The notes under the pieces were generated by a model that worked only from the letters and a program-made list of their open reading frames with translations, did no database searches and was not told the DNA's origin. A program made the translations under genes and the position numbers. Positions 1 to 64,000 of a stretch of 64,000 bases of DNA are shown here, in pieces. This DNA comes from Octopus bimaculoides (Eukaryota). How positions within the stretch are numbered: position 1 is the stretch's first letter; the number at the start of each line of letters is the position of its first letter. The stretch spans positions 64,539,869-64,603,868 of the forward strand of contig NC_068990.1 of the NCBI RefSeq assembly GCF_001194135.2, read 5' to 3'.

Positions 1-38
1 ATATATATACATATATATATATACATATATATATATAC

Positions 39-69
<31 letters not shown>

Positions 70-129
70 CATATATATATATACATATATATATATACAT
101 ATATATATATACATATATAACATATATAT

Positions 130-171
<42 letters not shown>

Positions 172-354
172 CAACTCATATATATATATATATATATACT
201 TTTAATTCATGTATTGTGAGGAGCCAGATACTTTTTTTATAGACTTGTTGCCATTTCTGTGCAACCAGATGATTAATTCTAGTTGTCGACACATACATAG
301 GATAATATGATAACCTAGCACACATACCCCAACAATTGATGGTAGTCAAGTGTT

Positions 355-1620
355 ACAAGGATAAGGATGACTAAGAGAGAATTACAAAGATATCAAGCTA
401 CTGGGCCAGGTCATGAAAGTTACAGCAAAAGTTATAGCCCATTTAATTAGGAAGAGAATTAGATTAGATGAGATGCAGTTTGATTTTAAAGATTAACTGC
501 AGAAGTATTTAGTTAAAATTAAGCCCTGCCTTTGACAGAATCTGGTGATGTGGTGGTCTCTGAGGAAGTTAGGGGAAGATTAAATGTCTTCTGAGAGCCC
601 TACAAGCCATGTACAGGGGTACTGTCCGTAATGTAAGAGTTAACAAGTACAACAATGACTATAATGTGCATTCAGGAGTTCACCAGGATTCAGTTTACAA
701 TCCTCTCTCAGTCATAATCCTCCAGGCTGTAACAGAGGAATTTAATACTAGTTGCCCCTGGGAACTACTATATCCTAAGAACTTTGATCTTATAGCAGAC
801 TCTGTAGTAGAATTAGAAATGAAATTCGAAGAGTAGAAGCAAAACCTGGAATCAAAGGGCTTTAAGCTTAGTAAAGACCGAAAGTTCCAGTATGCAAGAA
901 AACAGACAAACCACTAATCCTTTCATGAAAATAGCTCTGGTTGATGTGAAGGAAAGAAGTGGTTAGAAATTCCACACAGTGTACCCAGTGCAAGCTAGGG
1001 ACCCACAAGAAATGCAGTGAAATCATGAGAAGGTTAAAGGAGAAAAGTAGACTTTGTATGTGACAGATGCATAGGAGCAATAAACACTAAGAACACACAA
1101 GAAATAGATTTTCTCAAAAGCCCAGATGGTTCCCTGGAGATAGTATATGATTACTAAAATAAGAACAGGATGGAGAAAGTCTTGAGAGTTATTGCCTCTG
1201 TTGGTTACAAAAGGACTCTCTGGTCAGAGTGAAAGGTAAATTGTATGATGCTTGTATACAAACAGCAATGTTACATACATGGTAATGAGATGTGAGCCTT
1301 GAATGCAGAGGATATGTGAAGACCAGAAAGTAATGAAGCTATTATGCCCTGTAGGAAGTGCAATGTATGACAAACTGAAAATGTGTTGAGAGAAAAATTG
1401 GGCATAAGCGGTATGGTCATGTAATGAGTATGGATAAAAACAGCTGTATAAAGAACTGTTGATTGCTTAAATGTGAATTGAACTTGCAGAAGAGAGAGGG
1501 AAACCAAGGAAGACATGGGATGAAGCAGAGACGGCTGATCTTAAGACTGAGTCTCTTGGAAAAGATGACAAAGGACAAAGATGATTGATGATTCAATGTG
1601 CTCAAGAAGATCCATTGGTC
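355..1620 (+). mobile_element. Degenerate RTE-clade LINE, reverse-transcriptase region
   Basis: ORF 609-836 (GVHQDSVYNPLSVIILQAVTEEFNTSCPWELLY) resembles the RTE RT segment G(L/V)HQGS.LSP...PW.LL(Y/F)ADD. Flanks are disrupted by stops and frameshifts. 990-1150 is clearly homologous to 43570-43720. Boundaries are approximate. Confidence 0.7.
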
Positions 1621-4145
1621 ACATTGGAAGTCCTAAAAGAATTGCTTATATCTATATACTCACTACGTCCTGTCTCTGCTCTTGATCTGATCCCACCAAG
1701 CCTATCTCTAACCCTTTATCACCTCTCATCTTCCTAGAATGCATCCTTCCATTCCTCTAGCTATGGTAGTACTCAGCTACTGTAATCATGAGAGCAGAAT
1801 TTGTTCATATTTCAACCCCACCTTAATGCTAGGAGTTATCTCCCCTCTCCCATGCAATCACTTTCTTTCGAATTCTATGTCTTCTAAGTTAATTGGTGAA
1901 CTCACAAGTTTTAGAGACATGAGTAAAAAAAGAGCGCACTCTATAAAGTGGTTGATATTAGGAAGAGTATACAGCCGTAGAAACTACACCAAAGCAGACA
2001 CTGCAGCTGAAGACAGTCCTCTAGTTCATTGGGCCCTGCCAAACCGTTCAACCCATGCCAGCATGGAATGGTAAGTTTGACAAGATTATGATATTATGCT
2101 AATTCTCACTACTCTGAAGTATTAAGGAGACCAACTTGAGTCAGAACCATACTTAGAAATTATTCTAGGCATGAGAGCCTCTTCAGCCAACACATTATAT
2201 ATTCCCCAAATCATACATGGTTCCTATTCTTACTTTATCATTGAACATTCAAAGATAAATAACAGGTAAAATATATTATTCAGGTTTAATAGAAAAAAAA
2301 AACCCTACTGAGGCTATTTCAAACTTACCATTCAGCCAGGAATAGATTCTTAATTTAGATCACCATCATCATTTAACACTCGTTTTCCATGCTACCATGG
2401 GTTGGACGATTTGACCAGAGCTGGTAATGCAAGGGGGCCGCACCAAGCTCCATTGTCTGTTCTGGCATAGTTTCTATAGCTAGATGCCCTTCCTAATGCC
2501 AACCACTTCACACAGTGTACAGGGTGCTTTTTATGTGGCACCAGGACAATGAATATCTTAATGAAATTTTGATGAGATTTTTAAATCTACCAACATTTTC
2601 TATGATAACACAAACAACAATAATGAAAGGGTCAAGATGACTCCCTAATCTCTTTTCTCATGTGGAAAAACAAGTAGCATGCAAGATACAAGCCCCACAG
2701 ATGAAGGTCTTCTAAACAATCCAATCCTAAAATTTTATTCCAACACCCAGAGAAAGAATTAACAAACTGAGAATTTAACTCTTTAGCATTCAGACTATTC
2801 TGTCAAATGTATTGTTTATTTATTCACATTGTTTTCAATTAATTGTTTATTTTGGGATTGACTTTGTAGGGTTGTTGTGAAAGGCCTGAACTGGCTGGTC
2901 TGAACATAAAACAGATAGAATATTTTGGCCGGATATAATCAGTTTAAATACATATACTAAGAGTAAGAATTTCAAAAGATATCAAGAAATCATTTTCACA
3001 CATGGATTTTTGTTATTCTCAACTATATTACTTTCTTTAAGTATCACTATTTACTCCAATATAGGAATATGTGCTGATGTAAGAAATTATTAATATGGAA
3101 ATATGTGGCAAATGATGAAATCTTTTAAAACTGTTAGTAAAATGAAATTCAAATCCAAATTCGATTCCTAGTCTGAATTTATGTTGGTAATGTTCTTAGA
3201 ACTTACCTCTTGTCTTCAAAAACAAAAAACTTAGATGAGAAACTGAGTTGAAATTTTAAGTATGATTTTACTTTTCATTCATGTGATGGCAATACCAGTA
3301 ATATAGACTGAGAGGAATATAAAAAGATATTGCCTGAATTGCCATTCCTTTTGTTAAAGTGATTTGTAAATAATGATATCTTGTTTCAGAGTTTTTGCAC
3401 CATCTTAAAAATAAACCTTTAGTATTACTCTTTCCCTTGTTAATTTGAACAAGAAATAATTCTACATGAGTATGGAGATGTGATAATGTGAAGGATGATA
3501 ATTAGATAAAGGAGTGCCATCTGGAAGGAGCCTGTAGCAGAGGAAAGTATGGGAAGGGGTCAAGATTGATCTCAGAAGGCAGCAATGAAGGACAGCAACT
3601 TGCATGTATGGGGAAGACAAAAATTAAAAGATAATATTTTACATCAAACAATGATGGCCAAGATGAATTGACTGATAGCTTCTTAATTCATGAATTGGGG
3701 CTAGTATCGCAGAGTTGGCACTGTAGCTCCCCTTGATAAACTACTGACTCACTCCTCCCGTAATTACAGTGAAAAAGTAGAAGAGAAAGAAGATAATTCA
3801 ATAAAACTGAGATATACTTTGGTGCTTAAGTCTCAATAGATGAATGCTGAGCTTAGCCTTTCTGCTATATTTACTAAATTGTACAGTACATTAAAAACAC
3901 AAGTAGCCATATTTTTAAAGACAGTAGAGCTGACAGTGAAATAGTGTAAATCCCTCAGACTAGTTGCCTTTCACTATTTGCTCTGTACTCTCAACCATTT
4001 TATCTTTATCTGTTCAATAATTGTTGAAGAATGGTATAAACAATTTCTTTATCCTCAATTAGTCTTAAGAAATGTGTTGGTGATATTTGGAAATATGAGG
4101 CTGTCATTTTAAAGAATATATTTAAGGAAAAGAAGGTTTACTTAC

Positions 4146-4830
4146 TTGGAATACGGATTTTTACTTTGCCACTTTGACCAAAACTGCCCTCAATAATTCC
4201 ATTCTCACCACTTGATAATGTTACTTTGAGGTTGGCAAAGGCTTGTATATTTGTTTCTTTCTTGAATAAATCCTTGCCAATTAGTGAATGAGCATCAGTA
4301 ACTCGTTCGACCCTACCTTCCCTGGACTTGATTTTAAATATCTTCAGTTCTGATAGTTTATTCTCTTTGTACTTTGAGTCAGTGTAATAAGTTAATAGCT
4401 GTCCATGGAATGCAATCCGGCACACATTGGCATTGATATCACTGTCGAGTTTGGAGCCAATCACTAGACAGGATGCCAAACAAGTAATGGGTTTTTCAAA
4501 TTCCAAGAGAGCATATTGGCAGAGATTGGTCTGGTGGGGTTGCTTTTCTAATAATTCTTCTTGGTAATTATATTCTTTTGAAAGATCTAAAGTAGTATCT
4601 TGTTCAGAAGCACTTTCAGTGCCAAAAAATGTGACATGGGCCATGATAGTTTCATGACCCATGGTTATATGGAACTTGGCATTAGTGGATACGGTTCCTT
4701 TGTAGTAAGGGGTCTTCTTTACAAAGATTATTCCAGCATAAATAGTAGGTAAGGAACCTGGAGAACACACAAGGCCACGCTCAAGGTGTTTAGGATCAAA
4801 CTGTGTCACACAAATACCAGCCCGGTCACC
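4146..4830 (-). CDS. EEFSEC: Selenocysteine-specific elongation factor, coding exon 6 (GDRAGICVTQFDPK...GQSGKVKIRIP)
   Basis: Acceptor ttttgtag|GGT at 4830 and donor CCA A|gtaagt at 4146; 685 nt, in frame with exon 5. The translation matches eEFSec motifs TQFDPK..ERG, KFHITxGHET, EFEKP, CRIAFHG, LFKKETNI and FGQSGK. Confidence 0.95.
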
Positions 4831-5254
4831 CTACAAAATAAGATGAAATATTAAAATATAGGCAATACAAACTTTCAAGAGTTACAAAACATTAACAGCT
4901 AGAATTTCCATGGCCTTAGGCAGCATTGAGCTTACAAAGTCAGAAATCAAGAGAGGAATAAATTAAAGATAACAGAATTTTAGCCTTTTAATTATTTCTT
5001 AATACTTTTCATTGCTATCATCATCATCATTTTAAATCTGCTTTTCCATGCTGTCATAGGTTGGGTGAGTCACCAGAGTCTGAGTCAGTTCTTACTGGGA
5101 ATTACTACTAACCTAGAGGGATCATTTGTACTTTTTAATTTTTGTAGCAGAATAGCTCTAAACATTTTTTTCACTCAACTTTTATTCTTACAATTATGCT
5201 TTCAGAACACTCACTGCCAGTCGATTAGGTTAGCTAATTAACAAAATTATCTCC

Positions 5255-5508
5255 TGTGCAGGTAGCATGTAAAAAGCACCATTTGAGCGTGGCCGTTGCC
5301 AGTACCACCTGACTGGCTCTCATGCCAGTGGCACGTAAAAGCACCCACTACACTCTCAGAGTGGTTGGCATTAGGAAGGGCATCCAGCTGTAGAAACTCT
5401 ACCAGATCAGATTGGAGCCTGGTGCAGCCATCTGGTTCACCAGTCCTCAGTCAAATCATCGAACCCATGCCGGCATGGAAAGCAGACGTTAAACGATGAT
5501 GATGATGA
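5255..5508 (+). mobile_element. SINE or short retroposon with RTE-type 3' tail ending in (GAT)n
   Basis: Ends ...ccatgccggcatggaaagcagacgttaaacgatgatgatg. A near-identical family recurs at 20986-21312, 10510-10660 (minus), 13840-13985 and many other sites. Confidence 0.8.
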
Positions 5509-8500
5509 TCAACTACTTCTATGAAGCTTTCTGAGCGTATGAAAGAATTTATTTCACATATAAAGTCTTCTTGTTCTGTCAGCTTGCACCTCTTATGGAT
5601 CCATAGTTTGCACTGGGTATGCCAGATGGTCGCTTCTACAATGGCTCTAGTTCTCTCTCTTCCTTCTTGTGGACTAAAGCTGTAGTCTTGGCTAGATTTA
5701 TTTTGAGGATACCTTGATTCCAAGCATGGAATTTTTTCTGTTAAATGACGTCCTAACAAAATGCCAGTCTTAAAATTATATTATGGCTGGAGAATATAAC
5801 AATAAACAGAAGGGGTCTGATAACTGAGTCTTGGAAGCTAAATTCCTCACAGAATTCATGGCTAAGTCACCAATCCTAATGACTACAGAACATGGAACCC
5901 AAAAGCTTTTTCCAATCAAAGTGAGTGGATTACTCCAAGCTCAGTACTTTTACAGTTGCTGCATCAAGAAAAGATATTGGCAGACTTTGCCTCAGAACAA
6001 ATCCAAACTATATTGTATTTAATCTAATGCTCTTCCTAATCATCATTGTTATTTAACATCTGTCTTCCATACACCAGACTACCATGTCTGTTTTAGTATG
6101 GTTTTTACACTGGATGCCCTTCCTAACCCCAACCATCCTGTAGAGTGGACTGAATGATTTTTACATGGCACCAGCACAGACAAGGTCAATTTTGGTATAG
6201 TTTTTATAGTTGGATGTCCTTCTAAATGCCAACCACTTCACAGTGTGGACTGGATGCTTTTTACATGGCACCAGCACTGGTAAGGTCACCAAGTAACTTG
6301 CAAGACAAAGAATTTTGAGAGGGAGGTGGGCATTGCAGGAGATGATCTTGTGTCAGATGATGAAAGGTTAGAGTGTGACAGAGAGACACAGAGGCAGAAA
6401 CAGGTGTCTTGCTATAGAGGAGGTACATGGTTGGTTAGTTAGTGAGTGAGAGGAGAGGAGAGAGGAAGAGAGAATGGGAGAGAGGAAAGAGAGAAATAGA
6501 GAGATAACAAGAAAGAGGACAGAAACAGGTGTGTTGCTGTAAAGGAGAGACTTGGTTACCTAGCCAGAGAGAAGAGCAAGCTATAACTCTTTCCAGTATC
6601 TCCCATATCCTGGTCCAATTTGATAAATCTATAGTTGACTATCCAGCATATCTCTTTTGCCCTTGTATCAGTTTGCAATGATACAACATCTCTTTGTATT
6701 TCCTAACTGATAAGGCATGTGCTTAGTGTATGACCAACCACACCAGATAGTTTCGACAACTAATTGGTTATCTCTGATGATCAAGCTGCCTTCCCCACCT
6801 TTATATCATTAATCATGCTTTGAACCACATAGAGAGCTGTCAACTTCAAAAATTACTCTCTGCTGGGCCATTTTTGGACCCACTTTCTCCCATGCATCTA
6901 TGCTATAATGAAGAAAGTTGTTTATTAGTTAATTGGGAATATGTAATTTTTACTTAAAGTAATTAAGTTGACACTGTCTACAAATTTAAATTTTGATATT
7001 TTTTTTATCAAAATGTGATTTTCATGATTCATTTATTATTGAAAATTTCAATGTGAGATAGCATTTTTAAACACTGTGAGATAGAGTCCCCTCTTTGTCT
7101 CTTCTCTCACATTCTCTCTCAAACACTTCATCATGCTACTTTCTACACACATATCAGTAATGACATTTTACTAGATTATAAGTCTAATCCAGCATCAACC
7201 AAATTATATTGATTCCAGGCTCATTTTACATTTGTTGGGTGTTTTTGAAGAAATAGGAAACTGAAGAAGAAAAATGGTTTGAATTTAAGTCAATTGTACC
7301 AAATTTGTCTCATTTTTCTTTGAACTAAAGTATTGGCTCCAACTTTGTTTCTTCATAAATGAAAAATGAATAGTTTTTAATGAAATATCTTTCAGATGAT
7401 GTAGATTATGATTATATCAGAATTTGTTGTGAAAACATTTTTGGAAGTGGAGGAGAGGAATTTTGGCGAAGTCATATGCCTCAACTTTGTTTCCATTTTA
7501 AAAGTGAAAGTTGCAATTAAGTCATAAAAAAAAATTGCTTTTGAGAACTATTCCTTCTGGAATTTGTTAAATGAATATTTTTTAAAAAAATGAATTTTTC
7601 CAGATATACAAAGGGAAATGAGAAGTTAGAAAAATTACACAAATTAGAAATCAAATATTACTTAGTGACCAGCAGAAAATTGCCCTTCTAGAAGTTGTTA
7701 AATGAATATTTTTTAATAAAATGCAATTTTTCAGAGATACTAGCATAATTTGAAGAAAAAAATACATATCAGAGGTGAAATTGTTAATGTGACAGTTTGG
7801 TTATGCTATAGGCCTTAGAATATACCCACTACATGGTGCCTGCTATTTTTAGCATACTAAATGACCATGTAGAGGACGGGCTACTTTTGAGTTTGATTAA
7901 AAGAGAGAGATTAACACCATGAGAAAATAAATGGAAGAAATATCTCATGAGTGAGTGAGTACTATTAGATGAATAAAGGATACAAAGGAAAATTAGAGAC
8001 ACGTCAAAAAACTACACAAATTGGGAACAAATGTGTCAATATCATTTAGTGACAAGTAGAAAACTGTTTGGAGATTGATCTTTTTGCTTGTTCTCTTCAA
8101 TGAACATCTCCTTTCCATTGTGGAACCCATGAGGGTAAATGCATTAATATCATTCAATACATGCTTCTCTCTAACAAAATCTTGATTCTCTTCAAAAACA
8201 TTAAAAAAAAAAAAACTGACAACTAGAGTAAATTTTCTTTGTGGCAATATTGCTGCAAACTGATCAGAACCAATTAATGAGGAAGTGTAAAAAGAAAACT
8301 ATTTACAATAGTACAATTTTTAACACAGAAATTTGATTTAAAGAACAAGAGTAGTAGTGGAAAACTGTTCATTCACTTATCACACACACAACATACATAC
8401 TTGGTATTGTGCTGCAAAACAAAATACTGAAAAGATAAACCAGAACTATTATCTTTTCTAATGAGTTCACTAAGAAATAATAACATTGTTTCGCCTTTGG

Positions 8501-8529
8501 TAAAAGTATAGGGAATATGTTGCAGCATT

Positions 8530-8637
8530 ACCTCAGAGCACTCACAAGACACTGTATGTCCCAGCTGTTGGCTCATTGAAGCCAGACATAGTTGATGAGC
8601 ATACTTCATATTTGCGCAGAGTTTAGTCATCATTGGT
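8530..8637 (-). ncRNA. Intronic box C/D guide RNA, copy 1 (candidate scaRNA, possible U4 5'-end guide)
   Basis: On the minus strand: ACC-A-ATGATGA (box C, 8633-8627), guide CTAAACTCTGCGCAAAT, ATGA (box D', 8609-8606), internal hairpin, CTGA (box D, 8536-8533), then GGT closing the terminal stem. An outer TGTTGCA/TGCAACA stem is also present. It is sense to EEFSEC within intron 5 and has a paralog at 10242-10363. Confidence 0.8.
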
Positions 8638-8764
8638 TGCAACAAGAGGGAAAAAACTAAGAGAGACAAAGAGGTAAGAAAACTCCTAAAGGAAAGAAAA
8701 TGACTGAAAGAGTAAATTAGAAAAACAAATTGCACAATTCAGTTGAATAAGTAGAAAAGACAGT

Positions 8765-9330
8765 GGATCTTTTTTAAAACGGGGGCCACATTTTTCATTA
8801 ATGTTTTACGTAGTGTTTTTGGTACCGAAAGACTTTCAAACTTTGTATACTTATCTATTTTGTGTTATAGAACAGAAAAATATTTTTGTATTCGAATTTA
8901 TTTCATGTAAAAAATTGTCTTATTTCGATAATTTCAACCAATCACTGACAAGTATTCAGTTGTTTACATTTACTCCCTTTGGCTGATTAAGCGATGTAAA
9001 GCGTATTTAATTTCCATAGCTTCGTTTTGCTTTTTTCTTTTTAAATTTGCTGTTTTACCCTAGCCTTAACCCTAACCCTATCACCGATAGAATTGTTTCA
9101 GAATCGTTTGTTTATGTAGTCGGCACTTAATGTATATCGGCTGAATGGGCGTCAGTGATTGGTTGAAATTACAGAAATACGACAACTTTAACATGGAATA
9201 AGTTAGGGATTTCTTTTTTTTTAAAGAAGACTAAGAGAAAAAGATGTTTTATATGACACATTCTACCAGTGTTCCAAGTTTCAAAGTGTTTCGTTAATGA
9301 AAAATGTGGCCCCCGTTTTAAAAAAGATCC
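8765..9330. mobile_element. Non-autonomous DNA transposon (MITE), GG termini, 8-bp TSD, Merlin-like
   Basis: About 36-bp TIR ggatcttttttaaaacgggggccacatttttcattaa and its reverse complement. Exact TSD aagacagt at 8757-8764 and 9331-9338. Internal ttaaccctaacccta near 9065-9080. Confidence 0.85.
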
Positions 9331-10241
9331 AAGACAGTTGATTATAGAAGATGATTTGGGGTGGATTCAATGCTGCTGGTGTTGCTAGATTTGAATGTGC
9401 ATAATTCTTTTTAAAACAGGTGAGTAAAAAGATCTTCAACAGACATTGGATGTGAAAGATTTCCACTGTTTCAATGTATGAAGTCCATGACTAACACCTA
9501 AACAGAAGAGTGGAAATACAGATTGGCCAGTAGATAGAAGTTGAGCATTCACTAGAAATGATATTGCTTAAGTATGGGAATTAGAAAGGAAGATATAGCT
9601 TCTTGTTACTGTTGTACTGAGAAAGTGAATAAGCAGGTGTGGGTGGGTGGGGAATAGTGTACCATTCACAAATGATCTGCTTGTGGCAGTTAACTATCAG
9701 GCCCATTTTTTTCCATAAAATGTAATGGCTGCTATGGTGGCTTATAGTTCTTATGAAGTGTGAACACTGAAAACACTATCATCAGACTAATGTAGTTCAA
9801 TGAACTATTCAGTTGTGAACTTATTGGTACATTGCATTTCTCTGACATTGAAAAGGTTCACTTCTAGTGACCTCCATTTCATTCATATGTATAGCAGCAT
9901 GGTCACACAAATGAGGAAAGTATTAAACAGTGCAGTTGTCAACATGAGCCCAAAAGGCCCAGATGGCTACTCTCCGAAAACAACTTGGGCCATCGATTTT
10001 TAATGAACTAACAAAGTTTCCTGAATTTGAGTGAATAACCATTGTTGAACATTCAGCACGTTCTCTGTATACAATGTTAAATACCTTTGACAGTTTCCCA
10101 AACAGTCCTGATGCCATTCCTTATATTTCTTCTGAAGTTGCTAACTAAAAATCATAACAATTGTGGCAAAATCCATTGTGGCTTCAGTGTAACATTTAAC
10201 ATTTTTTAAAAATACTTTTTAATATTGATAGGATTAGAATT

Positions 10242-10363
10242 ACCTCAGAACACTCTTAAAACAGTGTATGTCCTAGCTGTTGGCTCAACAAAGGATTAAC
10301 AATGGAGCTAGACATACTTGAAGGACATACTTCATATTTGCGCAGAGTTTAGTCATCATTGGT
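10242..10363 (-). ncRNA. Intronic box C/D guide RNA, copy 2 (candidate scaRNA)
   Basis: Box C ATGATGA (10359-10353), box D' ATGA (10335-10332), box D CTGA (10248-10245) and ACC/GGT terminal stem. The 40-nt block 10326-10365 is identical to 8600-8639. Internal GTATGTC-TAGCT...AGCTA-G-GACATAC hairpin. Confidence 0.8.
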
Positions 10364-10952
10364 TGGACAAGAGGGTGGGGGATAACTAAGAAAGAAATAA
10401 TGGTAAGAAAACTTAACAAGGAAATGACAAAAAAGTTGAATATATATATTTAGAGAAACAGTTTAGCTGGTTCATTGGATTACCCAGGGTTTTACATCCA
10501 TAAAGCGCTTAGCTTTTCATACATCTCATCATCATCATCGTTTAACGTCCGCTTTCCATGCTAGCATGGGTTGGACGATTTGACTGAGGACCGGTGAACC
10601 AGATGGCTCCAACCTGATTTGGCAGAGTTTCTACAGCTGGATGCCCTTCCTAATGCCAGTATATATATATATTACTGACGAGATTATATATATATATATA
10701 CACACACACACATAACAGTGAATTCAGTTAACAAAGATAAAAAGGAAGAAAAATGAAGCAAAGAAAATGGAAAAAGGAATTACTATGACATAAAGCCTTA
10801 CAGTGAGAAACATGGGAGAGACATAGCACTAACATGTTAAAGAACATATTAGGCATAGAAAAAGACGGTGGGATTGTTGAGTGTGAATGCCTTTCATTAT
10901 AGGTTTACTCAATGATGATTAAATAACATTGATACATTTATTCTTCACTGAC

Positions 10953-11036
10953 CTGAACAACTTTCTCAACAGGTAAATGAAACATTTGCATAGATTTAAC
11001 ATTCTTGGTCACTTTCAGAGATGGGATTTCAATGGT
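10953..11036 (-). CDS. EEFSEC: EEFSEC coding exon 5 (TIEIPSLKVTKNVKSMQMFHLPVEKVVQ)
   Basis: Not in the ORF track; found by reading the minus strand. Acceptor tattttcag|ACC, donor CAG|gtcagt, 84 nt, phase 0/0. It fills the expected eEFSec gap (EIP.LK...VKSMQMF). Confidence 0.95.
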
Positions 11037-12396
11037 CTGAAAATATACAAATAGGAAGATTGCAAACAAATAATTAGATATTCAATTCCTCAAGATGAAA
11101 GTAGATGCATTTAGATCATCATATCAGCTGTTGCATATATTTATATTCTAAGCTTTTCTATTTTATTTTTACTCTCTATCAAAGGTGATCTAAATAAACA
11201 GAATACTTTTACAATGTCTGTTGTCTTGGACCAATGCATGTTGATATATACATGATTCTTCTGGTATAGGCACCCTATTTTCAGAAAAGGAGGAAGATAG
11301 AAAGTGAAATAAACTACAGTATACAAAATTAAACTGATACATGTAGTAATAAAATAAACCTGATGGTGTGTATGTTTGTTTGTGTGCAGTCTCTGCATAT
11401 TATTCTAGAGATACAGCCAACTGCAGCCTTTTGTCTTCATATGAGAAATACACAATAAAGGCACTACACAAATCACAAATGTAGCCAGTATCAGGGCATA
11501 TTTGCATTTAACAGCCAAGCATGATATGGATATGAATTTCTTTATTGTGGAGAACATGGAGACTAGTCTTTCATTTCTAAATGGAATATCTTACACATAT
11601 CATTAAGTCTCACCGTTATCAACATAGAATTCTGTTACAAATCTAATGCAAATTACTCAACCAAATTTGCCCAAGGGAACAGAGCTCATGACCATGTACT
11701 TCATAGAAGATTCAAAGATCAAGTTAGTTCAAACTGAAATAACTCTGTCATTTCAAATTGTATTGCAACATTGGAAGTCCCACAATTATAACCATCACCA
11801 TTTAATGTCTGTTTTGCATGCAGACAAGGGTTGAAAGATTTGAGAAGAGCTGGTGAGTCAGAAGATTGTAACAAACTCCTTTATCTACTTTGGTATGGTT
11901 TCTATGGTTGGATGTCCTTCCTAATGCCAACCACTTTACAATGTACTGGGTGCTTTTTATATGGCACCAGCACCAGTGAGGTCACCAAGTAACTCACAAG
12001 ACAAGACTCCTCAACTGAGGATTGTGCAGAATTGAGGGCAAAAAACAAAAAAACAAAAAGTTACCTTCATGAGTCATACTGACTCATAAGGGCCGGTTTT
12101 CTGGCTTCATGGCATATATATATTCCCCACCTGGACAGGACACTGGTGCATCATAGGATTACTCATTTTTGCCACCAGAGTGGAGACTGGAGCAGCATGA
12201 AATGAAATGCTTTGCTGAAGAACACAATGCGTTGCTCGGTCTAGGAATCTAAACCACCATCTTACGGTCAGGAGTTCAACACCCTAACCACTAAGCCATG
12301 CACCTCCACATAGAGAAGTGAGGGTAGTGGTTTTATGCCAGGAGATGAACAATTAAAGTCTGAGAGAGAGACAGTAACAGGTGTCTTGCTCTAGGG

Positions 12397-12634
12397 CAGT
12401 GGTTCTCAACCCTTTTTTGCCTGTGGACCCCTTTGATTCCTGTTTTACTCTACTGGACACCCATACAAGTTTGATGCTTAAAAGAAAATCTCATAATTTT
12501 ATAATTAAATGTTATTAGGAATTGTACAAAAAAACTGTTAAAATATTTTGTGTATTGTAGAAGCATAACCAATTTCTTGTACACAAATTTTAAGAAGAAA
12601 ATCTTCTATGAACCACTATGGTTGAGAACTACTG
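12397..12634. mobile_element. hAT (Charlie-type) MITE
   Basis: TIR cagtggttctcaacc / ggttgagaactactg. 8-bp TSD ctctaggg (12389-12396) versus ctctaagg (12635-12642), one mismatch. Confidence 0.8.
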
Positions 12635-13506
12635 CTCTAAGGGATATACATGGTTTCTACATTGGGAAAAGACAGAGATGACGAAGACATGTTCGAGTGT
12701 ACCCTCAAGATACAGGAACCAATATGGTAGTAAACTCTTTAAGAAATATAATTATTCAGATCATTATATTATCAAATATCAATCAATTTCTTGAACTTCA
12801 GAAGTATTCACCAGATCAAAAGGCACCAAGATAGTTGGGTATTCAATGCAGTTTAAGCTATTCCTGTTTTATATCTTGAATGGTAAAAAGGTGTAAGTAA
12901 TTACAGCTCAAGCTACAACTGCTGTTAACAAAGTGTAAATGGTTATTGTAACCTATCTATATTATTATCAAAAGAAACATCTACAAAGAAACATCTACAA
13001 AGAAACATATGGTCAAATAGATTTACCCTCTCTATATTTTCTAAAAGCTAGCTATGAAATGTGCTAATTAAGTTCTTCACTTGCAAAAAGTTTCCATTCA
13101 TTTCCTACCCACGATCAACATAACTACATTTATGTTGTCTTCATATGTTGCTATGTGGTGAGAAAAACACTTCCCACCACCACAGAAAAAGCAAAATATA
13201 AATAGTACCACTATTCCACACTATTCCAGTTTATTTCCTGTATGCACATGTTAGAGCAACAGAGAAAGAGACATACTGCTCAGAAGGATAAGGGAGATAA
13301 TGTCAACTTACAATTGATGCAGTTGCAAGTTTCAGTGGTTTCCAGACTCAATAAATTATGTTCCAGTAAAATGCACTTCCTCAGACACAGACAATACACA
13401 CATTATATTAACATAATGAATATAACTTCACAAGCCATATAAATAACAACTCCTCAAATTCCTAACGTGTGAGGACTTTCTCATGATAAAAATATTATGT
13501 ACTAAC

Positions 13507-13692
13507 CTCATTAATAGAGACACTGCCATTGAGTACTGTTCCAGTCATCACAGTTCCTTGTCCTCGAATTGTAAAGCAATGGTCAACAGAAAAAATAAAG
13601 GGTCCAGTAAGGTTTCGCTCTGGTATATAAGTGTATTTCTTTAGGGTTTCCAGCAACTCCACAATTCCCTCTGATTTTGAAGTATCTCCAGT
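13507..13692 (-). CDS. EEFSEC: EEFSEC coding exon 4 (TGDTSKSEGIVELLE...FSVDHCFTIRGQGTVMTGTVLNGSVSINE)
   Basis: Acceptor ccatcag|ACT, donor GAG|gttagt, 186 nt, phase 0/0. Contains the EF-Tu/SelB domain II motif SVDHCF.I.GQGTVMTGT. Confidence 0.95.
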
Positions 13693-13790
13693 CTGATGGG
13701 ATAAAACAAGGGCCACAAATTCAACAAATAATAATCTTCTTGCTTGTTTTCTTCAAATGTTACATGTACTTTCATTCAAGAATATCACTT

Positions 13791-13831
<41 letters not shown>

Positions 13832-14094
13832 CATACCAGCATGGGTTGGACGATTTAACTGAGGACTGGTAGACCAGGTGGCTATATCAAATTGAAGCCT
13901 GGAGTAGCCATCTGGTTTCACCAGTCCACAGTCAAATCGTCCAACCCATGCTAGCATGGAAAACGGACGTTAAACGATGATGACACAAGTATACTGTCCA
14001 GTCGGTTCTTACTTTACCAAGAAACAAGTATGTATTTTCAGAAGTTGCTTGCTATTTCTAGCAAGATGAGTAACAACACAAGCTTTTTTACTGA

Positions 14095-14485
14095 TTTATA
14101 TCTTTTATCTTTTACTTGTTTCAGTCATTAGACTACAGCCATGCTGAGACACTGCCTTGAAGGATTTTTGTTGAACAAATCAACATCAGTACTTCTTTTC
14201 TTTTTCAGCCTGGTACTTATTCTATCAGTCTCTCTGGCCAAACTTCTAAGTTATGGGGAAGTAAATACACCATCGCTGGTTGTCAATCAGTGTTAGGGAC
14301 AAATACAAAGGCACACACACATACACACACATAAGATGGGCTTCTTTCAGTTTCCATCTACCACATCTACTCACAAGGCTGGTCAGCCTGAGGCAGAAGA
14401 CACTTGCCCAATGTGCCATGCAGTGGGATTGAACCTGGAACCATGTGCTGGGGAAGCAAACTTCTTACCACAGAGCCACACCTGT
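14095..14485 (-). mobile_element. tRNA-derived SINE (family with GGCTGTGTGGTAAG head)
   Basis: Homologous along its length to the plus-strand copy at 21915-22322. Confidence 0.75.
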
Positions 14486-14979
14486 ACCTGACATATGTTA
14501 ATTTATTTCTAAGGAAGCAATGCTGTGTATCCCTTATTAAGTCAATATGAACAGAAAATAAAATATAATTCAATTCGTGGAGCCACTCACTACCAAAAAC
14601 TGCCTTCATACAGTGTGACCACAGCTGATTGTCTCTTCATTACACATCCGATAAATAGTGAAGTGAAAGAACTGGGTATTGAACTTCTACAGTAAATTCA
14701 GGCCACCTAAAAGTTAAATAATGTTATGGTACTTCTACTGAACAACTATAAGCAGGCAAAATCTTACAAATATTATTCTGTTATAGGCTGGTAGAATCAT
14801 TAGCATACAGGGCAAAATGCCTAATAGCATTTCATGTGTCTTTACATTCCAAGTTCAAATTCCACCAAGATTAACTTTGCCTTTCATGCTTTCAGGGTCG
14901 ATAAAATAAGTACCAGGGATCAACTTAACCCCGCCTACTGAAATTGATGACTTTGCATAAAAATTTGAAACCAATATTA

Positions 14980-16014
14980 TTGGGTCATCCCATAAATAAT
15001 GCAGTTTTTTTTATACTTCTTTTATTTTTCAAAATTAAGATAACAAAGTTCTTTTTTTAATCTAAAATATACTCTCCTTCATTTTTTACAATGCTCTTCC
15101 ATCTATCTGGTAGACTTGCAAGGCCCCTCTTCCAAAATTCACCAGTCCATGATGAAAAATACTCCTCCATTACTCTTCTGATCTCGTCTACAGAATTCAT
15201 ATTTTTCCCGTCCAAATGATTTCGAAGACTGTAGAATAAATCATAATCAGATGGGGCAATGTCCAGCGAATATGGTGGGCAAGACATTGTTTCCCATTCA
15301 AATTGTTCTAGCCTTTGGAATGTCATCCTCGCCTGATGGAAGAACACCTTTCATCTTGAAACCAAAGACAGTCATTTTTCTTCCAGCTCTGACTGAAGCT
15401 GCCCAAGCTGCTCACAGCAGATCTCCTTTGTTATCGTTTGGTTTGGGTTTAAAAGTTCAAAGTGGACTAAACCTTTCATATCCCACCAAATAGATAACAA
15501 CACCTTACATGGGTGAAGACCTTCTTTAGCTTGGAGTGCCAGTGTTTCTCCTTTCCCAACCCACTGCATTTGGTCCAAAAACAGGTTAATTCATATGACA
15601 TGACAGCAAAGAAGAGCACACATTCACTCTCTGCACGCGATTAGACTCGGAAAGTTTGAGAGGAACCCACTGACCCAATTTGCTGGCTTTTCCGATGGCA
15701 CGCAGGTATCGATGAATGGTTGAATGACCAAATCCAAGCTTCTCTGCTAGTTCTTCAATAGATACAATAAGATTTTGTTCCACTAGGGTTTGCAGGATGT
15801 CCTCATTGAGCTCTACAGATCTTCCAGGATGAGACTCATCCTCTAGGCTGTAGTTTCTGGCTCAGAATTTCTGAAACCACTGTTGACACTGGCTTATGCT
15901 TATTGTCTGATCCCCATATACTACACTAATATTCTTCGCACTTTCCATTGCATTGTTGCCTTTCTTGAACTCATAAAGCAAATTATGCTAATTATGCTCC
16001 TTTGTCATTTCCAT
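14980..16014 (-). mobile_element. Mariner (Tc1/mariner) transposon remnant with transposase pseudogene
   Basis: TA followed by TIR-like ttgggtcatcccataaataatgc at 14980. Frameshifted fragments include GQWVPLKL (WVPHEL-like), SIWWDMKG, and CPPYSLDIAPSDYDLF (YSPDLAPSD-like). Start-like MEMTKEH at 16014. The second TIR was not found. Confidence 0.9.
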
Positions 16015-16279
16015 TGTAGCTTTGAAAAAATAACTTATAGTAGTTAGGCCTTCAAGGATAGAGTAGCCCAGTGGATTTTGATAAACTTCCTGAACATAAA
16101 CGAAGGATAAAATAAAAGAAAGATGGAGCAAGCAAAAAAAAAAAAAGAAAGAAAATAGTAACTCAAGTTGACAAAATAGCATAATGGTTACAAAGAGATC
16201 TGCTAAGAACTCAAACAAACACTAACCCAGTTAATCCAAACCAATGTCAGAATGCAAAAGTATGAATAATGGTACCAAC

Positions 16280-16369
16280 CTCAGTTCCTCCTGGATTAGC
16301 AGACACTGCAATTATTGGGGCTTTAGCAAACTTTGTAGACTCCAAGGTTTTCAGTAATCGCTTTGTCAT
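16280..16369 (-). CDS. EEFSEC: EEFSEC coding exon 3 (MTKRLLKTLESTKFAKAPIIAVSANPGGTE)
   Basis: Not in the ORF track. Acceptor atttacag|ATG, donor GAG|gttggt, 90 nt, phase 0/0. Matches eEFSec MTK..KTLE.TKF..APII.V.A.PGG. Confidence 0.93.
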
Positions 16370-17515
16370 CTGTAAATATTAAACATTTCAAATTTTAGAG
16401 TAGTAAATAGGATAAAGCAGTCCTATTATATGAAATATACCATCACTCACTTTTAAGTATCAATCATTGGAGTGAGCATGGAGGTGCCTGACTTAGTAGT
16501 CAAGGTGTTAGAAACATGATCACAAGATTGTGGTTTTGATTCTTGAACCAGGCAACGCATTGTGTTCTTAAGCAAAACACTTAATTTCACGTTGCTCCAG
16601 TTCACTCAGCTGGCAGAAATGAGTAATCCCGCGATGGTGTGGTGTCCCATCGTGATCAGGAATCTATACGCCAAGGAAACTGAGAAACCAGCCCTCATGA
16701 GTCAGAATGATTTGAGATGGAATCTTTACCTTTACCATTGGAATGAATTGAGGAATAAAAACTCTGGGTGAATAATACAAAACAGAAACTAAAATGAGTA
16801 GGAGCATTAATATATGCAAGTCAATAGTGGCTTGCATTAATGCATGCACATTAATTCATATAACTATTCAAGAGCAGAAAGCTTTTGCAAATTTGTCTTC
16901 TGCACACAGGAATTCATACAATTATGCAAAAAAATTTTTTGCATGTGATTTAAAAGCAATTTAGCTGTTATTTTTCGTACATCTCATGATCACCTCATAC
17001 CTTTCTTGTCTCTTTGTCACTCTGACATATATTAATGTTTTTCAATATTTTTCTTCCCATAAATACATTTAATGGAATGGAGATGCATTGAGATTTAAGC
17101 AAAAAAAAAATTGGGTTTTTCTGTATTTTAAACTCTGATTTAAAAAAAAAATTCGAAAAAGAGCAGAACTTTTAGGATTCATGGGGCAGATGAGGTTTGA
17201 AAAATATTAAAACAGAAAAATATTTTTTTTCTCCATAATTATATGAATTCCTATGTGTAGAACACAACTTTGCAAAAATTTTCTGAAAATTCTAAAAATT
17301 AGAAACCTTATGAGAGGTTATATGGGGTGCTTAAACCAGAATTCTGCTTATTCAACTTAAATGATGGTGAATTTCATAGTGATTATGAGCCAACCTTTTC
17401 AGTTCATAGCAGCAGTTAGAAGAGTCTTGAAATGGCTACTATTCTGACTAAATCACACTGGCAGAGATAGTTGCACACAAGCCAAACCTAAAATATCATA
17501 GAGAATGCAGTCAAT

Positions 17516-17835
17516 GGAAGGTGCATGACCCAGTGGTTAGAGCATCAGGCTCACAATCATGAGGTAGTGAGTTCCATTCCCAGAGCGGCTGTGTTCTTGA
17601 GCAAGACACTTTATCTCATGTGGCTCCAGTTCACTCATCTGTAGAAATGAGTTGTGATGTCACTGGTGCCAAGCTGTATTGACTTTAGCCTTTCCTTTGG
17701 ATAACATCAATGGTGTGGAGAGGGGAGGCCAGTATGCATGGGCAACTGCTTGTCTTCCATAAACTTTGCCCAGATTTGTGCCATGGTGGGTAACTTTCTA
17801 GGTGCAATCCTATGGTCATTCATAACCATAGGGTG
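17516..17835 (+). mobile_element. tRNA-derived SINE (second family)
   Basis: Head gacccagtggttagagc...gagttccattcc resembles Pol III A and B boxes. Homologous copies at about 16480-16760 and 53220-53550. Confidence 0.7.
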
Positions 17836-18004
17836 GATGTCTTAACAGTCAATGGAAAAAACATCCTTGTGGAATGGAATATTTAGAATCATGAACGGAG
17901 AGAGTAAAATAAAATAATGAACACATGAAGCTAAGAGGGAAAAATTAAGATGTCAGGAAGTTTGTTTATGACCTTCGTTTATGACGGTCTGAAATGAAAC
18001 TTAC

Positions 18005-18174
18005 TTTTTCAATTGTAGCAGCCTTTTTAGCCGGTGGCAACAAATCTGTCTTATTAAGTACAACCACCATTTTCTCACAGGCAATCTCTCCAACAACAAG
18101 ACACTCAGCAGTTTGAGTTTGAATTCCTTTAGTGATGTCAACAACCAAAATCATAAGGTCAATAATCTGGGCAC
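18005..18174 (-). CDS. EEFSEC: EEFSEC coding exon 2 (GAQIIDLMILVVDITKGIQTQTAECLVVGEIACEKMVVVLNKTDLLPPAKKAATIEK)
   Basis: Acceptor ttcattag|GT completes the split Gly codon from exon 1; donor AAA|gtaagt; 170 nt. Contains the G4 NKxD motif. Confidence 0.96.
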
Positions 18175-18984
18175 CTAATGAATGGAAAAACAAAATATTA
18201 AATAATTAAAAGAATATCTATTCTTCTTTGAGCAACATCAGAATGGGGACTTTGTGGTAATTTAATCAAGTCTGGTGCTTATATAAATAACTGAATTTGT
18301 AAATGAGATTGAGAAAACAAAGCACAGTAAATCATTTGGCTCAGCATTTTATACACTGTACCAACTCTACTGTTTATGTTTGGTCTTTGTGAATTGAATT
18401 TCAGCTCAGTATATTACTGGTATTAGTGTCATATTCATTTACTACAAACTAGCTTAAAAGCCACACTCCATGCAGACTTTTAAGTTAGCTACTGTGGAGG
18501 GCTAATTGTGCCTGTGGCCCAAAACTAAAGAGTGTCAAACAGCATGACTATTTACAATGACTATATGCCCTAGTGGGGTTTGATCAGAGGTTAAGGACGG
18601 ATGAGAATTAATTCTGTAATGCAATCATTAGACCCAAGTTGAATTCCAACTGTTGGCCAATATGTCCCAAAGTACTTGTCTTGAGGTAAAATTAATGAAA
18701 TGAATGTCATTTATCTCTCCACTTGATCTCTGACGTCATCAGACAGACACCAACCAAGATGGCATGAATCAGCCAAGCTTTACCTGCTGGAAATAGCAAA
18801 CCCAAATGCTTTTAAATCAGATCCTAATGCAGGATGTTCAAGAACCAAATGAAGGACAGATTTTTAATCCCAGGATTATCCTGATTCCAAAACGGTATAT
18901 GTCTATGTAGAGCAAATGTAGGCTGAAATACAGGCATCCCAGACAGACAGCATTTCACATTGATTATTATAGATAATTATTATG

Positions 18985-19340
18985 CTGGTACTCCGTCGCT
19001 TACGACGTCTAGGGTTCCAGTTGATCCGATCAACGGAACAGCCTGCTCATGAAATTAACGTGCAAGTGGCTGAGCACTCCACAGACACATGTACCCGTAA
19101 CGTAGTTTTTGGGGATATTCAGCGTGACACAGTGTGACAAGGCTGACCCTTTGAATTACAGGCACAACAGAAACAGGAAGAGTGAGAGAAAGTTGTGGTG
19201 GAAGAGTACAGCAGGGTTCACCACCATCCCCTGCCAGAGCCTCGTGGAGCTTTAGGTGTTTTCGCTCAATAAACATTCACAACGCCCGGTTTGGGAATCG
19301 AAACCGCGATCCTATGACTGCGAGTCCGCTGCCCTAACCA
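18985..19340 (-). mobile_element. tRNA-derived SINE
   Basis: Minus-strand head GGAGGCGCAATGGCCCAGTGGTTAGGGCAGCGGACTCGCAGTCATAGGATCGCGGTTTCGATTCCC has A and B boxes but continues into a non-tRNA body. A related copy lies at about 12130-12310. Confidence 0.7.
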
Positions 19341-20985
19341 CTGGGCCATTGCGCCTCCACAGATAATTATTATACTTATGTTAGCATGATCATAATTTTT
19401 GATATGTTTATTAATGCTATATCAATTTAATTACTACAGATTATTTACAAATGTCTAGCTGGTATACCCTCCCCCACCACCACCACCACACCTTACTTCT
19501 CCTACTCTTATCAATATGGAGACAGCTTCATTCTCATGGTCTAGACTACCTTAAATTCCCTGTCTACAGAGCAGAAACAACCTTTATTCATAAAGACCTT
19601 ACATTGTCACATCACACTCATGAGGTGGCTTTCCAGCTGTAGTGAAAATAACCAAGAAAAGTGTTCTGTCCCAAATTGTACAGGGAAAACACAGACACTG
19701 CAAACTACACCATTGGCAATCCCACTGTTCATAACAACCTAAGGCATTTGCTATTAGTCTATCACAGTATATTGCTTGGTAGTTAAATGAGAGACAGCCA
19801 TACGCCAAGCTACCTTAGATCACCAATGTAGTTTTCCTTAGTAAACAAACCCCATTCCCCTCTCATCCAAGATAATAATTAACAATTTCTTTCTTAATAT
19901 ATAAAATCAAATCTAGAAACACAATATAAAAGATCAAAGAAAAAAATTATTGAGAGGTTGAGAGTCCACAGTTGAACTACCAATAACAAAATGAAAAAAC
20001 TGACATCAAAATGTTAATGTAGACATGAGCAATGTTAAATTGATGTTAAAATTAAGGTAGACAAGAGGGCTGTTAATCCTACTGTATAATGTGAAAGAAT
20101 ACTTGGTGTTGAGCAGTAAGTAACTGGTGGAGATATCCTTAGAAGACATAAACCAAGAAAGATTCATGATGAAGTTACAAAAAACAGCAGCAAAAAATGT
20201 TAGGCTTGATACGATTTAAATACATGACAACATACCAGCATGGAGAAAAAGAGGAATCAAATGAAAGAAAGATAAGTAAAATAAAGCTGTAAAAATTCTT
20301 CTGATTTTAAAGCTTGATCTTGTGAAAATGGCATCTACACAGAATGGAAAAACATAGAAAAGTATATAATGCTAGATAATAAATCTTAGCCCGTTTAACC
20401 TTTTTGATATCAACTCACTTGAGACTGACCTTGGTTCTATGATACAAACTTCTTTTAAAGTGACCTAAAGTAAAAACTTTCCATAACAATTTTGTTCCAA
20501 ATACCATTTTCATAATCCTTTCTACTATAGGCACAAGGCCTGAAATTTTGGGAGAGTGGGTAGTCAATCATATTGACCCTGGGGCTCTACTGGTTTGTCA
20601 TTAACTCAGAGACCTGGGAGAGCCTTGCAGCTATCCGGCCAACATGGAGGAGCACCTTGAATGAACACCACAAGTCAGGGGAAAAGAGGTTAATAAGCAC
20701 AACAGTATGTGTGAGCCCATCAAAAGGAGCACAGTGACTCCAATGGACATTAAGACTGTATACAAATGTGCTCTATGTGACAGACTGTCACTCATGTATA
20801 GGTCTGTTTAGCCACCTGAAACACCTGTTTTCAGCTCCAGCTGAGCTGAAAACAGCAAGGATATAACCCATGGTCAGCAACTGACCAAAGGAGGGCTCTA
20901 CTGGTACATATTTCATCAACCTCAAAAAGATGAAAGGCAAAGTCAACCTCAGTGGAATTTGAATGCACCCAGCGTCGTCTTTCTG

Positions 20986-21312
20986 GCACTTGTGCCTGTG
21001 ACATGTGTAAGGATTTTCGAGCGAGATCGTTGCCAGTGCCCCTGGACTGGCTCTTGTGCGGGTGGCACATAAAACACACCATTTTGAGCGTGGCTGTTGC
21101 CAGTACCGCCTGACTGGCCTTCGTGCAGGTGACACGTAAAAGCACCCACTACACTCTCTGAGTGGTTGGCGTTAGGAAGGGCATCCAGCTGTAGAAACTC
21201 TGCCAAATCAGATTGGAGCCTGGTGTTGCCATCCGGTTGCACCAGTCCTCAGTCAAATCGTCCAACCCATGCTAGCATGGAAAGCGGACGTTAAACGATG
21301 ATGATGATGATG
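20986..21312 (+). mobile_element. SINE or short retroposon with RTE-type tail, internally duplicated 5' unit
   Basis: Two tandem gttgccagt...gactggc units, then the family body, ending gttaaacgatgatgatgatga. Confidence 0.8.
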
Positions 21313-21373
21313 ACAAAATGCTTAGTGGCATTTTGCCTGAGATGCCAACGATTCAGCCAGCTTCCCACCTTAA

Positions 21374-21595
21374 CCCTTTTGATACCGACCAGCCTGAAAC
21401 TGCCTCTGGCTCTGTAGTACAAATGTCTTGTTCTCAAAGATTCTGAATTAAAGTCTTCCACCAAATTTTAGTCACAATTTACGTTCCTAACACTAGCTTA
21501 ATGATAACTAAGTTATTTTCCTAAATTCTTTCTTATATTTAAAATTAATTGAAAGAAACACAGAGCATCTCAACAGAAATATGGTAACAAAAGGG
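21374..21595. mobile_element. piggyBac-type MITE (TTAA target, CCC...GGG ends)
   Basis: ttaa|cccttttgatacc ... ggtaacaaaaggg|ttaa; 12 of 13 TIR positions match. Confidence 0.7.
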
Positions 21596-21914
21596 TTAAA
21601 TATCATTTTAATAAAGGCAGAATTATTTTAACTTCCTTATTTTCAACAGTAACTGAAACAAAGGTAGTGTATATTAATAGAAATATGGTAAGAAAAGGTT
21701 GAACCCAATAAGTTGGACCTTTGACTGGTAGATGACTACCTTAAGTATTCGGGCAGTGAATATCATTGAGATGGAATACAAATGTAAGCAGACCCACCAC
21801 ATAAATGTTTGGCTGACGTTAAGTTCAGCCCCCATCTTGTTGATATGAGGGATTTTGGATTTGACAGTTTAACCAGATTTGTTATGAAGATTTTGAAAAA
21901 CTTCTTTCAATAAT

Positions 21915-22322
21915 AGGCGCAAGAGTGGCTGTGTGGTAAGTAGCTTGCTTACCAACCACATGGTTCTGGGTTCAGTCCCACTGCATGGCACCTTGGGCAA
22001 ATGTCTTCTATAGCCTCGGGCCAACCAAAGCCTTGTGAGTGGATTTGGTAGACAGAAACTGAAAGAAGCCCGTTGTATATATGTATATATGTGTGTGTGT
22101 GTGTCTGTCTGTCCTCCCCATCCCCTCCAACATCACTTGACATCCAATTCTGAGTGTGTTTACGTCCCCCATAACTAAGCAGTTCGGCAAAAAGAGACCG
22201 ATAGAATAAGTACTAGGCTTACAAAGAATAAGTCCTGGGGTCGATTTGCTCAACTAAAAGGTGGTGCTCCAGCATGGCCACAGTCAAATGACTGAAACAA
22301 GTAAAAGAATAAAAGAGAAAGA
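21915..22322 (+). mobile_element. Full-length tRNA-derived SINE
   Basis: Head aggcgcaagagtggctgtgtggtaag...gggttcagtccc, central (TA/TG)n tract, tail ...actgaaacaagtaaaagaataaaaga. Many copies in the window. Confidence 0.85.
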
Positions 22323-23372
22323 ATCAACTCTGATTTGATATTCTACCAATTAAACACCAGGACAAATACTTTCATACTTTTATAATGATAGTAGATAATA
22401 TTCAAAAGTCAACGTTTACGTTTATTATCATTATGTTCTTATGTAATATAGTTTACAAGACTTTATCATCTGCATCTCTTCAAGAAGAGTGATAACATAT
22501 TTCTAATCTTTCATTTAGCATCACAGAATCAATCTGTACATAAAAACCAAAAAACTTTACCTGGCATGGCCTCATTACAAGCTACTAGACCAAGCCAAGT
22601 CAAAGCTGCTTCACCTCCTTCAATTAGATGTAACAGTTAAGAAATCCTTAGCACAATCTAATAAAACATTATACAAGATGTTTAACTGCCAACTCACCTG
22701 CCAAGTTACAGACTCAGCTACAACAAGATTTCAATATCAGTGCTATAATAAACACTTGTTTTCCAAAATTTTTATGATAGGATACAAAATGACAGAAATG
22801 TTCCCAGCTTGTAATTGTTTTCTTATCCAGGATACTGCTAGAGAGAATATTTTAGTTATCCAATAACTCGCAAAATCAAACATATCTTTTACTAAAGAAT
22901 TCCAGGCACTGATTTTAGCTGACTGAAATGGTTCTTGTCACTTCATGAAATGAACTACAGGATAACATGCCTAGAGGTGATTTTCTTGTGATAAGCAATT
23001 TTCCAAAAATACTAAAATGTAGAAGAAAAAAAATGGGTGTAGATAGATGAATAGTTTAAAAAAATTATCTGGAATGGAACAGGGACTTGCAGACAACTAG
23101 AATAATGATAGTAGTCATTAAACTGGCTTTTGATTTGATTAGTTGACTCTAATTTATCTGAGACAAAATCATCCCTTTCACTTATATAAAAATATGAACA
23201 GTAAAATGATGTTTTAGCTTAGCATGGAGTTTTAGCCTGAATGTATATAAAATCCAGGTTACATTTTATTTGTTTAAAGTGTGTGTGAAGGGAATGTACG
23301 GCTGGTGTACTTCAACCTTGATCTTCCAAGATATAAAATTAAATGGAAATGTTCTAAGTGATATAGCTAATA

Positions 23373-23408
<36 letters not shown>

Positions 23409-23486
23409 CAAAGACGAAAGCTAACGATATCCTAAAGACCTAATAATAGTTATGTATGTGTTTTTTCGTGTTTTGTTCGAAAGGTA

Positions 23487-23572
23487 ACCACTCCTGAAGA
23501 AGTGCCAAACGTCTAAATCCAATGGACCAGTCACTGGATAAGTTTGGCACAGAAATGTTAACATAGAGTGGT
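23487..23572 (+). ncRNA. Type I hammerhead ribozyme motif (Penelope-like element type)
   Basis: Stem I ACCACTC (23487-23493) / GAGTGGT (23566-23572); core CTGAAGA (23494-23500); stem II GTGCCAAAC / GTTTGGCAC; GAAA (23552-23555); palindromic stem III ATGTTAACAT; cleavage triplet AUA (after 23565). AATAAA follows directly. Confidence 0.75.
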
Positions 23573-23645
23573 GAATAAATCGATATATCGAATTTGAAGT
23601 CTCTGTCTCTTTTGAATATGAAAATTTAAAAGTTTAAAAACCTTA

Positions 23646-23686
<41 letters not shown>

Positions 23687-25703
23687 CTAAATCTTTAGTT
23701 AAAAATAAATCAGACTTACTTCCTAATTGGTGCCCTCAGACATATGATTAAGATAACCCTTTTTGTTTACCTAGTAAATAATGTGCTAACATGCAACTGG
23801 TTGCTCAGTGGCAGTTGGTCACTTTGTAAAAAGAAATTGAGACTATCTAAAAGAAAATTGAGGAAATAATTTGGTACAATGAACAAGTGAGATAGTTTAC
23901 TTTCTGGATCCCTGATATGACATTTATATAAAAAGAACATTCTGGACACTTAAAATAATTATATGTAATGCATTAATGGAAATAATTACATCATAATGCA
24001 AAATATAAATAAGATAATGCATTGTAAATTGTGTTAAAAAAATGTAAAAAATATGAATTAATATTTTGTATCTGTCCAAAACAGAAACTGACAATTTATG
24101 CACCATTAACAATACATTCAAGACTAATCCAGTTACATCTTGAAGTTTATACATCACATGATATATGGTTGGTTAGCAATGATGTCACAGAATTTCCTTG
24201 CATCAATTCTTGTATTCTTTTACTGGTTTCAGTTACTGGACAGTAGCCATGCTTAGACACATGAATTTTAATAAATTATATCAACCAAATTCCTTTTTAC
24301 TTTGTTGCAAAGTGGACATTAGCATAACAGGAATTAACTTGGACAAACACCACAGGGTATTTCTGTTCACACATACCCCTATTTACTTCTAGCTGATATA
24401 AACACACACACACACACACACAAATGACTTCTGCACAGTTATTCACAAGCTATGGCTATGGTAGACAGGAACGAATTTAGAGCTGTAAGATTGCAAAACA
24501 AACTTAGTCACAGTCATCATTGTACTTAATAGATATATATATTTTTTTTTAATAATGAGATGCATAAATATTTGGATAATTTTCCTCTTGGTTCTTCTTT
24601 CAAAATGGAAAATGGAAAATGGGTGTTAATCAATCACACAATAGTTATAGCTGTTGTGTTTAAGATATAGGTTGTATGTGTTATAGAAGTAATCTCACAA
24701 AATATATTGTAACAAACAACTTTTGGCAGAATTCTGGTTTAATCACCCTTATAACTTTTTTAATTTTTGGGAATCTTCAGAAAATTTCTGTTCTACAGAT
24801 GGGAATTCATATGATAATGAAATTTTTTGTATTTTTACTTTTTAATTCCCCACCACCACCACCAATCTTATCCGAATTTTTGTTTTTAAATTAGTTTAAA
24901 ATATGAGTAGTCCAGGATTTTTTGCTTAGATCCTAGAAATGGGTCACCCTTGGGTGCATCATGCCATTAAATGTGTTTATGGGGAGAAAAATATTAAAAA
25001 AACATTGATACATGCCAGAGTGACAAAGAAACGAGGAAGGTATCAGTTGGTCGTGAGATGTGTTAAAAACACCAATTAAATCGCTCTTAAATGAGACAAT
25101 TTCTTTCTTTCCATAATTGTATGAATTCCCATGTACAGAACACAATTCTTTTTTTCATAATAGGATGAATTTCCGTCTATAGAACACAAATTCGCAAAAA
25201 TTTAATGAAAATTTAAAAAAAAAAATTGAGAGGTGCTTAAAACTAAAATTCCACCCAATCTCTTGCTAAAAAAATTACCACCAAAAATACTACAATACGT
25301 ATGGACACAAGGCATCAAAAGAACTTTCTAGACACCATTTATTTGGTTGTTTCCAAATCTCATATTAATATTCTGCTGTGTTATAAACACTGTGATATCT
25401 GCTGGGCAGTTACAAATTTCTCAAGAACTAGAGTCTGGTGTGAGATATGTGAAACACCACTAACTGTTAACACTGACAGGTTAAACAATTTTTGAAACTG
25501 AGATTTGTTGTTTAATTGGTAGCGTGTTATTTCCCTTACTTCAATTGTTTAATATAAGGTAGCTTTCGTTTTGTACTGGAGATGACGAAGGACATACTTA
25601 AAAACGTATTCAGCAAATTTACAGATTGTTAAGGGGAAATTTTTGGTTAAAGCGGCGCCATTCAAATTGAAGTCAATAACTGTGCAGTATTTATATAAAT
25701 AAC

Positions 25704-25961
25704 GGTAATCTTCAAGTTTAGGGGGATAAAAAAATTTTAAAAAATATTCAAGGGAAATAACTGAACGACTTACCAGTATTATCCGTTTTCTTCTAGCTGT
25801 TTATAAATAAATCACACCCTAACCCTAACCCTAACGTCAATCAAATCACGTGTGATTTATTTATAAACAGAGATGTACGGATAATACTGGTAAGACATTC
25901 AGTTACTTCCCTTGAATATTTTTATTTATTTTTTTTTTATCTCCTAAACTTGAAGATTACC
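25704..25961. mobile_element. Almost fully palindromic MITE, GGTAA termini, 9-bp TSD, Merlin-like, with (CCCTAA)3 in the loop
   Basis: Ends ggtaatcttcaagtttag / ctaaacttgaagattacc. Exact TSD ataaataac at 25695-25703 and 25962-25970. Arms pair imperfectly over about 110 bp. ccctaaccctaaccctaac at 25817-25835. Confidence 0.88.
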
Positions 25962-26137
25962 ATAAATAACTTGGCTGTCGGCGTATTGAAATGAAACGAT
26001 AGCCAGGAAATTGTAACTTGTCGAAATTTATTTTGACTATATATGTCATTATGTCTAACCCATGTCGGGCCAGTAATACATCTATATTCATACATTACTC
26101 TTCTGAAAAAACTTTCAATTAAATAATCGTATTTTTT

Positions 26138-26537
26138 NNNNNNNNNNNNNNNNNNNNNNNNNNNNNNNNNNNNNNNNNNNNNNNNNNNNNNNNNNNNNNN
26201 NNNNNNNNNNNNNNNNNNNNNNNNNNNNNNNNNNNNNNNNNNNNNNNNNNNNNNNNNNNNNNNNNNNNNNNNNNNNNNNNNNNNNNNNNNNNNNNNNNNN
26301 NNNNNNNNNNNNNNNNNNNNNNNNNNNNNNNNNNNNNNNNNNNNNNNNNNNNNNNNNNNNNNNNNNNNNNNNNNNNNNNNNNNNNNNNNNNNNNNNNNNN
26401 NNNNNNNNNNNNNNNNNNNNNNNNNNNNNNNNNNNNNNNNNNNNNNNNNNNNNNNNNNNNNNNNNNNNNNNNNNNNNNNNNNNNNNNNNNNNNNNNNNNN
26501 NNNNNNNNNNNNNNNNNNNNNNNNNNNNNNNNNNNNN
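26138..26537. other. Assembly gap (N run); other gaps at 31583-31625, 41159-41168, 45387-45763, 46329-46338 and 62066-62247
   Basis: N characters in the sequence; several gaps are flanked by (TA)n or (TC)n microsatellites. Confidence 0.99.
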
Positions 26538-26613
26538 GGGTTAGGGTTAGGATCGACCACTCAAGACTAGCTAGCGCGGACGCGCGACTGCGCGTTCGGG
26601 TCCGCGCTGCTTT
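26538..26613. repeat. GGGTTAGGGTTAGG abutting an assembly gap, followed by a CpG-rich hairpin module
   Basis: Telomere-type repeats directly after the 400-N gap. The following 66 nt match the reverse complement of 34301-34366 at about 61 of 66 positions. Confidence 0.65.
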
Positions 26614-26944
26614 AACTTTTATTTAGCTTATAGTTTAAGTATAGAAGTATAGTTGTTTTCAAAATGCTTTTCAAATCTCATAATTAAATAAGATAATCAA
26701 ACCCAAAATACGACTAAAGAGAAGAAAAAAATGACTACTCCAATATCAAAATAAGAATGAATTAGTGACTTGAAATAGGGTTTACTATAAGCTAATTCAA
26801 CAAGTTAAATTACTCGAGAACCAACACATGGGTTATGCAGCTATATCCAAATGTCTTGAAAGGATATAACCCCGTATATTTGGTTATACATGTACATTTT
26901 TTAAAAAAATATGAAAAGTTAAAAATATTCAATCGTTCAATTAC

Positions 26945-27224
26945 CGCCAATAATGGTGCGAATGAGAGAAGCGTGACCTGGGCAGTCAACAAAAGTAAAC
27001 TGAAGCCGCTCATATTTAGAAGTCAATTCAGCAAGGTGTGAGGGAATATCGACAACAGCAGAAGAGAAACCCAAATCTAAAGTAATTCCACGCTCTTTAC
27101 TCTGGGGATTTTTATCAAAGCAAGCAGTGCTGGCTGTCGTACTTAATATTTTCGACAGACTTGTTTTGCCACTGTCCACGTGCCCCAACACACCAACATT
27201 GAAGTTGAACGTGCGAACAGACAT
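26945..27224 (-). CDS. EEFSEC: EEFSEC coding exon 1 (G-domain N-terminus)
   Basis: MSVRTFNFNVGVLGHVDSGKTSL...ERGITLDLGFS...VDCPGHASLIRTIIG shows G1 GHVDSGKT, G2 RGITLD and G3 DCPGH with the eEFSec-specific context STTASTACFDKNPQS. Donor GGC G|gtaa at 26945. Confidence 0.97.
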
Positions 27225-28431
27225 CTTGTAGAAAAAATTACAAACAGGAAGTGAAGAAAAAAAATACTAAAAATATCTTCTTCCGGTCCGGTTTCGAAAC
27301 TCAAACTTCCTCATCAACCCGTTAATTTATTTCATGTAAAATATCCGCAATTATAACTACTGTCATAGTTTATTGATAACTTATTTCATTACAAATAGTA
27401 AGTACTTAACTTTTTATATCCATTTGAAGCCAATACAATAAATATTCATAAACATGAGAGCTTGTTTCCTATGTTATATGCTTTGGTTCGAGTTTATTTA
27501 AAGATAAAACATTTCGTAGTTATTTAACATACTGAATTTTTTTGCATAGATTATTAGTGAAATATAAAAATTAAATTGATAAATAATATCATTTATAAAA
27601 TATCTATTTGACATTTCATTTCATTTTTTTTTTCCTTTACGGTATTTGTCGGCAACTTCCGGCAATAAACGCCAGGCTGAATGGCTGCAAGTTGTGAAAA
27701 CAAAACTGATTCAGTAGAATGAAGATGTATGTAAAAGAGGAGAATTTACATCTTTGGCCCAAAAGTAAACGTCGCCAATGTAAGGTATTACACGATTTTT
27801 TCCAATAATTCTGCAGCTGTGTGAATATCCATTTATTTTCATTTTATCTGGGATTTTACTCAGTTCGGTCCGATCTTTTCCTCTGCTATTCTAGGTCCGA
27901 CATCTACATGTGTCTTGTGGCTGCTACTTTGATAATCCATGGATTTATTTAGTTTACACTGTTTTACCAAAATCTCGGATTTTTTTCTAACTCACTCAAC
28001 GGAACTTATATTGTGAACCGTTAATCTGCCGATTTATATCACCTGATAAATCTTTCTATTTTTGTCTGTCAATTTTTGTAATGCATATTTCTTACCTTGT
28101 CTATTTCCATCCTATATCTATCTAATTTATCTCTATCCTTTCCTTCCTTTTCTGTTAAATTCATTACAAGCCTGAAAATAGTCTTCAGACAGTTGGATTC
28201 CGAGAATGACAAACTGCGTCATGGAGTCGTGACGCAATAATTTAAATATCGGAACATTTGTTTTAAAATTCAACAAAGATATGGGAATTCTATTTTAGTG
28301 GACAAAAAAAAGAAGAAAAAAGTCTTATTCTTTGCAAAGAATTTTTTCATTTCCTGAAGTGAACACTCTTTTTATTGAAAAAAAAAAAAATTTCTTTTTT
28401 GTGTGGGAGATCTATTTAATTATTTCTGAAA
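27225..28431. promoter_or_regulatory. Divergent (head-to-head) promoter/5' UTR region between EEFSEC and the WDR47-like gene
   Basis: Start codons point away from each other about 1.2 kb apart. No recognisable repeats. ETS-type motifs: CAGGAAGTG 27245-27253, CTTCCGG 27280-27286, ACTTCCGG 27655-27662. Confidence 0.65.
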
Positions 28432-29980
28432 ATGCCGGCTGCGAATATTGTAGTTAATGAAACAGACGTACTCCGTCTTGTGACGGAATTTCTTCAGAAT
28501 CGCGAACTGAACATTTCAATGATGTCTCTCGAACGAGAGACAGGAGTCATTAATGGCCTTTTTTCAGACGACATGCTCTTCCTACGTCAATTGATACTCG
28601 ATGGTCAGTGGGACGATGTGATGGACTTCGTTCAGCCATTGGGCAGTGTTGATGATTTTGACACAAAACGTTTTGAGTATATTATTATGAAACACAAATA
28701 TCTGGAATTATTGTGTATCAAATCTGAGCCTAGTATTATGGCCAATTACGACTTTACAGTCGACGAAGTGGTCAAATGTCTCAACTCGCTTGAGTCGCTC
28801 TGCCCGACTAAAGAAGAATATAGCAATCTTTGTCTTTTACTGACCTTACCCCGTTTGGCTAGTCATATCGATTACCAAAACTGGAACCCGAGTAATGCTC
28901 GTGCCCAGTGCTTCAAGACAGTTTATCCGTTGGTTGAACACTTGCTACCATTCGAACGTAAAAACGACCAGAACAATCTGGTGGCCAAAAACGACCGTTT
29001 GTTACAATTACTTTTGAAAGGTTTGCTCTATGAATCTTGTGTAGATTATTGTCAATCAAAAGCAACCAGCAACGGAGATGAAATGGAATTGAAATTTGCA
29101 TCTCTGTTGAACGATACTGGTCTCAGCGATGCTGATTTGAGCCTCCTTTCCTGGTTGCAAAGTATTCCGACGGACACATTTTCTTGCCCCTTTGAACAGA
29201 AGACTATGAATGTCGACATTCGGCCAATGACAAAACCATCTCTGGAAGCGTCTTGGTCGGAACAGATTCTTGTCACCCCTATCAAACCTCGCATGTTCCC
29301 ACACTCGCATGTACCCACCACTCGTCCGAGGGGAGGCGCTGACATGATGACCCGCTCACTAAATCCGCAGTTCGACGGCCTGTCTAGCGGCTTATGGCAA
29401 GGACGTCGAGACTCGGGTGATGGACTTAGCCCTATGTCGCGTTCCATGACCCCTGCAGCCAGGCTGTTCAATATGAAAAAGAATCCTATGCAAATGTCGA
29501 TGGACAAGCTGTTCGAAGAAAGCGAGGTCATCAACACTCAGAGCTCAATTTCCGACGATTCGCGCTCATTTCGTTCGTCATCCTCAGTGACATCGTCGCC
29601 GTTGCGCACTCCGAAGAACGTCAAGTCAGGTACCTCTGGTACACCACCCCGTTCTTTCTCACCTGTAAGCAATAATCTCACTGCTTCAGTAACAGATTCC
29701 CCAAAACACCTCAAATTGAACACCACCGCCTCTTCCACGCCAGGGCCTGCTGGGTCCACCAACACGGAGTTGTTTAAGGAGTATCAACGTCAAAAACAGC
29801 GCCTGCAAGAACAGCTAGAGATTCAAGAACAACAGAAGGAGCTGTACCAGAAAGAACTCAATGAACTCGAAAAGAAGCAGACCATGTTGAACGATAACAG
29901 GATCAAGGAGGAAGTACGTTACTCGCAACAATCATTCAGCTCACCCGAAACCTCGACTCGGTCTTTACAAGGGACTCCAG
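28432..29980 (+). CDS. WDR47: WD repeat-containing protein 47-like (nemitin), first large coding exon: LisH, CTLH, Ser-rich and coiled-coil segments
   Basis: N-terminus DVLRLVTEFLQNRELNISMMSLERETGVINGLFSDDMLFLRQLILDGQWDDVMDFVQPL, plus WNPSNAR..CF, ADLSLLSWLQ and SLEASWSEQILVTPIKP, match the WDR47 N-terminal region as I know it. A strong donor CCAG|gtaagt at 29980 (phase 1) means the last 22 codons of the ORF track are probably intronic. Confidence 0.88.
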
Positions 29981-30550
29981 GTAAGTCATTTTATTCACGT
30001 TTTATCTATCTGGGAAAGGGTCTCCAACATCAATATCGTAGTCAATGAGAGGAGCCTCTACATTTTTTTTTGTACTATTTGTTGCTCGACCTGCTACAAA
30101 TAGGAACTAAATCTCCCTCAAATGACACCCTATTGAAAAAAAAAGTGTGTAAATAGGGTACTGTACTGAAAAAAGAAACTGTACGATTATATCACGAACG
30201 CCTTTAATCATGAATCTATTTTGTCAGATTTAATATCGGGCTAAACACTAACATCAATATCACCAATAGCAATACCACCAACAATGTTTGTGATGGCGCT
30301 TTATAGATGCATCAGTCCCGCCATCATCATCGTCCACGGTACTGCGACATTAACAGCATCACCACTACCAACCTGATCGTAATGTTATGCATTATAATTA
30401 AATGGAATAAGGATTTGGTAACCTATCTGTCTGGGGACGTTAATTTAATTTCTAACGGAAGTAGTAGTTGTCATGTTAGTAATTGGTGGGTACTTATTTT
30501 AAATTCATTCAAACTAATTGACGTAAGTTGCGTGTGATAATAGTTGAATG

Positions 30551-30565
30551 GTAACCCTTGGCAAC
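30551..30565. promoter_or_regulatory. Candidate RFX X-box in the WDR47 intron
   Basis: GTAACC-CTT-GGCAAC fits the consensus GTNRCC N0-3 RGYAAC. A second CCTTGGCAACAAG half-site lies at about 30619-30631. Confidence 0.4.
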
Positions 30566-31396
30566 AAGTACTCTTTCCCTTTGTTACCCCCACCCCCGCT
30601 TCTCAGGTGTATGATAATCCTTGGCAACAAGTGTATTTTTCAGTTATCATATAATTACGTGTTTTTGTTTTAAAAAATCACTGTGCTGCTCCAGTTTATT
30701 TTGTTTCGGTGATTACATATTTAGTAATTCATCCTCTCAAGTCACATAATTTTGCACCGGGTTTATTGTCATTCGTGTTGGTCTTATGGCGTTACTGAAG
30801 TAGTCCCATCTCTTGAGTGGTTGCTGATTAATTCTCAATCAACCTCAATCGAACTGACCTATAATCAGTTATTCCAGTCATGACCACCTTGCCTTTTCAT
30901 ATTTTCAAGACTTCATTATCCAGTGTTTCTTTTCTCTTTAAAGACATTAGGATGTGATGGGAAATTTGGCTACTATTTCTAGCAAGTGGAACTACCACCT
31001 AGATAGTCCCCTCATTGACTCGATAATGGTAATATTTATTTCTTGTACAGGAATCCATTGTGTATCCCAATAAGTGTATTTGGTTTGCATTTGAAGTGCT
31101 CAAATTGTTTGCATTTGTTATGAATTACATTTTCAACATGAAAATTATAATTTATCATGAATTCTTTCAAACGTAAAAATACATTCGCTACGAATGCGCA
31201 CGAAGTACATGTTTATTTTAAGAAATATCGCAGATGCAAACCAGTTAACCGTTGACTGTTTCTCATTTACAAAAAATAAGTTTTTTGATTAAAAAAAAAA
31301 AATGGACTACAACAAAATTGCTTTTACAGATTTCTGATTCTCTAATGTTCAAAACCTAAAAATCCGATTAAGGGTTTACATACATACATACGTGTA

Positions 31397-31439
<43 letters not shown>

Positions 31440-33943
31440 AAATAATAAATTAGTATATGCATATATACGTACAGGTATGTGCATACCTACGTCTACCTGT
31501 ATATATAGGTGCATATCTGGGTACAGGACATTGCAAACAAAACGTAGACAAGAAAATAATAATAACTAGAGTACAGAAAACANNNNNNNNNNNNNNNNNN
31601 NNNNNNNNNNNNNNNNNNNNNNNNNTATATATATGGTAATGGTCAGCTCGCCTTGGATTCCTCTTATCGCCACTCTTGACGCTGTGGACCTAGTCCTAGA
31701 TGAAGGATTCGGAGTTTAAGTAGTGTTCTAAATTCATTTGAACACTACTACGTGTTTTCTATAATGACATATTCAGCTCTCACCTATTGCTGTATAATAT
31801 TAATCGATAATAAGGGCATAAAAGTTAGTGTTGTTCGAAAACAAATCAGTGGTAGATTTCTTGTGAAAAGGAATAGTGACGTTTCCTAGTCTAGATATGT
31901 AAATAATGTATGTGAAGGTAATTTCCACAGTTGGCATAATGACAAGATGCCGGTGATTTCTTTTATATTGACAGATGACCGCAAAATATGTGTCACTGAA
32001 TAAATTGCAGTGCAAGTCCCTGAGAGGGGCAAAAAAACAAAACCACTACAGATTAGATTCCGAAATATTCACTACTATACTCTACTGTTGCCATCAACAC
32101 TTTCGACTTTGACGAGAGATGAACTCGTAAATAAATAGGACAAGCTCTACTGTGTCGGTCGTCGGCCCCGACTTGAAAAATTATTCTTATTCTGTCTACT
32201 AGACTGTGTCAACTTGTTAGCTGGAAGACAAACATTGCAGTGCGATTATTGGTTTGGGAGTTGCTTCTGCTATCTCTCTGCTGCGAATGACACATGACGA
32301 CTTCACATTTATGTTAAATAGAAGGATGTTCATTCATCTTTTTGTATTGCTAGTTTCCCGTCTTTTATTTCTATTTGAATCTTTCCTCGAAATAATCTCT
32401 CTTATGTATTGTTTATTTCATGCTTCTGCGCATACGCGCGCGCGCACACACACACACACACCTCTATTTCTCTCTCTCTCTCTCGCCCTTTCTTTTGTTT
32501 CAAATTCTGGTAGTTTACTATGAAACTTCTAGCTATCGGACTGCACTATTTTTAGGGTTAGGGCTGTGGATGTCAGTATCGGCGAAGCACCGTATAACAT
32601 ACTATAACTGTATTAAGTTGCATTTTTTTTTTATCAGAGTTCAAATCCCGTCGTTCCACCATCTGGGGGTTGATAAACCAATTGCAAGCTATAATATAGA
32701 CGTTGATTTAATCGGCTACGTCCTCTTCCATTTTGTGGCATTTATTTATTAGAAATCTTTTTGTTGGTAGCTGTTCTTGCAAATATTATATATGCACAAC
32801 TAAACCATCATCATTATTTCGATAAGTACTTTTCGAAACTGGCATGGGGTGAGTGGGTGCGTGGGTCCGTCCTAGCACAGCATCTTGTCACATGCCGGAT
32901 TCCTGCGTCATCTCTCCTCTGAGATCCAACATTATAAGACGACCTCACCACTTTTTCCCACGCCTTCGATTTCCGTTTTCTTTTTGCTTCTTTCTGGGCA
33001 CACCCCCTCCCTTCTCTTTACTATGTCCATACGATAATAGTCTTGGGCACTACAGCTAGTAGCAGTAGTACACATAAGATTTGAGCTACCTAGTTTGACC
33101 GATATCTGTCTGTCTATATCTATCTATCTATCAAATAAATCAGTGAATTACTGCCAGCATAAAGTTAAAGTACTAAGCTAAGTACATTCAAGAGAGAATG
33201 AAAGCTAAATTCTTCCAACCCAGATTTCATTTCTTGTATTTCTGTTTATTTCAATGAATGTGTGGGGTGGGTATGTGTGTGTATTTTACATTCCCCCCCC
33301 CCATTTTATGTAATCCCCAAATGACTTTAGGGCCGTCGGGCTGGCTAAAATACAGTGTGGGCCAAAAGTCACACACCAAAACAGTTGGCATTTTATACCG
33401 CTGTTATTCCTTTATTGTTTGTTTTTGTTCAGCACGTTCGAGTTCTTGTGTATTCATCATTATTTTATTCAATTTTAGAAAAATGAAGTCTGTTGACAAT
33501 TTTGGAACATATTGAACTTCTTTTGTGCATGAATTTTGACACATCCTGAACATTCTTATACGGAATAAATTCATAGGATTTGTAGTATATGTAAAACTTC
33601 CCATTTCTTGAAACTACTTTCTGGCACAATAATTGGTGTGTGAAATGGGAAAGGTAGTGTTTATAAATGCAATGTTTCATTACCCAGTGTCACCATCAGT
33701 TGGAATGACGTAGGTTGCATTTATAAGCACCAGCTTTCCGTTTCACTTACAGTATGCCAGAAAGTCAGTTAACCTCTACGTATTTACCTAATATACTATA
33801 CTTCATACTCTGTGCATCAAGTACAGGAATTGGACATGATGATTTCTACTTATATTTGTGTTTGTAATTTTGAGTGGAAAATCGAGGCAGGAGAAACTTA
33901 ACTCTAAAAGTACATCTGATGTACATATTCATCTGTGACATAT

Positions 33944-34189
33944 CTCTTTTACTCTTTTTTACTTGTTTCAGTCATTTGACTGCGGCCATGCTGGAGCACC
34001 GCCTTTAGTCGAGCAAATCGACCCCAGGACTTATTCTTTGTAAGCCTAGTACTGATTTTGGCACTGTCATGGTATTAGCTGTCAGAAGTGAAAGTAGAAA
34101 AATCTGAAGGCACGTTACTGCTGGTTTGAGTTGATTCTTTGGCTACCGACAGCTAATACCATGACTGGCCGGAGCGAGCTATCTGTCTG

Positions 34190-34225
<36 letters not shown>

Positions 34226-34935
34226 ACTCGAAAGTTATTGGAACAAATTTGACACCTATATCCATGCGTTTGAAAACACACAGAGTATAAGGGTACTACT
34301 AAAGCAGAGTGGTCCCGAACGCGCAGTTGCGCGTCCGCGCTAGCTAGTCGTGAGTGGTCGATCCTATTATTGTTAAACTTCAAACTTCATTTGTTTTCTA
34401 TTTTGATAAATTCTCTCTGTTGAAAATTATATTTTTATATTTTAAATAATTTGCAATTTCAGAAAATATATTTTTATATTAAATTTGCGTTTTCTAATTT
34501 GATAAATTCTACGGACACAAACAGAGGTGAACGAGTGATAGATAGATAGATAGATATAGAGAGAGAGATAGTGAGATAGACAGACAGACAGACAGATAGA
34601 TAGCTCCGGCTAGTCAGTAGCCAAAGAATCAACTCAAACCAGCAGTAACGTTCCTTGTCGGTTCTACTTTCAATTCTGACAGCTAATACCATGACAGTGC
34701 CCTGATTTTATCGGTCGCTTTTGCTGAACCGCTGGTTTACGGGGACCTAAACACACCAGCATCGGTTGTCAAGCAATGTTGGCGGGAACAAACACAGACA
34801 TACAAACACACATACATATATACATATACATATATACGACGGGCTTCTTTCAGTTTCCGTCTACCAAATCCACTCACAAGGCTTTGGTCGGCCCGAGGCT
34901 ATAATAGAAGACACTTACCCAACGTGCCACGCAGC
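33944..34935 (-). mobile_element. tRNA-derived SINE interrupted by a MITE
   Basis: The family sequence stops at 34059 and resumes at 34702. The rejoined sequence agtactgattttatcggtc corresponds to the family's agtacttattctatcggtc. Confidence 0.85.
34060..34701. mobile_element. MITE with long TIRs, GG termini, 8-bp TSD (Merlin- or Mutator-like)
   Basis: ggcactgtcatggtattagctgtcagaa... and its reverse complement, imperfect TIRs of more than 85 bp. Exact TSD ctgatttt at 34052-34059 and 34702-34709. Confidence 0.88.
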
Positions 34936-37900
34936 AGAGGTAAAGTAGGAAACTGGACAAGTTATTTGAAATGTATGGGGATTATATTTTGATATCTTCT
35001 GCAAGTGCTTTGTTAGGTTTCTAGGCAAGGGATGCTGAACTACACAGCTCAGTTCTTGTGGCTGCAGAACAGGATCCAAAGCAAGTGTCCTCTGTGAGCA
35101 TTTAATGTTTTCTAAAAAAAAAAAAATTTTTCAAGTTGAATGTATAAGTAGGTCATTATCAGTTGATGGATTTTAGATAGTCTTTTGTGTTAAGATTTGT
35201 TTTATTTTGCTTATATGTGCATTGCCAGTGATGAAAATGGCAAGAGGGGATGTTAGATTTTATACAAAAATGTAAAAAGGTATCAAAAGTGGGCCACTAG
35301 GTTTCAGATCTCTGTGTATTCTATTTTAGTAACTATATACCGTTTAAAGCTGAACCATGGTTTATTCTTGGATCTTTGTGGGCAAGGTGAAGCTGAATCC
35401 TTGTTTCTCATCCACTGAGGAATTCTTACACTCACTTATGTACCTAGATATTAGCTTCAAACCATGATATATATGTAATCAAAGGGTTATTAAAATAATT
35501 TTAAAATTATTAACATATGGTTCTGACAAGTAAAGGATCAACTTTGGTGCAATATTCTATTGGTGCAGACTGGGTTATTAGGTAGCTCCAATCAAGCGTT
35601 TTTCACATGGGGCTCTAAAAGTGTTTAAGTGAGTTTGGGCTGCTGTTTATAGCTGATTGATTGTGTACACTACAATCGGGCTTGTTGTAGACTTGAGGTG
35701 AACTACATACAGCAAATTCTGTGAATTTATTCCTCGTCATTTAACGTCTGTCTGCCATGCTGATATGGGTTGAACAGTTCAGCAGGATCTGACAAGCCAG
35801 AGGACAACATTGGGCCCCAATGTTTACTTTGGTACGATTTCTATGATTGGATATCCTTCCTAATGCCATCCACTTTACAGAATGGACTGGCTGTTTATTT
35901 TCATGGCACCAGCACTGTATAAGAAAGTATATTGAATTTTTTTTTTTTTTATAATTTTGGGCTTACGTAAAATGAAGTAAAATTGTGAAATGCTCACACA
36001 TACACAGATCTGCACTTTTATTATAATAAATAGAAATAAGAAGAATAACTAGGTTGAGATTTAGCTTGCATTTGTTCTCCTAAATAGTTGAGTACATTAT
36101 CTTTATGCATCCAGTGATTTACTGTTTTCTTAATCTCATTCATAGCTTTATAAGCTTATACACATTCATGACTTTTTAAGTTAATGCACATTATGTGGCT
36201 TTAAAAGATTATTTATATACATAATATCAACAAATTTCATTGTCCCAGTATTTCCTACTATGTACAGATATCGTAATAATACCATCTGCACTCTATTTTT
36301 GTTTGAGATTCAAATTTGCATTTTGCTAAGAAAATACCTAACAAATATTTACAATACATTAATTATATATTTATTTATATGCAAGGATGTACACACACTC
36401 CTCATGTATAGCCTTGTGGTCAAAAGTGGTAAACAGAAGTTAACTTTGCTAAGTACATAATCTATTTTAAGTAAAAGTTTGATGTTCTTAAATTGATCAC
36501 TAGCTCTCTGGTAATGAATACTTTTACATTTTTACAACTGGCTTGTAGCCTTATAAACAACTTAATGGCAGTGGAGTCTTTCAAATAAAAATTTGTATTT
36601 GGAAACCTGATGAATTTTGTTTGAGATTCATTAACTGTCTGAGGAAACTAACTTGTGGTTGCTGTAACACTTCACTTTACAACCTGGATTTCTTTTGTCT
36701 CTCATATTATTGATTTTTGATGTCATTGTTATTGGCAATAAGATTCTCTTGATTATCTTTCCTTGAGCTTTTATCATTTGCTTTTCGTTTGGTCATTTCA
36801 CATTGTTACATTCCTTTGCAATGAATTGGCTCTTTTTTTTGTGGGGGGGGGGCAAATTCTGTAGATACTGACCAGACTTAATAATTACCTTTTTTCTTCT
36901 GTTTGCTCTTGTTTTTTTTGTCTAGTAAACTAGCATGTTGTTTAGCTCCTATCAAGCAGATTTTTAATCAGAAACGTTCCAGCAGTGACTGCCCTTTTTC
37001 TTCCAAGCATTTATATGCCAAGGACAACATTATTCCCTTTTATTTATTTACTTTTTTAAGATTGTATAGTGTGACGTGAGATTTGGCTACTATTTCTAGT
37101 AGGCTCACTTGTAAGATTGTTGCTAGTTTGCTGGCCCGATACCATTCATAAAATGACATTTTGTGTTTGTTGGTTATACTGCTAAACACGGGGGATTGCT
37201 TTCTTCATAGTATTATAGAATTTGTTTTCATTTTGGTTATTTTTTTATTGTTTTCTTCCACTCACTTTCGTTGTGTGTGTGTGTGTTGCTGTTGTCAATT
37301 CAATAAACTCATTACCAAAGTTCAACAGAAGAGAATTGTAGACAGACCAGTTGCCTTATGCATTGACTGTCAGCTCTAAATGCACAGCACTATTTATGCA
37401 ACCGTAATGGTATGTTAATATCTGCGGTAAAAAAAAAAAAAAAAAATTACTACTTGACTAAAGAACTATTATTTGATCGTGATTACAATCTTGTGAATAA
37501 GAGTTAAATGCTACTGTGTGTGTATTTGTGTATTGATCTAAAAGCTATTTGTTCACTATTGTATTAGATTGCTTTGAGTGAGTAGCACCAGAAGTTTACA
37601 ACCAAGAATCTACCTCTTATTTACACTCTTTGCTGCTGTTGAGTTCTGTATGTGAATGTATATAATAGTTGAAACATCAGACCTACTATAATAAATGTAC
37701 AAGTTTAGTCTCATTGGGGAAAAGTAAATAACATGGTTACTTTAGTAATTTTGTTGTTACCCTATAGACTTTATGGGCAGAAAAAGTGGGATCTGTTTGC
37801 GACGGAAGCAAACTTCTTATTACACTGCTACACCTATGTCTTTTAAATGCTTAATTAGTGTCCTTGCCTCTCCAAGTTCCAGTACTATTGGGTTTGCCTA

Positions 37901-38401
37901 ACTATGCCTTTTCCATTTCATACAGCCTTTATTAAATGGAGTCTTGAAAATGGAAAGGTTAAAATAAAACACTTTTTTTGTATTCAGTAATGCATCTCTG
38001 TGTTCTCTGAGTTCAGAAAAAGTATCATCCATAGACCGGTTTGATTTGCTCAGAAATTTATGGCATTGTGCCAATTATTATAGGGCTCCAGGCAAGGTGT
38101 ATAACTTAGTTTGCCTTGGTTAATACTCCTATTTCATGGTTGAATGGTTAGAAGTAGGAAGGGCATCATACAGTATGCAAAGTTCAAATTTACATCCTGT
38201 TGGAATGTTATGACAACAATTACTTCTCTATGCAAATTGTGGCTGGTGTAGCAGGGTGTTGCATCTGTTTTGTGTGAAAATTAGTCAGTTAGGCTGGTGA
38301 AAGGAAATATAATTTAATAAGCGGATAAATTAAAAAAAAACTTTGAAGGTTGTGTTTATCATATACCAATAGTTCAGTTCATCTGGAATTATTATTATTA
38401 T

Positions 38402-38797
38402 TAAGGCAGCAAGCTGGCAAAATCATTAACACGCCAAGGAAAATGCTTAGTAGCATTTCCACTGTTTTCAGATTCTGTTGAGGTTGATAAAATAAGTTGA
38501 GTACTGGGGGTCGATGTAATCGACTAGTGCCCTCTCCCAAAATTCAGGACTTGTGCCTATAGTAGAAAGGATTATTATTAAGGCAGCGAGCTGGCAGAAT
38601 CATTACCACGCCAGGTGAAATGCTTAGTTAGTGCTATTTCATCTATTGCTACGTTCTGAGTTAAATTCTGCCGAGGTTGACTTTGCCTTTCATTCTTTCG
38701 GGGTCGTACTAGTGAAACACTGGGGTCAATGTGATCAACTAGTCCCCTCCACGCAAATTTTAGGCCTTGTGCTTATAGTGAAAATAATAATTATTTT

Positions 38798-38858
<61 letters not shown>

Positions 38859-39540
38859 TGTTGTTGTTGTTGTTGTTGTAGTAAGGCGGCAAGCTGGAAG
38901 GATCATTAACACACCAGGCACAATGCTTAGTGGCATTTTACATTCTGCATTCAAATTCTGCCAAAGTCAGCTTTACCTTTCATGCTCTAGGGGTCAATAA
39001 AATAAGTACCGTTTAGGCCCTGGGGTCGATGTAATTGACCCATTCCGTCTTCTAAACTTGCTGGCCTTATGCCAAAATTTGAAACCATTATTTAAGGTGG
39101 TTAACTGGCAGAATTGTTAGCATGCTGGATGAAATACTTCACGGTACTTCACCCGTCACTACGTTCTGAGTTCAAATTCCACTGAGGTTGACTTTGCCTT
39201 ACATCCTTTCGGGGTCGATAAATTATCAGTGAAACACTGGGGTTGATATAATCAACTCATCCCCTCTCCCGAAATGGCTGCCTTTGTGGCAAAATATGAA
39301 ACCATTATCATTATTATTATTAGGGTGGTGGACTGGCAGAATCATTTAGTGTCGGGCAAAATGTGTGATTACAGCTTTTACATTCTCAGTTTGAATCCTT
39401 CTCTGGTCCACCTCGCCTTTCAACCTCTTGTGAGTCAATGAAATGAAGTATAATTTAAGTATTGGGGTTGATATAATTGGCTAGCCTCTGCTACCAAAAT
39501 TCAGATTTTCATTCCTATGTTAGAAATTATTATTATTAAT
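38402..39540 (+). repeat. Head-to-tail array of five short tRNA-derived SINE copies separated by (ATT)n/(AGT)n
   Basis: The head aggc.g..agctggcagaatc recurs at about 38404, 38581, 38884, 39095 and 39322. Each copy ends in ...gaaa.attattatt. Inverse solo copies lie at about 54060-54295 and 14790-14980. Confidence 0.8.
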
Positions 39541-40761
39541 AGTACACTAAGGTATGTCAGTGCGTTGAACAAGATATTGAATAACACCAATTAGTGCCAA
39601 GTTTTGATCAGGCAAGAACCATGTTCTGTGCAGGTTGACTTCCTGAAACATATTTCACTAATCTAGTCATCAAAAGACTGGCTGGCTAACTGACTGGCTG
39701 ATCTGCCTGTTTTGTTTCTGTATGTTATAGCAGGCACTGAGAAGTGATTCAACAGTTAAGCACTTTTTTTTTTTTTTTCCAGCCTTTTGCCGTCATGTCA
39801 GTTAAATGAAGTTGTTAAAATTCAAAGGAATGGGGGTGGTAAAGTCAATACAGTACAAAGAAAACAAAATCAGAGAGAATAGATTAGATTAGATTACTGA
39901 AGACAAGTGTTAGATTTTTTTTTTTTATCTTTGGTTTAAAATGATTAAAATTGTAATAGTTGGTCATTTTTACTGTTAATTTATCTTTTATTAGATTCCT
40001 TCCCTAGCTAACCCTTTAGTGTTCAGATTAATTTGTCAAGTGTAATGCTTATCTGTTCACATTAATTTTGATTTATTCAGGTTCAAGTGGGGTGTCCACA
40101 ATATTTGCTTGTAACTTTGTTAATTTTCTACATACAGAATTGAAATTTTGTAAATGGGTGCTTATAGGCCAGTGGTTTATAATTACGTAATTTTAGCTGA
40201 TCTTTCTGACTAAATTTGCCTTTTATGAGCAGGTAAATTTAATTAACAGGTGTAAAAACAATAACATTATGAATAAACACTAAAATTCATATTCTTAATA
40301 CATCTTACCTGCTTGGTTTGCTGCTAGAATTATCCCAGATGTCAACCGCCAACAATTTTACATTTTTCAAGATGAGGTACATTAATTTGAATTAATTAAA
40401 ATACAGGTGTAATTGGTAGAAGATTTTACTCTTTTTCTACATTTCATTCAAACGTTATCATTGAAAATAAAGTACAAAACTATTTTACTAGTCAATATAC
40501 CATTGGCTATGCACTCTTTTACTAGTCAATATACCATTGGCTATGCACTCTTATACAATTTAACGAATTCATTTACGTAACAGAATGCATCTAATAAAAA
40601 AAATCTCATTAACAGGTGAGGCAAAGGGGAATATAGGTGTGTAACATACTTGAAATTAATTGTAATAGTTGGTCATTTTTACAGTTAATTTATCTTTTAT
40701 TAGATTCCTTCCCTAGGTCCATCCTAAACTAGTATTTGTAGGATGTTTCATGTTAGTGTGG

Positions 40762-40991
40762 TTTTACTATCAGACATGTGAAGATTTGGTAAATGAATCA
40801 ATTCAGTTATCACTCTGAGTCTCTAGTAAAAGACATATGTGCAAGGTACTGCAGTCTCTTCCCCACTCAGTTGTGCCCACACAGACATTCATTCATGATA
40901 AGCCATGTGAGTTTTAGGAGCTAAAAATCAGCTGCTTGAGTGACAACTGAATTCATTCATTTACCAAATCTTCATATGTCTGATAGTAAAA
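40762..40991. repeat. Inverted repeat with about 54-bp arms (probable MITE)
   Basis: ttttactatcagacatgtgaagatttggtaaatgaat... pairs with ...attcatttaccaaatcttcatatgtctgatagtaaaa with few mismatches. Confidence 0.7.
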
Positions 40992-41095
40992 GCTTTTGGT
41001 GTTAAGGTGTGGTGTTTGCCAGAGCTGCAATACATTTAGGTTATTTATGTAAATATGAATTTCAGACAACTCTAAAGCCTTTAGAAATGTGCATG

Positions 41096-41126
<31 letters not shown>

Positions 41127-41168
41127 ATATTTATATATATATTTTTTTTTTTTTTTTTNNNNNNNNNN

Positions 41169-41231
<63 letters not shown>

Positions 41232-43564
41232 TTCTATCTCCGTCTCTCTTTCTCTCCATCTCTCGCTCTCTCTCCGCCCCTCTCTCTCTCTCCGCCTCTC
41301 TAACTCTCTATCTAAAAATAAGCCCTATTATATTTTGAATTATCTTGTTGCTAAGCAATGAGCCTGTTCTGCTTTGGCCCCTTCTCTCCATACTTTTACC
41401 TTCAGTATGTATAAGGTTGCTCCCTTGGATTTTGTAATCTTGCAAGTTGCATGGCAATCTCACTGATGCTGGTGGCACAGGAAGGAAGACCCAGTATAAA
41501 CTGTAAAGTGGTTAGCATTAGGAAGGACGTCCAACCATAGAAACCATGCCAAAGCAGACAGTGGAGCACAATGCAGTCTTTGAACATATCAGACCCAGTC
41601 CAATTTTCAACCCATGCCAGCATAGAACATGGACATTGAAGATGATGATGATATTGCTCATAGTGTAGTTTGTACTTAGATTTGTTAAACTCCAAACTGA
41701 TCTGCGTCTCTCCTAATTAATTAATTCTTTTTTTTAAGTTAATAGAAATGTAAATAATCTGAAACTTTTCATGAATATCAATCCCATTACGTCTGAAATA
41801 TATTTGTTTATCTGGACTTGTTTGACTTGTTTCTGTAGTACAAGACTGAATACATGTTTTAAGCTATTAGTGGCTCAAATCTTTTCCTTTTTATTTTAAT
41901 TTCTTGAATGTTTTCACTGTTGGGGCTGCTGAAAACTTTCCAAAGCCAAATCTGTTATAACAAATTTTATAGACATTTCCAAATGTCATTTTTGATAAAA
42001 ACCAACGATATTTGTATCTTTATTTATTTAGGATTTTTATATCGTTGTGTTAAATCAAACATTTTTTCACTTTATAAAACTTTAGAACCACTATCAGGAT
42101 GTGTGAAGGTTTTGAAACCTCTTCATTTCAATATTAGCCAAAAGCATCATCTTTGGCTGAATAGTCTATGTATTTAGGCATCCAACTCATCTGTTATAAT
42201 ATTAAATTGTATAAAACAATTCAAATTGAACATCAACTGAATGAATAAATTCAGTGGTAAAAGACACCAATGCTGGTGACATGTAAATCGCATCCATGCC
42301 AGTAATACGTAAAATGCACCCGTACCGGTGATGTGTAAAACGCACCCATGCCAGTGACGTGTAAAGCGCATCCAGCACACTCTGTGGAATGGTTTGCATT
42401 AGGGCATCCAGCCATAGATACCAAGGCAAAACAGAACAGAGCCCAGTGCAGCTTACCAGCTCTAGTCAAACCATCTTACCCATGGTCGCATGGAAAACGA
42501 TGCTAAATGATGACGATAAGTGGTAACACATTCTTAGTACTTGCACTTTTCACCCATCCCTTTTCTACCCAACTCACATGTACTTCACCACCTACCTTCC
42601 CATACACAATAGAACCTTGCTTATACCACTCTTGTAACATCACAGAACTACCATCACACATTTATTCTCAACTATCACACTTCATTCCTTTTTCACTCAT
42701 ACATGCATAAACATAGGTTGCAGATATTTTAATCCACTACATTCTCCAATACTTTATCATGCTGGCATGATTCCATACGATTTGGGTGTCTTTCCTGTCA
42801 CCAACCCTCCCTTCTGAGTAAGGTCTTTCATTTCCCTAGTTTTTTAGATGATGAGCCTGAAGGGTGATATTGTCTTCTCACCTTAAACGTACACAATGTC
42901 AAGATGCATATGAGGAAAACACACACACACACATAGACGCATATACATCTATACAGATTGAAGCTAAACACGCTGACACACAAGCATAGTTGCAAACTTT
43001 GCACATGTATACACCCACTCACACACACACACACACACAATTTAACTTTACACCAACACATACTCATTTATCACCTCCCTATTAAATACACTTTCACCTA
43101 CCTTGTCCTTACACATACATTACACTTCATAGCATACCACACACACCTCATAAATGTGACACTAAATATGTCTTTGATAGATTATATAATGTTTCACAGA
43201 TTGCTGAACTGACACTTGAGAAAGCATTAAACTAAATTAATATTAACTCTGATTCAATGTTAAGTTTTAGCTTATTGGTGAGGTTCTGTTTTGTTCTCGT
43301 AATTATTACTAATTACAATCTCTATTGTTGGACTTAGTGAGGTTGATAGATTTGGTGGCGGAGGGAGTCACATGTATACATAATAATGCATAAAGAAATT
43401 ACAGGTGTGGAAGTGAGGACTGGAATCAAAAGGCCTCAGAGTTAATTTTGCAAAACCCGAAGTACTAGTAAGCAGAAAAACAGACAAATTAGTAACTACT
43501 TCAGTAAAATGGCTCTGCTCTCTATGTAAAGTTGTAAGTAGAAATTCCATGCAGTATACTTAGT

Positions 43565-44235
43565 GCAAACTATGGACTCATGAGAGATGCAGTGGAATCG
43601 CAGGAAGGTTAACAGAAAGTAGCCTTTGTGTGGCAGATGTGCAGGAATAATAAACACTAAGAACACCTAAGAAATAGATTTTCTCAAAACGCCCAGGGTG
43701 ATCCTTAGAGTTAGTATATAGTTTTTGTTACCTCGTCAACCAAATTAGCAGTGGAAGAGAATGCTCTGAAAGCATCGTTACTAGAATAAGAACCAGCTAG
43801 GCATTGTTCAGTGAGCTATTATCTTTTGGCTTTTCCCTCAGAGTGAAAGGCAGATTTATGATGTCTGTATGAACAACCATATCAGTAAAACATGGGTTGT
43901 GAAGGCTTGAAAGAAATGAAGTCACCATCCTTTGCTGGATGTGCAATGTCAGTGTTCATGTATGATAAAGTGTTTTGAGAGAAAAATTGGGTATGATAAG
44001 CATCAGATGTAGTGTGCAAAAAAGAGAAGATTGCACTGATATGGTCATGTGATGTGTATGGATGAAGGCAGCTGTATAGAGAAGTATTGATCTCTAAATG
44101 TGAAGGGGACCTGTAAAAGTGGAAGACTTAGGAAGATGTGGGACAAAGTGTTGAGAAATGATCAATCTTTAGTTGTTGAGCTTCACAGAGGAGATAGCAA
44201 AGACAATTGGCAGTTTGCTGTGCTTGAGAAGATCT
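43565..44235 (+). mobile_element. Degenerate RTE-like LINE 3' fragment
   Basis: Homologous to 990-1620, e.g. aataaacactaagaacac..aagaaatagattttctcaaaa shared. Confidence 0.65.
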
Positions 44236-45344
44236 GTCCAGCTAAGTAAAATCAAGCCCATAAAGGCATATCATTTGTGTCCATGCCCCCACACATTCTG
44301 TCATTGAGATAACTCTTCCCCACGTTCCACATTCTCAATATTCCCTCCTCCCCCTACACACACCTGAATTCATCATACCTATGTTCATTCCTCCCCCTAT
44401 CTTCCACTTGCCTTTGAGAAGCTACCTGCAAACGATGTGTCCCTATCAAATCTCTTCCCCACAACACACCCTACTAATGCCCCTCACTCTATGTACCTCT
44501 CCTTTCTTCCATCTTCCACTCCCCTTTTGGAATTTCACCCACCCAATCCAATCCCTTTTCCACTTATATACTCCTTGTAACTTAGGTGTATCTTCACCAT
44601 CTCTCTCTTTCTCTCCAACTGAGGTAGCCATGTATTTCTATATCTCTTCTACTGCAAAACACCAATTTCTGACCCTCTATTCATATCTTAATTTCTCATT
44701 AACTGGCACTAAGCCAACTGCCTCAATACTACTACTCCTCCCCTATTGAGGAGTTCATGTCTTGCAAGTTACTTGGTGACCTCACTGCTGCTGGTGCCAC
44801 ATAAATAAACATACAATACACTTTGTGAAGTGGATGGCATTAGGAAGGATATCCAGCCATAGAAACCATGCCAAAACAGATTGTAGAGCTTAGTGCAATC
44901 TTCTGACTTGCCAGTTCCTATCAAACCATCCAGCCTGGGAGGAGGCCATTAAATGATGATGATGGCATACATGTATATAAAATCTTTTTTGTTTCACACA
45001 CTCACTACAGCCATCTTTGGGTATTGCCTTGAAGAGTTTTTATTAATCCTATTGATTCTAAACTTGTAAAAGTTTGGTACTAATCTTAGAAATCTCTCTC
45101 TCACTCTCTCCATAGATTAGATAGGTAGATTGCCTAATAGATACAGGGTGCAAGCTAGGCTGTGTGGTAAGAAATATACTTCCCAGCTCTAACATGGTTT
45201 CAAATTTAGTTCCATTGTATCTCTGCATGGTACCTTGGGTGAGTGTCTTCTGCTATGGCCTCAGGCTGACCAAACAAACCTTTGTTAATAGATTTAGTAA
45301 GTAAACGAAAACTGAAAGATGCCCATCATATATATGTGTGTATG

Positions 45345-45386
<42 letters not shown>

Positions 45387-45763
45387 NNNNNNNNNNNNNN
45401 NNNNNNNNNNNNNNNNNNNNNNNNNNNNNNNNNNNNNNNNNNNNNNNNNNNNNNNNNNNNNNNNNNNNNNNNNNNNNNNNNNNNNNNNNNNNNNNNNNNN
45501 NNNNNNNNNNNNNNNNNNNNNNNNNNNNNNNNNNNNNNNNNNNNNNNNNNNNNNNNNNNNNNNNNNNNNNNNNNNNNNNNNNNNNNNNNNNNNNNNNNNN
45601 NNNNNNNNNNNNNNNNNNNNNNNNNNNNNNNNNNNNNNNNNNNNNNNNNNNNNNNNNNNNNNNNNNNNNNNNNNNNNNNNNNNNNNNNNNNNNNNNNNNN
45701 NNNNNNNNNNNNNNNNNNNNNNNNNNNNNNNNNNNNNNNNNNNNNNNNNNNNNNNNNNNNNNN

Positions 45764-45807
<44 letters not shown>

Positions 45808-47049
45808 CAAATTTACAGAAAACAAAAGATGAAGATGGGTGTAGGAACAACAAAATGGGGAAGTGTATTAGTTTAAAACTGCAAATTATCACAAAACTGT
45901 TACTCAGTTTCACATTGGTCAGACAGTTGTGATGAAAAATGAATTGAAATTGTGATCACAATTTTAATTCAGTTTTCATCACAACTGTCCAACGAGTAGG
46001 AAAGTGAAACTCTGAGTAATAGTTTTATGACAATTTTGCAACTTGAATAAAAGTGTATGTGTGTGTATATATACAAACACACACACACACACTAATACAT
46101 ATGAACATACGTACTCATACAAATTTGCATTATCTGTTTTGGACTTTTTACCAGTCAGTTTTATAAAGTATATTGTTTTTAGCCCTTTGTTAGTTTTGGT
46201 GGTCAGCCTGATGTGCTCCTGAGTTTTTTGGCATTTTCTACACTGTGTGTGTGCATGCGCACACACACACACAAATGAAAAGAAATGGAGTAACAATTAA
46301 CAATTAGAAGTTGATCATTGGTATTAAANNNNNNNNNNAAGAACATGAGTGTAAGGGCATCACAGATTAGTTTACTTCACTACTTTCTCAACATTTTACT
46401 GCTTCTGTCATTAAAAATAGAATTCTGTGGTAACTTTCATTTCTCTGGCATTGTGACTTGTCATGATGATGCCAACAAACACTGATAAGAATTACCAAAT
46501 CTGTTTTCTAATAACTCTTTTATTTGTTTGTTTGTTTCCTAATGGAGTGGGTCTGGGTTGTCTCTATTTATAATTTGTCTGCTACCTCATTCCTTTCCTG
46601 GTCCTTTTGTTATCAACATGTCTGGTAGGGGCCTTGCTGCTGGATTATTATAATGCTAGTATTACTCATCTTATAAGATCTACTGAAGGAGGGAACATAT
46701 TTAAGGGAGGGGTGCACTTAAAGATGTGTATTCCATCTTTTTTTTTTATATATATATATAACAGAGATAGAAGAATTAGACTTGGGTTTTTTTTTCTTTT
46801 TTCTTTCTCTTAGATAAGTTGCGATAAGAAATCCTATGTTAATATGTATCTAACTTTTACTATCTCAGAGCAATGTAGGTAATCTCACTTTCCTCACCTC
46901 CACCACATAGCATGAGGATTGTGTGTATTATGATAGTCTTGTATGCCTGTTCCTCCCCCTGTCTTACTGCTCTTGCTTCCTTCTCCTCCCCTTTCTCTCC
47001 TCTTCCCTCTTCCCCCTTTCTGTTGTAAGTTTGGAGACCAAAGAAGGGG

Positions 47050-47088
<39 letters not shown>

Positions 47089-49256
47089 TAATCAGAAAGA
47101 GAAATAGAAGGTTAGGAAATAGCTGAACCTTCTGGGTCCCTTAATGTGAAATTAAGTTCATTAACATAAAGCTAATGACCATTTGTCAGTTTCTGAATCT
47201 CAGTTGTAACTTGTTTCTCATTATTTTTCTTGAGAATGCCCATGCTGATTTGACGCATGTTGTGTGTGTGTGGTCGGACATGAAGTTAAATTTAATATGT
47301 CTGTGCATGTAGTTTAAAAGTCCTTAGAAACAACAATATTGTTCCATGGTGTTGCGAGAATGTTCTGATGTGATTAAAACTAGCAGTTTGATTATTTATG
47401 CATTTAGTCTATTACCATCATGCACTGCAGATGGAATATGTTGGCCTTGTGCATTCAAATAAATAAGGCAATGTTATTGTGTGCATGTGACTTGCATTTT
47501 ATGAAGAGATGAATGATGAGAACATAACTTTCGACCTTGAAGTTTTCAAAACAGAGTCTGAAAAGGATGTATTATAGGTTTTAAGAGCAGTGATGAATGT
47601 AAGATTATGTAACATTGTTGTTTTTAGAATATTCTTTGAGATTTGTCGTGATAAGGAAGGAAGTAAGCTAAATGGCTCATCATATCTTTATATGTTATCT
47701 CTACTAAAATAGTCTTCTGTTTTTCTTATTCACTCTTCATTTTCCATGTTGAATCTTTAATTAGGTGGGTTGATTTGGTTTGTCTTTAATATCTCGGGGG
47801 AAAAAATGGGTTCTGCTCCAGGGTTGGCTGACCTCATGCTATGCCTCTTGTCAAACACAACTAAATCACTTGTCTAGCCTCTCATATTGTCTCCACTTTC
47901 TTCAGGCATCATGCTAACCACTATTCAGTCTTTCCTGCTCTCCTGTTTGTTTGTTTTTTTCTTAAGCACTTGACTTGCAGTTGTTCCACACACGCACATT
48001 AGCTTTTTAGCATTCAAATTTCTCTATCAAATGTAATACTTATTTATTAACATTTGAAAAAAAAAAAATTTTCATGCATTAATCTTATAGCTTTGAGATT
48101 TTAATGATGTGATTTGTTTTTAGAATGACTTTGTAGGGTAGGTGTGAGAGGCCTGATCTGGTCAGTTTGAACATAAAACAAGGTAGAATATTTGGGCCTG
48201 ATATGGCCAGTTTGAATCCTAAAGAGTTATATAATTGTGTCTTCTCACAATTTCAGACAGCTTGCAAAGGCCATGGGCACCCAGTCCTTTTCCTTCAGAC
48301 CAATCAAAAAATGTTTAATTATTTTAATGTACATAACACAAGTATTCACCACACAATATGAAAATAATTCCAATTATAGTTAGTCTGGTGCCAGTCATGA
48401 CTGACTCTTTAAATTACTTAAGTGTTTATGTATATGCAGTTTCCAATAGGCACTCACAGGGATGTATATACATCCCCTGTGAATGCCTGTTAGGAACTTC
48501 AGTGCTTTAGTTTATGAAACCATAGAGACACACACACACACATTTAGCTCATTCAGTGTCTTTGGAAGAAGGGTTTCTAAAATAACATGGATGCATTCAA
48601 AGTTGCTGAAAATTGTGAATGAAATGGAGAGGTCCTGCACAGCTGTGAACAGAAAAAGTGAATATAATGTGGAAATGAGACTGAAAATAAAGTAAAAGAA
48701 AAAAGTAAGAGCAATGATGCTTGGTCTCTTTCTGGGTTAATTACTGGGATACTGAAGATATCAAATAGATTGATACCATACAGGTTATTTGTTTAGTAAA
48801 TCATACTGCAGGGGAAAGTATTCTCAAGTAATTGATGCAGCAGTAGAGAAGATGATCACAAGTTTTGAGGTAAAGGCCCTAATCAGGAAGATAAGTGATA
48901 ATTAAATTGCTGCAGAATAGAAATGGTTAGAAGACTGAGAGTGTGGATAAAAGACATGTAGTAAGAGTGACAGACAAAACTGAATAATAGGATCTTTTCT
49001 CTTTTACTCGTTTCAGCCATTAGTGTAGCCATGCTGGGGCAACACATTCAAGAACTTTTAGTCAAATGAATCAAGCCCAGTGCTTTTTTTTTTTGTTTTA
49101 AAGCCTGGTACTTATTCTGTCAGTCTCTTTTGCCAAACTGCTAAGTTATGGGGACATTGAACACACCAGCATTGGTTGTCAAGTGGTGGTGGTGGTGGCG
49201 GTAGACAAACTGACACAGACTCGCACACATATGCAGGTGTATGTTATTTATGTATA

Positions 49257-49310
<54 letters not shown>

Positions 49311-52300
49311 AAGTTCCTGTACTTGATAAGATGCATCAGCTTAAGTAAAATTGCAGTATTTCACACATACAGACTTGTCCTTTCTGGTGTTGGTGCCACA
49401 TTAAAAGCACCCATGCCAGTGATGTGTAAAATTACCTATGCTGGTGGCACATGAAAAGCACCCAGCACACTCTGTTAAGTGGTTCACATTAGAAAGGGCA
49501 TCCAGCTGTAGAAATTATGCCACAACAGACAGTTGGAGTCTGGACATCTCCCAGGTGGCCAACTCCATGTCAAACCATCCAACTCATGCCAACATGGAAA
49601 GCAGACGTAAAATGATGATGATGAGATATATACACACAAACACACACTCTCTCTCCTTCTCTCATACCCACACACGACTGGCTAGTTTCCATCTACTAAA
49701 TCCACTCAACAAGGCTTTGGTCGGCCTGAGGCTATAGTAGCAGACACTTGCCCAAGGTGCCATGCAGTGGGACTGAACCTACAATCATGTGGTTGGGAAG
49801 CAAGCAAACTTCTTACCACACAGCCACACCTGGTAGGAGAGGAAGAATCGGAAGAGAGAGTGATTGATGATAGATGTTGGTAGAAGTTTAAAATAGAAAA
49901 CAGGAGCAGCATGAGGGGATAGCAATAATGACATTTCTTCTTCAAAGGGATGATGGATAACAAATTGGTGATGGTAAATGTGAATAGTTGATATCAACTA
50001 GAAATGAGGGAAGAGGGGATGATGGTTAAGTGGCAGAGGCAAACATTAGGGGTACTGAATACAGATACTTTTAATGCCATCCTTGGATATACAGGTGTTG
50101 TGATGGAAGAGAGGCAGAGTTATAGAGGGATGATGGTGGGAGACTAGTTGAATGGTAGTGTGTTGGTGGAAGTTTTGGATAGAAATTGATCAAATGTCCA
50201 CCTTTGTTAGATAAATAGCACAGTGAATAGGCAGGTTTAATGAAATATTATACATTACAATCCCCACCATCACAGTTACTTTAAATAGCACCAGTAGGTA
50301 GATCTCTAGTACCATGCGTTAGCCTTCATTGTGGTCCGTTGTCATTTTCATCAGGTTCGAATTCGGTTTACACCACTTTGTCCCTTGACTCATTTCTCCA
50401 CAGAATCTTTACACTTCATAATCTCAGTATTTGTTTATATACTTGGCATCCATATGCATCGCATGTATGTCAGTGCAGTTTTCTTCCTTGCACACTACAC
50501 TCAATTCCTCTTATATCCAGCTTCACTCTCAGCTCATTTATGCTTTAGTATTACATTCACCAACATTACACATCCAACAGTTATGTTATCTGAAAAAAGG
50601 GACATTAAAATGGTAGTGGGCATGGTGTTGGCAGTGATTTTTATACATGTAATTTCCTCTAAGGGTTTGTATTTGCACTGGGTTTGTGTAAAAGATAAAA
50701 CAACACCTTCAAATTTTCACTTTTAATTTATAAAAATACTTTTAAAAGGTCAAGTACTATTTCTATGAAAAGTGTATGAAAAGTTTTTTGACATTGGGTG
50801 AGAGAAAGCAGGAATAAAGAAAGCAACAACAGAAGGAAGGGAATGAGAAATGAAAATAAGGAAGAATAAAAATAAATCCCTGTTAATTTGAGAAGTGGTT
50901 CTGATGATATTCCTCATCACCCTCTAATCTTTTGGAACAGCTAGCTACTGACATACGTTTTTCTAATTTCCCCCACTACTCTTTTAAAGCAATTGAATTT
51001 CTGGGATTTTTATGGAGCAAGATATCCAGGTGGATAGATTAACAAAGTAAGTACAGTGACTGCGATTTATATTTCTGTAATAAGGTCAACAAGCTTCCCT
51101 GAATATATTGGTAAAGACAGAAAATAATATTGCGGAAGAGAAAATAGGGTGAACTGTAGATTGGCGTATTTGTGTTTCTAGATAGATTCCTCATTGTTAT
51201 ATGAATGAAGTTGAGGTGTGGTTTGAGAAAGGAAGCAGAATTTTAGGGTTATTTCCAGATGTACTTGTGTATCTTTGTTTCTTCTTTTTTTTTCCTATGT
51301 AAATAAAGTGTGTGTGTGTGTGTAATGAGAGCAATGTATCTGTTGTTGCTGATATGAACATTGCTATTTGTGTTGTTGTTTAGCTGTTAATTTGTTGCAA
51401 GGAAGTTCTTGAAAAGAAGGAATTTCATAGACTATAGGGGAGTACAGCCAAACCTAACCATAACTGCCACCAAACTATCACTGCAACTCCTTTCTCCCTT
51501 TCTTTACACTTGTATGTTATCCCCTTTTTATAGCATTGAATGGAATATATGGGCAATGACATGGAACTTGACAGGTCGATAGGAGATGGGTTAATACAGA
51601 TATCACATGTATATGTAGGAAGATATAGAAAGACATTTAGATAGATAGTTGGAGCTGGTTGATTCAAGCTGTCAAAACCCTTGAGAGTGACAATGAAATA
51701 ACAATAGCAGAAAAGAATGTGTGACTAAGTTTTCAGGAATGATATCATTGAATCTTAGAATTATCAAATTGGATTTGAGCAGATTACATGTTCAAACTGG
51801 AGTCTTAGTTGAATACTGAATGCTCTTACAGTCAGCAATAACAATAAGAGGAACAATGGCATTTTTTCTGGAATTCACAGCTTATCTGTTTCCATTAAAT
51901 TCAAATATAATCAAGAATTTGGAAGGATTTAGTAAAATAACTTTCTCCATTAAGTCAGTGTTTGGAAAATTTTAATGAAAGGATCTCGCATAAAACAAGC
52001 GAATGCAAAAGCTCTTCTTTGGTTGCTAGGTCTGCTAGAAATAGCTACCACATCTCTTGCAAACCATGTGCTACTGATTTTAAGACAGTGGACAATGTTG
52101 TCTGAGGTACACTGTCTGTATGTTTAAAATAATCATCATTTAATGTTTGTTTTTCATGCTGGCATGGGTTGGACAGCTTGACAAGCTAGCAAGATCAGGG
52201 CCACACATGGCTCATTGTCTGTTTTGGCAGTGTTTCTACAACTGGATAGTCTTCCTAATGCCAGAGTGTGCTGACTACTTTTTACATAACCTCAGGTACA

Positions 52301-52366
52301 GTGCTTTTTACATGGCACCAGGTTTTTGATCATAAGTTTTCTCAATCAGGATTGACCTGATGCTAG

Positions 52367-52406
<40 letters not shown>

Positions 52407-52997
52407 CAAAAATATTCCAGTGATTTCAGTGTGACTTCATTTCAAATCCATGAAATAACAATGTGAAATTTTAATTTCTACTTGTGCACTCAATTTCTGC
52501 TTTATATACAAAATTAGAGCATCCATTTTGAGTTCTCATTAATTATTACGTTAGAAACAGCAACAATATCAGAAATAGAAGCAAGCTGGCTAAACTGGTG
52601 TCTTACTGAATTTGACTTGAGGTGTAGTGCTGAATAACATTTGGCAAGATGTTATTGTACAATTTGTGGCACTTGGCTTTTCTTGATTGTTGATAACTTG
52701 AACATTATGTTCACAGTTTTTACTTGATGTGAGAGAATTTTGAAATGTCAAGTCTGAAAGTTGTTATTTGAATTGTGGTATCTTGGAGATGTTAGTGATA
52801 GAATTTGGAACTTGAATTCTCAATCACTGCACTCTTGTCAAGAACAAAAATAGTCACATTATTTAAACAGAAGTCAGGGTCAATCTTCTTTAGAGGATTG
52901 TTAGGGGTTGTTGTTTTTGTTTTCATTTCATTTAGATCATCAGATGAAGTTTGTCTTTGGATAACTCCTTTACAGCCACAGATTATCATCTGCATGT

Positions 52998-53029
<32 letters not shown>

Positions 53030-53219
53030 TCTTAACCCATGTTTAACTCTCTAGGATTTAAACTAGCCATATCCTGCCCAAATATTGTACATGTTGTACA
53101 TTCAAACTGGCCATATCAAACCTCTCACACCTGCACTACACTGACACTTGAAAAATAATTACATCATTAAAACCTCAAAACTACAAGATAGTGCAAGTGC
53201 ATGATTAATTCAAAGCAGT

Positions 53220-53550
53220 GAAGGCACATAACTCAATGGTTAGAGCATCTGGCTCACAATCATGAGGTAGTGAGTTCACTTCCTGGACCAGGCTGTGTGT
53301 TGTATTCTTGAGCAAGTCGCTTTATTTTCATGTTACTCCAGTTGACTCAGCTGTAGAAATGAGTTGCAACATCACTGGTGCCAAACTGTATTGGTCTTTC
53401 CTTTTCCCTTGGGTAACATCAGTTGCTTGGAGAGGGGAGGCTGGTATGCAGGGTGACTGTTGGCCTTCCATAAACAATCTTACCCAGACTTGTGCCTTGG
53501 TGAGTAACTTTCTAGGTGCAATCTCATGAGCATTCATGATTAAAGTTGGT
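53220..53550 (+). mobile_element. tRNA-derived SINE (same family as 17516-17835)
   Basis: Collinear similarity: tggttagagcatc.ggctcacaatcatgaggtagtgagttc...tttctaggtgcaatc. Confidence 0.75.
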
Positions 53551-56500
53551 CTTTACTCTTTTGCCCAATTCAAAACAATTTGAATAAAAAAGCATTCCAT
53601 TTGACAGTAATCTGAATGCTAATGGGTGTATTCAGCATAAATGTATATGGCTGTTTTCTTGCATGTTCTTGTAATTTTAAGACTTTGGCATTCATCTGTC
53701 TTGATTGACAGTGGAGTTTGTGCAACTGGCCAGACACTGAAATGAACTCTCCAGAGTTCAAGCCTGAGATGGTGTTAGGGAGACACTAGGTAGTCTGGTG
53801 TCAGAATGTCCCTCCTAGCTTCACTGATGTTGCCCAAAGGATTGCAGGCCTAGGTTTGGCTTAGGAGTTGCTGGAATAGTATCAGGTTGAATGCTTTGAG
53901 GGTTCCATTTCAGATTTATTATAAGGTTTACTCCTTTGCCTTTTTTTCTTAAGGTAATGGGGTTATTTACTCAAAGCTGGGTATATATATATGTGTGTGT
54001 GTGTGTCATAAATTCCATAAGATTGTCAACCTTAGCAGCGAAATCAGTATTTTCCATGAAGTTAATTCTTATTTCTTTATTGCCCACAAGGGGCTAAACA
54101 TAGAGAGCACAGACAACGGGATTAAGTCGATTACATCGACCTCAGTGTGTAACTAGTACTTAATTTATCGACCCTGAAAAGATGAAAGGCAAAGTCGACC
54201 TCTGCGGAATTTGAACTCAGAACGTAACGGCAGACGAAATACTGCTAAGCATTTCGCCCAGCGTGCTTAACATTTCTGCCAGCTTGCTGCCTTATGAAGC
54301 TAATTCTGATGACATTTTCTTTTAACTTGGTCTTAGAATAACTTAAGAAATATGAAATTACTTTCAGGAAAGTTATTTTAGGGCTTTCTATGGAATTCTT
54401 TGACTGAGGCCCTTCTAAGCTTAAAAAAAAAAAAAAAGAATTTGAAATTAATGGCAGTGTATTAGGCAAAAGTTCAGAGTATCAGCGTTTGGTAGACATG
54501 AAGGAGCATACATCAATTTTTCAAAAACATTCTGAAGCATTTCCCCTTTATTCTCTACAGCTCTTTCTAATGAATCGGATGTGATTATATAACAGTAAAA
54601 CCACTTTCTCTAGGACTGGCATTTCTCAATGAAGGTTTATTTTAACTTATAAGATTGTAAAATTCATTTGTTCTTTTATTGAAAATTCTAGACATGAATC
54701 AAACAGAAAAACGTCTTTTCTTTTTTTTTTCACTTATATCTGTCAGTACATTTTTGGTGCAGTTGTGCAGTTTCAGAATAGTGACTACATAACAAAGTTA
54801 AAAGTGATTATGTAGTACCAACTCATTTGTCCATAGCTTTTGGCTTCTATAGAGTATATAAAATCAATCAAAGAATAATTTAGTGATGTTACTTTATTTT
54901 TACAAGAACAATTTGTTTTATCTTGGAAAACAACATAATCACAGGAAACATCAAATTTGTTTTGGTTCCTTGATGACATGTGCAAAAATGAATGATTAGG
55001 TAACACCACACTTTTCAAGTCATTTATTGAATAGGTGGTTACCCTAATTTGAGTTTTGAAATAGAAATCAAAGGAATTCTGATCAAGGAAACCAGGGCTG
55101 TTTGAAATTTTAAATAGTTTCAACCTAAGCAAGAAAAACCTAATAAGATTACCAAAGTATTACTTTAAAATGTGATTACATAATTTCAGAATTCATTCGT
55201 TTACATGTTTCAGTCATTTGAATGCAGCCATGCTGGAGCATCACCTTAACGATTTTTTTAGTCAAAGAAATTGACCCCGGGACTATTACTTAAGCCTAGT
55301 ACTTATTCTGTCAGTCTCTTTTGCTGAATCGCTAAATTGGTGAGACATAAACACACCAACATCGGTTGTCAAGCAATAGTGGGGGTTGACAAACACAGAC
55401 GCAAAGATACACATGCATAAATATATACATATATGTATATATATGACTGGCTTCTTTCAGTTTCCATCTACCAGATCTACTCAAGGCTTTGGTTGACCAA
55501 AGACTATAGTAGAAGACACTTGGCTATAGTAGAAGACAAGACTATAGTAGAAGACACTTGCCCAAGGTGCCACACAATGGCACTGAACCCAGAACCATGT
55601 GGTTGAGAAGCAAGCTTCTTTTATGTATAATTGATATATCCGTCCAGTTCTTGTATGATATGACGAAGCAAAATTCTAAAACTGCATACAGTGTTCTGTG
55701 TACTATAGGTTTAATACACATGATGTGTGAGATAGTCAGGTAATCTAGAAAAGGTTATTAAATTGGGATAAAAAGAAATTGATAAAATAGACTGTTAAAT
55801 AATTACCTAAAACTAAAAGTTTTGTCAGTGTTACAAGTTTGAAATCTATAAAAGTAGAGAACTACTTGTGTATTTCATCATAGTGGTGGAAGGCTGGATA
55901 TTGCTATTGAATTTGTATAAACCAGTATCTTTACATTAGAACTTTTCTCATTTCTTTTCTTTAAACTGGTATACAATATTTCAATGCTAGGATGAATATT
56001 TGCAGTGTTGCGGTTGAAGTTTGGCATTTGGAGGTTGATCTTTAAGAAAGCTGTGTTAGTTGTCAAAATTTTTTTCTTTGTTTTTACTAGCAAAAAAAAT
56101 AGTTAAGGATAAAAGCAAAGAAAAATATCTTCAGGGGCATAAATTATTGTTTCAGCCTCATCATTTCTCTGGGTCTAAAATTCTGAAGACTTTATGCTAA
56201 AAAAAAAAAGAAAAAAGTCATTGGTAGTGTTTAATTTTATTCTTTTCCAGTTATTTCATTACCTGCCAGTTTTTGCTCTTCAAACCAATTTACAATGCAT
56301 TTATTTGTTAATTATCTTTACAGCTGAAATCTCCCTATCTGAGTCATGGCTCAGTTTTACCATATGGGAGCAGCATCTGGTACTTATTACTTTACAGTTT
56401 GCCCCTAATCTTTTACTTTTTTAAGAAATTGTATTTGACAAAGGTAGTTAAAACTTTTTTCAATAGTTTCAATGTCTGCTTTCCTTATTTATGCCAGCTG

Positions 56501-57355
56501 ACAATCATAGACTTGACAGTTTGTGAGATGGATAACAAATAAATTGTTACTCTGTATCTTACAAAATTCTGTCAATTTTAAATGATACACTTTTTAATTA
56601 AATTGTTCGTTATTAACTTGACTGTGTGTTTACCTTTTTGAAGTTACATTCCTTCATCTTGGCAGTTATCTATTTTCAACAATACCATACACTACCATTT
56701 GGTGGTATACTCTGCTGAATTTACTCATAAAGTGCATTGGTGTGGGTACTGGTGCTATGTAAAAAGCAACCAGTCCACTCTGTGGTGTGGTTGGCGTTAG
56801 GAAGGGTACCCAGTCATAGAAACCGAGCCAAAACAGACTATCGAACCTGGTGCAGCTTCTGGCCTTGCCAGTTCCTGTCAAGCTGTTCAACCCACACTAG
56901 TATGGAAAACAGGCATTAGATATTGATGATGGTCATGGTGACAGTGATTGGTGTGTCTTTTGTCTGATTTTTATCTTTCTGGTGTAGAAAATAAAACATT
57001 TCTAGTATCAGTTCTATTAACCATTTTCCTATTTACCATATTTTTCAAATGACATGCTTATCAATGTTATGGTTTAGTTATTAATTATTATTCAAACACT
57101 CATCAGGTTTTGATTCCTTTACATTGATTCCTTTACATTGATTCCTTTACATTGTGTAAACAATTGGAATATTAGTTTGTTTATTTGTGTATTCATTTCT
57201 GCTGCAGCTATTTGGATATATCTTAGCTCTCTCAGTAGATACTGGGTGCCAAGATAAAGTAATATTAGATCAATTAACAGAAGTTACAGTCCATTACCAT
57301 TTAATCCCACCCCTCTCCATGCCAAAATTGCACTTAAATGTTTCTAGCATTGAAA

Positions 57356-57833
57356 TATTTACATTATTTACATTTGTCGGATATTTGTCCTCATCTTGTT
57401 TGTTGTTAACACAACGTTTCGGCTGATATACCCTCCAGCCTTCGTCAGGTGTCTTGGGGAAATTTCGAACCTGGGTTCTCATTCCTAACGATGTTACTAT
57501 TATTATATTATTATTATTATTATTATTATTACTATTATTAATCAGGTCGCTGTCGTGAATCGAACTCGGAACCTTGGGGTTAGTAGCCCGCGCTCTTAAC
57601 CACTACACCATATGCCCGTGGGCATATGGTTCCGAGTTCGATTCACGGCAGCGACCTGATTAATAATAGTAATAATAATAATATAATAATAGTAACATCG
57701 TTAGGAATGAGAACCCAGGTTCGAAATTTCCCCAAGACACCTGACGAAGGCTGGAGGGTATATCAGCCGAAACGTTGTGTTAACAACAAACAAGATGAGG
57801 ACAAATATCCGACAAATGTAAATAATGTAAATA
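57356..57833. mobile_element. Fold-back (inverted-duplicated) tRNA-SINE / Penelope-like tail element
   Basis: Arms 57356-57573 and 57628-57833 are near-perfect reverse complements. The minus strand carries a tRNA-like head. The direct repeat gcattgaaatatt flanks it at 57347-57359 and 57860-57872. Confidence 0.8.
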
Positions 57834-59197
57834 ATTCCTCATCTCTTAAATATAGAACTGCATTGAAATATTGTTTATTAGTTCAACCTTTTAGCATTTA
57901 AGCCAGCCATATCCAGCCCAAATACTCTACCTGTTCTATGTTCAAACTGGTCAGATCAAGCATCTCACACCTACCCTGCAATGTCATTCTAAAAATATGC
58001 AGTCATATTATTGAAATCTCAAAGCTACAAGATAATGCATGATTGATTCAAAATAATGTGAATAAATAGAATTACCCCTGACAGTAATCTGAATGTTAAA
58101 AAGTTAAAGAAAAGAAATGAGAAAAGTTTTAATGTAAAGATCCTGGTTTGTTCAAACTAAAAAATAATATCCAGCCTTGAGCCCCTGTTTTTGTGGCTGA
58201 AACACACCAAGTAGTTCTCTGCTTTCATAGATTTCAAACTTGTAACACTCCCAAAACTTTTAAAATCAGACATGACATATCAATTACCATCATCACATGA
58301 TTTCAATTCAGAAGAGTATGCCACCAAATAGTAGTGTATCTTATTGTTGAAAATAGATAACTGCAGGGATGAGGGAATGAAACAATGAAGGTAAGTTCAA
58401 ACATATAAGGAGTACCATTTATTATTACACCCTTTCCATAGGGACTTTTACAAATAGGTGAGCTGGGTTATGAAAGTTAAGTTTTGTTATCAAAGACATT
58501 GTACAGCACTGGTGAATATATAGTAACAAGAGACTCTTCAACCAAAAGTCTTGAACAATAATGTTTGAATGGCTAAAATGTCTGTTCTTAGCCAATTGGA
58601 TTTGCAGTCTTTGTAGTTATTGACTGCGAGAGGTGTAACTAAGCAAATTATTAATGTTCTAGATACTGGCTAAGTAAGTGTCTCCAATTTGGTCCCATTC
58701 ACTTGTGTTGAACTAAAATCTGCATGTGAACTAAACTAGCAGTAGACTGGTATAACATCTAGAGGGAGAGGCATATCTCACATGACTCAACATCATGAAA
58801 ACTGAATAAACTCAATCGCATACCTTACACCAACAATGGTGAACAAAAGGAATAGAAAAGTAAAATAAATTTTGATATGCAAGTCACAGTCGATATTGTT
58901 ACTGCTAGTTGATTCCCTCCTTCTGAAATGGTTGTGAGTTAGTGGCTTAAGCCTGTAAATATATATTGATTTGAAGCAATGTGAATTGGAGAGATACAGT
59001 TTATTCGGTAAGGAAGAATTAGGATGCCTGAAATATCACGGTTGCTCTGTAATAAGACTATGAGATGTAAATAGTTTGGAATCTGTGCCAGTAATTCATA
59101 TGCAGAAAATTACCCTCCACATTTTTATAGCTGAAAATGGGGTGGATGTAAAATAAATTTTTGCTTAAAATTAGAGTTTTATATTGTCCATTTTTGG

Positions 59198-59575
59198 ACT
59201 CTTTTACTCTTTTACTTGTTTCAGTCATTTGACTGCGGCCATGCTGGAGCACCGCCTTTAGTTGGGCAAATCGACCCCGGGACTTATTCTTTGTAAGCCT
59301 AGTCCTTATACTATCGGTCTCTTTTTGCCGAACCACTAAGTTACGGGGACGTAAACACACCAGCATCGGTTGTCAAGCGATGGTGGGGGGACAAACACAG
59401 ACACACAAACACACATACATATCTCTCTCTCTCTATATATATATATATACACATATATATGATGGGCTTCTTTCAGTTTCCTCTACCAAATCCACTCACA
59501 AGGCATTGGTCGGCCCGAGGCTATAGTAGAAGACACTTGCCCAAGGTGCCACGCAGTGGGACTGAACCCAGAACC
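59198..59575 (-). mobile_element. tRNA-derived SINE, low-divergence copy lacking the extreme 5' head
   Basis: Reverse complement of the 21915-22322 family. Confidence 0.85.
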
Positions 59576-61019
59576 CAGGACTGTTAATAAATTTTAAATG
59601 AAATAATGATAATGTTTGCTACTATCTACTAACCATTCACTTTTATTCTTTACTGTTTGGGGGTGTGTATATAAACCTCACCTCTCTATTTTCTTCACTG
59701 AAAAACTATTAAAAGAAAAAATTACTTTATACATTAGTACACAATGTCACTGTTTTAATTGACTTTCATCAGTGCCACTACTAGTACTGGGCAGTTAAAC
59801 AGAAAACACTATTAATCTTTTTTCCTTTCTCAGTTAACTAAACATTAGTTTACTTTGTAGGGTATTTTTTTCTATTCTTGAGATAAAATAAAGGAAATAT
59901 ATCACATGTATGTCTACACATTGTGTGTAAATGACCTACATGCTGTGTATATGTGCGTATTTAATGATTGGTGAATTGAAATATGTGTGGGTTTCAAGTT
60001 TGGGTAATCATCACATTCTGTAATTATGTAATTTTTGTTGGTCAAAACAATGCTGGTATGGGAAAACATTGAGAGTATTATTAGTAGGGACACATTACTG
60101 GTTGTTGCTTAATGTTTATGCTACAATAAAGTAAGTAATCATTTACTGAACAGAAGGTAGTATTTTATCTATAATAATAACTGCAGCATTGACTCTTAAC
60201 TGGAACCACTGCATTTATAAAACAAATGCATTTGAGAAAGGCATGAACGTGTCTATTTTATAAATTTCCTTTCCTAAATATCTAGGGAAAACCATGCCAA
60301 AGCTGACCTCATCCATGCTGGTTGTCATTAAAAAAGCACTCGGTCCACTCTGCAGGATGGTTGATGTTAGGAAGGGCATCTAGCTGTAAAAACCATGCCA
60401 AAGCAGACACAATAGTCTGGCGTAGTCTTCTACCAGGCCAGCTTCTGTCAAACCATCCAGCCCATGCCAGGATGGAAGGCAGACGTTAAACAGTGATGAA
60501 GATGACTTCTCTTGCTTACTTGTTGCCTAGGGCCACCCACTGAATCCATTGATGACCAAGCCTTCTTTGATTTGTGGATCTTTTGATGACTATATTTTGG
60601 TTATAGAACCTTGTTTGCCATCATCTCCATGTTGAAGTGTTCTTTATTTTCTTGTGGTAGTGCTGAGTGTGTTTCTCCTCTATATCTTCATTTTCCAAGT
60701 TATACCATTAAATTAACTGGTAGGTACCAATGCCTTCCAATTTTGTAGAACTGATGTTCTTCAAAGCAATCATTAGCTGGTCTTTAAAACCCTTTGGTTT
60801 ATCATTGACCATAATAAAGCTGACCATCAAAGATCCTACTGGGGTGTGCGGGGAGACTTCAGTCAGACATGTACACTAAATGTCCACACGATCTTAGTTG
60901 ATGATCCATTTGAATTCCAGAGAATAATTAATTAGTGCAATCACTAATACACTGATGCTCACTACTCTCTTTAGATCTGAGCTTGATGGTTACACACTCA
61001 TGCATGCACACACACATAC

Positions 61020-61069
<50 letters not shown>

Positions 61070-62028
61070 AAGCCAATAATAGACCTTCTACTTGGTCACT
61101 TGACAGAGGAGCCAAAATTTTCTGAAACTCATGCCCTTGAAAAAGGCATATCAGCGGTTATTGTTTGAAAAAAATAAGTAAAACAGGAGAGTCATAGCTG
61201 GAATGCTTTTGATTATAAAACTACTGCACCAAGACTGACCTGGGATTAAACAAAAACATGTTTATAATAGAAAATATCTTCTTTACATGACTTAACTATC
61301 AGCTATCAACTGTGGTGAAATTTTACTACCCTCAGTGATATGAATAGATATTGATTTCTTTTGAGTAGTCCCAAAGCTCCAGATTTAAGGCAAGCAGTAA
61401 ATCTGATCTGTGATGTGCACATTAAATTGAGTGGACATTGTCACAGCTTGAGATTGAAACAAGTAACAGCACTCCTCTATATGGAACCTTATGTCTTTTA
61501 TATCACCATACAAATGATTATCAAAAACTACTTAATGAAGGCTAAGAACTATAGGAATGTCATTTATGAAATTAACTCCAGTGAGTTTCTTCTACAGCAT
61601 AAAACAACTATATAAATGGTGTGAATATATTGGCATTTTCACTGACATTTTCAGTCTAAGGTAGCTATTCCTATTTCCTGTCTCTATGTAGCTGGGGGAA
61701 ATAGCTCCGTTATTTCTTAATCTGTTTAAAAATTAGCAAGTGATAGCCTATTTCTTATAAGCTGACATGAATCAATTCTGGAGGGTCTTCATGGAATATC
61801 ACAAGGCAGTGCAAAAAGAAATTCACATCATCCAGTGTTAAAGAGAGAAATGGTATGAATAGTTTGTACTGTATCACATCTATATATATCTGTCTACAGC
61901 AGATATTTTCCCTGACAAAATACTGTGAATTACTGGTTCAAATATGCTTCATGCATATTTGAGCTGGTAACAAGTTTGTATTTATACACATCACTGCTTA
62001 GCACTGTCACCCTGTATGTGTGTGTGTA

Positions 62029-62065
<37 letters not shown>

Positions 62066-62274
62066 NNNNNNNNNNNNNNNNNNNNNNNNNNNNNNNNNNN
62101 NNNNNNNNNNNNNNNNNNNNNNNNNNNNNNNNNNNNNNNNNNNNNNNNNNNNNNNNNNNNNNNNNNNNNNNNNNNNNNNNNNNNNNNNNNNNNNNNNNNN
62201 NNNNNNNNNNNNNNNNNNNNNNNNNNNNNNNNNNNNNNNNNNNNNNNTATATATATATATATATATAATATATA

Positions 62275-62305
<31 letters not shown>

Positions 62306-63627
62306 ATAGGACATTCATTGCAATTATTAATCTAAGCAATTAAAAAGGGGAGATTTACATCTAATCTTAAGCTTATAATTAATTACACCAGAAGTTGAAA
62401 TTTCAGATATAAATTTTTGTGTGTGAAAAACTTAGTGTACTAATTAGAGAGCTGAAGAAAGGTATCTTCAAAGACATCATGATCCCCACCTGATATGGCT
62501 ATGTTACGTGAATAGATAGTGCTTACTGGTTGAAGAATTTGAGTTCATATTGTTTAGAGTACATGAGACATAAGCATATCAAGGAATGTCAAAGAGTGTG
62601 GATCTTAGTTTAGATATTCCAGAACAGATGGCATGTAGACTAAGACAAATGTATTACAGACATCAGTGGGGAACATCACCCTTTAAGTCGGATATGTTTT
62701 CCCATTGATATTGATGTCTTCTTGTTGACTTTATCCATGTTCCTGATAGTTACACTCCATTCTCGTTTGCTCAGGTCATTCCTTATCAAGCAGACATATG
62801 GGTCAAAAGGTATTCCAGCCATTATTATCATGTCTTAATTTCAGATGCACTATATTTTCCTCAACATTTTCCCATACTAGTATGAGTTGTACAGTTTTTC
62901 TCAGCCATCATTTTATGGTTTGGGGATTCTTACAGTATGCTAGTAAGCCCATTCCAAAACTAGAATAAACATGGTAAATTTTAGACATAGTGTATTGAGG
63001 ATATTATCTTATGTGTCCACTATTTTATTTATTTATTCGTGTGTGTGTATGTTATTGATAGTATAACAGGTTAGGCAACTATGTATAGGTTCCCCTGGGG
63101 TTAGTGTCACTGCTATAATAAATATGGCTTGCACTGCTAACTAGTCCAAATATTTATCACCTTAGGCATTGGAATGCAAGCCATCTTCATATTTAATCTG
63201 CCCTGGCAGTAGGTGGTAGCTGTTTGAGCTATGTAGTCAAATGGAGGAACTAGTTAAGCTTTCAAGTAAAATAGCAGTGCAATGCAAATAAGCAATACAA
63301 AAACATGTATAAATGTATAGAAATGTTTGTCCCATGCTTCTATAAGGAGATAAATATAGTATAATATATATAACTTCTATGCACATTTTTAGTTCTGACT
63401 TTTAGAAATTGGTTTCATTGCTTCTTTCTCTCCCTCTTGTATCTTTTCTTTTCTCTGTAAAGACTACATGCACACGTGTTTGTGTTGTCACATAGGCAAA
63501 GTGGTGAATTTTGATCGACGACAATTGTCTAACCAATTAGGTAAAAACTGCCGCAGGTGATGCTTAAAATTTAAAAGCAAGAGAGATGACTCCAATCAGA
63601 TTAGTTGGTTGAACATTTTTTTACATA

Positions 63628-64000
63628 TCAGGTCATCCCATAAGTTCTGTCCGAATTATGAATAAAGAAAACAAGTGATCAAATGTTATATTTAATTGAA
63701 ATTTAATCATCAATGTACTTTGCCTGATTATCTATGACTTTCTTCGATCTATTTACAAGCTTTTCAATTCCATCAATGTAAAACTTTTTTGGTTTCGAAG
63801 CGAAGAACTCTGAAATGTTAGTTTCGACCTCTTCCTGGTTTGCGAAAGTTATGTCCCCAAATGATTCTGTAAACTACGAAGCAAATGGTAGTCTGAAGCA
63901 GCAAGGTCGGGAGAATAAGGTGGATGAGGAATTTTTTTCCAACCAAGTTCTTCAATCTTCTGTGATGTGATCTTTGCAGTGAGGGGTCGCGCATTGTCCT
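63628..64000 (-). mobile_element. Mariner transposon 3' part with frameshifted transposase, running off the window
   Basis: TA followed by TIR-like tcaggtcatcccataag at 63628. Minus-strand fragments DNARPLTAK, PHPPYSPDLAASDYHLLRSLQNHL and FYIDGIEKLVNR...KYIDD* (stop at about 63703). Confidence 0.9.

What the first reader, a model, noticed from the sequence alone, without database searches (positions are those of the whole stretch)
8530..10365. Duplicated intronic box C/D guide RNAs in EEFSEC intron 5, with a guide matching the U4 snRNA 5' end (candidate scaRNA pair)
Seen in sequence: two ~110-120-nt units about 1.7 kb apart on the host-gene strand. Each has ACC-A-AUGAUGA ... AUGA ... CUGA-GGU, the canonical C/D terminal geometry. 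A 40-nt block (box C, guide, box D') is identical between copies, while the flanks remain alignable but clearly diverged. This pattern suggests purifying selection after an old local duplication. Established knowledge: the guide CUCUGCGCAAA is complementary to the vertebrate U4 5' end (AGCUUUGCGCAGUG) over UUUGCGCAG, and vertebrate U91/SCARNA17 guides 2'-O-methylation of U4 C8, as I recall, with a box C-proximal antisense element. Inference: this is an invertebrate U4-directed scaRNA hosted by a translation-factor gene. Caveat: the D'+5 rule here points to U4 G7 rather than C8, and an rRNA target is not excluded.
Basis: partly seen in the sequence, partly recalled or inferred. Interest (0 to 1): 0.78.

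Follow-up and report, generated by a model that had tools for sequence, protein, structure and literature searches.

The report
Duplicated intronic U4-directed box C/D RNA
An intron of the selenocysteine elongation-factor gene carries two copies of a small guide RNA that most likely directs methylation of the start of the U4 splicing RNA; it is an unannotated invertebrate relative of a known vertebrate guide, so it is real but largely ordinary.

Summary
Two box C/D units lie on the minus strand at 8530-8637 and 10242-10363, in coding intron 5 of EEFSEC. Each has a terminal stem (ACC/GGU), box C, a 17-nt guide, a D' box (AUGA), an internal hairpin and box D. A 40-nt block is identical between the copies; the rest of the RNA is 81% identical.

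The guide block is conserved. A sister lineage whose EEFSEC exon 6 is only 66% identical has the same guide with a canonical CUGA D' box, in the next intron of the same gene. About 27 eukaryote-like metagenome contigs in at least nine sequence groups carry box C/D units with C[A/U]CUGCGCAAAU directly before a NUGA D' box, in other host genes.

The guide pairs with U4 nt 4-12, or nt 4-14 if this animal's U4 has A13. The only Rfam family that matches it is the vertebrate U4-C8 guide, at 17 bits against a threshold of 40.

Verdict: a genuine, unannotated invertebrate counterpart of the vertebrate mgU4-8 guide. The one oddity is an extra A before D'. By the standard spacing rule this points to G7, not C8. 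Expression, methylation, Cajal-body localisation and this animal's own U4 sequence could not be tested.

The parts
8530..8637 (-). Box C/D unit A (108 nt, terminal stem ACC...GGU)
   Evidence: Coordinates of all boxes. Full-length Rfam match to RF00283 at 17.6 bits, E 1.4.
8627..8633 (-). Unit A box C, AUGAUGA
   Evidence: Invariant in the three-way alignment.
8610..8626 (-). Unit A guide CUAAACUCUGCGCAAAU. The U4-complementary core CUCUGCGCAAA is 8611-8621. The fifth nucleotide upstream of D' is C at 8614.
   Evidence: RNAduplex against human U4 gives -15.2 kcal/mol with 9 Watson-Crick pairs to nt 4-12. With A13 it gives -19.6 kcal/mol and 11 pairs to nt 4-14. AAACUCUGCGCAAAU is invariant in winA, winB and L001.
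8606..8609 (-). Unit A box D', AUGA (degenerate form of CUGA)
   Evidence: The same position is CUGA in L001, and CUGA or UUGA in the metagenome family members.
8537..8605 (-). Unit A internal segment. It holds a hairpin starting 1 nt after D', the conserved UGAGCC (8570-8575) and a C'-like GUGAGU (8540-8545) lying 4 nt before box D.
   Evidence: Fold of the internal segment gives -17.6 kcal/mol. UGAGCC is invariant in all three cephalopod-clade units. The layout matches the Rfam SCARNA18 consensus ...CUgAGAACgGA-CUGA.
8533..8536 (-). Unit A box D, CUGA
   Evidence: UCUGAGG is invariant.
8519..8524 (-). Unit A possible external stem, 3' arm UGCAAC. It pairs with GUUGCA at 8638-8643.
   Evidence: Read directly from the flanks printed. 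Unit B has no counterpart. Inference only.
10242..10363 (-). Box C/D unit B (122 nt). It carries a 14-nt insertion in the apical part of the internal hairpin.
   Evidence: Rfam RF00283 at 17.0 bits, E 2.2.
10353..10359 (-). Unit B box C, AUGAUGA
10336..10352 (-). Unit B guide, identical to the guide of unit A
10332..10335 (-). Unit B box D', AUGA
10249..10331 (-). Unit B internal segment. It has a 9-bp basal stem (GUAUGUCCU/AGGACAUAC), UGAGCC (10282-10287), GUUAAU (10295-10300) and a degenerate C'-like AAGAGU (10252-10257).
   Evidence: Fold gives -19.7 kcal/mol. Motif coordinates.
10245..10248 (-). Unit B box D, CUGA
8524..8695 (-). Duplicated segment, copy A (the unit plus about 56 nt of upstream flank)
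   Evidence: A single blastn alignment, 76% identity over 190 columns, E 4e-37.
10236..10424 (-). Duplicated segment, copy B
10953..11039 (-). EEFSEC coding exon 5, the upstream boundary of the host intron
   Evidence: tblastn with P0006 and P0031.
4144..4830 (-). EEFSEC coding exon 6 (domain III and the start of domain IV), the downstream boundary of the host intron
   Evidence: Pfam PF21208 at 8e-40 and PF21131 at 2e-31. tblastn.

Best explanation
Each unit is an intron-encoded box C/D guide RNA with a single guide.

Proposed mechanism (inferred):
- The unit is released from EEFSEC intron 5 after splicing and trimmed back to its terminal stem.
- It assembles with the box C/D core proteins, including the methyltransferase fibrillarin.
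- The 11-nt element CUCUGCGCAAA, between box C and box D', pairs with the 5' end of U4 snRNA (nt 4-14). This is the strand that later forms U4/U6 stem II.
- The paired U4 nucleotide is then 2'-O-methylated: G7 by the strict fifth-nucleotide rule, or C8 if the ruler tolerates one extra nucleotide.

The RNA is the invertebrate counterpart of the vertebrate mgU4-8 guide, which is the 3' domain of scaRNA17 and is modelled in Rfam as RF00283. The two copies come from a local duplication of about 180 nt. Selection has kept box C, the guide and D' unchanged in both.

Shown here: the anatomy, the duplication, the host gene and intron, conservation of the guide block across lineages, and complementarity to U4.
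Inferred: processing, RNP assembly, the target, and the methylated nucleotide.
For: 1. Both copies have complete box C/D anatomy on the host strand.

2. The guide block has no substitution in 40 nt, against 13 in the other 70 RNA positions. A mismatch-free run that long arises in 2.4% of random placements.

3. L001 belongs to the sister lineage by an EEFSEC exon-6 tree and is 66% identical in that exon.
- It has one unit inside EEFSEC with AAACUCUGCGCAAAU and a canonical CUGA D'.
- UGAGCC and UCUGAGG are also conserved. The rest of the RNA is diverged.
- The terminal stem covaries: ACC/GGU against GGCC/GGCU.

4. A metagenome scan recovered at least nine sequence groups of eukaryote-like box C/D units with the same guide and D' spacing.
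- Several have terminal stems of 5-10 bp.
- One group lies next to an SPT6 exon (E 3e-12).
- None lies in EEFSEC.

5. Two guide positions were not fixed by the search pattern. They still fit U4 and then stop: position 12 is C in 11 of 13 representatives (opposite G14), and position 11 is A in 9 or U in 4 (opposite U4 nt 13). Positions 13 onward are not complementary to U4.

6. RNAduplex places the window guide on U4 nt 4-12 at -15.2 kcal/mol, or nt 4-14 at -19.6 kcal/mol with A13. Only 105 of 20000 shuffled guides reach 9 contiguous pairs anywhere in U4.

7. RF00283 SCARNA18 is the only box C/D family Rfam matches to winA, winB, L085 and L057, and the best-scoring one for the L001 unit, at 16-22.6 bits. 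The alignment covers the guide and the tail before box D.

8. Human U4 Cm8 is guided by scaRNA17/mgU4-8 (PMC7960923).
Against: - All Rfam scores are far below the gathering score of 40, with E-values of 1-6. The match rests largely on the guide, so it is not independent of the complementarity argument.
- Against human U4 only 9 contiguous pairs form. The 11-bp duplex needs A at U4 nt 13 in this organism, and that could not be checked.
- The spacing selects G7, not the C8 methylated in vertebrates. No report of Gm7 in U4 was found.
- No rRNA, tRNA or other snRNA of this organism could be searched, so another target is not excluded.
- The terminal stem is only 3 bp, and the units lie 3.7 and 5.4 kb upstream of the 3' splice site.
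- The C' boxes are degenerate (GUGAG in A, AAGAG in B).
- There is no expression evidence.
- Guide positions 1-10 in the metagenome family were fixed by the search pattern, so their invariance is not evidence.
Confidence: 0.66

Rival explanations
1. The units are genuine box C/D guide RNAs, but the real target is not U4. It could be an rRNA, a tRNA or another snRNA carrying AUUUGCGCAGAG, or the RNA could be an orphan with a non-guide role.
For: The 15-nt stretch AAACUCUGCGCAAAU is conserved between the window and L001, which is longer than the 11 nt that U4 explains. Nine contiguous pairs to a 145-nt RNA arise in 0.5% of shuffled guides, and the pool of possible targets is large. No rRNA of this organism could be examined.
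Against: Across the wider family the conservation ends exactly at the nucleotide opposite U4 G14, and the extra AAA is not conserved. The one variable guide position lies opposite U4 nt 13, which is unpaired in human U4/U6 stem II (sequences). A universally conserved rRNA site would not be expected to vary there. The only Rfam family matched is the vertebrate U4-C8 guide.
Confidence: 0.15
2. Only one of the two copies is functional, and the other is a decaying duplicate. The 40-nt identity would then reflect a recent or gene-converted duplication rather than selection on both copies.
For: The run test is only moderately significant (2.4%). Unit B has a more degenerate C' (AAGAG), a 14-nt insertion and no external stem. 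Unit A has a weaker basal hairpin stem. L001 manages with one copy.
Against: Both copies keep every box, the terminal stem and the internal hairpin. Substitutions at 19% of the remaining RNA positions argue against a very recent duplication.
Confidence: 0.3
3. The units are fragments of a dispersed repeat or a snoRNA-derived retroelement, with no function at this locus.
For: The intron is full of mobile-element debris. A MITE-like element with perfect 38-nt terminal inverted repeats lies between the copies. The duplicated segment is short, about 180 nt. Genome-wide copy number could not be measured.
Against: The core occurs only twice in 64 kb, both times in EEFSEC. A sister lineage has it in the same gene, with diverged body sequence, conserved boxes and a covarying stem. 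There is no poly(A) tail next to either copy.
Confidence: 0.03

Closest known systems
Vertebrate mgU4-8 guide: the 3' domain of scaRNA17 (mgU12-22/U4-8, MBII-119), modelled in Rfam as RF00283 SCARNA18
   Same: It is a box C/D RNA whose guide lies between box C and D' and is complementary to the U4 5' end (the GCGCAG core). It has a single guide, and a C'-like (N)UGAG lies a few nucleotides before box D. It is the only Rfam family matched. U4 Cm8 is assigned to it in the literature.
   Different: - Scores are 16-22.6 bits against a gathering score of 40.
- The guide has one extra A before D', so the duplex covers U4 nt 4-14 rather than 5-15, and the fifth nucleotide lies opposite G7 rather than C8.
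- The nucleotide opposite U4 nt 13 is U here and A in vertebrates.
- Human scaRNA17 is a capped, independently transcribed Pol II RNA with two domains (PMC5612246; PMC4041459). The RNA here is intronic, has one domain, and carries a long internal hairpin of 50-130 nt.
Drosophila mgU4-65 (scaRNA:MeU4-A65) and the other Drosophila box C/D scaRNAs
   Same: They are invertebrate box C/D guides that act on Pol II-transcribed spliceosomal snRNAs, including U4 (PMC3884663). [quoted passage not shown]
   Different: The target site differs: A65 there, the 5' end here. No guide for the U4 5' end is among the Drosophila scaRNAs listed (mgU2-25, -28, -41, -48, mgU4-65, mgU5-38, -42). Drosophila C/D scaRNAs carry the CAB element cgaGUUAnUg. 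Only unit B has a partial match (GUUAAU), and it lies in a copy-specific insertion.
[quoted passage not shown]
   Same: They are intronic and have a long apical hairpin between D' and C' (PMC4041459; fold).
   Different: The predicted hairpins of the window units contain no run of consecutive G.U/U.G pairs and no UG repeat.

Membership tests
Box C/D guide RNA (snoRNA/scaRNA class) | Box C (RUGAUGA) near the 5' end and box D (CUGA) near the 3' end, brought together by a terminal stem | tested here: met
   AUGAUGA and CUGA are flanked by ACC/GGU in both copies. The stem covaries in L001, as GGCC/GGCU. The stem is short at 3 bp. Unit A may add a 6-bp external stem.
Box C/D guide RNA (snoRNA/scaRNA class) | Internal D' and C' boxes | tested here: inconclusive
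   D' is AUGA here, and CUGA or UUGA at the same position in relatives. The C' candidates are degenerate: GUGAGU in A and AAGAGU in B. Relatives have RUGAU after the hairpin.
Box C/D guide RNA (snoRNA/scaRNA class) | An antisense element of at least about 10 nt ending next to D or D', complementary to a stable RNA | tested here: inconclusive
   There are 9 contiguous pairs with human U4 nt 4-12, or 11 with an A13 variant. The organism's own U4 could not be obtained.
Box C/D guide RNA (snoRNA/scaRNA class) | Located in an intron on the sense strand of the host gene | tested here: met
   The units lie on the minus strand between EEFSEC exons E5 and E6.
Box C/D guide RNA (snoRNA/scaRNA class) | Accumulates as a discrete small RNA bound to fibrillarin, Nop56, Nop58 and 15.5K/Snu13 | not testable with these tools
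   No expression or protein-binding data were available.
Rfam RF00283 SCARNA18 (vertebrate U4-C8 guide) | Covariance-model score at or above the curated gathering score of 40 bits | tested here: not met
   Scores are 17.6 and 17.0 bits for the window units, 16 for L001, and 22.6 and 20.7 for L085 and L057. At gathering thresholds the window has no hit.
Rfam RF00283 SCARNA18 (vertebrate U4-C8 guide) | The guide places U4 C8 opposite the fifth nucleotide upstream of D' | tested here: not met
   The window guide places G7 there. The Rfam consensus places C8 there.
scaRNA (Cajal-body-specific guide RNA) | The substrate is a Pol II-transcribed spliceosomal snRNA | tested here: inconclusive
   U4 is the best-supported target, but it is not demonstrated.
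scaRNA (Cajal-body-specific guide RNA) | A Cajal-body localisation element: CAB box ugAG, the Drosophila C/D element cgaGUUAnUg, or a G.U/U.G wobble stem (PMC4041459) | tested here: inconclusive
   UGAGCC is conserved inside the hairpin of winA, winB and L001, where it occurs twice. GUUAAU is present only in unit B. There is no wobble stem. The motifs are 4-6 nt long, so chance is not excluded.
scaRNA (Cajal-body-specific guide RNA) | Concentration in Cajal bodies and binding to WDR79 | not testable with these tools
   This needs FISH or co-immunoprecipitation.

The most novel reading that the evidence does not exclude
The invertebrate U4 5'-end guides form one ancient family. In it the guide-U4 duplex sits one nucleotide further from the D' box than in vertebrates. 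The 2'-O-methyl group in U4/U6 stem II would then lie on G7 in cephalopods, insect-like and coral-like hosts, and on C8 in vertebrates. That would be a modification site that slid by one nucleotide while guide and target stayed conserved. A more radical variant is that the RNP acts mainly as a U6-mimicking placeholder on the U4 5' end rather than as a methylation guide.
Probability: 0.3. Interest if true: 0.6.

Novelty: new member of a known kind. Interest (0 to 1): 0.4.

Why it matters
- It would extend the U4 5'-end methylation guide, so far described only in vertebrates in the literature I could read, to cephalopod-clade animals and apparently to many other invertebrates. That implies U4/U6 stem II methylation is ancient.
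- It gives a clean natural experiment on the box C/D spacing rule: G7 against C8.
- It gives a second natural experiment on guide-target co-variation. Guides with CUC predict A at U4 nt 13, and guides with CAC predict U.
- It shows a guide RNA changing intron within one host gene, and changing host gene between phyla.

None of this overturns current understanding. The main value is annotation and two sharp, cheap predictions.

Tried and rejected
- **Rfam at gathering thresholds on the whole window:** no hit.
- **Thermodynamic stability:** the z-scores of the whole units are unremarkable (+0.65, -0.36, -0.29). This is expected for box C/D RNAs and is not informative.
- **Other EEFSEC loci:** Mytilus galloprovincialis (L006) and three unnamed ENA assemblies (L007-L009) have no unit within the gene plus or minus 10 kb.
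- **Short Logan contigs of the closest relatives (L002-L005):** they do not reach the intron positions.
- **Protein search with the last EEFSEC exon of L001, to find more contigs covering intron 6:** it returned only the query. An intron-6 copy in the window's lineage therefore cannot be excluded, because the window lacks the last exon.
- **EEFSEC in the metagenome loci:** none.
- **U4 genes with position 13 left open:** no match in the prokaryote genome collection or in the viral contigs.
- **Literature strings for a U4 with A13:** only unrelated hits.
- **Literature on Gm7 in U4:** one irrelevant hit. 'MeU4' in a Drosophila paper refers to C137.
- **A guide upstream of box D:** rejected. The C'-like motif lies 4-5 nt from box D, and the region is not conserved between copies or lineages.
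- **A covariance model of the family:** considered and not built. The members were found with a pattern taken from the window, so scoring the window with that model would be circular.
- **Contig origins:** labels such as 'termite-like', 'coral-like' and 'ant-like' are my reading of contig names and are not verified. Only the SPT6 exon shows a eukaryotic host.
Full report
**What is in the sequence**

Read on the minus strand, the interval holds two box C/D units. Unit A spans 8530-8637 (108 nt) and unit B spans 10242-10363 (122 nt).

Each unit reads ACC-A-AUGAUGA-CUAAACUCUGCGCAAAU-AUGA-(69 or 83 nt)-CUGA-GGU. Their 5' ends are 1726 nt apart.

Only about 172 and 189 nt are duplicated (8524-8695 and 10236-10424). 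The two segments are 76% identical and include about 56 nt of upstream flank.

Inside them, a 40-nt block has no substitution (8600-8639 and 10326-10365). It covers the 5' stem arm, box C, the guide, D' and the first six nucleotides of the internal hairpin. The other 70 aligned RNA positions carry 13 substitutions and one 14-nt indel. A clean run of 40 nt or more arises in 2.4% of random placements, so the block is suggestive rather than decisive on its own.

The decamer CTGCGCAAAT occurs exactly twice in the window, only in these units.

**Host gene**

The open frame at 4141-4830 (minus strand) hits Pfam euk_SelB_III at 8e-40 and eEFSec_4th at 2e-31.

tblastn with EEFSEC proteins and with exon translations from other loci places the coding exons on the minus strand as follows:
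- E1: 27236-26940
- E2: 18178-17996
- E3: 16369-16268
- E4: 13725-13501
- E5: 11039-10953
- E6: 4830-4144

The last exon is not in the window.

**Conservation in the same gene of a sister lineage**

A 56-kb ENA contig (L001) encodes an EEFSEC exon 6 that is 66% identical to the window's.

In a neighbour-joining tree, the window and a 96%-identical relative group with L001 and its relative. Mytilus, Bugula, two other invertebrate loci and a fish fall outside this clade.

L001 carries one unit, GGCC-A-AUGAUGA-UAAAACUCUGCGCAAAU-CUGA-...-CUGA-GGCU. It lies in intron 6, between exons at 9827-10567 and 12356-12514. So the host gene is the same but the intron is different.

In the three-way alignment, only these elements are invariant:
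- CCAAUGAUGA
- AAACUCUGCGCAAAU
- the UGA of D'
- UGAGCC
- UCUGAGG

The terminal stem changes from ACC/GGU to GGCC/GGCU, which keeps the pairing. This pattern argues for a functional RNA and against a repeat fragment.

EEFSEC loci of Mytilus and of three unnamed assemblies have no such unit.

**A wider family**

A metagenome scan used TGATGA-N(4-10)-CTGCGCAAAT-N-TGA and returned 81 loci. Many are chance matches in prokaryote-like sequence.

About 27 fall into at least nine groups of eukaryote-like box C/D units. These have a box D, terminal stems of 5-10 bp or external stems, and total lengths of 103-203 nt.

One group lies next to an exon with a significant SPT6 acidic-domain match (E 3e-12). 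None lies in EEFSEC. Host genes therefore differ between lineages.

All members share one layout:
- box C, guide and D';
- a long hairpin that starts one nucleotide after D';
- a single-stranded tail with a RUGAU-type C';
- a short spacer and box D.

In the window units the C'-like motif lies 4-5 nt from box D (GUGAGU in A, AAGAGU in B). That leaves no room for a second guide. The Rfam SCARNA18 consensus has the same layout.

**Target**

I took the human U4 and U6 sequences from PMC13253345 and computed duplexes.

| Guide | U4 tested | Energy | Watson-Crick pairs | U4 nt |
|---|---|---|---|---|
| Window | human (U13) | -15.2 kcal/mol | 9 | 4-12 |
| Window | A13 variant | -19.6 kcal/mol | 11 | 4-14 |
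| CAC-type family members | human (U13) | about -19.5 kcal/mol | 11 | 4-14 |

Only 105 of 20000 shuffled guides reach 9 contiguous pairs anywhere in U4.

Guide positions 1-10 in the family were fixed by my search pattern, so their invariance is not evidence. Positions 11 and 12 were free:
- Position 12 is C in 11 of 13 representatives. It lies opposite G14.
- Position 11 is A in 9 and U in 4. It lies opposite nt 13.
- Positions 13 onward are A-rich and not complementary to U4.

Conservation therefore stops where the U4 duplex would stop.

Rfam matches only RF00283 SCARNA18 to the window units, and to the units in L085 and L057; for the L001 unit it is the best-scoring box C/D family, with four others just below it (16-22.6 bits, gathering score 40). 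Its consensus guide CCACUGCGCAAU-CUGA pairs with U4 nt 5-15. The literature assigns human U4 Cm8 to scaRNA17, also called mgU12-22/U4-8 (PMC7960923).

**The off-by-one**

Relative to the vertebrate consensus, the window guide and every family member recovered have one extra A before D'. They read GCGCAAAU|NUGA where vertebrates read GCGCAAU|CUGA.

The fifth nucleotide upstream of D' therefore lies opposite G7, not C8. My scan fixed this spacing, so I cannot say how common the vertebrate spacing is outside vertebrates.

I found no report of Gm7 in U4. The Drosophila scaRNA literature I read lists no guide for the U4 5' end (PMC3884663).

**Is it a scaRNA?**

PMC4041459 lists the known Cajal-body localisation elements:
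- the CAB box ugAG;
- the Drosophila C/D element cgaGUUAnUg;
- the vertebrate G.U/U.G wobble stem.

The window units have a UGAGCC inside the hairpin that is conserved in the sister lineage. Unit B also has GUUAAU in its copy-specific insertion. Neither unit has a wobble stem. These motifs are too short to decide the question.

**What differs from the vertebrate guide**

- Human scaRNA17 is a capped, two-domain RNA transcribed independently by Pol II.
- The RNA here is intronic, has a single domain, carries a long internal hairpin, and uses a duplex shifted by one nucleotide.

**Caveats**

- No expression data were available.
- The organism's own U4 and rRNAs were not available.
- The terminal stems are only 3 bp.
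- The units lie 3.7 and 5.4 kb from the 3' splice site.
- The C' boxes are degenerate.
- Genome-wide copy number is unknown.
- No tool identified the organism.

**Verdict**

This is a genuine, unannotated box C/D guide RNA gene, present as a local duplicate. It is most likely the invertebrate counterpart of the vertebrate U4 5'-end methylation guide. It is a new member of a known kind. Two sharp predictions follow: U4 nt 13 is A in this organism, and the methyl group lies on G7 rather than C8.

Noticed in passing
window 8764-9331: A MITE-like element lies between the two units. It has perfect 38-nt terminal inverted repeats (8764-8801 and 9294-9331) and an inner 49-nt inverted repeat that is 84% complementary (8911-8959 and 9141-9189).
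   Followed up: no
window, e.g. 2395-2580, 5287-5496, 6082-6352, 10520-10600, 11722-11989, 13796-13969, 49423-49734, 52048-52326, 56669-56916, 60307-60526: A high-copy interspersed repeat occurs on both strands. It shows up as recurring pseudo-peptides (...WLALGRASS[CY]RN......NDDD...) in the six-frame translation, and as 'catcatcatcgtttaacgtccgctttccatgctagcatgggttggacg' next to unit B. It is probably a SINE.
   Followed up: no
window 15060-15861 (-) and 63706-64000 (-): Open frames resembling mariner/Tc1-type transposase remnants lie inside EEFSEC intron 3 and at the window edge (...PPYSLDIAPSDYDLF......PPYSPDLAASDYHLL...). This was judged by eye only.
   Followed up: no
window about 62030-62300: An assembly gap, part of the 1022 N in the window, is flanked by (TA)n-type and (CA)n-type simple repeats.
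   Followed up: no
L001 11593-11735 (+) compared with window 8530-8637 and 10242-10363 (-): The same guide RNA lies in EEFSEC intron 6 in the sister lineage and in intron 5 in the window. The window ends before the last exon, so a third copy in intron 6 cannot be excluded.
   Followed up: partly
L039 and L084 (also L017, L019, L028, L042, L066, L076, L078, L079): Ten metagenome contigs carry a related unit, AUGAUGA-CAAACUGCGCAAAU-UUGA. Its hairpin contains UUGAGUUCACUG, which resembles the Drosophila C/D CAB element. In L039 and L084 the unit lies about 1 kb upstream of an SPT6 acidic-domain exon.
   Followed up: partly
L034 and L044 (contigs JAAUXV010186472.1 and JAAUXV010276196.1): Two different units from one metagenome share the window's CUC-type guide (AAAUCUCUGCGCAAAU-CUGA). 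They have terminal stems of 9-10 bp and lengths of 185-192 nt. They may be paralogues in one host.
   Followed up: no
window 8519-8524 and 8638-8643: Unit A, but not unit B, is flanked by a possible 6-bp external stem (GUUGCA...UGCAAC). This could help processing so far from the 3' splice site.
   Followed up: no
L057 1728-1893: A long, near-perfect hairpin gives sub-threshold matches to plant and animal miRNA models on both strands (45 bits for MIR6445). It is probably an inverted-repeat transposon rather than a miRNA.
   Followed up: no
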